64,000 nt of DNA, from positions 124,001-188,000 of the forward strand of contig JAPMXV010000053.1 in the NCBI GenBank assembly GCA_026936335.1, read 5' to 3'. Below the pieces are notes generated by a model that did not search any database, was not told the DNA's origin, and saw only the letters and a program-made list of their open reading frames with translations. The first letter of the stretch is position 1; the number at the start of each line of letters is the position of its first letter. Source of the DNA: Mantamonas sphyraenae STR306 (lineage: Eukaryota > Protista > CRuMs). Positions 1-64,000 of this stretch are shown piece by piece. The position numbers and the translations under genes are program-made.

Positions 1-108
1 AAGTGGTGACACGTTTGCACACGGGTGACGCGAGTACAGCGGAGATATGTTTGCGCAAGGGGATTGGAGGGCGTGCAATGAATGTGTGTCGCAGTGTGGC
101 TGTGAAGT

Positions 109-1140
109 CTATTTGAGAAGGAGCTGCTCTTGCACCATGATGCTGGCGCCCATGATGAGCATGACGACGCCGACAATGAGGTTCATGATCATCTGGTTGA
201 CTCGAAAGGCAACGCGAGTGCCGACAAGCGTTCCGATGAGTCCGAAGGAGGCGATGATGAGGAGGTGAGACCAGATGAGGGGCCACTGGACAAGAGAGCG
301 TGCATGGCCGACTGTGGGGCCGACGAGAGGGTCAAGGAAGCAGTAGAGAGTGCAGAGGACGGCCATGAGCATGCCGCAGGTGAGACATCCCGTGCCGATG
401 GCGGTCTGAAGGTCCATGTGAAGAAAGAACATATACAGGAGGACAAACATCATGCCGCTTCCCATGCCCAGGATGCCTGAGCAGGCGCCAAAGAACATGC
501 CCAGGACGACAGTGGCGGCCCATTCCCAGCGCGCAACTTTGGGGCCTCCGTGCGCGGCAGCAATCTCTTCGCGAGCACTGAGGTGATGTGTGGGGAATGT
601 ACTGTAGACCCCGTCGCGGTGGGAGTAGGCATGGGGTGTGGCGAGGAGTTTGTCTGATTGTTTGGGGGGAGGGTGGTGCGTGTCTGCGTTCACGCTATGC
701 TCGAGGTCGCCGCTGGAAGGGGATTGGGCAGACTCGCGCTCTCTGCGCCATTGCCTGTAGGCACGCACAAAGAAGCCCAGGGAGAAAGCAAAGACTGCCC
801 ACGGGAGGGAGCCCTTGAGGAAGGCGGTATGAGTGGGCAGCACTGTGCGAGTGGCAAAGACGAGAGTCAGAGAGCCGGCCAGTGACGCGAGGACGCCCAT
901 CATGAGGCCCTCGCTGAGGCTGATTTTCATCTGGCGCGAGTAGTACACGGCCAGATAGGTGAAGTTGAGAAAGTCGGAAAACATGGAGCAGAAGATGGCG
1001 TCAAAGATGTGAAAGTCGAGGCCGACATAGAGGAGGGGCACGACGAGGTTCCAGGCCGTGAAACCGATGACACTGGCCGAAAACCCAATCATGATGGACA
1101 GGGGCACCATGAGGAGGGCAAAGTAGCCAAAGCCGATCAT
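109..1140 (-). CDS. TauE/SafE (sulfite exporter, TSUP) family membrane protein
   Basis: Two repeated hydrophobic halves with TauE-type motifs (GFSASVIGFTAWNLVVP; GACSGILGMGSGMMFV; AIGTG). The ORF-track start is TTG. In-frame ATGs lie at 1200 and 1140, and 1140 was chosen. Confidence 0.75.
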   Translation of the reverse strand: MIGFGYFALLMVPLSIMIGFSASVIGFTAWNLVVPLLYVGLDFHIFDAIFCSMFSDFLNFTYLAVYYSRQMKISLSEGLMMGVLASLAGSLTLVFATRTVLPTHTAFLKGSLPWAVFAFSLGFFVRAYRQWRRERESAQSPSSGDLEHSVNADTHHPPPKQSDKLLATPHAYSHRDGVYSTFPTHHLSAREEIAAAHGGPKVARWEWAATVVLGMFFGACSGILGMGSGMMFVLLYMFFLHMDLQTAIGTGCLTCGMLMAVLCTLYCFLDPLVGPTVGHARSLVQWPLIWSHLLIIASFGLIGTLVGTRVAFRVNQMIMNLIVGVVMLIMGASIMVQEQLLLK

Positions 1141-1236
1141 CAGCAGGGTGGGAGATCGACTTTTGCTTGGGTGTGGAGAAGCGCACGCAGTGGGGAGCAT
1201 TGGAATTCGGATCAGAGTGTGGAAGGAGACATCAGC

Positions 1237-2109
1237 ATGAGCAACAGAGGCACGAAAATCGGATTGGCTCTGGGAGTCATTGGCATGACGGGCTCGGGAG
1301 GGTTGTTCTACGTTGGTCAACAGGATTTGCGACGCCAGGGCTGCTATGTGGAGAGCAAAGAGCTAGTGGACGGGGCCATGGGCAAACAGGAGCACGGATG
1401 GCTGGTGAATGGGTCGCTGACGATGCAGACGCAGAAGCAGGAGCGGTTGGCACGAATGAGCTGGGCGGTGACGGACGAGAGCGGAAACAAGGGCAGTGTG
1501 GTGCTTCGTGCGCACCTGGACACGTCTGCAGTGCAACAACAATGGTCAATCGACACACTGGAGGTGGAAATGGAGGCCAAGGGCGAGCGAAGGGTGCTTG
1601 TGGAGGACGGGGAGGCCACCGACCGAACAGAGGTGCTGGAAGAGTCGCACGGGAGTGGAAGCGGAAGCGGCGGCATGACAACCACATATCTACTGATGGC
1701 GGGAGGAGGGGCATTGCTAGGTGTGCTTCTGGGCACCATGGTAGTGCGCCGGCCTGGGAACGCAGCCAAGGCAGCAGGGAACGGGTCTGGAGGAGTGCCT
1801 GCGTCAAAGGCAGCCATCCAGACCGCACAAACATTTGTGGCGTCGCATCCATTGGTGCACAAGCACGTGGGAATGCCCATGAAGAACGCATCGAAGCCCG
1901 AAGGACGGCATCTGGGCGAGTTTGTTCAGGTGAACTGGGTGGTCGAGGGGAGCAAGGCACGTGCAGACGCCACAGTGCAGATGGTGGAAAGGGACAGTGT
2001 GGTGCGTGTGGGAGAGGCGCACGTGAGGATTCTGCCAAATGGGCGGCGCATCCCTCTCAAGGTGAAGGGCAAACTGGTGGGTGTGGAGCAGGCCGAGTCC
2101 ACCATGTGA
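1237..2109 (+). CDS. Protein with two tandem TM + Coa1/Tim21-like domains (putative mitochondrial inner-membrane assembly factor)
   Basis: From ATG 1237 (MSNRGTKIGLALG): TM, helix and beta-rich unit (GWLVNGSL..ARMSWAV..GNKGSV..WSIDTLEV). A second TM is followed by a similar unit (SHPLVHKHVGMPM..VNWVVEGSKARADATV..IPL). Confidence 0.55.
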   Translation: MSNRGTKIGLALGVIGMTGSGGLFYVGQQDLRRQGCYVESKELVDGAMGKQEHGWLVNGSLTMQTQKQERLARMSWAVTDESGNKGSVVLRAHLDTSAVQQQWSIDTLEVEMEAKGERRVLVEDGEATDRTEVLEESHGSGSGSGGMTTTYLLMAGGGALLGVLLGTMVVRRPGNAAKAAGNGSGGVPASKAAIQTAQTFVASHPLVHKHVGMPMKNASKPEGRHLGEFVQVNWVVEGSKARADATVQMVERDSVVRVGEAHVRILPNGRRIPLKVKGKLVGVEQAESTM

Positions 2110-2234
2110 GGTGAAGTGCAATGAGACACAGGATGGATTGATGACGGTTGTGGATAGTTGGCGACGGGTTTTGCATGGAGTCCACACAGTCGAGCGTGGG
2201 GGGGCTTTGCGACGGCCGACCCACCGCCGGCGAC

Positions 2235-3964
2235 ATGGAGGGGAAGAAGCAGCCCGTGCTGTTTGGAAGCAAGAGAGAGGTGGATGAGAATGGAAAGATT
2301 AAAATCGACCGCAAGGGCAAGGCCAAGGGTGAGTGAGAGGCGGGCGTTGATCGCGTGGGTTTTGTGTGCACAGCGGCGACTCTCTCTGACACGCGAGGGA
2401 ATGGCGCGCACGATGGACATGTGGACGATGGAAAATGGAACGCGGTGGGCTGCAGTGGTGCCTTGGTGGGAGAAGGAGGAGCAGGAGGAGTTTGAACGTC
2501 AGATCCGAGAGGCGGAGCTGCAGAAGAAGAAAGAGGAGAAGCGGAAAGCACGTCAAGAGGCGCGGCGGTTGCAAGCGGCATTAGACCAGGAAAAGCGGGA
2601 ACAGGAGTTGGCTCGACTGAATGCAGTGCAACCGAAGATGACGCCTGCTTCGGGGATCAAACTCACAGGCGCCGCGGGGACGCGCAAGGCAACGACGCCC
2701 AAGTTTGGGTTCGCGGCGCCGGGAGAGGGGCGGCGAATGCGGGGCGGGAAGGGGAACAGCGAGGAGTCATCGGGGCAAAAGGAGCAAGGGGACGGGAAGG
2801 AGGGTAAAGAAACAGAGGAAACGGGAGACAAGGCTGGCCGAGGCACGTCCAAGTCCTCGGGAGGGCGTTTCGGGAGCCGGTTTGGCAAGAAGGCGAACAG
2901 CGGAGGCGGGCGGTTTGGCAAGAAGAAGGTAGAGGAAGAGGAGACAGAAGCGGAGGGGCCAAAGGAGACAACAAACGCGTCGTCGGGACCAGGGAGCGGA
3001 AGCGCAGAGGTGTCGGGCAGCAGGCGAGCGGGTGGGGCGCGGCCGAATCCGTTTGGAGCGAACAACGCCAAACCCAAAAAGGAGAAGCCGGTGCGGTTTG
3101 GGAGGCGCAAACAAAAGGTAAGGGCCGGGGGAAGGTTGCGGCATGTGTAACATGGGCATGCGCACGCGATGAGTTTTGAGAGAAAGGCGCAGGTGTTGTG
3201 TGGATGGCCATGGGGAGCGGCGGAGAGGCGGATCACAACTTCCTGATCAGGAATCGCTGACACGGCAGACGGGCACGGGCAACCCACGGACGCCGATGAT
3301 GACACAGGAGGAGGAAGAGCGCATTAAGAGAGAGGAGGAGGAGGAGGCGGCGATGATGAGGCGGTACGAGGAATTGCTGAACGAGGCGGAAGGAAACATG
3401 CCCGAGTTTCCCGAGCTGAGCGAGGACGTGACGCTTGCGCAGTGGGAGCTGCAAATGCTTGTGTTGCAGCTGGAGACGCTGTGTATGCTGTGTAACGAGC
3501 AGTACACGACGCCTCGTACACTGGACGAGCAGGAGAGTGGGGCCCCGATGCCTGTGCGTATGCCGATGACACTGGAGTGCAACCACTGCTTCTGTGCACG
3601 CTGCGTGGCAGAGTTTGCCACAGATGGTGTGCTTGTGTGCAGCATGGATCAGTGTGGCAAAGAGTCGCGCGTGGAGAACTTGAGGCCAAACGTCAAGTTT
3701 ATCCGTTTGTTGAACATCATCCGCACAATGATGTCCATGCTGAATCAAGATATGTCGCAGGACGCATTCCTGCGCAGGCTGACGGACATCCAACCAGGCA
3801 TCGGGGCGTCAGGAGCTGGCGGGGCCGGCGAGGACGAGGACGATGACATTGAGGATGACATTGAGGATGACGACGGAGAGGATACAGAGGATGTGGATGA
3901 GGAGGGTGTGGATGAGGAGGGTGAGGAGAACGACGAGGTAGAGGAGGGTGAGGTGAGGGCGTGA
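2235..3964 (+). CDS. RING-finger protein with N-terminal coiled coil, RFG/FG-rich region and acidic tail (3 exons)
   Basis: Introns 2329-2455 (GTGAGT..GCAG, phase 1) and 3118-3268 (GTAAGG..CTGAC..GCAG, phase 0) join three ORF-track segments in frame. RING: CMLC..CNHCFCARC..CSMDQC. Confidence 0.65.
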
Positions 3965-3985
3965 GAAATTGAGATTTCAGTTTGT

Positions 3986-5530
3986 TCATGTGTTGCCCAC
4001 GAGAGACTCGTACGGGTGCAAGCCGAGGCCTGGAAACAGGGACGGGTCGTGCTGCGCGTCGTCGTTGATGTCGTAGACGAGAGGCAGCTCGGGATGGTCG
4101 ATGACATGGTCTTCGCGGACGTCAAAGTACCAGTCACGGTAGGAGACGACGTCTTCCGGGAAGAATCGACGTGCCTGGGTGCCACTGTCGTGGCTGCGGT
4201 CGGCCCTGCTGCGAAGCTTGCGTGCGTCAGCGTTGACAAAGCTGAACGTGATGGCCTGGCGGACGTGGCCATCGGGCATGTGGTCCGTGCGTGCGGCGGA
4301 ATGGATGGTCCAGCCAGAATGAGCTGAACAGTCGCCCACACGCAGGCCTTTGTATGCGACGACGTCGTAGCGGGCAGCCACGAGAGCAGCCATGCTCGAA
4401 GGATCCGGAAACCAGCGCAGCAGGGTCTTGTCGGAGTGGGAACGGGAAGCAAAGCGCAACATGGAGTCGTTGGCATGCATGTCGTGCAGGGGACACCACA
4501 GGGTGACATAGTCGTTTGTCTTGATGGGCACCATGTTGAGATCGCGATGCCAGGCTGTGGGCAGGTTGTACTGCAAGCCTTGTTCGTCCAGGCGCAGCTT
4601 CTCACTCGCATCCTGCATGCCACCGGCCGTTTTGAAAAATGCACCGGTTTGGTAGAGGCGCACCCGGGGCACCTGTAGCAGCTGAGCGGCAAGATGGCCG
4701 AGGCGACGCGAGAGCGCAAACACACGCACAGTGTCGTGTGACTTGTGCAGGTGCACCGATTGGTAGTAGGGAATGGCTGTGTGGCTGTGTGTCCGTGCAC
4801 GACAGCTCTCCACCGCTTGCACGAGCTCCTGCAACAGCAACGTGGTCTCGTTTGCGCTTTGCGGCGCCGCCTCCTCAATCCCCTTGGGCAACATCTCACC
4901 ACAGTCCAGGTACTCCAGGGCCGAGGCCAGATACTGCACCTCCCGCCTGCGCTTGGCCTCGCGGAAGGCGTCCAAGTGCTGTGCAAGCTCCGGGACCATG
5001 CGGTTTAGCCGTACGTGCCCGTTGCGCTGGTACAGCAGCACTGTTTGCGCAGGCAAGCGCAGGGTGCGATCCAACTTTAACCTGAGTTCCGTCTCCATGG
5101 CTGATTTCTTCTCCTGGGCCGATTGCCCCGCCGTGGCGCGTCGCGAGCCTCGCGGAGTGCGCGTGGGCTCGGGCGGCGGTATCCTCAGTGTTTCTGCGTC
5201 GGAGAGGTCGCTCTGCGGAGGAAACGCCTCCACCAATGGTTGCTCTGACTCGGCGCTGCCCTCTCTGCGGATGATGTCTGCCATGGAGACGCGTTGCAGG
5301 GGCACTGGCGAAGGACTTGGGGCAAACGGGTCGTCTTCCATCTGCACGCCTTCAGCCTCAAAGAAGCCAGTGTTGCCTCGTGCGTGCAGATGGCCGCCCG
5401 CTCCCTCTCCCTTTACATCTGAACTGCCTGTGGTCACGCGCTGGCCCGTCCTTGCGTCCAGCTCCACAATGGCTGTGGCGAGCGGTGGCAGCAAGACGAG
5501 GAGCACGAGAAGCAGCCAAACCCTCGCCAT
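3986..5530 (-). CDS. Phytanoyl-CoA dioxygenase (PhyH)-family Fe(II)/2OG oxygenase with signal peptide
   Basis: WHRD HxD motif, VTLWCPL, GDCSAHSGWTIHSA distal His, and RQAITFSF. Signal-like N-terminus MARVWLLLVLLVLLPPLATA. Confidence 0.85.
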   Translation of the reverse strand: MARVWLLLVLLVLLPPLATAIVELDARTGQRVTTGSSDVKGEGAGGHLHARGNTGFFEAEGVQMEDDPFAPSPSPVPLQRVSMADIIRREGSAESEQPLVEAFPPQSDLSDAETLRIPPPEPTRTPRGSRRATAGQSAQEKKSAMETELRLKLDRTLRLPAQTVLLYQRNGHVRLNRMVPELAQHLDAFREAKRRREVQYLASALEYLDCGEMLPKGIEEAAPQSANETTLLLQELVQAVESCRARTHSHTAIPYYQSVHLHKSHDTVRVFALSRRLGHLAAQLLQVPRVRLYQTGAFFKTAGGMQDASEKLRLDEQGLQYNLPTAWHRDLNMVPIKTNDYVTLWCPLHDMHANDSMLRFASRSHSDKTLLRWFPDPSSMAALVAARYDVVAYKGLRVGDCSAHSGWTIHSAARTDHMPDGHVRQAITFSFVNADARKLRSRADRSHDSGTQARRFFPEDVVSYRDWYFDVREDHVIDHPELPLVYDINDDAQHDPSLFPGLGLHPYESLVGNT

Positions 5531-5562
5531 CAATCGGTTTGCCTCCCGTTGCGCACACCGCT

Positions 5563-5960
5563 TCATTTCTCACCCTCTCCCATCACCCGCGCGTACAGTG
5601 CCTCGTCGTACGCCTTCAGGTGGGCCAAAGTCTTCTCGTTGAGCTTGTCCTTGGTGGCAATCCCTTCGTCGACAAGCTCCGCAAGATCCAACCTGTCGAT
5701 CATGCGCATCTCACGTGCCCCAAGGTAGTCCATAGGGTTCTCATACGCATCGTCATCGTCTGCGCTGATTCCCATGCAATTCAGAACAGCGTCGTTCACA
5801 TGTGCCGCGGGTTCCCTGCAATTTCGGGATGTCAGCGAGCGCGTTTGCGGAAAATGACCACAGCCTCGCGCCTTTCATGCTCTCAAACGCACTCTTCCGG
5901 CTCCAGCACCTTGCGACTTGCCATCTGCTGCGGCACACGGTAGGATTTCTTCATGCTCAT
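5563..5960 (-). CDS. Small hypothetical protein (~106 aa, 2 exons)
   Basis: MSMKKSYRVPQQ..PE joins EPAAHVNDAVLNC..GEK* through a 77-bp GTGCGT..TTGCAG intron (5892-5816). Confidence 0.6.
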
Positions 5961-6020
5961 CGTGCAATGATTTGGTGTGCGATTGCGTGTTGCGCTGGGG
6001 GTGTCATCGCAAACCAACTC

Positions 6021-8494
6021 ATGCTCGACGAACTCATTGCCAACAGCGGGGCGTCTGAGGCGTTGCAAGCACAAATGCATGCTTTAAAGGAACAGGCGGG
6101 CGTGTGCGAGCATTGGATGCGACATGGCGTGAGGAGGCGCGTGTTTTCGTCCGAGGCGAGCGTGACAAGCTGCTGGAGCAGCAGAGCAGCCAACAAGAGG
6201 CATTCTATGCTTTGGCAGAGGAAAGCGACGGCTGGGAAGAGCAGAATGTGACGGAGAAGCTGGAAGAGTGGTTGGCGGCGGGTTTGGAGCTGCGCTCTTC
6301 CATCGAAAAGATTTCTGAAGACATGGACGCCATGCTGATGTCGCCTCCAGGCGGAGAGGAGCGACAAGAAGCCATCGAAACATTTTGGGCCATGAGCGAC
6401 ACACTGATGGAGGATGCCAAAGCGGAGGAGGGCGTGGTTGTGCCGTGGCAACTTCGCCAGTGCGACACAGTGGATCCTGAGGGGAGCAACACCACAGTGG
6501 ACTTTGACGGCGGTCGTCTTGTGGACGCAGATGGCAACAACATCTTTGGATGTGAGTGTGCGTGCTGTGCGCGCGTGATCCAGGACGGGAAAGACGGCGA
6601 GGGCGACTTGCGCATGCATTGCCTCGATTGCCAGCGTGCGGACGTGTGCACCGAATGCCACCGGGCTCAACAAAAGGTTCTTGCGGCCTGCAAGCGCTTG
6701 GGTGTGCAAGACACGCCGGCGCGGCTTGAGAAGGAGTGGAATCCGCACCTCCACCATCTTCTGCGGCCTGAGACCAATGTGCCCGTGTACCTGCACCTGC
6801 CCATCACCTCGTCGCCCACCTTGGCAGTCGCTGTGCAGCGTGCGCTGGTGTTGTATGCCGAACGTCCGCTGTTTGGCATCCACGACTCGCATCCATCGTT
6901 TGCCTCTCTCGATGCCACCCTGCGCGTGCTGGACATGGAGTGGCTCCAACATGACGACATTCATTGGTTGCGTTATCGTGATGTCCATCGGCTGGCCCAT
7001 GGGCTCTCACAGACGCTGGTGAAAATCCACAGCGCCGGTACAGATCGCCTGGTGGGCATACTGTCCTCAAATCGATTGGAATGGCTCGTGGCCGACCTGG
7101 CCTGCACTCTGGCTGGCCTCCCGTCTGTGGGCATCCACTGTGACTGGCCCTGGGAGGAGATGAACTACGTATTGGAGAACGCAGATGTGGACACGTTGGT
7201 GTGTGATGCCAAGCACGGAGCACTTGTGACACAGCACCTTGAAGCACAGGCACCCTGCATGGTGATCATGGAGGAGCTGGCCTCAGTGGTGCGCGACAAC
7301 GAGGAGCTGGATACGTCGGAACTGCTTGCGGACGTCCACGAGGAGCAAGAGTCCATGGGGGAGGAGACGAACGACGTGCCCTATGCACTTGTGTATTCTT
7401 CAGGCACCACGGGCACACCCAAGGGCATTGTGGTGGGACGCAAGGCTTGGTACGCCTCCAACGCGCAACCGGTCTTCATCTCACCTTTCACTCTCATGTC
7501 CTACAACGCCCTCGCACACGCCATGGATCGCGGCCTTGCCTGGCAGGCGATGCTCAACGGAGGCAGGCTGGGAATGAGTGCAGATGTCTTTGTGGATGCG
7601 CCGCGCATCCAGCCCGTCATTTTCATGGCCATGTCCCATGTGTGGAACGAACTGTTCTCCCTGCACCAGAAGCTGGTGGCCGACCACGGCCAGGAGCATG
7701 CAGATGAGACCCTACGAGCCATGTTGGGTCCGCGCATTGTGCAGATCAGCACCGGCGGCGCTCCCATCTCTGACGTTGTCTTTGAGTGGATGCAGAGCAC
7801 GTTTGGGTGCCCTGCCACCAATGTGTACGGCGCCACCGAGTTGGCTGGAATCTCTTCCAATGGGGTCATTCGCAGCGGCGTCGACGTGAAGCTGGTCGAC
7901 GTCCCAGAGATGGGCTACTCGGCCACGGACAAACCACATCCGCGCGGCGAAATCTGGGCTCGTAGCGACGACATGGTCCAAGGATACTGGAAGAATCCAG
8001 AGGCCACTGAGGGTGCGTTTGTGGATGGCTGGTTCCGCACAGGCGACATTGGTGAACTGGATGACAACGGTCATCTGGCGGTCATCGACCGACTCAAGAA
8101 CCTCATCGAGCTGTACGTGGACGGCCGCAGCGTGTGGCTAAGTACAGGCAAGGTCACGGCTGTATTTCAACAATCGGCATTCGTGCACCAGGTGTTTGTG
8201 TACGGCGACCGGAACGAGGCCTTTCCGCTGTGCGTGGTTGTGCCCCCCGATCACATGCGTCACGAGGGATCGGCACCCACGCCCGACACGGTCCGCAACG
8301 ACCTGTGTCGTCTTGTCGAGGAGCATGCGTTGCCCCCCGCAGCGGCACCCGGGGCCGTTCTCTTGGAGCTCAACGAGCCCTTTTCCATCGACAACGGTCT
8401 GCTCACGGTCACCAACAAGCTTGCACGCAACAACCTGTTTGACAAATACGGCCATGCGTTGCACTCTCTCTACGGCTCCTTGGCCACCGGCTGA
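6021..8494 (+). CDS. Long-chain acyl-CoA synthetase / CAR-like adenylation enzyme with N-terminal ZZ-type zinc finger (frame break near 6085-6100)
   Basis: AMP-binding motifs YSSGTTGTPKG, YGATE, PRGEI, GWFRTGDIG, IDRLKN and NGLLTVTNKL. ZZ-like CACC..CLDC..DVCTEC..HLHH. The N-terminal MLDELIANS segment is in another frame. Confidence 0.85.
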
Positions 8495-11400
8495 TCCGCA
8501 GGAATGGAGGCCATCTCTGACGTGGACCCATGATGGTTCCTGTTCTCCTGTTGCTGCTGTTGCCTTTCAAAGTGTCCAATCATGACCTGTGCCAGCTGTG
8601 CTGCCGCTTCTTGGATGCCTGCCGACACGGGTTGATGTTGTTGATGGTGCTCGTGTTGTGATACGGCCTCGCTGCCCGGTGGCACCGCACCTTCCGGAAT
8701 CGGAGGAGTGTGCACCTGCAGCGAATCCTTGGTTGAGCCGTGCACACGCATGGTCAGGTCCCGTAGCTGTGCCTGCTGCATGCTCATCGTTTCTGCCAGC
8801 AGGCCCATTTGTGCTTGCATATTTGCCATCTGCCACAGCATCAGCACCATCAGCAGCATCGACACCACAGCCAATCCCTGAGCGGAAGACAGTGCACTCC
8901 ATGCCCCCTTGGCCACCATCATGGCCAAACCGTCTGGTTTCTTGCGCTCGCGTCCCGCGGCAGATCCTCCTGGGCCCGCCGTTGCCGTGCCGGTCACCGC
9001 CGCTGCAAGCGAGGAGGACGTGGCTGCTGCCGCCGCTGCCTCGCTGGGCGACGCCACACTGCCTGTTTCTGCACTCACCACACTGCCGCTGCTGATACTG
9101 GCCGACTCGTCCATGTCTGCGGCCGTGGGGCGTCGCTTGCGGCTCTTGGACGACAAAGACGACTTGTGGTGGCGTCGTTTGCCCTTGCCGTCGCTGTGCT
9201 TGCTGCCTTTGCCCTTGCTGTCGCTGCGACGTGCGTTTGCGCTGCTACGTTCCCTGTGGCTCTGCTTGTCTGCGCTCACCACCCCCTGTGCCAAGCGCAG
9301 CCAGAACTCGTACGAGTCCTTGCTCTCCTTCTGCGAACCGTCTTCAATGCGACCTTTCCACCACGTACTCTTGATCCAGTTGATACCCAGCGAAATGGTC
9401 AGCCTGCAGCGTGTGGCACCCGTGGTTGCGTCCTGGAACTCTTCCAGCTCCCACTTGCTGTCCAGGTTGAAGTGGTCTCCGTACGGCACGTCCTCCATCA
9501 CCTGCGCCGTTTCCATCACAAACTTGGTGCGCGTGTCGTCCACATAAAACCAGCGCTGGGACTCGTGCACACCCGTTGTGCTGGGGCCCAACGGCGCCTT
9601 GATCGGCGACCGATACGACACTGTGCGCACGTTGCCAAACTGCTCGTCCGTCTGCCATGGAGTCACTTGGATGTCCGTGTCTCCCCGCTGTGCGTGGTAT
9701 TCGTGGGTAAAGTTGGTCGAGTCGGAGAAGAACAGTCGAAACATGCCACGGATGCTCGTGTCAAACTCGCCCACAGCAAGCTGCTTCAACACACCCGGTT
9801 CCACCTTGAGGAACTTGGCCACCGGTCGCACGGGTTTGCTCAACGCCTCATCGCCTTCCTCCTCATCCTCGTCGCCGTTGTCTTGGCCACCATTGTCACC
9901 ACTCTCGTCCTCGTCGCCTCCTTCGTCCTCCTCATCCTCATCGTATCCATCGCTGTCGCTTTCCCTGTCCTCGTCGTCTTCATCTTCATCGTTGACCTCG
10001 TCGTCCTCGTTGTCCCCCCTGGCCGTGTCTCCTGCCGCCACCCCGCTTTCCGGTGCCTGCGTCACCTGCCGCTGCTCCCTTCCCAGCCCCACCTTTGCTC
10101 TGACTCTGAGCCAGCTTGGACAACGTCTGTGCTGCCACCAGCTCCTTTTGGCTGCCCGAGCGTGTGAGCTCGGCTGTGGCGCCGCTGGAGGTGCGTCGTC
10201 GGCTGCCTGATCGTCCACGTGGCGTGATGCTGGTGGGTGTACCGTCGCTGCCTGCGCTCTCGGGCCACTCTTCGTCCTCAAACGTAGCCAGGCGTTCGTT
10301 GATGAGGCGGAAGCAAGTCTTGCGTGACACAAACGAAAGGAAAAAGTGGGAGTTGCCGTCGTCGGTGTCGATGAGAATGCCTCTGTTCATGCCCAGCTGG
10401 TTCTTCTTGCTCACATGAACGATGTTCCGGTACGGCAGAATGATTTTTGTGATTCCAAAGATGGTGGAAAAGAACGAGACGTAGTTGGCACTCACGTACA
10501 GCCTGCCATGGAGCAGGATCTTTGTCACCAGCGCACACGAAAAGTCGTCGATAATGACCTCCTCCGTGCCAAAGTCAAACAGCACCTGAAACTCGTGGTC
10601 CTTGCGAGACACAAGTTGGCCCTGCTGCTGCTGTGCCCCTTCCTTGCCCTGTCCCTTGTTCTTCTTGCCTGTGTTCTTTCCTCCTCCACCCCCGCTGCTG
10701 CTGCTCCTGTCGCCGCCTCCACCGCCTCGTTGCTTCTGGCTGTTCTTGCTGCTCCCTCCCGAGTCTTTCTCCTGCTCTGCACCTGTATCCTGCTGCTCCT
10801 CCGCCGTCGCCTTGTTGGACTTGAAGAACCGTCCCATACTGCTGCTGCTGTTGCTGCTGTTGTTGTTTGTGGTGGTTGCACTGCTGCTCTGCGTGGTGTT
10901 GGGCTCCCGTTCGAGTTGGAATGACGAATGGTCGCTGCTGCTTCCTTCGTCGCTTTTGTCGCCTGAGCCGGAGGACGACTTCTTGTCTCGCTCGCCTGGA
11001 AGCTCCAGGAACGGGCTGCTGCTCACCATGGAGCGTTGCTTGTGCGGGCTCATGCTGTGTGTCCTTCTGTGCCTCGAACTGCGCACCGACGACGTCGACA
11101 GTGTGCTGTCCCTTCGCGTACTGCGCCTGCGTCCAGCGCCGCCGCTGTTGCTTTTTCGTGCACGGTCGCCGTCACTGCTCTCCTGCTTGCTGTGCTTCCT
11201 CTGTGCGTCTACATCTGCCCCCTGTACATCCTCCTCGTCGTGTTCATAATCCTCCTCGTCAATGGACAGCATACGCTGCTGTGTGGCCACGGGAGAGGCC
11301 TGCAGGCCGGACTCGGGTTCCGGCGACGGCGTGGTGTTGTTCCCTGCACGCTGCCGTGCACTGCCCTGGTAGCCCTTGTTGATCCCCTGGCCACTCACAA

Positions 11401-12324
11401 ACTTGATGTTGGCGTTGTGGAACGACATGTCCATCGACCTGCCTCGTGGCCCAGCCTTGCGCCCGTCTTCAAAGCCCCACAGTTTCTCCTCTTCCAGACG
11501 CAGCTTCTCCAGCCTGGCCAATTCGTCGTCCTGTTCACCCGCCACGCCAGTACACACCCATCCGCACGTGTGCCCCATCCGTCCACGTGTGTGTCAGCAC
11601 CCTTTCGTACTCTATGCATTGTCTCGTGTCCCCTGTGACTGTGTGGACGGCCGTGCCAGCTACTCACCTGCTCGCTTCGCTTTTCTTCGGATGGAGAGCC
11701 CCACCCTTCCGTGCCGGGCTGGTCTTCCTCGAAATCCACCACCTTCCAGAACTGGCCCGATTCTTCCCCCGATGTCGCTTCCGTGCCTGTGTGTGCCCGG
11801 TCGAGTTAGCGAGGTCCGTGTGCACGCGTACACGCTTCGTTTCTGCAAACGTTCATCGTGGTTCCAGCAACTTGCCAGGGAACCGTAGCACACGCCGTCC
11901 ACCAAACCCCCACCCATCCCCCCACATCCTCGCAGCTGGCAATAGGGACACCACGGTCTCTGTGCACCGTTTCCACTTACGTTCATCCGACGAGGTGTGC
12001 GAGGTATGGGACATACTGGCCAGCATCTCGTCGTCGATCGAGTTTGTGTTGACCAGTTCCGCTGTCGAAACGTCCTCGTCGCGCGACGCCAGACGAAGCG
12101 ACTGACGGGACAGCGACAGCGAGGGTGTGTTATATGTGTCGTTTCTCCTGCCTGTGTTGTTGTTGTTGTTTGTTGCTTGTGCCTGTACTGCCCACGTGCA
12201 ACTGTTCTCCTGGCATCGACCGCCGTCGCGGATCACTCGCCACGCTGTGCGGCCTTCCCATTGGCCTCTGGCTTCCCTGAAGCCGTGCAGAACGTCCAAC
12301 GTCCATCGAACGGCGGAACGCCAT
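8470..12324 (-). CDS. GRAM + VASt/StARkin domain, C-terminal TM (GRAMD1/Aster/Lam-type sterol transfer protein)
   Basis: GRAM: IDDFSCAL..LLHGRLYVSANYVSFFS. VASt: RGDTDIQVTPW..DVPYGDHF..KSTWWKGRIE. TM near the C-terminus. Upstream exons splice in frame (introns ~11980-11788 and ~11667-11532). Frame changes near 10015-10093 (possible 61-bp intron) and near 12170. Confidence 0.85.
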
Positions 12325-12440
12325 GTCCGAAGGTTTTTCGGGCCGTGGAGGTGCGGATCCCTGACTCATTCGGTGGTGGCAAGTTTGGTTGGCACGGATT
12401 GCGCAGCCCTGCTCGCTCATCAACCCTCACTTTGGAAATG

Positions 12441-12444
<4 letters not shown>

Positions 12445-12471
<27 letters not shown>
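12445..12471. repeat. (CA)n microsatellite in the divergent promoter between GRAM-VASt and FAM184
   Basis: About 13 perfect CA units. Confidence 0.95.
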
Positions 12472-12475
<4 letters not shown>

Positions 12476-12521
12476 TCATGAACACACAGGGCGGTGCGCA
12501 TGCAGAGGCAAAGAAAGGCGG

Positions 12522-15500
12522 ATGAGTGCAGAGTTTCAACTGCGTTCGCCCATCATCAAACCAAAGTCGGCAGGGTTGGATGCCCTGCTTCTGCCTTCAG
12601 CCAAACAGCGGCGCTCGGGACCAGCGGGGGGTTCCACGGGTGGCCGGGGAGCCTCGGGGGCTGTGGAGCCGCCGAAGGATCTGCTGCTGAAAATGAACAA
12701 GAAGATTGCGCAGCTGACCAAGGTCATCTACCACCTGAACACAAAGAACGAGGACCATGAAAGCGAAATGAAGGGTCTGGCCGACGCCTACGAGAAGGAG
12801 ATTGACCAGGTGGGTGGAAACCACGTGTGCAAACGTCTGCTCGCTCGACCGTTTCTTTTTTTTGGCGCACTGACCCGACCGGCGTCGACACACAGATCCT
12901 GCGCGACGCATACACGAAAATCACTGCGTTCCGTGAGCAACTGGAGGGCAAGAAGGACAGCACGCGTGTGCAAGCAGCTCTGGAGAGCATGCGGGAGGCG
13001 CACGAGGCTGAAAAGGCGGCGGTGCTTCAAGAGCTGTACAGCTTCAAGGAAGAGGTGGCTCAGCACGAGAAGCAGATGCAGGCATTGGCGAGCAAAAAGG
13101 TGCAGTCGATGACGTCACAGCTGTCGGCATTGAAGAATGACTTTGCGCTGCGCCTTCAAGAGTTTCAAAAGACGAATCAACGGCTGCAAGGGCAGCTGGA
13201 GGAGCAGGGCGAACGACACGGCAAGGAAATTGCCACCCTGCAACAGGAATGGACGGAAAAGGTGGAAGCACTGGTGCAGGAGCATGATGCGGCGCTGGCA
13301 GCGGTGCATCAACGGCAGCGGGAGTCGGAAAGCGAGGAGGCACGCCAATTGCAGGCCAAACATGAGGAGGAATTGGCCAAGGTGCGACAGGAGTTGGCAC
13401 AGGCACGTGAAGCAGCCACTCAGGCAGAATTGGAGCACACGGCGGCACTGGCGGAGAAGCAGGAGGTGTTGGCGAAAACGCAGGCGGATTTGCAGGCGTT
13501 GCAGCAGGCCAAGGTGTCTGTAGAGGAAACGTCGTCGGTGGCGGCGCAACAGTTGCAGAAGCAACTGGAGGAGACACAGGGACAGGTGACGCAGAAGCAG
13601 TCGCACATCGACAGTCTGCAGCAATCGCTGGAGGCGGCGATGGCGAAGCAGGAGACGGCCAAGGAGCTGCAGGAGCGCATGGAAAGGGAGGCCGAAGCAA
13701 GCAGGGCCCGCGAACAGGAACTTGGCAACCGGGTGACTGCTCTGGAGGGCCAGCTGGAGGAGGAGCGAGGGCGATGGGAAGCAGCACACTCTGCGGCGAG
13801 CGAAAGCAAGGCAGGGTTGCAGGAACAACTGCGGAGTGCGCACAGCGAACTGGAGGTGCTGCGCACAAAGAGCGAGACGGCAGCAAAGACGATGGAGCGA
13901 CTGCGGAACCAGGTGGAGGAGGGAAAGGCCGGGAAGGCGCGTGCAGTGAAAGAGGTGGAGGAGATCAAAGCGGCGAGCACACGTGCGCTGGAGAGCAAGG
14001 AGAAGGAATGGGAGGCGAGGATGAAGGATGCGTTGGCCAAGGAGCGCGAATCATTGGGCAAAGACAAGGCAGGCGTCGAGGCGGAGCATGCCGAGGCCAT
14101 GGAGGCCCTGCAGAGGCAATTGCGTGCTGCAAACGCAGAGCATCAGCGAGCTTTGGCGGCAGCAAAGGAGGAGGCGCATGCCGAACGGGCGGCACTGAAC
14201 AAAGCGCACGCAGAGGCGATGGCGGCAAAGGAAGAGGAGCAGGCTGCGTCGGATGGGACGTCGCGTGCAAGGATAAAGCAGCTGAAGGGGCGTGTGGAGG
14301 CGGCAAACAGCACGGTGGAAACGCAGCAGGCGCAGATTGCGGAGTTGGAGGCACGTGTGGCGACGCTGGAGGAGGAAGTACGCGTGGCACGGGAGGAGTT
14401 GCGTGTGGGCAAGGAAACCGCCGCGAGGGAGTCAGCAGCTGCATTGGAGGCTGCCGAAAAGGCATACCAGGAGCAGGTGGCGGTGGTGGAAAAGCGCATG
14501 AAGGGCATGCAGGACAAGGAGACGGAACAGGTGGTGGAGAAGCTGAGCGCAGAGATGGCCGAGTTGCGTGCCGTGCACGAGCGGCAGAAGAGGGAGTGGC
14601 AGAGCGGTGCAGACGCGGCGCAGCAGGAGGCAGTGGCGGCGGCGAGCAGCGCGTTGAACGAAAAGTGGCAACGCAAGCTGATTGAGACGCAGGAGGCGAC
14701 GGCGAGGCGATTGCGAGAGGAACTGGGTCAGGAACAACAGGTTGCGGTGAGCAACACGCGAGAGACGCTGCAGCTGGAGTTTGCGCGCAAGGAGGCGGAG
14801 CTGAAGAAGGCAAAGGAGGCATTGGAAGGACAAGTGCGCTCGCTGGAGCTGCAGGTGGAGATGCAGGCAGAGAACAGCAGCAAGGGGGCAGAGGCATTGC
14901 GTGCGGAGCTGGCAGAGACCAAAGCCAAGGCGGCGGCGGAGCTGGAAGCGGAACGAGAGAGCCACCGAGAGGCGATGTTGCAGATGCAGGAGGTGCAGGC
15001 TGCGGAGCTGGCAGAGGTGCGCAAGGCTGCGGACAAAGAGGCGCAGGCCAAGGTGGAGGCTGCACAACGTGCACAGGCGGCGGAGCACCAGAAACGTGTG
15101 GATGCGATGCGTGCGGCGCACGAGCAAAAGGGAATCGAGTACAGAGAGCAGTGGAAGGTGAGCGAACGGGAACTGAAAGCGCGTCAGGAACGGGAACTGG
15201 ACACGGTGCGCAGCAAGGCCGAGGGCCAGGTGGCACACGAGCGCAACAAGGTGGCGGCCAAGGAGCGTGAACTGGAGGAGGCGGCACAGCGGCTGCGTGC
15301 GGCGACGCAGGGGCGTGAGGCGGCAGAGGAGGCGCTGCAGGCGGCCAAGCAGGAATTTGTGTTTGGGCGCCAGGAGATGGAGGAGCGACACGAGGAGGAG
15401 CTGAAGGCGCTGCGGGATCACTTTGAGGAGAAGCTTGCGTCAGAGCAGGAGGCGTATGCGCTGGAGATGCGTGCGCTGGCTGTGGAGCAGGCACAGGTGG

Positions 15501-16072
15501 AGGCGCTGCACGAGGAGAAGTACGGTGCGCTGGAGGCGCAGCTGCATGTGATGCAACGACGGTTCGAAACGCGCGAATCGCGTCCAGAGGACATCGAACG
15601 CATCCAGGCGTTGCAACATGAGCTGGAAAAGCAAGCGTTGTTTGTGAACAAGGCAGCCGACGAGGTGCGCTTCTACAAGATGGAGCTCATCAACCGCGAA
15701 GAGTCGTACAACAAGACGTTCAGTCGCACGCCTAGTGTGGGTCTGCTCAACGTGCTCAAGTCGCGCGAGCAAGACTCGATGGTGTTTGGCAGCGAACGGT
15801 TGCCAGACATTGGCGGAGGAACCACTGGGGCGGGAGGCTCCTCCACGCTGTCACGCAAGAGCAGTGGCGGACAGAGCTCAATGCGTGTGGGCGGTGGGAT
15901 GAAGCGCAGCAACACGGGGGGCGGCGGTGTGGGTGGCAAGCGCAAGAGCAGTGGAGGCGGCGGGGGCAGTGGCAGTCGCAGTTCAAAGTCGTCCGTGCCT
16001 GTGCCTCAGCCTCCATCGTCGTCCTCGTCGCGCGCTCGTTCTGCAGGGCGACGGGGAGTGAGCAACAGGTGA
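12522..16072 (+). CDS. FAM184: FAM184-family coiled-coil protein
   Basis: N-terminal MNKKIAQLTKVIYHLNTKNEDHE and C-terminal RESRPEDI..MELINREESYNKTF signatures. Intron 12810-12895. Confidence 0.85.
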
Positions 16073-16121
16073 GTGGAAGAACGAAACGGGAGAGAAAAGG
16101 AAATGGGATTCATCATCCACA

Positions 16122-19100
16122 TCAGTTGTCGCCCTCGCCGCCTGGCACAAGCACAGACTCGGAGTCCTGGCGGACCAGAGTGAAGCTGTCCTTGAGTGCG
16201 GATCGGTTCTTGCCGCCTGCAAAGCGCTGGGTGGCCATGGCGAGGCAGTGGAGGACCTTTGCCTCGAGGAGTTCCTCGGAGCGTTGCTTGTTGGGGTGCG
16301 GATGGGCATCGTCTGCATCGCCGGCACCCTCCTCGGACATGTCGTACATATGATGCCTGACGACACCCAGGGCACACACACTCATCTGCATGTGGCGTGC
16401 GACGAGGATCTCAAAGATGCAGTCGTGGGAGATGGCCTGAAGGCCAAGTTGACGCATGTAGCGTGCGGTGGCGTGGGAGTTGTACAGCGTCTGGCAGGAA
16501 ATGCCGATGTTGACATCGACAGCGGGTGTGTCCTTGTCGTCATCCACGCAGAGGTCCTGCTGTTCGGTGCCGTTGCTGCTGGCGCCTTCCCCCTCCCCGT
16601 CGTCGGTGTTTGCCTTCTTGTTCTTCTTGTTCAGACGCGAAGCGTAGACGTCGGTCATGTCTGGGAAACGGACGCCCCAGCGGGGTTCGTTGTGGCCGTA
16701 GAGCGGGTTGCGTCCGAGGAGGTTGACGTGGTCGCGGAAGTGGAGGACGTCGTAGCGACGCAGCTGCGGATCGATGGAACACATACCCACGGCAGCAACA
16801 ATGTGAATGACACCGGCGTGCTTGAGGGTACGCACGACGTGGCTGCGACAGTCGTTCTGCGCTCGTTCGGTCACGGGACGGATGCCAGTCACGTACACAA
16901 AGCGGACGTCGTCCACCGTGCCGAGCACAATGGTGGCACGCACGTGTGCGGCGTCGGGCATGTGCGGCAACTGCGACAGTTCCACCTTTTGCTCGACAAC
17001 CATGCGGTCGCCAAACAGGGGCAGCTCCTCGTTGGCGAGCAGACCCACAACAGGCAGATCTTCGCCGCCGCACAGCTGGTCCTTGAGAAAGTCGGCGGCC
17101 TCTTGGATCTCCTCGTACACACCCTGGCTCTCCTTGGCCGGGGTGAACGTGTTGCCAGCGTGCAGGGCGAGATCGACGGCTGCGCTTTCGTGTTGGGCCT
17201 CGATGGCCTCCAGGGTGACCGCAGCAACGTCGTCGGCAGCCACCTCGGCACGCACGTCCTCCGGGGTGTGTTCGTGGCTGGCAAAGGTGGTGAGGAGGTC
17301 GGTGAAGTAGGCAACGAGGTAGGCGTCATTGGCAGCGTCCAAGGCCTCGTTGATGGCCGCCAGAGAGGCGGTGCCTGGCTCGTACAGAGCAGCCAGGGCG
17401 CTCGTGCACGTGGCCACAATGTTCATGCCACGGCCTTGCGCACACTGGATGATGGAGGCCCACGAGATGCCCACCTGATGGGCGTCCACGTTGACGGCAA
17501 TGGCCACTTCGGGCGGGGTGGGCAGCTGCGGGCCGTCAAAGGCCATGTATGTGCCGGGGAGGTCGGCAACCTGGTCGAGACTCTTTGCCAGATCCAGAGC
17601 CATGCCCACATACTCTTCGGAGAAGGGCTCCTGTTCGGTGAGGCTCTCTGTGGCAAAGGCATCGACGGGTTTCTCCACCCAGCGGCCGGTGTGGTCGATG
17701 AGGTCGTTGAGAACCATGGTGCTGCCGACAGGGAGCTGATGGGTGTCGACGGAGCTGCCCACGAGGGCCTGGGACATGATGGAGACGCCCAGGAGCTGGA
17801 GGACGGCCACGAGGAAGGCGCTCTCCTCGTTGGTGAAGCCCTGGAACTCGTGCTGGGCGAGAACAAAGACGGGCGATTGGCCCTGCATGCCCAGGTGCAG
17901 GGTGCCACAGAGGCCGTTGACAGAGAGCACAGGCATGTGTGGGATGTCGGCCACTTTGAGGCTGACGGGATCCTGCAACTGGGCTGCGAGGGCGGCTGCG
18001 AGCTGGGGAAAGGCAACCACACACATTTGGACCTGTTTGCCCCAGCCTTGCTTCTTGATGGCCATGTTGTACACGTAGGCAGCAGCCTCGACAAGCATCT
18101 CTGTGGATGCAGGGCGTGCCAGACGGGGTGGCAGCGGCATCGAGGTGACCACAGACGACGAGGCTTGTTCGGTGGACGATGCCTCGTCTTGGGTCTGTTG
18201 GGTCTCGTTGGCAGTGTCAAGCACCTCCACGCGACGGATGAGCTCGGAAAAGATGGCCTCAAACTTCTGTGCGGCACTCTTGGCCTCATCCTGCACCTCT
18301 TCGTGGGTGAGCACCGAGTCGCTCATGCCTGCGGCGAGGTTGGTGATGACACTCATGCCAAAGGCCTCCATGCCGGCTGCGTTTGCGGCCAGGATCTCTG
18401 GGATGGTGCTCATGCCAAAGCAGGACGCTCCGTTCGATGCACCCGAGATCACCTCCAGTGGGGTTTCAAATGTGGGCCCGGGTGACCAGCAGTAGTTGCC
18501 TGCGGGAGGTGGGTGGGTGGGTGAGCGAGAGCGGCGGGGCAAAAGGCGGTGTCAGGAATCGTGTTTCGATCGCTGGTGGGGTAGATCCACGCAAACAACC
18601 GGCAAGTGGGAGGGGCACGCGGCACGAGTGCATGTGCATGGGGCCAACAAAAAGGGTGGACTCGGTGCGTGTGGCCTGGATGGGGTACCTTCAAACACGT
18701 GGATGTCGAGGTCGGAGGCGACGTCGCGAGCAAGCTGCTGCAGACGCGGGGAAAACACCTGCGACGAGTCGAGCACGGGGGGACCAAAACGAGGGTCGTA
18801 CTTGAGATCCGAGATCGGGGAGCGGCGGACACTGTTGACATAGGAATTGATGATCATGCAGCAGCCCTTGTACATGCCCTCTCCACAGCCGCCGCTGGCG
18901 TTGCTGGCAAAGAGGATTTTGCAGCCAACGGCCGCCATGACGCGCGCGTGGAAGCCCAGCTCGTGCAGGTAGAATCCCTCGTAGGCGTGGATGCGGCCTG
19001 CGAAGCACAGGATCTGTACACACAGCGTGCATGTGTTGTGCGTGCGATGGCCCCGTTCCCAATGTTCATGCGCGCGTGTCAGAGAGTGGGAGCCAGGCGG

Positions 19101-19628
19101 AGGATTCTTTTTTTAAGGGGCAAAAGTCGGCAAGTTGCGGCGACGGACCGAGAGGGCCAAAGTCGCGGGCAAAGGGAGAAGGGGGTAATTGGGCAGGGGA
19201 AATGGAGCAGGGATGCCCCCTTTGATATGGAGGTGGCGCACGTACGTTGCGTCCGTGGATGGTGCCATGTACGAGACGGCCGCTGTGTCCGGCGACGCTT
19301 GTGCCGGGCATGTGGGGCACGTCTTTCATGGCGCACTCGGTGACGTTGTCCATGAGCGACGCAAAGTTGCTCAGGCCACTGCCCAGCACAACAGCAATCT
19401 CTGCAGTGCCCACATTCTCGCGCACGTATGCAGCTGCTTCTTCGATGTCCTTGGCATAGGCATCGGTATCCTGTGTGGTTGGCCATTTCGGGCGCAAGGG
19501 GCAGCGACGGCAAGGGGCGGCGGATTTTGCGGGTCAGGGATCACTCCCGCGTACTCTCCTGCTACTCCGGTTCACAGGGAGAGAGAGAGAGAGAGAGAGG
19601 CACATACAAAGGTAAGGAATTCGGTCAT
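16122..19628 (-). CDS. PNP: Purine nucleoside phosphorylase (trimeric NP-I type) with three tandem PNP domains, 4 exons
   Basis: MTEFLTF|DTDAYAK..VLGSGL..VAGHSG|..GRIHAYEG..SNASGG|..GPTFET..GMSTIPE..ITNLAAG..THEEV, followed by two degenerate PNP repeats. Confidence 0.9.
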
Positions 19629-19686
19629 TGGGGTGGGTGTTGGGTTGGACAGGGCAGGGTGGCGCCACTTCTGCAAAAAGAAAGAC
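19629..19686. promoter_or_regulatory. Putative 58-bp bidirectional promoter interval (PNP / SK channel)
   Basis: Only 58 bp separates the divergent ATGs at 19628 (-) and 19687 (+). No TATA box is visible. Confidence 0.5.
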
Positions 19687-22646
19687 ATGTCGCTTGCGTC
19701 ACGTCGAGGCAGGGTGCTTCCTGAAATCCATGCACCACGGCTGTTGCAACAACAGCAGGAGCAGCGTGCACAGGAGGCGGAAGCTGTGGAGCTGCAACAA
19801 CAACAACAGCAACAACAGCAGCAGCAGCAGCAATACCAGCAGGAGCAACGTCAACACGGGTCTGCTCACCGTCGTCGCGAGCAGCAACAAGGCGAGGATG
19901 AGGACGAAGGCGGGGCAAACAACAACGGCACACGGTTCACTCGTAGCAACAGCCTTGCACAGCGCATCGAATCGGCGCCGTTCATTCGGCAAAACACAGC
20001 AAGTGGGCGCACGTTTAAGCGCATTGTGGACGGGCAGCCGATGCCCGAACAGGAAAGCAAACATCTGACCCCCACTGCGGCGGCGTTTGCCATCGTCAGC
20101 TCGCAACTGACGCGGGGGATTGGGGGCAAGGGGTTTGAGGCAGTCACGAGTGCCACAAGGTAGGTGTGGCGAGGCGCATGCGACGTCAGTGCGGCGCGGT
20201 GCGGCAGAAAGTGTGCGGGTGGTCGGGAAGCTGACACACACACACGGGGGCTTTTTCTGGTGGGCCCTTGCAACGTCTACAGCCTCCTGGCGATCATCCG
20301 CTTGACAGAGAACAAGGCGGGACGCATCGGAGAGTATATCTTTGGGTTTTCGCTGATGGGCATTCTGCTGATGCTTGTGCAGAATGAGCTGCTGTACTCC
20401 CATTTCCGCGGGCCGGACCCAACGTCCGTCTGTGAAGCCTGTGAGATCACAAAGGGATTCGTTTCACTGTCGACTCTCATCGCACGTACGTTGTATGGGG
20501 GCGCATTGGTGGAGTGGGGCGGGTCCGTGGGACTGCAGTGTGGCCCAGTGGCGCGCACGGGCCGCAAAGAAGGCCTTGCCGCAACGGTCGGGGAACGCAG
20601 ATTTTAGTTTTGACTAACACCCACCCACACCACACGCGTACACACACAGTGTCCCTGTTGCCAAAGCTGTACACGTACTTTTGCAAGCTGCTGCAACTGG
20701 AGAACATGTTGCCTGCGGAAGCCAAGTGGTACAACACGTGGTTGCTGAAGCAGTTCCTGGTGGAGTTCTTCATCATTCTGCTGCATTTCCCACCGATGGT
20801 CAACGTGGCACCCACGATCTACGTGTTCTTCAACAAGCCCGTGACCAACTTTGGCACAGAGGTGTTCTCGCTGCTGCTGTTTCTGCGCATCTACCAGTTG
20901 CCCCGCGTGATTCTGTTCCGCTCGCGCTACTTTCGCGAGTCCAAGTTTCTGGGAGCCATGACGGACATCAGCGTGAGCACGGGCTTCACTCTGCGTGTGC
21001 ACGCCTACGAGTTTCCCATGCTGTCCCTGGCCTTCTTTGCCAGCGTGGTGTTTCTGTTCTGCTCCTACTCCATCTACGTGTGCGAACGCTACGTGGCCCA
21101 GGACTTTTTCTACACCGACTCGGCCTGGTTTACGGTGGTGACAATGACGACGGTGGGCTACGGTGTGATCACACCGGCAACACACATGGGCCGCTTCTTT
21201 GCGGTGTTGGCTGCGATTTCAGGCACGATTGCCACCTCGCTGATGATTGTGTCTGTGAACAACCGCATGAGTCTGACGCAAAAGGAAATCAAGGTGGTGT
21301 CGCTGGTGAGCAAGAACCGCTTTCGGCAAAAGATCCGCTCGATGGCGGCGACGTTCATCCAACGCGCCTGGCGCTACTCGGTGGCAAAGAACGACGGAAG
21401 CAGCATGCGTTCGGTGTGGTACCACAAGCGCCTGGTGTTCTCTGCGCTCAAGGCGTGGCGGCGGCTGAACCGCAGGTCCATTCAATCGTCGGCTATTTTC
21501 CAGGAGAGTGTGTCGAGTTCGCGCATCGAAGACATTTTTCACAGGGTTCGCATGATGGAAGAGCAACTGGAAGTGATGCTGGAGTCGGATGCAGCCACGG
21601 CGACGGCTGTGCAGGAGCTGGACGACGCGTCGCTGAACGCAATGGATCCTTCTCCGCGGCAATGGCCTGAACGCAGCAACAGGGGTGCGGGAATGGGCGG
21701 AGTTGGAGGGTTGGACGACGGATCCGGACTGACGGGCTCACTGACAGCACCAGTGGCATCGGGGGCAGGAGGACGCAGCAGATCGAGCAGCACGAGCACA
21801 ACGACAAATAGCCTGAACAGCAACGTGGGCCCGCTGGTGGGCAGCATGGTGGAGCACGGGGCAGCCGTGGAGGCTGAGGGAAGGCTGGTGATGGTGCCCC
21901 GTCCGGGCACAGGCGTGGAGAACGGAACTGAGGGGCGACAAGCGGGGACAGGTGGTGGAGGAGCGGGTGAAAAGGGAGGCAAACCGGGAGGCAAAGGAGA
22001 TGCGGTGATGGGACACACTCTGCTGGATGTGAGTGTCAAGGTGGATTCCATTGCGTCTGCACTGGAGGAGCTGAACAGCAAGGTGGTGTCACGCCTGCCC
22101 AAGGCGAACAAGGGAGGCGGGAACAACCTGAGCTTTGAAGACAGCATGAAGAATCGGATGAACGAGCTGCAGGAGAAACTGGTGACAGTGTACAATGTGT
22201 TGGAACAGACGCAGCAGCAGCAACGAGAGCTGCAACAATGGCAGGCCACGTGGCAGCGCCAGTTCCAAAGCCAGCTGGAGACCATTGGCACACTCTCGGT
22301 CGCTCTCAGCAGGGCAGCAGGGGTAGAGACGGATGTTGGGGGAGGAGGCGGTGGAGGAGGCGGAGGCGGAGGTGGAGGCGCAGATGAGAGCGACGTTGGC
22401 GATGCGAGCGAGATTGGAAGCATGTCCAACAGCCACAGCAACCACAGTGAAGGTGGAGGAGGAGACGGAGCGGAGAGGTTGATGCAGGCGTTGGACTCGC
22501 CTGGGGCAGATGTGCGGCGCGGGTCGTCGGGGTCGCTGCAGCCGCTGCGCGGTGCACAGGGTGACAGGGAGCGAGGGACGTCGACGGCGGCATCGTCGAT
22601 GCCGTTGCCGTCGCTGGGACGCGATGCGAGCAACAGCAGCGGGTGA
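19687..22646 (+). CDS. Small-conductance Ca2+-activated (SK/KCNN-like) 6-TM potassium channel
   Basis: Exons 19687-20159, 20283-~20485 and ~20650-22646. S1 GEYIFGFSLMGILLMLVQNEL, S4 LFLRIYQLPRV, pore TMTTVGYG, CaM-binding-like AATFIQRAWR. Confidence 0.85.
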
Positions 22647-22652
22647 ACGGGA

Positions 22653-23376
22653 TCAAGTGTACAGAGTCTTCCAGCGTTCTCGTTTGGCTGCCTGCTTGTC
22701 TTTGCGGTATGCCTTGACTTGGAGTTTGTCGCGTGCGTCCAGAGCCTTTTCAATGGCCTTTTTGGTGCGATTCTTCTTCTTGCGGCGTGTGTTGATTGCC
22801 TTTTTGCCCTGGGGTTGGGTGTCGTCCGCGGTGGAGTCCCCGCTGCCACTGCTGCCACTGCTGCTGCTGCTGCTGCTGCTGCTGGCAAACTTGGGCTGCA
22901 TGGCCTGGGCGTTGCGCATGGCCACCTCGACTGTGTTTTCGCCGTTGTTGGCAGCCTGAGCGGCGGCAGCCAGGCGCTTGCGGCGCATGTCCTCAAGCAC
23001 AGCGGCCCCTTCAGGGACGCAAGTGGGATGGGTGTAAGTGGGGAGGGAGGATGAAGGGAATATGGTACGAGGAAGGCTGTTGCGTGGAGCTCCACTGTGA
23101 AACCTACAGTCGTCTTGCTCTTGCTCATCCACCTGGGTTTCGATTTCCTCGCCATCGATGGTCTCTGCTTGCATTTGGTTTTCCTCAGCCAGCAGCCGTG
23201 CGAGGTTGGGATCGCCCATTTCCGCACGCAGTTTCTCCTTTTGTGCATTGATGCGCTTCATCTTCTTGCCTGTGCGGCGAGGGTGCATCGTGTGTCAGAT
23301 GGGGAGGTCCGGGAATGCGGGGTGCGCGGCACGCAAGGCCTCTCGGGGTCATTCGGCACGTACGTGACTTGCCCAT
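22653..23376 (-). CDS. Small basic protein, possibly Alb1-like ribosome biogenesis factor (3 exons)
   Basis: MGKSR|KKMKRINAQK.. with basic C-terminus KKAIEKALDARDKLQVK..KRERWKTLY. GT-AG introns are present. The family call is tentative. Confidence 0.5.
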
Positions 23377-23524
23377 GTTCAAAAGTGGGTATGTGGGTTG
23401 TGGGTGGATGCTTGGCTGGTTGGGTGGTTGGGAACGACGATTGGTTGGATGGTGGGGGGGGGGAAGCGCGACGGCGCCGTCAACTTTGGTCGACTGCAGC
23501 CCGCAAGAGCCTTGGACACAGAGC

Positions 23525-25270
23525 ATGCCTGGGAAGCGGAAACGACAGTTCTCGGAATCGAGGGAGAAGCGTGAAGCGTCGAAGCACGAGGAGGTGGTTG
23601 CCTATGTGCCGGAGGAGCCTGACCAGCCGTGGGGCGAGTGGGTGTGGCAGGTGCTGTGTGTTATGAAGGAGAACCGGAACGGGACATTTACGCTGGAGGA
23701 GAACGATTTCAAGAAGCCGCCTGCGCATCCGGTGCCGCCCAAGCCGACGACGGCAAAGCGATACACGAATGTGGCACCGCGGCATGTCATGCGCGGGTAC
23801 CCGTTCCGACCTGCCAACTACAAAGCAGGGGACAGGGTGTACTCGGTGTACCCGAACTGGTACCAACGCACAGACAACCAGCAGTGGACGTTCTTCTACA
23901 CAGACGTGCTGTACGCGGCGACAGTGCAGGAGGACTCGACGGTGGTGAGTTTTGGTCGGCCTTTCCCGCCAAAAAGCGGAGGAAGCCGCGCGGACGAGCA
24001 ATCCGCACGTGCGAGGGCAATGGATGCGTGCGGACAGAGGCTAAAGTGCATGATACGTGTGTGCGTGTACAGGGGTGGTCTCATAGAGGACGGGGAGGAA
24101 GCAGAAATGGCATGGACGGGCCGCAAAAGGAGTTGGCGACGTTCTCAGGAGGCAATTTCCGACTGACACGTGAGCGGGGCCACCGTGTACACACAGCCGC
24201 CGTATGGGCAGGAACAGTTTGTGAAGATTGTATTTGACGAGGAAGATCAGGTGCGAGACATGAGTGCGGCGTGCATGTTCAAGGTAGGCAAGCAGGGCGA
24301 GGGTTCCCCAGGCAAAAGGCGGAAAGCGGAGCGAACAGAGAGTGGAGCGCTGACAGGTGTCACGTGTGCCATGCAGCGACCACATGGGTTTGTAGAGCAT
24401 GTGCCCAGGGAAGCACCCGGGATGGGGTATCCGATGCAGGCGATGCAGACGCAGCAGAGCAGCAACGACATGTTTGGCAACCAGGGTGGTGCAGGGATGT
24501 GGAACGGACAGCAGAACATGGGCATGCAGGGGATGATGCAGGGGATGCAAGGGCTGCAAGGGATGCAAGGGATGCAAGGGATGCAAGGGATGCCCATGAT
24601 GGGTCAGCAACAGGGAGGAAACACGGGGGGCTTCCCGAATCTTGCGGGCCTGCAGATGCTTCACAATCTTGGGGGCAAGTTTGCACAAGGTGGAGGCCAG
24701 GGGCAGATGGCGTTCCCCAACGCCATGATGATGGGCATGGGTGGAGGCATGCAGATGCAACAGCAACAGCAACAGCAGCAGAACGAGGATGAGGACGATG
24801 ACGAGGAGGATGACGAGGAGGAAGAGGAAGACGAGGACGAGGATGACGATGAGGACGAGGATGAGGACGATGAGGATGAGGACGATGAGGATGAGGATGA
24901 TGATGGCGATGACGATGATGATGAGGAAGAGGAAGACGATGCCAGCAGCAGCCAGCCAGACGTGAAGCGGCAGCGTGTGGGAGCGGCGCCTGTGCCGGCG
25001 CCTGCAGCAGCGCCTGCAGCAGCACCTGTGATGAGAGCGCAGGCGTTGCCAGGGATGCCCAGCATTGGTTCAGCAAGCAGCAGCAGCAGCAGCGGCGGTG
25101 GTGTTGGTGGTGGTGTTGGTGGTGGAGTCTCGGCGCAAAGTGCGCAGGTGGACGCCGTGTCGGCAGCGGCAGCGGCGGCAGCAAACCGTGCTGCCGCTGA
25201 CAGCGATAGTAGCAGCGACAGCAGCAGCAGCGACAGTGATTCAGACAGTGACTCCTCATCGTCGGACTAG
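23525..25270 (+). CDS. SGF29-like tandem Tudor protein with MQG repeats and acidic tract
   Basis: Introns 23945-24196 and 24284-24376 give VAYVP..EWVW..FTLEEND..YKAGDRVYSVYP..TDVLYAATV..PP..KIVFDEE. This resembles the SGF29 double Tudor (LALYPQTTCFYRA..VLFED). Confidence 0.7.
24524..24592 (+). repeat. 9-bp coding repeat (MQG)n
   Basis: Repeated atgca(a/g)ggg units. Confidence 0.9.
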
Positions 25271-25359
25271 AGGCAGCAAAGTGCGCTGCGCTCGGTCCGC
25301 CAACGAATTAAAACTCGCTCGTCGCATCCACACACTCTTACACATACCAACACAACACA

Positions 25360-26131
25360 ATGAGCGAGAACAACGAGGCCAAAGACTGTCTAAACCCGAG
25401 CTGCAACTTCTTTGGGTAGGTTTTTGCGACGAAATTAAGGTTCCCGAGCACGCTGGTGGGCGAGTTTGCGCAAGGGCAAACGGCGGGCCCATGGGATCCG
25501 TGGAGCGGTGGCGTGTGCATAACTGGCGTAGGGTTGTGATGTGTATGCATGTGTGGCCTGTGCTTTGTGTGTGGGCGCCTGGCACATGCGGGAGGCTGCG
25601 GCTGCACGCGTGCAGTTTGCTGTCGAGTGCAGGAGTTTCCGGCTACGGCTGAAGTGTGGTCGGAACACACTCGGATGCGCGTAACCACACCAAGATGGCC
25701 CCATGGATGTGATTGAGATGGGAAATGTGACCCATGAGGGCGTGTGCGAGGGCGTGTGAATGGACAGCGGACGCGCAGTGGGGCAGGTGGAATTCTGCTG
25801 GAGCGGCCATCCAATCCATCCAACGGCGAGCTGACGCCGACGGCGGCGGACTGACACACACACACGGGACGGTGGCGCTGGGAACAGGAATGAGCAATTC
25901 AAGGGATACTGCTCTGCATGCTATGCGGAGCTGGGGATTGCTGATGCAATGGACGCAGAGTCCAACTCCCTGGAGCAGGAGGGAAGCAACAGCAGCGAGA
26001 AGCCAAGTGAGTTCTCAGTGAAACGCACCTAACGGGCAAGCAGAGAACACGTCATGTGTGTCGTGTGTTGCGCCATGGGTGCAGCCTATGTTGTGGATAT
26101 GCGTCTGTGTTGTGTGCATGTTTGTGTCGGA

Positions 26132-26162
<31 letters not shown>

Positions 26163-26462
26163 CGGTCGCCGCAGAGGGAGGGAGGAGAAGCGCCCATTGG
26201 CTGACGCGCGTTTCCTTTCCTGCTGAGCACAGAGAAAAAGAAGCGAAAGAAGCAGAAGGACCACACAAAGTGCTTTGCCTGCAAGAGGAAGGTGGGCTTC
26301 ACAGGCATCAAGTGCCGCTGCGATTACACCTTCTGTGCCAAGCACAGGTACCCGGAGCAGCACGACTGCGACTTTGACTACAAAACGTTTGGCCGCAAGC
26401 AGCTCGAGGAGGAGAACCAGGTGGTCAAGGCCAAGAAGCTGGTGCGCATTGAGAGTCTGTAG
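25360..26462 (+). CDS. A20/AN1 zinc-finger protein (ZFAND5/6, SAP-like), 3 exons; missed by the ORF track
   Basis: A20: CLNPSCNFFG|NEQFKGYCSACY. AN1: CFACKRKVGFTGIKCRCDYTFCAKHRYPEQHDCDFDYK. Introns ~25416-25887 and ~26006-26232. Confidence 0.9.
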
Positions 26463-26784
26463 GCGTGGTGGAAGGAAGGACCCTCATCACTCATCACATC
26501 TGGGTTGCAGAAGGAGGACACAAGCAGAATCGGGCCACACCGGACACACACGGATACACATACACGCACATACACACACACACACACACACACGGATGGA
26601 CACACATGAGACCGAAGGAATGGGTTGAGGCGGTGGCAGCGAACGGGGTGTTGTTGACGCGGGTGAAATAGACATGGAAAGATTGCTCCACTTGCACTGC
26701 ACGCGTGATCGAGGCCAACAAAACCACATCGCACGGCTGTAGGAACCACACGCGCATTGACTGCACTCTCACGTGGTCCATCCC

Positions 26785-27000
26785 ATGAGCAAACGCAAAT
26801 CGGTAGCGCTGAGTTCGAAAACGCGCCGCGACTCGGTCAACGACCGCTTGCGACGCGGATCGAATGCATCGCTGCGCACATTGAGTGTGCAACTCGGCTC
26901 CCTGTGTCACCACGAGGAATGTGATTGCACGGGGTTCGCACCGCATGCCTTGTTCCACCGCAATTGCAATGTTTGCGAACACGCCGTCGAGGCGCACTGA
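26785..27000 (+). CDS. Small protein with Cys/His zinc-binding C-terminus
   Basis: 71-aa ORF ending CHHEECDCTGFAPHALFHRNCNVCEHAVEAH*. Confidence 0.55.
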   Translation: MSKRKSVALSSKTRRDSVNDRLRRGSNASLRTLSVQLGSLCHHEECDCTGFAPHALFHRNCNVCEHAVEAH

Positions 27001-27242
27001 TCACAAAGAACCCACAGAGGAGTGATATCATGCCTCGGTGAACATTCTATGTGTTTCTGGGCGTTGTTCTCGGTGGTGGAGCCACGTTTACGCTCAATTG
27101 CAAGCGGCTGCTCAGAGAGAAAAAGGAAAAGGAAGTGTTGTTTTCGCTTTCGCGCGCATGGCCGCCCTACAGCAACAACAGCCACCCACAACAAACACCA
27201 ACCACACTCCAACCATCGGATTTGTTCTGTGGATGCGAAAAC

Positions 27243-28822
27243 TCAGGCGTTGCTGGGACTGGCACTGAGTGGCTTCAGACTGCGTCGATCCAACGAGCCT
27301 GCGCTTTGCAAGGCAAGCTCGTCGGCAGTTGCCAATTTGCTGGACAGCAGCTGCACCAGGGTGTCATTGCCAGCCTCGTGTGCGACATCCAGGGCTGTGT
27401 CACCCTGATGGTTGGCCACACTCTTGTCTGCTCCGTGGGCCAACAACACATGCACCATCTTGTCGTGGTTTGCAAACACGGCCAGAATCAACGCCGTGTT
27501 GCCTTCAATGTCCTGTGCGTCCCTGTGGCTGCCCTGTTCCAACAGCAACATGGCAACGTTGCTGTGTCCGTTGCGTGCTGCGTGCATCAGTGCAGTCTGT
27601 GCATCGTCGTCCACTGCATCCACATCTGCCTCCCGTGCAATCAACTTGGCTGCCACGTCTGCATGTCCACCCTCAGCCGCAAGCATCAATGGTGTGACCC
27701 CGCCTGCTCCGGGCCGGTTGACTTCCACGCTCTTCTTCAGCACCTCTTCCACCTTGGCCTGGTCACCCGCGGCACATGCTGCGCACAGGTCAGCTGTACA
27801 GAGAGAAGGAAACCGAGAGAGGGAGAGAGAGAGAGAGAGAGAGAGAGGAGAGGGTGTGAGCATGTGCCTTTTTCCCACAGTGTGCATGTGCATGTGCATG
27901 TGCACGTGTGTGTGTGTGTGTGTTGCATCCCCTCCTCGCCTTGCAAATCCCTCCCTTCCCACGCCTATGGACCAATACCACTCAACACCATTCACTCACC
28001 ATAGTTGACATCCGGGGCAAGGATGTTGATGATGGCGTCGTACTCGTTGTCGACGGCAATGGAGTAGGCCGAGGCGCCGTTCTTGTCCTGGTGCAACACC
28101 TCAACGTTCAAATCGAGCAGAATCTGTACCACCTCTGTGCTGCCACTGTAGGCAGCATACATGAGTGGCGTCTGATTGTCGCTGCAGCGGTGGTCTGGTT
28201 CCGCCTGTTGGCTGAGCAGATAGTTGACAATGTCCTTGTTGCCCACGTAGCAGGCGACCATCAACGCCGTCTTGCCCGCATGGTCCTCGTGACCCACACG
28301 CGCCCCAGCCTCCACCACACGTCGCACCACACGCTCGTTGTTGCCAAACACTGCGTACCGCAGACATGTGCGTCCTTCCTTGTCCTCTGTGTGCACCTGA
28401 CGCTCTCCATTGAATGCCAGCAGCACCTCCACCGTCGTTTCGTCGCCGTTGTTGCACGCCACCATCAACGCTGTGGGACCCCCCTTGGCTGCTGCCTTTT
28501 CGTCCAGTGCTTCCACCTCCTGGATGAAGGCGGCCACCTTTGGCGACGACATGTCTCCCTCCTGGAACGCTGCCAGTGTCTCTGCGTCCACTGTCGTCGG
28601 CGTCGGCCAACGTCACCGGTTGAGAGTCTTGTGAGTCAGTTTTCCTTTCGGCCCCCCCTGTGCCGTGTCTCCCTCCTCTGCATCCCATTGTCTCTCAGTC
28701 CCACACTTACCTTGCACGCCTCCTTCGATGTGCTCCTGGCGCAGGTCGTCCGGCTGTCCCGCCGTCTTGGAGCCGTTCGATCGCCCAGCGGCGTTTTGAG
28801 GCTTGGACGTCCCGCAGCCCAT
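27243..28822 (-). CDS. Ankyrin-repeat protein with N-terminal myristoylation/palmitoylation motif (MGC), 3 exons
   Basis: MGCGTSK start. Many ankyrin repeats (TALMVAC, TPLMYAA, TPLMLAA, TALMHAA, TALILA, TALDVA). Introns ~28710-28591 and ~27999-27795. Confidence 0.85.
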
Positions 28823-29011
28823 CTCTCGGTTTTTGGTTGACGGGGCATTCGCATGCCCAGACTCATCCAGTCTCACACTCTCTCCTTCACACACACACAC
28901 ACACACTCTCTCTCTCTCTTCCCCTCTCTGTGTGCATGCATGTGTATGTGCGTGCCCACACGCACCTTCGCTTGTCCACCCACCAAAAACTTCGATCATT
29001 AACACTCCACG

Positions 29012-29953
29012 ATGAGCCAGGCAGACATCAACATCACCATCACCTACGGCGATGAGAGCGGCGATATGTGTTTGACCCCCGAAGACGATGGCACTGTGCT
29101 GTTTGACCTGTCTGACGTGTTGGAGGCCCTGGATGCAAACACGGCACCGTGGGGCAAGTTTGTCGACTTTCAGGTGCGTTGTGGCCGCCCGTACATCACA
29201 CCCCATCTCAATCAGCACATATGTTCCACCTCTACACGCATGGTATGCTTTGCCCCGGTGCTGACACGCAAGGGACACGGCAACCCACCACGGCGGCCCC
29301 TCCCCCCGCGGCAAAACACGCACACAGGGATTGGACGACGGTGAAACCCAGGTTGCTCCCACAGAAAAGATCATGGAGGGCATGTGGTCGTTCAAGGCCG
29401 ATGCCATCCAGGACGGCAAGGAGTACACTCTGAAGTTTGACACGAGCGACGGTGTGCAGGTGAGTGGGGCGTGGGGCGTGCGAAAACGGCGTGTGAGGGG
29501 ACGCAGCCGTTGTGGCGCACGCAAAAGTTGCCGAGAATGGCAGGTGGAGGTCGATTTTGACGCTGACAGAGAGAGGGACGACACATCGCCCGGACGCAAT
29601 GGACACAGGCACTGGTGGACAAGCTGGACAGCAAGCAAAAGGCGCGTGTGCAGGAGCTGTTTGAGGAGATGGACACGGACAAGAGCGGGGAGATTGACGC
29701 CACGGAACTGCGGGCGTTCCTGGCCACCAAACAAGCCGACCAGATTGCCAAGCTGGAGGCAGTGGGTGTCAAAGGCGACAAACTGCACCAACACAAGGAG
29801 CGACTGGACATCCGAATGCAGCACACCATGGAAAGCATCTTTGGCAACGCAGACGCAGACCACAACGGCCTCATCGACCACACCGAGTTTCTCAACTTCC
29901 AGGCATGGAGCTACGACCGCTTTGGACACTTCATGGGCGATGAGGAGGCATAA
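29012..29953 (+). CDS. EF-hand calcium-binding protein with unrecognised acidic N-terminal domain (3 exons)
   Basis: EF-hands DTDKSGEIDATE and DADHNGLIDHTE. Introns ~29174-29327 and ~29460-29608 keep the frame. Confidence 0.75.
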
Positions 29954-30014
29954 AGACAAATTGGAATGCGGGAGAAGCACCAACCACACCAACACTTTCT
30001 TCAAAAGCTCAATC

Positions 30015-32915
30015 ATGTCTGTACGTTGCATCCTCTTGGTACATCCCCGAACAACGCACACGCACACGCACACACTCACTCACTCGTATGTGCCGGTTCA
30101 CACAGGGTTTCTATGAATGGAAGGCAAAGGCACGCGAGATGTAGGTCTTTTGCGATGCACCCATCTTACCCACCCACCCACACGCATGCATACACCCGTA
30201 TCCGTGTCCCGTGTCCCCTTTGCACTCCACGTTGGCGCCTTGGCCAAGCGTGGGGGCCGGTTTTCGGCGCGCGCTGACGCCGATCCGCCATTGTCCCTCA
30301 CAGCAAAAACAAGGTGCTCCAGGTGACGCCTATCGAAGCCATGGTACGTCTAATGCAGCCTATACATGCACGCGGCATCCGGGAGACCACAGCCAGGAGG
30401 TTGCCATGCAGTACACACCCCTGCATGTGGCCATACACGCGCCAGTCTGGTCGAGAAACCTCCGGCGACGTGGCTTTTTCCCTCTTTTCGCGGTCCTCCG
30501 ACAAAGCGCGCACACACGCTGACACAGCCACTGCAGGTTCACGAGGCCACCACCGACGACCCTTGGGGACCCAAGACGTCTCAAATGATCGAGATCTGCG
30601 AGTACACCATGAGCACTCGGTACGTGCCCTCGCCTTTGCCCATGGGCCTCTCCCACCCGAATTCTCGGTGGGCCCATTCTGCAGCGCCCTGCACCCATGC
30701 ACAAACACCACACCCGTGAGCACACGCCACCTCGCTCACACACACGTTACACACCGCACACGCACTCTCAGCTCGGACTTTGACGAGGTCATGGCGGCCA
30801 TTTTCAAGCGCCTGGAAGAGAAGGACTGGCACATTGTGTACAAGGTAGGTGCAGCTGCGCCGTGTGTGCTTTTTTGCCATCCACGAGGGAGGTTAGGAGG
30901 CAACGTGTACATGTGCTAACACAACATGGTCCCCCCCGCTGTGTGTGCGTATGTGTGTGTGTGTGTGTGTGCAGGGGTTGACTGTGATTGACCACCTTGT
31001 GCGCAACGGGTCGGAACGGGTGATCGACGAGGTGCGCTCGCACAACATGAAGCTGCGCCAGTTGACGACGTTCACCGCCAAGGACGACGACGGCGTGGAC
31101 CAGGGCGCCAACGTGCGCGAAAAGGTGAAACGCCTCATCGAGCTGCTCAAGGACAACGATAGCATCCGCGAGGAGCGTGAAAAGGCACGCAAGCAGCGCG
31201 AAAAGACCGGCACGGGCAACTCGAGCAAGTATTCGGGCTTTGGTTCGCAGGATGTCAAGAAGCAACAGTACGGTGGGTTTGGCAGTGGCAGCCGCGGAGG
31301 CGGAGGCTTTGGCAGCAGCGGCGGCTTTGGATCGGGCTCCTCCTACAGCGACAGCGGACGCAGCAGCGGCGGCGGCGGCTTTGGCGGAGGCTCATCCTAC
31401 AGCGACAGCAAGAGCAGCGGAGGCTCGTCGTACAACGATCGGGCGTCGTCGTACAGCAACAACAACGGCCCGTCGCGCGACAGCGAAGACCGCGGCTCTC
31501 GTGGCGGAGGAGGCAGCAGGCGCACGGGTGGTGGAAACACATCGCGTCGTGAAGGCAACTCGCGTGGGGCAAAGGCACAGGGCAGCCGCAAGACCAAGGC
31601 ACCTCGTAGGGCCAGCGGAGGAGACGACGGAGGCTTTGCCAACTTTGCCAACTTTGATCAGGACGGCAACAACAACAACACAAGCAAAACGAACACAGGC
31701 GACGACAACGCATGGGGCGACTTTGACAACGCCTCCTTTGACGAAGGCGACGCCGACGACTTTGAATTTAACCCACGCGGAGGCAACAACAGCAACAGCA
31801 ACAACAACAACAATGGCGATGGCGGCTTTGCAAACTTTGGAGACTTTGGCAACAGCAGTGGGGGCGGAAAGAAGCAGCAAAAGTCGAACAACAAGCAGGA
31901 GGAGGCGTGGCTTGACTTTGAACATGACGAGAAGAAGGACATGATCAACGAGTTCACAGTGGCCTCGCCCAAGGTTCAGGCAGGCAACGGCGGCGGCGGC
32001 GACGACTTTTCCTGGGAGGACGAGGGCGAGATGGAATTTGGTATGCAGTGGGAACAGAAGGAGCAGGAGAGGAAGGCCCAGCAGCAGAAGCAGCAACAAC
32101 AGCTGGCACCCGCAGGCTTCGATACATCCACACCACTGTTTGGCGGCTCGCAGGGGTCACAGAGCGGCGGGCAGCAGCAGCAGCAGCAGAAGCAGACGGG
32201 TGGAGGCCAGCAGAAGCAGGGTGGAGGAGGAGGCGTCCAGCAGGAAGAAAAGAAGAGCAAGATTGCAGAGTGGGGCGCAGGTCTGGTCAACCTCGACACG
32301 GGTCTCACCTCGAACACCAAGAAGGAGAACACGTCGCGTACCACCACCAGCGGCAACTACCAGCTCACAGGCAACTACCAAAACATGGGCAACTTCGGCG
32401 GCGGCGGAGGCGGAGGCTACGGCGGCAACATGGGCGGAGGCTATGGCAACATGGGCGGTGGCGGAGGTGGAGGCTACGGCGGCTATGGTGGCAACACCGG
32501 CGGCGGCTATGGCGGCAACACTGGCGGTGGTTTTGGTGGCAACACCGGCGGCGGCTATGGCGGCAACACTGGCGGCGGCTACGGTGGCAACACTGGCGGC
32601 GGCTACGGTGGCAACACTGGCGGCGGCTATGGTGGCAACACTGGCGGCGGCTATGGTGGCAACACTGGCGGCGGCTATGGTGGCAACATGGGCGGCGGCT
32701 ATGGAGGAAACACTGGAGGCGGCTACGGTGGCAACACCGGCTTCAACAACGGTGGCGGCAACATGGGCGGCGGCGGTGGCTTTGGTGGAGGAGGCAACAT
32801 GGGCGGCGGCAACTATGGCAACTTTGGCGGCAACTTTGGTGGTGGAGGCAACAACCAACAGCAAAACAACCAGCAACAGACCAAGCAAAATGACTTTACT
32901 GGTCTGGGATGGTGA
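30015..32915 (+). CDS. ENTH-domain clathrin adaptor (EpsinR/CLINT1-like), 6 exons
   Basis: MS|GFYEWKAKAREI|KNKVLQVTPIEAM|VHEATTDDPWGP..|..DWHIVYK|GLTVIDHLVRNGSERV..DQGANVREK. Also FANF/WGDF motifs and an LVNLD clathrin box. Confidence 0.9.
32483..32739 (+). repeat. 21-bp coding tandem repeat (GGYGGNT)n in the EpsinR tail
   Basis: Repeated ggcggcggcta(c/t)ggtggcaacact units, about 11-12 copies. Confidence 0.9.
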
Positions 32916-32941
32916 ACAATGAAAGAATGAATGTACTCCTT

Positions 32942-35900
32942 CTACCCTTCCACAACCATCTCTGACGCCGACGGCACCTCTGTCTCCCTCTCTTGCGTGT
33001 GGGTTGCCTCCCTGTCGTTGGCGGCCTCCACAACCACGTCGGGCTCGGGCACAATGGCATGCCGAGCAAAGGAGAATGTCACCAGCATACGCACACGCAC
33101 CTGCACCTTGCGATCGTCCTCTTGGAAGCCCTCAAGGGTGCACACGTCTGCCTGCAGCGCCTTTTGCGTCTGCGAGGCCAGCTGCGCCGCTTCAGCCGCA
33201 CTCACACGCGTATTGACACGCTGTGGCAACAGAAGGCCACTCTCCTGCAGCACATCCTGAGCATTGGCTCCCGTCTCGCCAGCCTCCAGCTTCAGGTATT
33301 CGATGTTCTCACGAGCAAGGGCGTCCAACGAGAGCAGATTCGTAACCGAGGCCGCCTCCACTTGCATCGCCTCCTCGTCCTCGTCGCCTCCTTCTGCACC
33401 CAGCATGTGCAACGAGACACCCTTGAGCTGCGGCAGCCGTGCGTAGCATTGCAGCTGCGGGATGCAGCAAAACAGCAGCACCGAGTATTCGCGTGTGGCC
33501 TCTTGGATGGCTCGCATCACAAGCTGCTTGGGCACCCGGTACCAAACCTCGCCCGCTCCATCTTCCACCTCCTCGTAGTCGCCCGCATCAAACTCTTCAT
33601 ACAGGTCCAGCAACGTACACAGCAGGTCGCGATGGTGCACCTGCACAAGCATCTCCTCCTCGTCCTCCCGTACGTTTTCCCACAACGTGCCGGGGTTACA
33701 CAGGCCAGCATACTCGGCAATCGCAGGCGCCGAGTACACACGCCGCTCCTGGCCATACTCCAGGCTGCCTGCACGCACAGGAAACAACACTTCGTTCCAC
33801 TCATCCAACTCCACACTCACCTCCAGTGTGTTTGCCAGCGGATTCTCTGCACCCACAAGTGCCATCTCTCGCACCAACACACGCTCATTGCCCGTCGTTT
33901 CGTGCACTTCTGCCTTCCCATGGGCCACAGGCGCACGAAACAGAGCATCCTCCTCAGCCGGCGGCTCGGCAATGTCGATGCGCAGCGGCCGCTTCTCCTT
34001 CATCACCTTCTTCTCCTCCTCCTCCTCCCCCTGGTCTTTGTCACCACGAAACACACTGCACACACTCGGCCGTGGTCTCTTGTGCTGCCGCATGCGCTTG
34101 CGTCGCAATCGCAATCGCTGTTGCAACACCGCCGCTCTCTGCACACCCGACGCCGTGCGTGACGAGATCCCATCCTCAGTGCCATCCTTGTGCATGCCCA
34201 CCATGTCCGATTGCACGCGCACTTGTCGCAGACGCACACGTCGTCCGTGACGCAGGTCGCCCAGACGAACGGTGCCCACGTACTCCAACACCTCGGTGTA
34301 CTTTGCGTCGTCGTACGCCACCTGCACGCCTGCTGTTCCTGCTGCTTCTGCCCCACTGCTCCTTTTGTCTGTGGCACTGCACGGGGGCAACACCTTGACA
34401 TCTTCCATCAACACGGCGTCTGGCACACTCGCCGCCTCCACATCCATCCCTGTGCCGCCACTGCCGCCGCCCCCGCCATCCACAGCTGCCACCTCCTGCC
34501 ACTGCTTCTCCTCCTCCTGCTCCACCTCTGCCACCAGCCGCTGCATCTCTTGTCGCGCAATGGCTTGTGCACGCGCCATTTCCTGTGCATGGGGCACCTT
34601 TTCGACAGCCTCCACCACAAACGAATCGGGCACAAACTTTTGCCTGCCCACCACCTGCCGCGACTGCTCAAACGTCACCTGCACATCCTCTGCCTCCAGA
34701 TCATCCTTAAACTGGTTCAACATCGCCTCCTCGTCCTTCTCCTTTGCCGTCGTCTTGCGCAGCGCCACCGCAGACGATCCACGTGGTCGTCCCGGACGCC
34801 TTCGCGCCCCGTTGGTCCCTCCCACGGCCTTTTTGCCCTTGGCCGCCGCCTTGCCCTTGGTCGTCTTCTTTCTGCCCTTTGTGGACGTCGTCGACGCCTT
34901 GCGAGCCTTGGGTGCCTTGGGTGGCTTGGGTTCCTTCTTCTTCTTGCCCTTGATCGTCACACGCGCCCTCTTGGGTGGGTTGGGCAACTCGTCGTAAAAG
35001 TCATCGTCGTCTTCGTCGTCCATGTACTCTTCGTCCTCCTCCTCCTCCTCCTCATCCATGCTGCTGCCTCCACGCTTCCTCTTCTTTCCCCGTCGACTCT
35101 TGCGTGTGCCTGTGGCCGACGCACCTCCACTGCTGCTGCTGCTGCTTCCCTTGCGTCCCTTTCCTGTCGCTGCCTGCATGGGCATGTTCTTACGCGACTG
35201 CTGGTTCAGCATGTCGCCCGTCAGAACCGCCCCCTTGCTGTTCTTCACTGCCATCAGCTCGCCCACACTCAACGTCGAAAGGTCCATGCCCGACAGCTGT
35301 GCTGCTGCACCAAAGTCGATACCACCCGCCGTGGCTGTGGTGGCGGCGGCGGCGGCGGTGTTGCTGCTGCTGCTACTTCCCGGCGCTGCCCCACTGCCAA
35401 TCTTCAACTTCAACGTGGGCCCACCTGCGACTGCCTTGACGATGGTGTTTGCCACTGCTGCGACTGCCTCCTTCTTGGCTTCCTTCTTGGCCTCCTTTTC
35501 TGCCTTTTTGCGTGCCTTTTTCTCTTTCTTCTTCTGCTTGTACGCCTCCTGCTCCTCTTTCGACATTCCCGACAGCTTGGCCAGCGCCTTTTCCTTCTTC
35601 TTCTGCTTGCGCAACGCACGTTCCTCCGCACTTTCCTCCTTCTTCTTCTTCTTCTTCTCCGCTTCTTCGTCTCCCGCTGCCGTATCAGCACCAGCCCCAG
35701 CACCAGCCCCCGCACCAGCAGCTGCCGTTGCTGCTGCTGCTTCCGCTGCCAACCCTGCACTGCTGCCCACGCTCCCCTCGCTTCCCGCCTGAAGCCCTGA
35801 TGCAGACGCTGCTGCTGCTTTTGTTATGGCTGCCAGTGTTTGGATGGCTGTGGCGTTGAAGGACAATTTCAGATCCGTCTTGTTTTCGGCGCTGATCTTG

Positions 35901-36743
35901 GCTTGCCGCTTCTCCTCCTCCGCCGCCGCCGCCGCTTCCTCCTCCGCCAGCCGTTTATCCTCGGCCTTCTGCCAACTTTGGATGTACAATTCCCGCGCAT
36001 ATTCCTCATCGAACGATGGATTGTCCTGTGTCACGTGTGTGCGCATCCACAGCGACGGGGTCAGCGTCTCGGTGGACGCGTTCTCGAGCATGCGAGCAAA
36101 GTGTCGTCACTCACTCCCCACATCCCACTGGACCACTCTTCCCCACTTACCGGCACTGTCGTCAACGCCCATCCCATCTCTTCACTCTCATCCAGGGTCA
36201 CTCCGTCGTCGCCATAGAACCTGAACGCCACTGTCTGTTGTGCCGCCTGTGTGTACGTGTGTGTGTGTGTCAGCAACTTTCCCTCCCTCCGATTGCCCCC
36301 CACCTCCCCCCCACCCCTGACTGTCCCATTCTGATGCCACCTACATTATGCCCTGCATACGAAGGTTGTGAGACCTGGCCCTTGTACATGACGTCTGTCC
36401 AGTAGGTGACCCACTCGTCGTTGTCTGTGCGCTGGTAGTAGTTGGGGTACTTGCTCCAGATCACTGTGCCCGGCGCGTAGTTGCGAGGCTCGCCCGGGTA
36501 TTCTGCAAACACACATTCCCTGGGCACGTTGAAGAACTTGATGGGTGCCTCTGTCTCCGGTGGCTCAGGGTGTGCCACCAGCTTCTCCGGGTCGTTTTCC
36601 TCCAGATCCAGGTAGTTCTTCCGACTGCGACGGATGCACATCACCACATGGTTCCACTCCTTTGCAAACACATCCTCCTCCTTTGGCGACGCCGGAAGGA
36701 ATGCCACACACTGTTTCAGCACCTGCGGCTTCTTCCCAGACAT
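32942..36743 (-). CDS. Large nuclear protein with N-terminal SGF29-like tandem Tudor, Lys-rich region and AT-hook (3 exons)
   Basis: N-terminus is paralogous to 23525-25270 (LEENDP..AHPEPP..YPGEPRNYAPG..YPNYYQRTDNDEW..TDVMYKG). Introns ~36344-36247 and from GTAAGT at 36150. AT-hook RRPGRPRG. Confidence 0.7.
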
Positions 36744-36851
36744 GTTGGAGGGGGGGGGGGTGGCCTGCCTGTGGTTTCAGTTTCAGCTGGCCAGAGCCGC
36801 GCCACGTCGACCACACGAAAACCGCCCCCGCCTGACCGCACGCACAATCCC

Positions 36852-37898
36852 ATGACCACAAAGACAGGTCAAACCCAACTCAAGCTGGCTGGCGATATCG
36901 ACCCGCCCTCCTTTGCTGTGGCTCTGTTTGGAGGCCTGGCCATGACGGCGGCCCACCTGTGGGTTTGGGCCAACTACAGTTCCGCCCACGCCTGCATCAC
37001 GGACCCGTACACTTGCCTGCGCCACTTTGGAGACGCCGATCCATGGGGCCGTCACGTCCTCTCCCTGTGTCTGTTTGCCCTGTCTGTGTGGGCAGTGTCT
37101 GCCCTGCGTGGCAGCGAACTGGGCACCTCCGACCCGGGTCTGGTGGACCAGCTGTGGTCCACCGTGCCCATTGTCCACGTGTGGGGCTTCTATCTCTGCT
37201 CGGACATGCCCAACCCACGTCTCCTGCTCATGTGCTGCCTGGTCACCCTCTGGGGCGCTCGCCTCACGTACAACTTTGCCATCAAGGGCGGCTACAGCGG
37301 CGGCGAAGACTACCGCTGGGCCCAGGTGCGTCAATGGTACCCTGGCTTCCGGTTTGAACTCTTCAACTTTGTCTTTATCTGCTTCTTCCAACTGCTCACC
37401 ATCCTGGGGTTCAGCTCTCCCGCGGCGGTAGCCATGCAGAACGCCGCCGTGGAGTGGAGTGCCATCGACACCGTGGCCACACTCCTCTTCCTCCTCTTTC
37501 TGGCCATCGAAACCATTGCCGACCGTCAGCAGTGGCTGTTCCAGACGGAAAAGTACCGCAGGATTCGCAAGAAGTTGCCCCTCGAGCAGTACGAAAAGGG
37601 TTTCATCGACACCGGTCTGTGGGCCTACAGCAGACATCCCAATTACTTTGGTGAGGTGTCCATTTGGTGGGCCTTTTACCTTTTTAGTGTCGCTGCCTCG
37701 GGCAACTGGCTCAACTACTCTCTCACTGGCCCCGTCGCCACCTCGCTCCTCTTTCTGCCCCCGCGTGCCTCTGTCGACGTCACAGAGAGTCTTTCCATGC
37801 GCAAGTACCCGGCCTTCAAGGAGTACCAGCAGCGTGTCAGTCGATTTGTCCCCTGGTTCCCCTCTGCCTCTCGCACCCCCGCCACCAAGGACGAATGA
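36852..37898 (+). CDS. DUF1295 / steroid 5-alpha-reductase-like membrane protein
   Basis: VDQLWS, WGARLTYNF, GEDYRW, ETIADRQQWLFQ, GLWAYSRHPNYFGE, YQQRVSRFVPW. Confidence 0.9.
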   Translation: MTTKTGQTQLKLAGDIDPPSFAVALFGGLAMTAAHLWVWANYSSAHACITDPYTCLRHFGDADPWGRHVLSLCLFALSVWAVSALRGSELGTSDPGLVDQLWSTVPIVHVWGFYLCSDMPNPRLLLMCCLVTLWGARLTYNFAIKGGYSGGEDYRWAQVRQWYPGFRFELFNFVFICFFQLLTILGFSSPAAVAMQNAAVEWSAIDTVATLLFLLFLAIETIADRQQWLFQTEKYRRIRKKLPLEQYEKGFIDTGLWAYSRHPNYFGEVSIWWAFYLFSVAASGNWLNYSLTGPVATSLLFLPPRASVDVTESLSMRKYPAFKEYQQRVSRFVPWFPSASRTPATKDE

Positions 37899-38157
37899 GC
37901 TTCCACAACGTTCCTTCCACCCATCCCCAGTTTCTAGTTTGGCAATGGAAACATCTCGACACCCAATCCCGTCCCTTTTCCTCGATTGTCCCACACCAGG
38001 GAAGCGCCCTCAACCCCCCGCCGTCCCCGTAGTCCAACACCACACACAATCTCTCTGCTTCCACCACTCTGCCCCTCCCTGACCCCCTTCCAACTTCACT
38101 CTTCATGTTGCCGCCATCCTCCGCGCCGGATGCCAACTCAACCCTGAACACAGAAGA

Positions 38158-40356
38158 ATGTCCAGCCGCAACAAGGATGCCATCAAACTGAGTATGTGCC
38201 CTCTCCCACCGACCCCCCCCCTCCCACCTTGGTCCTGTGCCTCCAAGATCTTCCTTCTCTTTTGTGTCGCTCTCGCCAACTCCTGGCCTGACCCGTTTCC
38301 TTCATCCGTCTTCCTTGTCCTCTCCCCTAACCCCCCACTCCCCGCAGAGAACGTCTACGCCGCCATGCCCGTCGTCGAGCGAGGCGTGCCCTTCAACATG
38401 AGTGCTGACCCCACCAACAAGACCCTGGTCTACACTCATGGCTACACCGTCGTCATGCGCGACCTGGAGGTTGGTTGATCCGCCCTCTTTTTCCCCACTT
38501 TTCCCCTCTCACACCTTTTTGCCCGTCCCTCTCCCCTCGTGCAGAACCCCGCCGTCGCCGACCTGTACACCGAGCACCAGTACGAGGTCACCGCCGCCAA
38601 GTATGCCCCGTCTGGCTACTATGTCGCCTCGGGAGGTTCGTTGTCGCCCGAGGTGTGTGGGTGGCCCTGGTGCCACCTCGTCAAGCAAATCCGTGCACCC
38701 CCCCCTCCTTTTCTCCGCCGTCATCGCTAACCCAGCCCGCCTCACCGTTCACATTACACAGATGCCTCGGGAACTATCCGCATCTGGGACACCACGCAGG
38801 CAGAGCATCCGCTGAAGCTGGAGATCCGTGCGCTGTCGGGCCGTGTCAACGACATCTGCTGGTCGGAGGACTCGAAGCGCATCATTGCCGTGGGTGACGG
38901 CAAGGAGACGTTTGGAGCTGCGTTCCTGTGGGACTCTGGTTCGTCGGTGGGTGAGATCACAGGCCACAGCAAGACCTTGTACAGCTGTGACTTCAAGCCC
39001 AATCGTCCCTACCGTGTGGCCACCACGGGCATGGATGGCAATGTCAACCACTTTGCAGGTCCCCCTTTCCGCTTCCAGCAGAGCAACAAGGATCACACCA
39101 ACTTTGTGAACCAGGTGCGCTTCAGCCCCAACGGCGAACTGTACTGCAGCGTCAGCAGCGACAAGACAGCCCTTCTCTTTGACGGAAAGACCGGTGAGGT
39201 GGTCGGTCAGCTCAACATGGACGACAACGGCCATACCGGCGGCATCTACGGTCTTTCGTGGAGCCCAGACGGCAAGCAAATCTTGACCGCCTCGGCCGAC
39301 AAGACCTGCAAGCTGTGGGATGTGGAGACGTCCGGGTGTGTGTCCACGTTTACGTTTGGCAGCGAGGACCTGGAGTTCCAGCAGTACGGCTGCCTGTGGG
39401 CGGGCGACCACATGCTGTCGGTGCAGCTGGACGGCAGCATCAACTACCTGGACATCAACAACCCGCAGAAGCCCTTGCGTGTGCTGCGTGGCCACAACAA
39501 GACCGTGCAGAACATGGCGTACGACTCGGACAACAACCGATTCTACAGCGCCAGCTACGACGGCATCATCCGCGAGTGGGTGCCCGAGGAGGGCCCCACC
39601 GACACCGAGTTTACCGGTGCCGGACACACCAACACCATTGTGGGCATGAGCCTGCACTCGGGCAGCGGCACCCTCGTCACTGCCGCCATGGATGACACGG
39701 TGCGTGTGACCAACGTGGAGGAGAAGGCGTACAACACCAGCTTCCCCGTCGATGTGCAGCCCACCGCCATTGCACAGGGCAAGGGCACACCCACCCTCAT
39801 GGTGGTCACCACCCTGGAGAGCATCCTGGTCATGGACTCGGGCGACGTCACCTTTGAGCTCAAGACCGACTACACCCCGACCAGCGTGGATATCTCCCCC
39901 GACGAGACCGTCGTCGTCGTCGGTGCCAAGGACAACCTCGTGCGTGTGTTTGCCCTCAGCGGCGGCGCCCTCGAGCTCACCGGCACCATTGAGGACCACC
40001 GCGGCGAGTTGGTGCAGGTTGCCTTTTCGCCCGACGGCACCATGTTTGCTTGCTGCGACACCAACCGCGAGATCCGCACCTACAACACGGAGGACAACAG
40101 CGTCAAAGCCAAGGGCTGGGTCTTCCACGCTGGACGTGTCAACTGCATCGCCTGGTCTCCGGATAACATCCACGTCGCTTCGGGCGGTGTCGACAAGAAC
40201 ATCTTTGTCTGGAACGTCAACAAGCCCACCAAGCGCCTCGTCTTTAAGGGCGCCCACATGCAGGGTGTCGAGTCTCTGGTCTTCCTCGACGACAACACCC
40301 TCCTCTCGGCAGGTTCTGACACGCACATGAAGACGTGGTCGATCGAGTATCCGTGA
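38158..40356 (+). CDS. WDR1: WD repeat protein 1 / actin-interacting protein 1 (4 exons)
   Basis: [23 protein letters not shown]|[51 protein letters not shown]. Confidence 0.95.
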
Positions 40357-40431
40357 AAGTCATAAAGTCCAATTTCGCACACACACTCTCTCTCTCCTCC
40401 TCACCTCCCATCTCGTACAGCAGCAACACTC

Positions 40432-42748
40432 TCAACGCCGTTGCTTACGCGATGTCAGCGACAGGGATGACGATGCTTCTTGCAGTTTCCGTCGAGCCAT
40501 CTCAAACTGCCGCCTCTTTGCCTGATCGATCCGTTCACGCACCATTCGCGTGCCAATCTTTTGCTTCAGGCGTCCCCGTGCCGTCTCCAGCTTTGGATTC
40601 TTTGACACGGGGAGCAGCTTGGTGCCATTCTTCACCAATTTGTCAAACTCCCGCTGCTTCCGCTTCTGCTCCCTCTTTGCCTCCTTCTCCTCCTCGTGTC
40701 GCTTCACCAGTTCCATCTTTGCCCTCACCTGTACCATTCGGGCTTGGATTGCCCTGCGTTTCGCCTCCAGCTCTGGGTCGTCCGTCACCACGCCGTCCTC
40801 CTCCTCGTCCTCCTCCTCCTCCTCCTCCTCCTCGTTCGCTTCCTCTTCTTCATCCTCCTCTTTGTCCTCCTGTTCATCAACATCTTCATCGCGTAGTGGC
40901 GCACCCGTCTGTGGGTTGCGTGGAACAATCGGCCCGTGGAATGGGCAACGCACTCGATCAAACCGCTGGCAAAGCTTCCCATTTGCCATTGGCGCCAGAC
41001 ACGGCCGCTCAACACGCTTCTCCTTCTCCCTGTATATATATGCTTGCTTATGCAGTCCCAACTTGTCGATGAGACCATTGGTGTCCACCTCCAGCGCCTC
41101 GTGTCCGAAGAAGCGATGGCCCACGCCGATGGTGTTGCTGCTCATCAAGGCCATTGCCTCCTCCCTGCTCGATCCACTCAGTTTCCAATCGTCCTCATTC
41201 TGCAGCACAGGCGCCACCTTGCGCAGTTGTTCCATCAGCTTCTGTCGTTTCTGGTCATTCTGTGTGTTATCCAGCGCTGTATCACGCTTCCGCTTCTGTA
41301 CACTGTCTGTCGCCCCGTCAGCCACGGCGTCCTCTTCTTCCTCCTGGCCATGTTCACCCTCGTCGTATCCCGTGGGAAGATGCTCCGCGGCAATGGCAGG
41401 GATGCGTTGAAAGTCGTCGTCGTCGTCGTCATCGTCGTCATCGTCGTCTTGTTCACCATCCCCGTTCTGTGCCTCGCTACCCGCCCCACCTGCCGACCGG
41501 ATGGGTGCCATGTGTTCTGAGGAGCGGTGTGCCTGTCCCTCCTCGTCCACATTGACCGTAGTGCTGCTCTCTGCGTGGACCTTGATCCCCAGATCTGCAC
41601 ACCGTTCCTGCACCAGCTTAGCCTGGTTGCGCAGCTCTACAACCTTTCTCAGCAACACATCCTTCTGAGATGCCTCTTCCTGTGAGTTGTCGTATCGCAT
41701 CAGCGTGCTGTGCCAGTCGTCCAGCAACAGTCCAAACTTGCCCTGCAACAGCTTCAGGTTGTCCCGTAGCGCATCAAACAACACCTTGTTCTCCTCTGTC
41801 TTTAGCTCTCGCAACTGTTGCTCCATGTTTCCAATCTCAATCACCCCATCCTCACCGCTCATGAACCCCAGTTGTGCACGGAGCCTGTGCAGCATCCGAT
41901 ACCTCGATTCCTCTTCCTCTTCGTCCTCCTCATCTTCCTCTTCGTCTTCCCCGTCCTCTCCTTCCTCCTCTTCCTCTTGGTCCTCTTCCTCTTCCTCCTC
42001 TCTGTCCCCTCCGTCTCCCATCATCTCCTCCACTTGAGGCACAATCAACCGAAAGGTGTTTTCCATCTGCTGGAGCACACGTTCCAGATCATGGCCCTCT
42101 GCTCCCAATTCATCCTGCATGCGGTGGAACTTCACTCCGAGAATGCGCTGTGCTCGTGCTTGTCTCTCCTGCTCCTCACGCTGCTGCCTCGCACGTCTCT
42201 GATTCAACTCTGGAAACTCCAGGCGTCTTGTCTGCTTCAGATACGACAGTGCAATGCGCAGGGCCGCATACTTGGATCCGAATTCATCGTGCCATCGTTC
42301 CAGAATCGACAGGGACTCTTCACGTAGCCGGGGCACAAACTGCAGTGGCGGCGGTGTGTTCTTCCGGCTGCCAAAGTCAATCACCAGCTCCACAATCACC
42401 TGCAGATCTGCCGTCACCAGCGAGCGGAAGTGTTTCGAGCGTTTAAACAGCTCGTCGATCAATTGGATGGCCAGCAGGCGAATCTGCGTGGGGTGTCAGA
42501 CCTGCTTGCTGTTCTCGAGCACCCACCCAACACACCCGCTCCCCTCCCTGGCCTCCCCAACCCACCTGTGCATGCCTTCGCTTCAACTGTGTCATTGCAT
42601 ACTCGTAGGCCGCCTCCACGTAGTCGTCCCCCTTGCGTGCTATCCGCGTCACTGCCTTTACGTGCACAGAGTCCAGCTCCAGCGCGCCGGTCTCGGTCGC
42701 CTTTCGGATGGCATCGCCCATCGACTTGCGCAAGTGATAATCCGACAT
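40432..42748 (-). CDS. UVSSA: UV-stimulated scaffold protein A
   Basis: HAQ|IRLLAIQLIDELFKRSKHFR VHS-like N-terminus. C-terminal CLAPMANGKLCQRFDRVRCPFHGPIVPR. One intron ~42567-42486. Confidence 0.92.
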
Positions 42749-42870
42749 GAGAACACACCAGTCTGTGTGCACACTGGTCGAGAGTCTTGTGTGTGCACTT
42801 GAAAAGCAGGTTTGCAGTGCCTGCGCCACCGCAACAACAACAACAACAACAGTTCCATTCCAAAGAAACC

Positions 42871-44191
42871 ATGTCCTTCTGGCGCAATGTCACCTGGGGA
42901 CTCCGTGGAGCGAACAACTACACAAAGGGTGCCTTTGAGGATAAGGCCAAGAACTTTGAAGCCGCCGACATGGAGGTCGACCGCACAGGCAAACTGATGA
43001 TCGTACGTGCGCATTGGCAGGGAGAATTGCTATCCAACTGCGTGGTGGGCCTCATGGCCGCTGCATTCTCTTTCTTGGGCGTTGCATGACGGATTCCGGC
43101 GTGGCCGGAGGCTTTTTCGTGAATCCGCCGCCAGCTGACACGTCGCGGAAAACATCCATGTCCCGGGTGTACAGGTTACGGGTGCCAACTCGGGCATTGG
43201 CATGGAGACAGCCATGCGGATGGCGGAGCGCGGTGCCACTGTGTTCATGCTGTGCCGTTCGCGAGAGCGAGGCGTGGAGGCGCAGCAGCAGATCATCGCC
43301 GAAACGAAGAACGAGCGTGTCTACCTGCATGTGGTGGATCTGAGCAGCTCCAAGCAGATCCGATCGTTTGCAGAGCAGTTCAACAAAGAGGTTGGTGCGC
43401 TGCATGTGCTGGTCAACTGTGCGGGAGCCATGGTAAACGAATTCACCACCAACGACGAGGGTCTGGAGGTCAACTTTGCCATCAACACCATGGGCACGTT
43501 CCTTCTCACCAGTTTGCTGCTCCCGTCGTTGCGCAAGGGCGCTGTGATGACCCGTGCCCCGGAACTGGTCATGGAAAGTGGCGAGGAGGCCCCGGCGTAC
43601 GAGGGCAACCCCGAATGGCCGGCCGAACCGTCGCGTGTGATCACCGTGAGCAGTGGAGGCATGCTCACCGAAAAGCTGAACCTGGACGATGTCAACAGCG
43701 AAAAGATGAACCCGTTTGACGGCACCAAGGCCTACGCACGCAACAAGCGCCAGCAGGTGGCCCTGACAGAGGTGTGGCAGGATCGCTACGGCGGCGATGA
43801 GCTCATTTTCAACTCATGTCATCCCGGCTGGGTCGACACGCCGGCCGTGAAGAACTCGATGCCCGACTTCTACAAATACATGAAGGAGAAGCTGCGGACG
43901 CCCGAACAGGGTGCAGACACGGTGGCATGGTTGGCATTGGCTGATGTGGACAAGCAAGAGCCTGCCTCCTTCTACGAAGATCGCGAACCTGTCGACAAAC
44001 ACCTTCTTTGGTCCAACACCGCCTACGAACAGGAGGACATGGACAAGCTCTTCCAAATGTGCTGCGAGATTGCAAATTGGGATGAGTCTCAGATCGAGAG
44101 TGACACGGCAGAGCTCAACCCAGAGCTGCCCCGCATCACCATCTCCACAGCCTCCACCCTGCAAGCCCAGGAGGCCGAAGGGGACATGTAA
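42871..44191 (+). CDS. DHRS12: Short-chain dehydrogenase/reductase, DHRS12-like
   Basis: Intron 43003-43174 gives MI|VTGANSGIG. Also VITVSSGGML, YARNKRQQV, HPGWVDTP and LRTPEQGADT. Confidence 0.9.
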
Positions 44192-44196
44192 ATCTT

Positions 44197-46431
44197 TCAT
44201 TGTTCATTCTCATCAGTATCCTCACGTTCATCACTGCTGCTCCCCCCACTGCTGCTTTCCTCACCCGAGGCGTTTGCGATGAGTTCATCCAGCAGATCCA
44301 CCCCCGGCGCAGGAGTTTGCCCACCGTCGTCATCCGAGCTGTCGTCGCCATTGCCGCCCGTGTATCCACTGTTGACCAGGATGCGAAACAGTCGCATGAG
44401 TGTCAACCTACTCATGCGCTGTGGCATGCGTCCCTGAGTCTTTTCCCATCGAAGTTCCTCCGTCGCCTCCACTCCGGCTTCCGTGTCGATTGGTTGCCAG
44501 ATTTTGATTGTGTTGTCGATGCCACACGAAGCCAGCATTTCACCCGTTGGATGTGCCACCACCACGTTGCATACGTCGTTGTCTGCCTCCAAACGTCGCA
44601 GCAGCTCCTGCGAATCCCGGTCCCAGATCAACAGCTCCCCGCTGTCGCTCCCGCTCACCACATACTGGCTACGGTTGCCCAAGAAGGACACATCCTTCAC
44701 CGTCATCCTGTTGATGTGTCCTGCATAACTGGCTGTGTATCGGATTTCCGAGAAGGGTCCCGGTGCATCGTCTGCATCCTCCTCGGCCTCACTTTCGCCC
44801 TCATTTTCGGGCAACTGGCCTTCCGACACAATGGTGAGCACGACGTCATCGTCCATCTGTCCTCCTCCTTCAGCATCCTCTTCAGAGGGTGCACTTGTAC
44901 TGCTCTCCACGGCCATGGACGACTCTTGTACATCTGCCGACTCCTGCTGCTGCCCCACCAACTCGACATCCTCATCATCCCCTTCCTCCCGTTCCTCCTC
45001 CTCCTCCTCCTCCCCTTCCTCCCCTTCCTCCCCTTCCTCCTTCCCATTCCTCTGGCTCTGTGTCTGTTCAAGTCGCATGCGCTTGGCATCCGTTTCCGTG
45101 GTCGCTTCTTCCCTCTCATCCTCGTCTCCAGACAGCTCGCCGCGTTTCCGGCCACCTCCTGCGCCGCCATCACTGCCCCTGCTTTCCTGTGTGCCAGCAA
45201 CGCTACCCTGTGTGTCCTCATCCCCTTGGCCATCATCCTCCTCCTCTTCCTCATCCTCATCTCCACCCTCTTCACCCAGGTCCTCCACACTGACGACCAC
45301 CACATTGCCTTCCCCCTCTTCCTGTCCTTCAAACACAAACAGTCGCTCTTCGTCTGCGTCACCCAACACCCCCACAGCTCCGCCGCCGTCCTGTGCGTTG
45401 TCTCCACTGGCACGTCCTGCTCCCTGTTGCTGCTGTGCTTCCCTTGCGTTCTCCCGTGCCTCCAAGGCCAGGATGGCATCCACGTCCGAGTCGCTGATGT
45501 GATCTGCCTCGTCGTCGCTGCTGTCGTCGCTGTCGCTGTGTTCCACATTGTGTCGTCCACGCATCCGCGTGCGCTGGTCAAACTCCAACACGGTGGGATG
45601 TGTGGCCAGGTCTGTGTGGACGTCAAACAGATACACATCATCGTCCATGATGCTGGCCAGCACATAGCGTCCGTCGACGCTCCAGTCGCAGCCGGAAATG
45701 TGGACGTGCGAGGAGAGCAGCAAACGCGAGACGCCAAACACGCCGACGGGTCGCATGCGTCGCTCGTGTGGCATTCGACACAACGTCAGCTTGCGCCGAT
45801 CAAACATGTGTACGAAGCGGTTGTGGCCGCAGACGACAAACTGCTGGGGGTTTGCCGGATTCACAGCCAGTCCGTTGAGCGAGCCCAATCCACCAGCAAG
45901 CATGTTGCAACACAACGATTGCCGTTGGCATTGGTGTCCCTCACGGATATCAAAGAAGCGTACGGAGCCGTCCTCGGCGCAGGAGAGAAAGGTAAAGGTG
46001 TCCAGCGGGGCCAGGCGTTTCACACGGTCGCTGTGGCACTCGTAGCACTCAATTTGGTTTTGTGCTGTGCCCACGTCGAGGTTGGTGAAGCGTACGGTGT
46101 GGTCACCGGCACAGCTGATGACGTACTGGTCAGTAGAGTCTGGCAGGAACTTGGCACAGAAGATGTTGGCCAGGTGACCCGTGCGCCAGTAGAGACGCAT
46201 GCGTGGCAACTGCTGGTCGACGTCCCACAGACCCAGGCATGTGTCATCCGATCCACTCAGCATGCGTGTGCCACTCTGGTTGAATGCCAGCGCGTTGACG
46301 CAGCCGTCGTGCAGCTGCAACTCTTTCACAAAGGCCATCCTTTGCACAAGAGAAGTCTCCCACGCAAGCTCCGCCACACGGCCATCCCATGCACCCCGTT
46401 CACGTGCATTCACCTTGTCGTACAGAGACAT
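44197..46431 (-). CDS. DCAF8/DCAF6/WDTC1-like WD40 CRL4 substrate receptor with long acidic insertion
   Basis: HDGCVNAL..LSGSDD, TGHLANIFCAKFLP, HSDRVKRL, YAGHINRMTVKDVSF..SGSDSG..IWDR, CGIDNTIKIWQP. Confidence 0.88.
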   Translation of the reverse strand: MSLYDKVNARERGAWDGRVAELAWETSLVQRMAFVKELQLHDGCVNALAFNQSGTRMLSGSDDTCLGLWDVDQQLPRMRLYWRTGHLANIFCAKFLPDSTDQYVISCAGDHTVRFTNLDVGTAQNQIECYECHSDRVKRLAPLDTFTFLSCAEDGSVRFFDIREGHQCQRQSLCCNMLAGGLGSLNGLAVNPANPQQFVVCGHNRFVHMFDRRKLTLCRMPHERRMRPVGVFGVSRLLLSSHVHISGCDWSVDGRYVLASIMDDDVYLFDVHTDLATHPTVLEFDQRTRMRGRHNVEHSDSDDSSDDEADHISDSDVDAILALEARENAREAQQQQGAGRASGDNAQDGGGAVGVLGDADEERLFVFEGQEEGEGNVVVVSVEDLGEEGGDEDEEEEEDDGQGDEDTQGSVAGTQESRGSDGGAGGGRKRGELSGDEDEREEATTETDAKRMRLEQTQSQRNGKEEGEEGEEGEEEEEEEREEGDDEDVELVGQQQESADVQESSMAVESSTSAPSEEDAEGGGQMDDDVVLTIVSEGQLPENEGESEAEEDADDAPGPFSEIRYTASYAGHINRMTVKDVSFLGNRSQYVVSGSDSGELLIWDRDSQELLRRLEADNDVCNVVVAHPTGEMLASCGIDNTIKIWQPIDTEAGVEATEELRWEKTQGRMPQRMSRLTLMRLFRILVNSGYTGGNGDDSSDDDGGQTPAPGVDLLDELIANASGEESSSGGSSSDEREDTDENEQ

Positions 46432-46460
46432 TGCGAGAGTGCGTTGTGTGTGTGTAATGC

Positions 46461-46487
46461 GTGTGTGTGTGTGTGTGTGTGTGTGTG
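46461..46487. repeat. (GT)n microsatellite in the divergent promoter between the DCAF8-like and SET genes
   Basis: About 13 perfect GT units. Confidence 0.95.
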
Positions 46488-46552
46488 GATGCGTTTGCTT
46501 GAATCGTCCGTCGCTCCGGCCCCCAACACATCCCTTTCCGCTCGTGGTTGGC

Positions 46553-47579
46553 ATGTCGACGCAGGACTGGTGGCAGGCGACAGGGGATACCAAGTACGAG
46601 GTGAGGTACACGACGCTGCAGCGGGTGATTGACCGCTATGTGGTGCCGCAGCTGGGCAAGGCGTGGAATGCCGAGGCGTTGCAGGGCGTGAGCCGAGTGC
46701 GGGTGCAAACGCTGGCCACACAGGGGACGATGGGAAGCAGCAACGCACAGGGAAAGGCAACAGGGGACCAGGAGGGGTTGGATGGGACGCAGCAGGGCGA
46801 ACCCTTGTGTGTGGTGGCGGCTGAGGACGTGTCTGAAGCCGGGCAGGTTCTGATGGAGGTGGTTGGACAGGTGGTGCCGGGGGAAGAGCTATTGCTGGCG
46901 AATGCAGAGCATGGAGTGGCCATGCCACACACCATTCTACTTTCTGCCCCTGGGGTGTGGGACAAGCAGGCGAAAGAGCACGCAGAGGAGCAGCTGCGTG
47001 TGCTGCAGCCGACGGAAAACGGGGCAGAGGGCGGTGGTGGGAAGCGCCATTCGACTCGGCCGTCGAGCCGGAACGCACGCTTCAAGCCCAATGGAGAGCG
47101 GGTGACGGGCAGGACACGAGGCGCACGGGGTATGAGTGCCGAAGAGGTGGAGGCGGACAAGCTCAACGTGCGTTGTCGTGCGTGGTTGCCCAACGGCAGC
47201 GGCGTGTTGAGGGACGGAGGCGAACGCGAGGAGGGCGGTGGAGCAGCCGCGTTGACAGGCGGCCAGGACGGTGATTATGTTGTGTTGGACATGCGCACAC
47301 AGAGCAATGCGGCACGGTTTGTGCGAAGGTCGTGTCAGCCTAATTGCTATCTGCAACACCTGAAAACACCGTACAAGAAGTTCTTCCGGTTTGCCCTCGT
47401 GGCTGCGGAGCCCGTGCAGGCCGGACAGGAGCTGACCCTCCCTTACGAGTATCCATGGATGGCTTGGTTGGAACAGATGTCATCCGGTGTCATCCAACCG
47501 CGTGGCACATTGGCCATTCGCCAGTGTGCGTGCGGACGTGACGCATGCCCCTTGTAAGTTTGCCCCACTGGAGAGGTCA

Positions 47580-47615
<36 letters not shown>

Positions 47616-50076
47616 TCCGCATGGCTGTCTTACACTTACACACTCTCAACCACACTCGACACACACATGCACAGCAACACCATCAACGACACGCTGGAAA
47701 GCAACGGGTACACCGTGGTGGCGCACGCCGAGGTGCCACACAGCGCAACCGAGGTTCAGACGGCGCTGGGCATGTTGCCTTCGGTACCCAAGGCGGCATC
47801 GGTGAAGCGGGGTGGGGCAGCAAGCGAACGCAAACGCAAAAGAGGCGATGGCGAGGAGGGCGACGGCGAGGACGACGAGTATGTGGATGACGAAGAAGCG
47901 TTGAGCAGCAGCATGGAGGACGAACAAGCACAAGGGAGTGGCAAAGGCAAGAAGAAAGGCAAGAGGAAGCAGAAACAGAAACAGGAGCCAGAGCTGGAGC
48001 CAGAGCTGGAGCTGGAGGTTGCCGATGGTGATGGAGGGATGGATGAGGAGGACATAGGAGTGGCAGAGTGGAGTGATGTAGAGGAAGAAGAGGAGGTGAA
48101 GCCTCGCAAGCTGTCACGAGAGGAACGCAAGCTGCAGGACTATCTGCGGCAAATCGAAGAGATGGAACGGCGCAACATGACACCGGAAGAGCGCAAAAAG
48201 GCGGACGCAGAGAAGCGTGCACGCAACCGACCCCCCGCAAAGAAGCGCAAGGTGGGAGCAGGGGACAAGGGTGGAAAGGGGGGCAAGGGTGGCAAAGGAG
48301 GCAAGGGAAAAGCAGGCAGCAGCAGCAGCAGCAGCGGAGGCGGGAAATCCACCAACAAGCCAAAGTCTCCGAAAAAGAAGGGCGCAGGAGGAGCAGGAGG
48401 AAAGAGGAAGGAAGCACTGATGGAGGTGGAGGACACAGGAAAAGGAGAGGAGGACGACAGCGAAGATGAGAGGCTGTCACGGGTGCACAAGAAGAACAGT
48501 GCACGTGCAAAGCTGGAGCTGCATCTGCCGGTGGCCATGGAGGAACTGGTGGATGATTCCTCCATGTTTGAACAGCCCAAGCACGCACGTGGAGACAAGA
48601 AGGACAAGGGGAGTAGTGCACACAAGCAGGAGCCGGAGGTTTCAACACCAGCATCCGCCTCATCCACACCAGCGACCACGAAGAAGTCCTTCAAGGTGGG
48701 CAAAAAGGCATGGCTATCCAAGTTTAGCACAGAGTCACCCAAGGCCAAGATTGGGACGCCACAAAAGACCCCGCTTGTGTCGTTGCAAAGCGAAACGAGC
48801 GAAGCCAGCTTGAGCGAGGTTACGCCGAGCACGCCGACAGGGACACCCACACCCGCAGATGCGTCATCATCTGCTGCAAGCAAGTTCTCACTGGGTATGG
48901 AGGTGGAAACAAGCAGTGAGATGCCGCAGATGCAGACGCAACAGCAACCGCAGTCATACACCCAAGCACAACAGCCGCCGCAGCAGCTGCAGCAGCAACA
49001 TCAGGCACGCTATCAGCAGCAACAGCAGCAGCAACAGCAACAGCAGTCACCTCACCCACAGTCGCCATATGCAGGGCGTCAGATGAGTGGATTTGGCAAC
49101 CAGGATGTGTCGCCGATGCAGCAGCTGTTGCAGGCACGCGAGGGTCAACATGCACGAGTGCCTCCGCAGCAGCAGCGACCACAGCAGCAACGGATGCGGC
49201 AACATATGCCTGCTTGGCAAGGGCAGCAAGGGGGACAACAGCCCATGCGTCACACCCACCATGGACACACGGGAGGCACACGACAGTACCACCAAACACA
49301 GACACAACAGGGGAGCCAGGACGCACATACCACCAGCAAGGCGGGCAATCGCAAGGTCAAACACGCACATCGCTCCTGGGCAACGAACGCATGGTCAATA
49401 GCAACACCACAAACACACACAGTGGTGGAGTGTCACAGGGGCCACAGCAGCAGCAGCAGCACAACAACAACAGCGTGGACGAGGGTACCACCAAGTGCAG
49501 CCGCAGCAGCAACACCAGCGGTATGGCGGACGTGGCAGCGACGATAGCCTCAGAGGTGGTGGCATGGTGTCGCAACACATCCAATCACAGCCACAGCAAG
49601 TGCTTCAGCAACAGCAGCGTGGACATGGACGTCGTGACTCTGGAGGATTGCAGCAAGGACGGTCGTGGGATCATGGAACGCGTGTGCGGGAGAGCAAGTG
49701 GGACCGTGGTCATCAAGGAGGAGGAGGTGGTGGTGGTGGTGGGCAGAATGGGGGCAGTGGAGGTGGTGGTGGACGAATGGCCAACCAGGGTGGATACGGA
49801 TACCAGCAGCAGCAGCAACAGCAGCAGCAACAGCACGTGTCACCGTATGCACAACACCGGCAACACGGCGGGCATCAAGGCCAGCAGGGAGGCAGACATG
49901 GAGGACAGAGGGGAGATGCAGCCTTGTTGAGGCTGGCAGAAGGGGGCATGATGGCCAACAGTACGTCGAGCAGCAGTGGGTCGTCGACAGATGGTGCAGG
50001 CGGAGGCGGAGGAGGAAGCGGCAGCGGCAAGAGCGGCAGCAGCATTCGTGTGTTGGTGAACAACAAATCACGATGA
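46553..50076 (+). CDS. SET-domain protein of the Set3/SETD5/MLL5 type with Q/G-rich tail (intron 47555-47674; frame breaks near 49310 and 49460)
   Basis: NAARFVRRSCQPNC (RRSC replaces NHSC), ELTLPYEY, post-SET CAC..C, and KLSREERKLQ motif typical of Set3/MLL5. Confidence 0.8.
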
Positions 50077-50171
50077 ACGCAGTGTGGTAGAGGGGGGGTG
50101 CCAATGAATGCATTGATGATGATGAGCCCACGACATTGGCATGCACTGATGGACCCAAGGGAAGGAAAAAG

Positions 50172-51722
50172 ATGTCGTTGCAACACCAGCAGCCGACGCT
50201 GTTTGCGGCAGAGTCTCAACGCATCATGGCGGTGTTGGAGGAGGTGCAGGAGAAGATCCAGCTGCTGTCGTACATCAGTACAGACCTGGACTACACTGCC
50301 AACATTGCCAGTCTGGTTGGAGACGACGTGGCAGGATGCCTGGAGGAACAACGGTGCGTGACCAGCGACTCTCTTGAGCCGAGGTGGAAAACGCCCACTC
50401 ACACACACTCACACACACCCTCCCCACACCACACACACACACACAGGTACTATGAGCAACAGTACATGGAGCTGGAAACAGAGCGACAGAACCTGGATCC
50501 GCAGGAGGACTATGAACGGCTGCAGGTGAGTTCGGGCAAATCGAGCCGAGAGAGACGTTGGCCCACCGGCGTGAGGAACGCGCCACACACACAGAGGGGA
50601 GACACACTAACAGAAGGAGAATGGGACGTGTGCATGCACATGGAACAGGACATTGCGTTTGAGATGCGAGAGACGGGCAAGAACATGAAGAACGCGACGC
50701 GTACGCTGTGCAGGTTGCTTGTGACGGAGCCGCAGGCGACGGAGATGCTGCGGGGCATCCAGAACGTGCGGTCGCACGGCCAGCAAGTGTTCCTCAAGAC
50801 GGTGCGGGAACTGAAGGACTTTACATACAAGTCGCTGGTGACGACGGTGGACGAGGAGAAGGAACAGCAGCAGTTCTACCAGCGTAAGATGGCGGAGTTT
50901 AAGCAGGCGAGCGAAACGCTGAAGCAACTGCAGCAGGAGGCGAGCGAACTGCGACGGGAACGGGACGAAGAGACGTCACTGCGCAAGGAGGTGATTGCCA
51001 CGCTGAAGGAGGAGAACCTGAGGATCAAGAATGAGCACGACGAACGTATGGCGGCGCTGAAGAAGGACTCGCAGCTGCGCAAGGATTCGAACGGAAAGAC
51101 GTTTTCGGAGAAGGAAGGCGCCATGGCACAGCAGATCGAAAAGTTGGAACAGAAGTTGGAGGAGAAGCTGAAGGCAAACCGAGAGGTGGAGTTGCAGCTG
51201 CGGAAACGCACACGGAAGCACGAAATCGACGTGGAGGGCTGGATTCTCAAGTATGACCAGGCCATGATGGAAAAGCAGCAGGAAATCGAAACGTTGCAAT
51301 CGATCTATGCGAACGAGAAGAAACAGTTGCATGAGATGCAGGAGGCGTACTCGCAGCTGAACGACAAGCGCATGGAAATCCGACGGGAGCAGGAGCGCAT
51401 CCTGCACGAGGAACGCATGCGCAATGTGGAGGAACGACGTCATCGCATTGCAGCCTCTCGCATCCAGGCTGCGTTCCGTGCATACATGGCCAGGCACAGT
51501 CGCAGGCGCAGGCGACGACGTGGACGAGGGCGAGGCAGTCGAAGTCCCAGGCGACGCACCTCGCGTTCGTCGCCACGACGCTCCACACGTCGGTCGCCCT
51601 CGCGATCGCCCTCGCGTGGGCGTCAGAGTGCAGGATCGTCGTCACGAAGGAGTGGAGGCACACGCAGTGCAAGATCGGCACGCAGTGCGCGCTCGTCACG
51701 CTCGTCGCGATCCAGGGGATGA
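50172..51722 (+). CDS. DRC10: Dynein regulatory complex subunit 10 / IQCD (2 in-frame introns), with Arg/Ser-rich tail
   Basis: ESQRIMAVLEE, KNATRTLCR, NREVELQLRKR..EGWILKYDQAM, IQ motif AASRIQAAFRAY. Confidence 0.85.
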   Translation: MSLQHQQPTLFAAESQRIMAVLEEVQEKIQLLSYISTDLDYTANIASLVGDDVAGCLEEQRCVTSDSLEPRWKTPTHTHSHTPSPHHTHTHRYYEQQYMELETERQNLDPQEDYERLQVSSGKSSRERRWPTGVRNAPHTQRGDTLTEGEWDVCMHMEQDIAFEMRETGKNMKNATRTLCRLLVTEPQATEMLRGIQNVRSHGQQVFLKTVRELKDFTYKSLVTTVDEEKEQQQFYQRKMAEFKQASETLKQLQQEASELRRERDEETSLRKEVIATLKEENLRIKNEHDERMAALKKDSQLRKDSNGKTFSEKEGAMAQQIEKLEQKLEEKLKANREVELQLRKRTRKHEIDVEGWILKYDQAMMEKQQEIETLQSIYANEKKQLHEMQEAYSQLNDKRMEIRREQERILHEERMRNVEERRHRIAASRIQAAFRAYMARHSRRRRRRRGRGRGSRSPRRRTSRSSPRRSTRRSPSRSPSRGRQSAGSSSRRSGGTRSARSARSARSSRSSRSRG

Positions 51723-51837
51723 TGGGATGATGAAAGAGGCAACACATGGGGGGAACGGGGAAACGGGGAAGAGCAACAAGAGACAAGGAAACATGCAATG
51801 CACACATCCACACACATTGCCCAATCGGGTCTCGGTC

Positions 51838-53457
51838 TCACTTGCGCATGAGGGAAATGGTGGCAAAGGTGTCGTCGCCAGTGACCTCCTTTTCGACTTG
51901 GAGAAATCCGGAAGGACAATGTCCTCGTTCTTGGAACCGTTGTGACGGAGGATGGCATAGCCACGTGTGTTGGGGGTGGCATCGTTGCGGATGTCCAACT
52001 CAAAGTACTTGTCCTTGTGGAGGAAGGTGTACCGGGTTGTGCGCAACACCTTGTGGTCCGGATCCTTCTGTTGCAACAGACTGACGTACTCGCGGCCAGA
52101 GATGGGCCGTTCGATGGCAATGACCTCGCCGTCCACCTCCTGTTTGGTGCGGAAGTAGTACGACCACACCCCCTGCTGGCCACGACGCACAACACGCGGC
52201 TGATCCGTGCGTCCGTCCTGACGCAACAGGGTCTGTTCCACCTGGAACACCTCGTGGTTGCTGGGAATCGACAGTTTGCGCACGCTGGCCGCGTTCACCA
52301 CAAACTTCCGTTCCACATCCGGCACCTCCCCGTCCGCCAACGAGGCACCCACAATGCGACACACCGCCTGTGTGGTGCGTGCCAGCTTGGCCTGGAAACT
52401 GTCACGGTTGTCAATCACACGCATGTGCGGATGACCCACGTACATCTTCTTGACCGCCTCGTCCATGGCACGTGCCTGCTCCACCGTCTCTGTCCTCGCC
52501 GCATTGTTGGCCCGAGTGTAGAACTTCTCTGCCCCAATGGCCGCAGTCACCATGTGGATGACCCCGTCGTAGCGCTTGTCACGTGCCGTCACCGCCGTCA
52601 TCCCACGCTCCTCCAACAGCGCCTGGAACATCTCTCCACTGATGTATGCACCGGCATCCATCATGCCACGGTCACACAACAGCACACACTGTAATGCACA
52701 ACCCCAATGATGTCAGTTGGCAAGTTGCGGGTGTGTTGATTGGCTCCCTTGTCTGTTCTCCATTACCTTGCGTCCACTGGCTTTGGCAATGCGTTCAAAG
52801 GCATCCTCCTGGGCCTCCTGCATGGCAAGGAAGGCTTCTTCAAAGGCCATGAGTTCGCTCTGGTGCACCATCTCGGCAAACGACGCGCCGGCGGTGATGA
52901 GGATCGTTGGCACCTCGGGCAGGATGTACACCTTGAAGCCCTCGCCTTCCAGGCGTTTGGCCAAGGTCGACATGGCTGTGGACTTTCCTGCACAGGGCCC
53001 GCCCGTCAGCACGATCTTAAACACCTTTTTCTGTGTGTCCACATGTGTGTGTGAGACGGGAGAGGGGCAGGTTGATGACAACGTCAAAAAAAACGGGAAC
53101 CGCGTTTGCGAGGCTACCGGCTCTTTCCTCCAATCAAAAGGCACACCGCATGAAAAGGGGGAGAACGCACCTCCTCGGCGACAACGACGCCTGTACATGA
53201 TGGGATGGATTCCATGAAATGGATTGTAAGAAAGAAGGGGGCATGGGAGGGGTATGAAGGTGTCAGGGTGTCCACAGGTAATCTCCATACACACACGCAC
53301 ACACACACACGTGTTCACTCACCCTTTTGGGCCTGGGAGAAGACACCAGTGTGCGTGCTTTGCTGCTGCACATGCACAAAGTAGGCAAGGCCAGCCCCAG
53401 CGGCCACGGCAGCCACAGAGCCCACCGTTGTGGACCGAGAGCTCCAACCAGAGGCCG

Positions 53458-53489
<32 letters not shown>

Positions 53490-53608
53490 ATGGCACGCAC
53501 AGAACGAGGACTGGTACGCATCACCAACTGGGAAGTGGTGCGTGATTGATCCATGCCCACACTACGGACAATGCTTCGGACGACGTTGCGGTTGGTACGA
53601 CGAAACAT
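51838..53608 (-). CDS. TTD14-like protein (NadR/Ttd14 AAA_28 P-loop + CYTH domain) with putative mitochondrial presequence; frame break near 51905
   Basis: KIVLTGGPCAGKST, LCDRGMMD, RYDGVIHMVTAAIGAE, VERKFVV, RRGQQG. The -1 frame continues PDFLQVEKEVTGDD..MRK*. Three exons. Confidence 0.85.
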
Positions 53609-53804
53609 CTTTGGTTGACGGATGAAATGGTCGCCACATCGCATGGACGTCATCTTTTTCAGCTCAAAACCATCCAAATGCCACCTTGGCCACACATTGC
53701 ATCTGACCAGGTGAGTGACTCATGGGGATGGATGGCAGTGGCAGCCCTCACGCCACCATCCCTTTCCCCCCCCCCCACCCCACCACCACAACCACCACCG
53801 CAAA

Positions 53805-54137
53805 ATGTCCAGCGTGCACACCAACAACAAACAGGAAATCTACACAATGCCCTTCAAGGCATTGACCAAACCCACGGCACAGGAGCTGGAGGAGGACAAG
53901 GTCGAGTCCCTGATGGAGACTCTGGAAGGCGACACCCCCGAGGATGTGCCTCCCATTGATGTGTTGTGGGTCACCACAGAGGCAGGCAACCAATACTACT
54001 TTGCCATGGGAGGCTGTCACCGCTACGAGGCCCACAAGCGTCTCGGCCGCGACCAGGTCCGTGTCAAGCTCATCAAGGGCAAGCCCAAGGACGTTGCCCT
54101 CTACCTGGGCGAGGGAGTTGCCTCACAGCTCAAGTGA
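53805..54137 (+). CDS. SRXN1: Sulfiredoxin
   Basis: DKVESLM..VPPIDVLWV..YYFAMGGCHRYEAH..LYLG. Confidence 0.92.
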   Translation: MSSVHTNNKQEIYTMPFKALTKPTAQELEEDKVESLMETLEGDTPEDVPPIDVLWVTTEAGNQYYFAMGGCHRYEAHKRLGRDQVRVKLIKGKPKDVALYLGEGVASQLK

Positions 54138-54189
54138 GCGAGCGACAAGGAACGACAAGAGTCTTGTGCACACCTCTCTCTGAATGGAT

Positions 54190-54214
54190 TGTGTGTGTGT
54201 GTGTGTGTGTGTGT
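54190..54214. repeat. (TG)n microsatellite between sulfiredoxin and HAUS1
   Basis: About 12 TG units. Confidence 0.95.
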
Positions 54215-54268
54215 TGCAACTGGACGGAATTTTCCACCGCAGCGCGGCGGAAGCCAACCCGTTTTGCG

Positions 54269-55267
54269 ATGTCCTCCAGCACGTTTTTTGAGCAGGAAGA
54301 GGTGGAGGCGGATGAGAATGAGGCTGTAAATGAAGAAAAGTATGAGCAAGTGGTGGAGTGGCTGAAGAGTGTGTACCAGGGTCAGGAGATCCCAGCGTTT
54401 GAGATCAACCGCCCCACCATCGACTATCTGTACCGTCTGGCAAACAAGAGCATCAGCAACACACAGCAGCGGCAATGGGTGGGCGAGGCACAGCGGCAGC
54501 AGGCCGTGGTGTTCAACACACGAGGTGAGGGCAGGGTTGGGGTTATGGGTGGTTTTGGCGCCAACCACCACTCTGGGAATCGACACGCTGACACACACAC
54601 ACACGGGCACACACACGGTCACACATCACGATTGGGGACAGCACAAAACAACGAATACTTATTGGAACAGAGTGGGGTGGACATGCAACTGATGAGTGTG
54701 GAGGGCCAGCAACAGGTGGAGGCGCTGGCAACGCTGACAAGCACGCTGCAGTTGGAGGAGGCACGACTGAGCCACATGGAGCTGGCATTGAACAGGCTGG
54801 AACGAGAGGAGTTTGCACAGGAGGTGCGAGGGAGTGAGGTGGCGGAGGAGACGGTGCGATTGGAGGAGGAGACGAGGAACAGCCTGGTGCAACAGGCGCA
54901 GCTGAAGCACATTGCGGAGGAGTTGGAACAGGAACACAAGGCACAACGCAGGGACAGTGACCTCAAGACACAAAACATCAAGTACATGGAAGCCAAGGCC
55001 AAGGAGTACGCAGGCAACAGCCACAAGTTGAAGAAGAAGGTCACTGCCGCAGGGTTCAAGAGCAACCTGACCCATGCTGCCCTGGTCAAGAACTCGGAGC
55101 AGTTGGAACGAGTCAGGGAAGAGTGTCGCAAGGTCGACACCCGACTGGCCAGTTTCAGGGACCTGCCTCCCGACGAGGCTCTCGCACGCGTCAAGATCGA
55201 ACAGGCGCGTCAGAACCTCGCTGTCCTCGAGAGCAAGGTCGAGCAAGCAGTCAGTGGGTTGATGTGA
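54269..55267 (+). CDS. HAUS1: HAUS augmin-like complex subunit 1
   Basis: VVEWLKSVY..IPAFEINRPTIDYLYRL, AKAKEY, SFRDLPPDEALARVKIEQAR. In-frame intron ~54525-54641. Confidence 0.88.
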   Translation: MSSSTFFEQEEVEADENEAVNEEKYEQVVEWLKSVYQGQEIPAFEINRPTIDYLYRLANKSISNTQQRQWVGEAQRQQAVVFNTRGEGRVGVMGGFGANHHSGNRHADTHTHGHTHGHTSRLGTAQNNEYLLEQSGVDMQLMSVEGQQQVEALATLTSTLQLEEARLSHMELALNRLEREEFAQEVRGSEVAEETVRLEEETRNSLVQQAQLKHIAEELEQEHKAQRRDSDLKTQNIKYMEAKAKEYAGNSHKLKKKVTAAGFKSNLTHAALVKNSEQLERVREECRKVDTRLASFRDLPPDEALARVKIEQARQNLAVLESKVEQAVSGLM

Positions 55268-55407
55268 TGCGATGCGATGTGTACAGATGGTGGGGGGTGC
55301 AGCAATGCAACCAAAGCAAAACACCACACCACACTCTCCCATCCCCCCTCCCAACCCCCCCTTCCCCCACCCACACACACACACTCTCTCTCTCTCTTTG
55401 TACACAA

Positions 55408-56931
55408 ATGGATCGTCGAGATCGTGTGGGTGTGGCTGTCCTCCTGCTGCTGTACTTTCTGCAAGGAGTGCCCTTTGGCATGGTGACAATCTCCCTGCCC
55501 TACATCCTTGCTGACCGTGCCACCATGACCCAATTGGGTGTGCTCTCCATGGCGTCCCTCCCCTACTCCTTCAAGCTGTTGCTGTCCCCCATTGTCGATC
55601 TGGTCTTCTTCCCTGCCGTGGGTCGTCGCAAAACCTGGACCATGCTTCCCTCGGCCGTCGTCGGCGTGTTTCTCCTGGGGGTGGCCTCCACGCTGCAGCA
55701 CATCGTGTACGACAGCACAGGAACGGTTGATATGACCACGCTTGGTGGTAGCATGACCCTGGTCATCCTTCTCATGGCGGCCCAAGACGTGGGCACCGAC
55801 GCAATGGCTTTGGAGATTCTTTCCCCAGCCAACATTGCCTTTGCCAGCACCTCCCAGACCGTGGGGATGACTCTGGGCAACATCGCAGGCTCTGTCCTAC
55901 TCATTGGCATGTGCCACTTTGACACATCCCTGTTCCAAACCTTTGTGCATGGCATGGGCCTCCTGTGCATTGCCACTGCTGCGGTTGTCTGGCAGTGGGT
56001 GGACGAACGTCCACTCTTGCTGTTCCTCCCCATGGGAGACGCCATGGGAGACGCCATGGGAGCCCTGGACGACCAACACGGCCCCATCCAACATGGTCAA
56101 GTGGCACACAGCAAGGGCACGCGCACAACAAGAGGAGGGGGACATAACAACAACAGGAAGGAAGGACAGCGTGGTGGTGGTGGTGGTGCCACATCATCAC
56201 CGCCTGCACCACCTTCACCCAGCCTGAGAGCAGCGTTTGCACAGCTGCAGGCACTGGTGACTCGCCCTGCCTTTCGCACCATGGCCATCACCTTGTGCAT
56301 TGCTCGCGTGGGCTATATCCACGTGGACACTGTCACTCGTGTGTTGTTCCTCAACTCTGGGTTGGATCTGCCCACCTTGGGGATGGTCTTTGTGCTGCAG
56401 GTGCCTGTTCAGGCCCTTGTCAGCGTCCTGACAGCCAATGCCATCACAGCTGGCCGTCCTCTGTGGCCCCTTTGGTTGCATGGCAATGTGGCCATGCTTG
56501 TGGCTGGCTTGCCATTGCCCTTTCTGCTCTCCACGCTCAAGAGCACCCCCGTGGGTTCCACCGCCTACTCCCTGCTTGTCCTCGTCACCACCCTCTGTCT
56601 CTCCGCTCTCACTGCCGGAGAAAAGGTCATGTCCACGTGTAGCAACACCTACTTTAATCTTGTGTCTGATCCCCGTCTGGGAGGCACCTACCTTGCCGTG
56701 TTCAACACCTTTGCCAACTTTGGATGGGCTTGGCCGAAACCCATCGCCTACACCCTCACCGACCTGATTGGACACCAGAACGCAGTGTTTGCCTTGGCTG
56801 TGGTGGGTGCTGTCATCCTCACCCAACTCCCCGCCCTCCTGTCTTCCTTGCAGGCCATGCAGAACGAAAAGACAGCCTGGGGATGGGCCGCCGCTGGGGC
56901 GCAAGGCCCCTTGAAACTCCAGGAGGTGTGA
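55408..56931 (+). CDS. Acetyl-CoA transporter (SLC33A1/AT-1, AmpG-like MFS)
   Basis: LLLYFLQGVPFG, PYSFKLLLSPIVD, GRRKTW, AQDVGTDAMAL, VSDPRLGGTYLAVFNTFANFGWAWP. Confidence 0.88.
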   Translation: MDRRDRVGVAVLLLLYFLQGVPFGMVTISLPYILADRATMTQLGVLSMASLPYSFKLLLSPIVDLVFFPAVGRRKTWTMLPSAVVGVFLLGVASTLQHIVYDSTGTVDMTTLGGSMTLVILLMAAQDVGTDAMALEILSPANIAFASTSQTVGMTLGNIAGSVLLIGMCHFDTSLFQTFVHGMGLLCIATAAVVWQWVDERPLLLFLPMGDAMGDAMGALDDQHGPIQHGQVAHSKGTRTTRGGGHNNNRKEGQRGGGGGATSSPPAPPSPSLRAAFAQLQALVTRPAFRTMAITLCIARVGYIHVDTVTRVLFLNSGLDLPTLGMVFVLQVPVQALVSVLTANAITAGRPLWPLWLHGNVAMLVAGLPLPFLLSTLKSTPVGSTAYSLLVLVTTLCLSALTAGEKVMSTCSNTYFNLVSDPRLGGTYLAVFNTFANFGWAWPKPIAYTLTDLIGHQNAVFALAVVGAVILTQLPALLSSLQAMQNEKTAWGWAAAGAQGPLKLQEV

Positions 56932-56984
56932 CACATTGATTCTTGCCTATTATGTACAAAACACAGCCTTGGGCCACCCATTCA

Positions 56985-57848
56985 TCATGACACAGACACC
57001 ATCTTGGACAGGATGGCACCAAAGAGTGACTCCTTGGGCTTGTGTGCAGCCTGCACTTGCTCCTGCTCCTCCTGCTCCGCACCGGCATCGGGAATGTCCA
57101 GCTTGGGCCCATGGAACATGGCATACTCCCGTTTGCTCTGCTGTCCCCCTCCGATCTTGATGAGTGTGTCCAGTCCCATGAGAAACGAGGCGCTTTCGTC
57201 GCCCCACTCGTTGCCAATGATGTGCTCCTCGTCCACCGGGTTGAGCTCGTACTCGCTTGCACGCGCACAAGCATAGCCCACTGTGCGCAGACCCAACGCA
57301 CGTGCCTCCTCCACTGCAATGCGAGGCACTCCCAACGCAGTGAGGCCCGTCACAACCACCACTTCGTGGCTGTGGCCCATTCGCTCCACCGCCGTCTCAA
57401 AGTACGCCCGTAGTTCCGTGTGCACATACTCTTCGTCCTTGATCGGCGTGCTCGAGTTGCCCACCACCCCAATGCGCAATTGAGGCCGTTCCCTCTCGTT
57501 CAATTCCTCTGCGTGCTCCTCCTCCTCCAAGGTGTCGTTTACCCTGCCCAGTCTTGCCCCGCCGCCTTCTCCCCGTCTTCTCAGCCCTTCCCAGGTGCCC
57601 CCTGTCCCCATGCCACTGTCCCTGCCCCATTGGTTCCCGTTTCCATGCTGCCAGGCATGTTGCTGACCCATGCCACTTCCCACAAATGCATCCAGCTCCA
57701 CCTCGTCTTCCACATCCTCCGCCCGGATCTCCCCCACGTTCCCATCCGTCACCAGTGACCACAACAGCCACAGCAGCAATCCCATCAGAAGCACCATACT
57801 GGCTACACTGGCCCATGACAATCCCACAACCTCCTCCGACGACGACAT
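56985..57848 (-). CDS. N-terminally membrane-anchored protein with SLOG (SMF/DprA-LOG)-like Rossmannoid domain
   Basis: TM at aa ~10-33, then RIGVVGNS..VVTGLTALGVP..EARALGLRTVGY..DTLIKIGGGQQSKRE. No introns. Confidence 0.65.
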   Translation of the reverse strand: MSSSEEVVGLSWASVASMVLLMGLLLWLLWSLVTDGNVGEIRAEDVEDEVELDAFVGSGMGQQHAWQHGNGNQWGRDSGMGTGGTWEGLRRRGEGGGARLGRVNDTLEEEEHAEELNERERPQLRIGVVGNSSTPIKDEEYVHTELRAYFETAVERMGHSHEVVVVTGLTALGVPRIAVEEARALGLRTVGYACARASEYELNPVDEEHIIGNEWGDESASFLMGLDTLIKIGGGQQSKREYAMFHGPKLDIPDAGAEQEEQEQVQAAHKPKESLFGAILSKMVSVS

Positions 57849-58159
57849 GTCTCAAAAACACAGCGACGATTCGTTGGCCCGGGTCGCGCCAAACGAACAC
57901 ACTTTTTGCGTGCCGGTGCGTCATCGATTGCCTCCCACATGCACATGCACACACATGCACATGCATACACACACACGCACAGATGCACACAGACCCGTCT
58001 TGCAAGCTCGTCGTGTTGTGCACACCCTTCCCTTCGCTGCGTTTGCGCTCCCGGAATCCCTTCCCGCGCGAAATTGGGAAATTCGAATGAGCCCCGCGGG
58101 CTGACTGACACGCAACCCGCGCGCGCACACGCGATTGTGGGCTTCTGCACACTGCACAG

Positions 58160-61100
58160 ATGCTCTCCCCTGCACGGCGCCATTCGGCCAACTCGCCTTC
58201 CGAAGGCCTGGACGAAGATGAAGTGACGGACATGAGCACAAACACGTCGTCGAGCAGCATCAGCATGAACGTGGAAGCGCCCACGCCCAGCCCTTTGACC
58301 AAACAACGCACACGCAGCTTCCGTAGCGCACGCAAGGCAGCGCCCATGGGCAACCAGCCCTCCGCCTCTGTGTCCCTCATCAGTGCGTCTGCTTCCAAGG
58401 CACGTCCTCACTCGCGACTGTCCTCTGCAGCACGCCACCGTGGCGCTGGTCGTCGCGGCCGACCAACGGAATATTTCGCCCCGCCCGCCAAACTTCGCTT
58501 TGACGACGAGCAGACCGGCATGATGGACTCGTTTGCCTTGGAGCAGGAGTCTGCACACGCAACCGTGCATTCGCACCACCCGTCTGCACGCACAGCACTC
58601 TCGGTCGACGTGCGGCGCGGCGCCAGTGCTTTTGGCCACCGTGGACCGGGAAAAGCGCGCCAAAATTCAGAGTGGTCAGACAGCGAACCGTCCGACGCCT
58701 CGGGGGACGAAGAGTACATCGGGACCCCGGACGGACAGATGTTGGAAGTGTCCTATGGACATTCGTCCTTCCACCTGGACGTCAGCGACGACGAGAACGA
58801 GCACGAGGACGAACAACAGAGTGACGAGCAGCAGCAGCGCGGATCTCGCCGGCGCCCTCGCTCTGCAGGTGCCACACAGCACGAGGATGAGGAGGAGGAT
58901 GAGGATGAAGAAGAGGATGACCTGTCCTCCCCTCCTGCGAGCAACACATTGCAGGTGCCACGAGCAGCAGGTGGGGCCCAACAACAACCCCAGCCGACAC
59001 CGCTGCGCCGTTCTGCCAACAACAGCAACAACGATGGGCCCAAGTCCTCCCGCAAATCGTTTGGCTTCAACGCATCGCGTGACATGGACTCGTCCACACC
59101 CAAGCGACAGCGGTTGCACGTGCCGCCGACGCCGGAGAAGACGCCGTTGCGCAAGAGCGGGGCTGGGTTCATGCGCCGTTCATTCAACCCCATCGACGAG
59201 GACATGCCGATGATCCAAACCACGGCACGCGGCGGCGGCGGTGGAGGAGGAGGAGGCGTGGACAATGATGACGAGTGGTTGGATGGCGAACAGTTTGGTC
59301 ACATGCTGAGCGAGCAGCAGGAGGAGTTTGAGGCGAGACGAGTGAGCATGGATCTGCGGCGATCGATGGAGATGGCTGGGAATGGCCACAGTGACACCCA
59401 CCACCACCACCACAGCAGCAGCAGCAGCAGCGACACCATCACTCCAACCGCTACCACAACCACCATCACGACGGCATGGTGATTGTGGGTCGAAGCAGCG
59501 ATGAATCGGCGGGCAGCAGTAGCGGAAGCAGTGTGGGGTCGCTGTTGGCAAGGGCGGCCGAATCGCGATGTGGTGTGGACATGGCCGAGTCGCCGAGCAC
59601 ACCGCCCAACCTGACTCTGGAGGGGTCACCACCACGCCCGGTGAGCGTAACCTCGTCCAAGCGACGCAGCATAGGCGGGGCGTTGCACCAGCTCAGTTCC
59701 AACGCATCCAACTCGTCCATGGAACTCAATTCCAGTGTCGACTCGCTGGACGTGGACATGAACACAAGTTCGTCGACGGCACGCGACGACATTGTCTCTC
59801 CACCCCAGCCCATCCGCTACAGTGGCACCATCTTTACACAACGCAAGCCTGTGAGTTTACCACCTTTGTCCCTTGGCTCTACGGTTTTACGGTTTTCCCC
59901 CCTCCGCACGCATACTCACACTCACTCTCACTCCCTTGCCCTTTCCCTATCTGTTTCCCTCTCTCCCTCTCCCTCTCTCTCTCTCTCCCTCTCTGCCCAC
60001 AGCACCACAAGCACAAGCGACACAACTCGGCGGGAGCAGAGATCGACGCAGCCCTGCGTGCAGGCTCCCCCTCCGATCTCAGCTTCTCCTCCACCATGGG
60101 TCTGCCACCCGTGCATCCCAACTACCCTCACCAACAAGTGCGCAACACCTCCACGCCATCGGGCTCCTCTGCACGTGCCATGAACTACCAACCCAACCAC
60201 GGTGGCGGTGGCGGTGGCAGGATGGGACACCAATACCATCACACACACCACCACCTGCACGCCCTGACCGAACACGAACACTACCAACGCTATTCCGACT
60301 CGGCGGCCATGATGCACCCCTCCAACGGTGTCTATGCCGCCCTTGTCCCTGGCAAGGTGGGCCACAGACGCATCCACGTCAACCCGTACTCACCCGAGTT
60401 TCGCAACCGAGCAAAGGCTGCCGCGGCGGCGGCGGCGGCGGGCAACGGATCCAATGCCAACGGCCGCGGCGACGGAAGTGGAGCCAGCAGCACGCACGGA
60501 AGCAGTGTGAGCAGCAGCGGCGGTGGCGGCGGCGGCGGTGCAGGCCATCAGCATCATCATGGAGGCGAATCTGTGTCGGATCTGTCGAGCGAAATCGACG
60601 ACGAGGAGCTGTTGTACGACCGCTACCCGGTCAACATGTACGAGGTGGAGTTTGAAGAGCTGGACGAAATCGGGGAGGGCTCGTTTGGCAAAGTGTACAA
60701 AGTGCGAAAGTGGCTGGACGGGTGGCTGTACGCGATCAAAGTGTCGCAGAAGCCCATGAAGGGGGTCAAGGAGGCAAACAAGCTGCTGAAGGAAGTGTAT
60801 GCACTGGCGGCGCTGAATCACTGCGAGCACGTGGTGCGGTACTACAACGCATGGACCCACGACGGCTACTTGTACATTCAGACGGAGTTCTGCGAGGGTG
60901 GCTCCCTGGCCTCGAGTGTCAAGAACGGCGCCCAGTTTGACGAGGAGGAGCTGGCGGACATGCTGCGGCAGGTGGCACGTGGTCTGGCGTACATTCACGA
61001 GCATGACCTGGTGCACATGGACATCAAGCCCGAAAACATCTTTCTGGTGCACGACAAGGACGGCAAGCCCGTGTACAAGATTGGCGACTTTGGCCTGATG

Positions 61101-61811
61101 CTTCCCACCGAGAGCACCGATGCCAGCGAGGGCGACTCTCGCTACCTGGCACGCGAGATCCTGCAGGAGGAGTTGGACGAACTGCCCAAGGGTGACATCT
61201 TCTCCCTGGGCGCCTCCATGTACGAGATCATCATTGGGGAGGATCTGCCAGGAACGGGGCCGGCGTGGAACGATCTGCGTGAGGGCGAGCTGAACTTTCC
61301 CGAGCAACTCAGCGACAAGTTTGGCGACCTCCTTCGCCTCATGATGCACAAGGATCCACGACAGCGCCCGTCGGCACGCGATCTCCTCACCGAGTACGAT
61401 CTGTTGTGGGACAAGGAGCGCAAACTGCGCCACGAGCTTGAGGTCGAGGTGGACACTCTGCATCGGGACAATTACGAGTTGGAAGATGTCAACGGGGAAC
61501 TGGTGCAGGAGATCCGTCGCCTTCGCAAGCTGCTTCGTCATCACGGCGTGGCCGAGGAGGACATCAACCCCATGGATGACCGTCTGGAGGACGAGGAGCA
61601 GGATGAAGACGATGAAGAGGACGAGGAGGACGATGAGCAGGATGAACAATGCGACGACGATGACGATGCAATCGACCAAGACGATGATGATGACGACGAC
61701 GACGACGATGAGCGTGATCGTTCATTTGAAGTGGACGACCACGACCACAACCACGAGTATCGTCGTGCAGGGTCAGGGCGTCGCACAGGTAGGCGTCGAG
61801 CCTGGCGATGA
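58160..61811 (+). CDS. WEE1: Wee1-family kinase (frame break near 59412; intron ~59851-60002)
   Basis: IGEGSFGKVYKVRKWLDGWLYAIK, KEVYALAAL, HVVRYYNAW, LVHMDIKPENIF, KIGDFGL, EGDSRYLAREIL. Confidence 0.92.
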
Positions 61812-61913
61812 GCAGAGAGCAGATTGGGGAATGGTTGGGCGGAGAGAGAGAGAGAGGAAGCAAGGTGGGCCATTGAGCCAAAAAAAGTTTGCATTTCCAT
61901 CCAATTGGGATCC

Positions 61914-64000
61914 TCATTCATAGGCAGGAGGGGCAGTGCCACCCAAAGTAGACTGTTGCTGCTTGGCGGTGGAGTCGCTGCTGCTGCTGCTGTTGCTGTT
62001 GCTGTTGCTAGCGGATGAAACCTGTCCGCTGCTGCTGCTGCTGACGGAGGCCGACTCGTCTTCGTCGGCAGGTGGGACAATGGGCTCATTGGGTGTGATG
62101 TCGTTGGCACGCATGTAGCTGAGGAATTGGTTGGGGATCTCACTGAGCACCTCCTCGGCCAGCTTGGCGGTGGAGGTGTTGACAAAGTCACGGAAGGGCA
62201 CAAACTGCACAATGTCACGCTTGGCCTGGCGTCCCTTGGAATCGCACAGGGGTTCCACGTCAGCGTCCAAACGCTCCATGTTGGCAAAGTTGGCCTGGCC
62301 AATGCCCACAATGATGACCGACAGGGGCAGCTCCGAGGCACCCACCAGGCGGTCGATGGTCTTGTCGATGTCTGTGATCTCGCCGTCGGTGAGAATGAGC
62401 AGGATGTTGTAGTGCTGGTCCTCCTGCGAGTTGTGTCGTGCGGCCAGGTTGGAGGCGGTGGCGATGACCTCGGCAAAGTTGGTGGGACCAAACAGGGTCA
62501 CCGTGTTGACTGCGTTGTAGTAGGCGTCCAACACCCCCTGGATGCCCTCACACTCGGCATCGTCGTAGTTGAAGTTGGCAGGGAAGCAGTGGGAGGTGAT
62601 GGGTCCACCCTTGGGGTTGCGTGGGTCGGGCACCTTGGCTCCAAAGCCCCACACGGGGAAACGCTTGTCCGAGTCATAGTTGGCCACAATCTCGCCCACA
62701 GCCACAATGGCCTTTTGATAGTCGTTGGGTTGGTACGGGTTCTGGTAGTGCAGGGAGCCCGAGTACAGCTGGTCGCCATTGGAGGCAGTAAAGTCGATGG
62801 CCACCATGAGGGAGATCTCACACCCACCACGGATGTAATCCAGGAAGGAGTTGACCTTGGTGAGCACCACGTTGTTCAACACAAGCTTCCCACTGTTCTT
62901 GTAGCTCTTCTTCTTGCGCTTGGCCGGATCCTTAAACTCAAACTCCCGCTCGTTTGCCATCAGCTCGCCCATGTCCGTGATCAGCTCGCCGATAAAGTCC
63001 GAGCTGCCCGACCGGTCCCAATCGTAGCACTCAAACTTGATGGGACGCTGCATGTCGCCTCCACACAGGCCCTGCAGCGAAATCATGAACGGGGCCCACG
63101 TAGGGTTCAGGTTCTTCATCACCACCTCTGTTTTGTGCACGGGCGTCCAGTCCCCATCCTCACGCGCCTTGGAAATCACAAGGTAGGGGTCACTCTTGCC
63201 AAAGAAGTCCTTCTTGTCCAAGTTGGTGGCACTGAGTTCAAAGCTGTTTGGATGTGCGTGTGTGGAAGAGCGGGGGGGGGGAATGACGTGAGTGATCAGC
63301 GTGGGAGGACCGAGTATGATGCACAAGGAAACGGTGACAGGGTGCATTGGAAGGCGACCGGGGAAGAGGGAGGGGGGGATTGCAAACACTTGGGGTGAAC
63401 AGCGACTGGGGGAGGGAGGGGATGATACGTACCGGATGTTTGCGTTGAGATCACCCAACTCTTCGGCAGACACAGTCATGGAGCCAACCTGGATGCCGCC
63501 CTTTTTCGAGTTGCTGTGAGAGAGCACAGACAGGTGCGGAAGGAGGACGCGGGGGGGGGTGGCATGGGTACACGTTCATGGGTGTCAGCACAATGGATGG
63601 TTTGGCGGCCGGCGGAAAAGTCTCAAAGAGGGAAAGGAGTGGCCAAGGCCTTACGTCAGCGTGAACGTCTTGCGGCTAAAGGTGTGACCAACAATCTCGC
63701 CAAGGGTGGTGAGCTGTGTGTGCACGAGAGGGTCAGTATGGTGGCAGGGTTGTATGAGCCAACATGTGGGCTGGGGGGGGACAAAAACCATTGGGAGCGG
63801 GCCGCCGCACGAAAACGTACGCACGAGCCGATGTAGTCGTGCCGAGACAAGTCGTTTGTGTCGCTGTCGGCATCCCACACCTCAAACTTGAGGCTCTGGA
63901 CAGTCTCAAAGTAGTAGTCCATGACAATGGGTGTGATGAACACGGGCGAGTTGTTGTCGCTGCAGGGGGCGCACACACAGGGGATTTCACCGGGAGGGAT
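61914..64000 (-). CDS. Copine (C2-C2-vWA), 5'-truncated at the window edge
   Basis: YFETVQSLKFEVWD, LDKKDFFGKSDPYL, VAIDFTASNG, YDSDKRFPVWGFGA, GPTNFA, ILTDG, RDIVQFVPF. Confidence 0.95.

Follow-up and report, generated by a model that had tools for sequence, protein, structure and literature searches.

The window analysed here is a stretch of 64,000 nucleotides from Mantamonas sphyraenae STR306. Between positions 19628 and 16122 it carries, on the minus strand like every feature of the gene given below, a gene of four predicted exons, whose 2949 nt of coding sequence correspond to 982 codons plus a stop. Exon 1 (19608..19628) is an inferred mini-exon of 21 nt, with its ATG at 19628 and a GTATGT donor. 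It was placed there because exon 2 has no in-frame ATG upstream of the domain, and with it the N-terminal length equals that of the homologues in the alignment. Exon 2 (19246..19470) encodes the N-terminal part of the first domain (D1), namely the N-terminal helix, the GSGL motif that holds the Ser33 site, and GHSG with His64. Exon 3 (18689..19013) encodes the middle of D1, with GRIHAYEG (Arg84, His86 and Tyr88), SNASGG (Asn115 and Ala116) and a degenerate loop. Exon 4 (16122..18499) encodes the C-terminal part of D1, the second and third domains (D2 and D3) and a tail, and ends on a TGA stop at 16122-16124; D1 C-terminal part, D2 and D3 form one unbroken ORF of 806 codons. All introns are of the GT..AG type, and each exon junction is gap-free when aligned with homologues. 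Judged from these sequence features, the splice model is coherent. A candidate ATG of a divergent neighbour was also seen on the plus strand at 19687, 58 bp from the ATG of the gene.

The one reading frame encodes three tandem PNP_UDP_1 (PF01048) domains, each scoring above the Pfam cut-off of 25.1 bits, as the sequence-only reading had expected when it described three purine nucleoside phosphorylase (PNP) repeats on one polypeptide. Searches were run exon by exon, with the exons left unjoined. PF01048 was matched by exon 3 alone at 3.5e-08 and by the whole of exon 4 at 6.5e-35, the latter in three stretches; D2 scored 7.3e-11 and D3 9e-10. The NCBIfam PNP model matched exon 3 at 8.7e-20. Exon 4 alone reached 242 bits with NF006054, in three stretches (cut-off 218), and 219.9 with TIGR01697 (cut-off 197.1). 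When phmmer was run against the PDB, solved trimeric PNPs were matched by D2 (8e-16) and by D3 (1.6e-15). D2 occupies 17268..18122 and D3 16218..17138, close to the limits first proposed, and the linkers between the PNP domains are 40-60 residues long. D3 contains a lineage-specific insertion rich in Lys, Asp and Gly (16527..16616), which is a gap in the homologues in the alignment. It is probably disordered, as suggested by the exon-4 model, where pLDDT falls below 50 at residues 629-658. Elsewhere in the genome, PF01048 was found only in an MTAP gene and in a uridine-phosphorylase-like gene.

The motifs quoted by the sequence-only reading were all present on the minus strand: GSGL, GRIHAYEG, SNASGG, GPTFET, GMST, ITNL and THEEV in D1, QHEFQGF, GPQLPT and VGISW in D2, and GIRPVTER, QTLYNS and SHDC in D3. 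D1 of the window has equivalents of all 14 residues compared (Ser33, His64, Arg84, His86, Tyr88, Asn115, Ala116, Phe200, Glu201, Met219, Ser220, Thr242, Asn243 and His257). The part of its catalytic core that is encoded by exon 4 lies at 18339..18467, with the Glu201 equivalent at 18467-18465, Met219/Ser220 at 18413-18408 and Asn243 at 18341-18339; the His257 equivalent (18305-18303) lies just outside. Across the family of orthologues described below, the Glu201, Met219/Ser220 and Asn243 equivalents are 100% conserved in D1, and Ser33, His64, Arg84, His86, Tyr88, Asn115, Glu201, Met219, Ser220, Asn243 and His257 are kept in 84-100% of the members. In family D2 and D3, by comparison, zero of the catalytic residues of D1 are conserved. 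For instance, Glu201 is replaced by Pro in D2 and by Asn in D3, and Asn243 by Ser and His, respectively. This D2 Pro at 201 is nearly fixed (87% of the family). Across the family, the D2 pocket shows variation or gaps at positions 33, 64, 84, 86, 88, 219, 243 and 257, neither D2 nor D3 has a conserved polar residue in its pocket, and the residues that are conserved in these two domains belong to the interface faces.

The inter-subunit loop follows another distribution. In D1 (18753..18848) it is degenerate, reading SYVN..RRSPI..RFGPPVLD, with Val in place of Phe159; in the family this position of D1 is occupied by His, Gln, Gly and others, and Phe is almost absent. In D2 the length of the loop ranges across the family between about 12 and 38 residues, none of them conserved. 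In D3 (16644..16733) it is near-canonical, DHVN..GRNPLYGHN..WGVRFPDM..Y, with the Phe159 equivalent at 16667-16665, and it conforms to the family D3 motif DH.N..G.NPL.G.N...WG.RFPDM...Y, in which the Phe is invariant. The family alignment has just three invariant columns (Gly, Gly, Phe), all of them in the D3 loop. There, conservation reaches 100% for Phe159, Gly149 and Gly156, 97% for Arg158 and Tyr166, and 94% for His135 and Asn151, whereas in single-domain PNPs Phe159 is at 86% and Arg158 at 68%. Conservation of the loop thus ranks D3 first, D1 second and D2, where it is lost, last. The opposite face, which surrounds the site, shows a different gradient: for Glu89, Gly90, Pro198 and Glu205, conservation is 100, 96, 100 and 100% in D1, 69, 89, 94 and 94% in D2, and 41, 44, 52 and 36% in D3. 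The family D2 motifs GPxxP(T/S)..E and EG(F/L) were found in D2 of the window, which keeps the site-face motifs EGF and GPxxPTxxE. Taken together, these comparisons support D1 as the sole catalytically equipped domain and D3 as the sole keeper of the inter-subunit loop, and the asymmetry that had been noted in a single gene proved common to about 35 highly divergent orthologues.

These orthologues, whose existence among protists had been put forward as a check, form a family of three-domain proteins of 800-1000 aa. Members come from Acanthamoeba castellanii (XP_004339283.1 / L8GW90), Planoprotostelium fungivorum (P0002), Luapelamoeba hula and Diphylleia rotans, and further ones from Rigifila ramosa, Pygsuia biforma, Gefionella okellyi and Lapot gusevi. 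They have the same D1-D2-D3 order, in complete ORFs from independent transcriptomes and genomes. In the tree, the starred set that includes D2 of the window comprises 37 D2 rows, and the starred set around its D3 comprises 34-36 D3 rows; family D2 forms one clan (SH-aLRT 87), and so does family D3 (96, starred). Since D2 and D3 are each one clan, a single old triplication, kept under selection, is indicated. The family ranges over Amoebozoa, CRuMs, breviates, malawimonads and Rhizaria, and it must therefore be old. A profile search for homologues added few named proteins, a word-based search with the D2-D3 region of the Acanthamoeba-type member P0001 returned only the self-match, and the ESM Atlas, searched by features and by shape, gave only PNP clusters of single-domain or unrelated length. 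The literature, searched for tandem, triple or pseudo-trimeric PNP and for Acanthamoeba PNP, yielded no relevant description, in agreement with the initial statement that no PNP of such architecture had been described; the orthologues themselves are nevertheless already in public databases, named just "purine nucleoside phosphorylase".

Predicted structures were then considered, the full-length fold being made on the natural orthologue P0001. Its AlphaFold model (893 residues) was compact, with a pLDDT of 90.3 and a pTM of 0.92, and its D1 superposed on PNP with a TM of 0.97. Reuse by AlphaFold of a homo-oligomer interface signal may account for part of this high pTM. The exon-4 model of the window was of moderate quality (pLDDT 74.8). 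With VIA-align, the models of both domains could be aligned to entire PNP chains, D2 over 260-267 residues (Z about 28-29) and D3 over 270 residues (Z 29.8), with an rmsd of 2.2-2.5 A. D2 and D3 are thus predicted to adopt the PNP fold, as had been anticipated.

We propose, with a probability of roughly 0.7, that the gene encodes a single-chain NP-I PNP that folds into a pseudo-heterotrimer with divided labour, in which the D3 loop is donated to D1. The inosine/guanosine-type (NP-I) PNP of this organism would then be one predicted chain of ~108 kDa, folding on itself into a body that resembles the ordinary PNP homotrimer. In an ordinary PNP, the loop crosses the interface and braces the active-site segments 87-91 and 196-205 of the neighbour, including an aromatic cluster around Phe159. 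In the proposed protein, D1 would hold the sole active site, and the non-catalytic D3, having kept the long 134-166 loop, would supply it to D1. The half-decayed loop of D1 would reach the dead D2, in which only the surface that fits it (EGF, GPxxPTxxE) is retained and which would close the ring: D2 has no loop to donate, and the surface of D3 that should receive it is decayed.

The direction from D3 to D1 is inferred, as are enzyme activity and the monomeric state. In the known interface, the 141-168 loop of one PNP subunit meets segments 87-91 and 196-205 of its neighbour (PMC9916683), and consequently D3 to D1 to D2 to D3 is the only order that matches conserved faces with conserved faces. 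A D3 loop facing D1, rather than D2, is in this way supported indirectly. Of the intramolecular trimer with a D3 lid on D1 that was first suggested, trimer-like packing is suggested by the confidence of the orthologue model, and the direction of the lid by the conservation of the interface faces. The idea that Phe159 itself caps the site fared less well. The loop that carries it is indeed conserved in D3, but Phe159 of human PNP is reported to make no substrate contact, and the F159A mutation to change activity little (PMC9916683). For this reason the invariant Phe of D3 (F761 in P0001) calls for an argument based on the whole loop: it is the entire 141-168 loop, rather than a Phe159 cap, that is the scaffold.

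The ring could in principle close with the opposite handedness, so that the D3 loop caps the D2 pocket, which would then be a conserved non-catalytic site with a regulatory or ligand-sensing role, and D1 meets the variable D2 loop. D2 does keep Pro198 and Glu205, and to a lesser extent Gly90, as well as its nearly fixed Pro at 201. Yet its pocket positions vary, the fully conserved site-face of D1 would be turned towards a loop with no conserved residue, and the moderately conserved D1 loop would be turned towards the site-face of D3, the most decayed of all; we regard this arrangement as unlikely. Slightly less credit still is given to an absence of packing within the chain, with chains assembling through separate trimers of D1, of D2 and of D3, or into domain-swapped polymers. 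Ordinary NP-I PNPs are obligate homotrimers, which speaks for such an assembly; a D1 trimer, however, would have no Phe159 loop at any active site and the invariant D3 loop would serve dead sites only. Moreover, the single chain was modelled as one compact body, and the graded faces fit contacts between unlike domains (D3 to D1 to D2), most clearly in an intra-chain ring. Finally, it is very improbable that three adjacent PNP genes, or decaying pseudogenes, were read through as one ORF by an artefact of annotation or assembly. The uninterrupted ORF of exon 4, the equal domain order of the orthologues and the long-term conservation of D2 and D3, each as a single clan, all stand against it, and separate genes or pseudogenes were rejected on the strength of that ORF and of the complete orthologous transcripts.

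A last alternative, compatible with the pseudo-heterotrimer, is allosteric control of D1 by a metabolite bound in the pockets of D2 and D3. Pseudoenzyme domains are often recruited to functions of this kind, and the nearly fixed Pro at 201 of D2 may point the same way. What is conserved in D2 and D3 lies on the interface faces and not in the pockets, however, and we consider it doubtful. Similarly doubtful is a broader version, in which either the dead pockets or the joint between D3 loop and D1 site senses a metabolite and gates the sole active site. Conserved ligand pockets in D2 and D3 were rejected because the pocket residues are variable across the family, and the earlier proposal that two pseudo-sites had been freed for ligand or regulatory roles was not borne out.

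Compared with the trimeric NP-I PNPs (human and calf; PNPH-PUNA-XAPA; TIGR01697 / NF006054; PDB 1ULA, 1LVU), the three domains share the fold, D1 matches the full catalytic set, and the logic of a loop reaching the neighbour is alike (PMC9916683). Those enzymes have three identical subunits and three sites, whereas the protein described here would have one chain and one site, with loop and pocket on different domains. The three-domain orthologues display the same pattern of active D1, dead D2 and loop-bearing D3, although their identity to the window protein is just 25-29%; the latter has its own D3 insertion and a further decayed D1 loop, and the P. fungivorum entry has an additional C-terminal His_Phos_2 domain. 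The dUTPase of Drosophila virilis, reviewed in PMC12524310, is a single-chain pseudo-heterotrimer of three linked domains. It too is a usually homotrimeric enzyme of nucleotide metabolism, with shared inter-subunit sites, made as one polypeptide. Its fold is unrelated and its domains are described as nearly identical, with no one-site division of labour. The likeness is one of architecture and does not imply homology.

PNP, the textbook example of a homotrimer, is also a drug target. Why it is a trimer is debated, as is the choice between "one-third-the-sites" and independent sites (PMC9916683 and its citations). If the proposed arrangement is true, a protein left with a single site, a single donor loop and a single domain to close the ring would reveal which parts of a subunit are indispensable, and in such an asymmetric trimer site, loop and scaffold could be mutated separately, which is impossible in a homotrimer. 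It would also be a clean case of subfunctionalisation following fusion of an oligomer into one chain. Were metabolite gating true as well, this would be an ancient and widespread allosteric PNP of protists, and a natural one-site trimer able to settle whether subunits communicate. For many little-studied eukaryotes, Acanthamoeba among them, the three-domain form may be the principal PNP, and in Acanthamoeba a purine-salvage enzyme of distinct structure could have practical interest.

The purine nucleoside phosphorylase (PNP) gene occupies the minus strand at 19628-16122, in a window of about 60% GC where introns are short, GT..AG and of eukaryotic type. An 806-codon open ORF covers 16122-18542 on this strand, with two in-frame coding blocks upstream. 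Our splice model consists of a predicted 21-nt mini-exon (exon 1, 19628-19608) and predicted exons 2 (19470-19246), 3 (19013-18689) and 4 (18499-16122), with GTATGT, GTACGT and GTACCC as predicted donors and CAG at every acceptor. The predicted spliced length is 2949 nt (982 codons plus TGA), and the predicted junctions align to homologues without gaps (..HGRN/ILCFAGRIHAYEG.. and ..HVFE-G/NYCWSPGPTFET..). Exon 1 was inferred because no in-frame ATG is present upstream in exon 2, because the N-terminus then has the length typical of the three-domain PNP family, and because a candidate divergent gene starting at 19687 (+), 58 bp from the PNP ATG, leaves scant space for other 5′ exons. A (CT)10 repeat (19579-19598) would be the pyrimidine tract of intron 1. 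The candidate divergent product begins with MSLASRRG and has a poly-Gln tract, corresponding to a CAG/CAA run at 19795-19833. Convergent with the PNP gene, stop codons 49 bp apart, is a 1081-codon ORF (12827-16072, +) whose long coiled-coil product is rich in Glu, Ala, Lys and Gln and ends in a tail rich in Gly and Ser.

Searches with the gene were run exon by exon. The three Pfam PF01048 matches expected by the sequence-only reading were all found above the gathering score: D1 in pieces, D2 at 7.3e-11 and D3 at 9e-10. NCBIfam assigned the inosine/guanosine PNP family, not MTAP, and D2 and D3 each matched solved trimeric PNPs at about 1e-15 (phmmer). Modelled by AlphaFold, the exon-4 product (pLDDT 74.8, pTM 0.79) shows the PNP fold in both D2 (residues 127-411) and D3 (455-761), each superposing on whole PNP chains with Z scores of 28-30 (rmsd 2.2-2.5 Å over 260-270 residues). 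The first refuting outcome named in the sequence-only reading, D2 and D3 lacking this fold, was thus not borne out. For the Acanthamoeba-type orthologue P0001 (893 aa), a fold computed from a family alignment of 41 rows reached pLDDT 90.3 and pTM 0.92; in this model the D3 loop scores 90-96 and D1 superposes on PNP chains with a TM of 0.97. The high pTM argues for the three domains forming one fixed assembly, not beads on a string, although AlphaFold may here be drawing again on homo-oligomer interface signal.

Conservation was scored per domain across the family alignment, in human PNP numbering and in comparison with single-domain PNPs. The tandem domains and split motifs noticed initially are confirmed. 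Arg84, His86, Tyr88, Asn115, Glu201, Met219, Ser220, Asn243 and His257 are all 100% conserved in D1 (90-100% in single-domain PNPs), and His64 and Ser33 are 96% and 84% conserved there (both 100% in single-domain PNPs); none is conserved in D2 or D3. Position 201, Glu in 100% of D1 and of single-domain PNPs, is Pro in 87% of D2 and variable in D3. The loop (134-166) shows the reverse pattern, being more conserved in D3 than in ordinary single-domain PNPs. Phe159, Gly149 and Gly156 are 100% conserved in D3 (86%, 86% and 77% in single-domain PNPs). The family alignment has only 3 invariant columns in total (Gly, Gly, Phe), all within this D3 loop, found here at 16733-16644 (minus strand, Phe codon 16667-16665). 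D3 also keeps Arg158 (97%, against 68% in single-domain PNPs) and Asn151 (94% against 63%). At these five positions the D2 loop is mostly deleted, and in D1 Phe159 is almost never Phe, Asn151 is lost, and Gly149, Gly156 and Arg158 stand at 6%, 53% and 46%. Tyr166 is found in 97% of D3, 78% of D1 and 90% of single-domain PNPs (D2, Phe 33%), and Leu147 in 94%, 56%, 95% and, for D2, 30%. D1 retains only the loop stem: Asp134 (90%), His135 (87%) and part of NPL, the first two standing at 94% each in D3, at 89% and variable in D2, and at 100% and 81% in single-domain PNPs. In the D1 loop of the family member P0050, Arg-Phe is still present (RFGPRFVD), and this protein may be an intermediate in D1 Phe loss.

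The direction of the ring was assessed by comparing donor loops with receiving faces. In calf PNP, segments 87-91 and 196-205 of a subunit receive the 141-168 loop of its neighbour; residue 199 and Glu205 are the partners of Asn137 and Asn145, and Met87 and Tyr91 those of Arg148 (PMC9916683). Conservation of the receiving face falls from D1 to D2 to D3 at Glu89 (100%, 69%, 41%), Gly90 (96%, 89%, 44%), Pro198 (100%, 94%, 52%) and Glu205 (100%, 94%, 36%), and donor loops rank D3 > D1 > D2. Only with the order D3 to D1, D1 to D2, D2 to D3 does each loop meet a face of matching conservation: high on high, intermediate on intermediate, and the lost loop on the decayed face. With the opposite order (D2 to D1, D1 to D3), the D1 face, fully conserved, would receive the hypervariable D2 loop, and the decayed face of D3 would receive the D1 loop. 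This graded conservation is good, if indirect, evidence for the proposed site combining a D1 pocket with a D3 lid; a single-chain pseudo-trimer so built is the probable architecture. Phe159 itself fits the proposed role of cap less well. It is the sole residue contributed by the neighbouring subunit. PMC9916683 reports no contact between it and substrate and little effect of F159A on the activity of human PNP, and also that a PNP made monomeric is without proper active-site geometry and activity. The constraint is thus better read as a scaffolding of the D1 site by the entire loop. The suggestion that two pseudo-sites were freed for regulatory or ligand roles is not supported, since D2 and D3 pocket positions vary across the family; the conserved positions of these domains fall on the interface faces.

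Triple-PNP orthologues do exist elsewhere in protists. A word-indexed search with exon 4 returned three relatives, one of them named "purine nucleoside phosphorylase" in Planoprotostelium fungivorum, and an exhaustive profile search some 40-60 representative clusters (50% identity) of 700-1000 aa proteins, whose matches span the three-domain profile in full or for the greater part. Cluster look-up gave Acanthamoeba castellanii Neff (XP_004339283.1 / L8GW90), Luapelamoeba hula, Diphylleia rotans, Rigifila ramosa, Pygsuia biforma, Gefionella okellyi, Lapot gusevi, eukaryote KAL0219132.1 and an MMETSP transcript as sources. Many are complete ORFs in transcriptome assemblies, so that in orthologues one mRNA carries the three domains. 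Identity between the window protein and these relatives is low, at 25-29%. In a tree of separated domains and single-domain PNPs, the D2 rows all grouped in a single clan (SH-aLRT 87), the D3 rows all grouped in a second (96), and D1 rows intermingled with ordinary PNPs. This pattern indicates a single ancient triplication whose products were retained over the long term. In the P. fungivorum protein (P0002), a C-terminal His_Phos_2 domain (histidine acid phosphatase, residues 920-1263, 2.8e-35) follows the three PNP domains; the protein is a nucleotidase-PNP fusion, or else its gene model is merged. The proteins of one ESM Atlas cluster, mainly arthropod and named 'purine nucleoside phosphorylase', are 643 aa long, suggesting that animals have a separate fusion of two PNP domains.

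The claim that no PNP of this architecture had been described held for the literature searched, where no tandem-fused three-domain PNP was found; public databases nevertheless already list orthologues, labelled simply as PNP. Among described systems, the closest in architecture is the dUTPase of Drosophila virilis, a single-chain pseudo-heterotrimer whose three domains are near-identical by description (PMC12524310). No description appears to exist of a PNP trimer fused and pared down to a single pocket, a single donor loop and a single domain that closes the ring. D1 belongs to the NP-I PNP family, and the gene is predicted to work likewise. The 25-Mb assembly holds only 2 other PF01048 loci, an MTAP-type phosphorylase (contig C44:420995-421729) and a spliced, weakly uridine-phosphorylase-like gene (contig C31:243190-243801). 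The three-domain gene therefore probably encodes the organism's sole inosine/guanosine phosphorylase, and this favours a housekeeping role in salvage.
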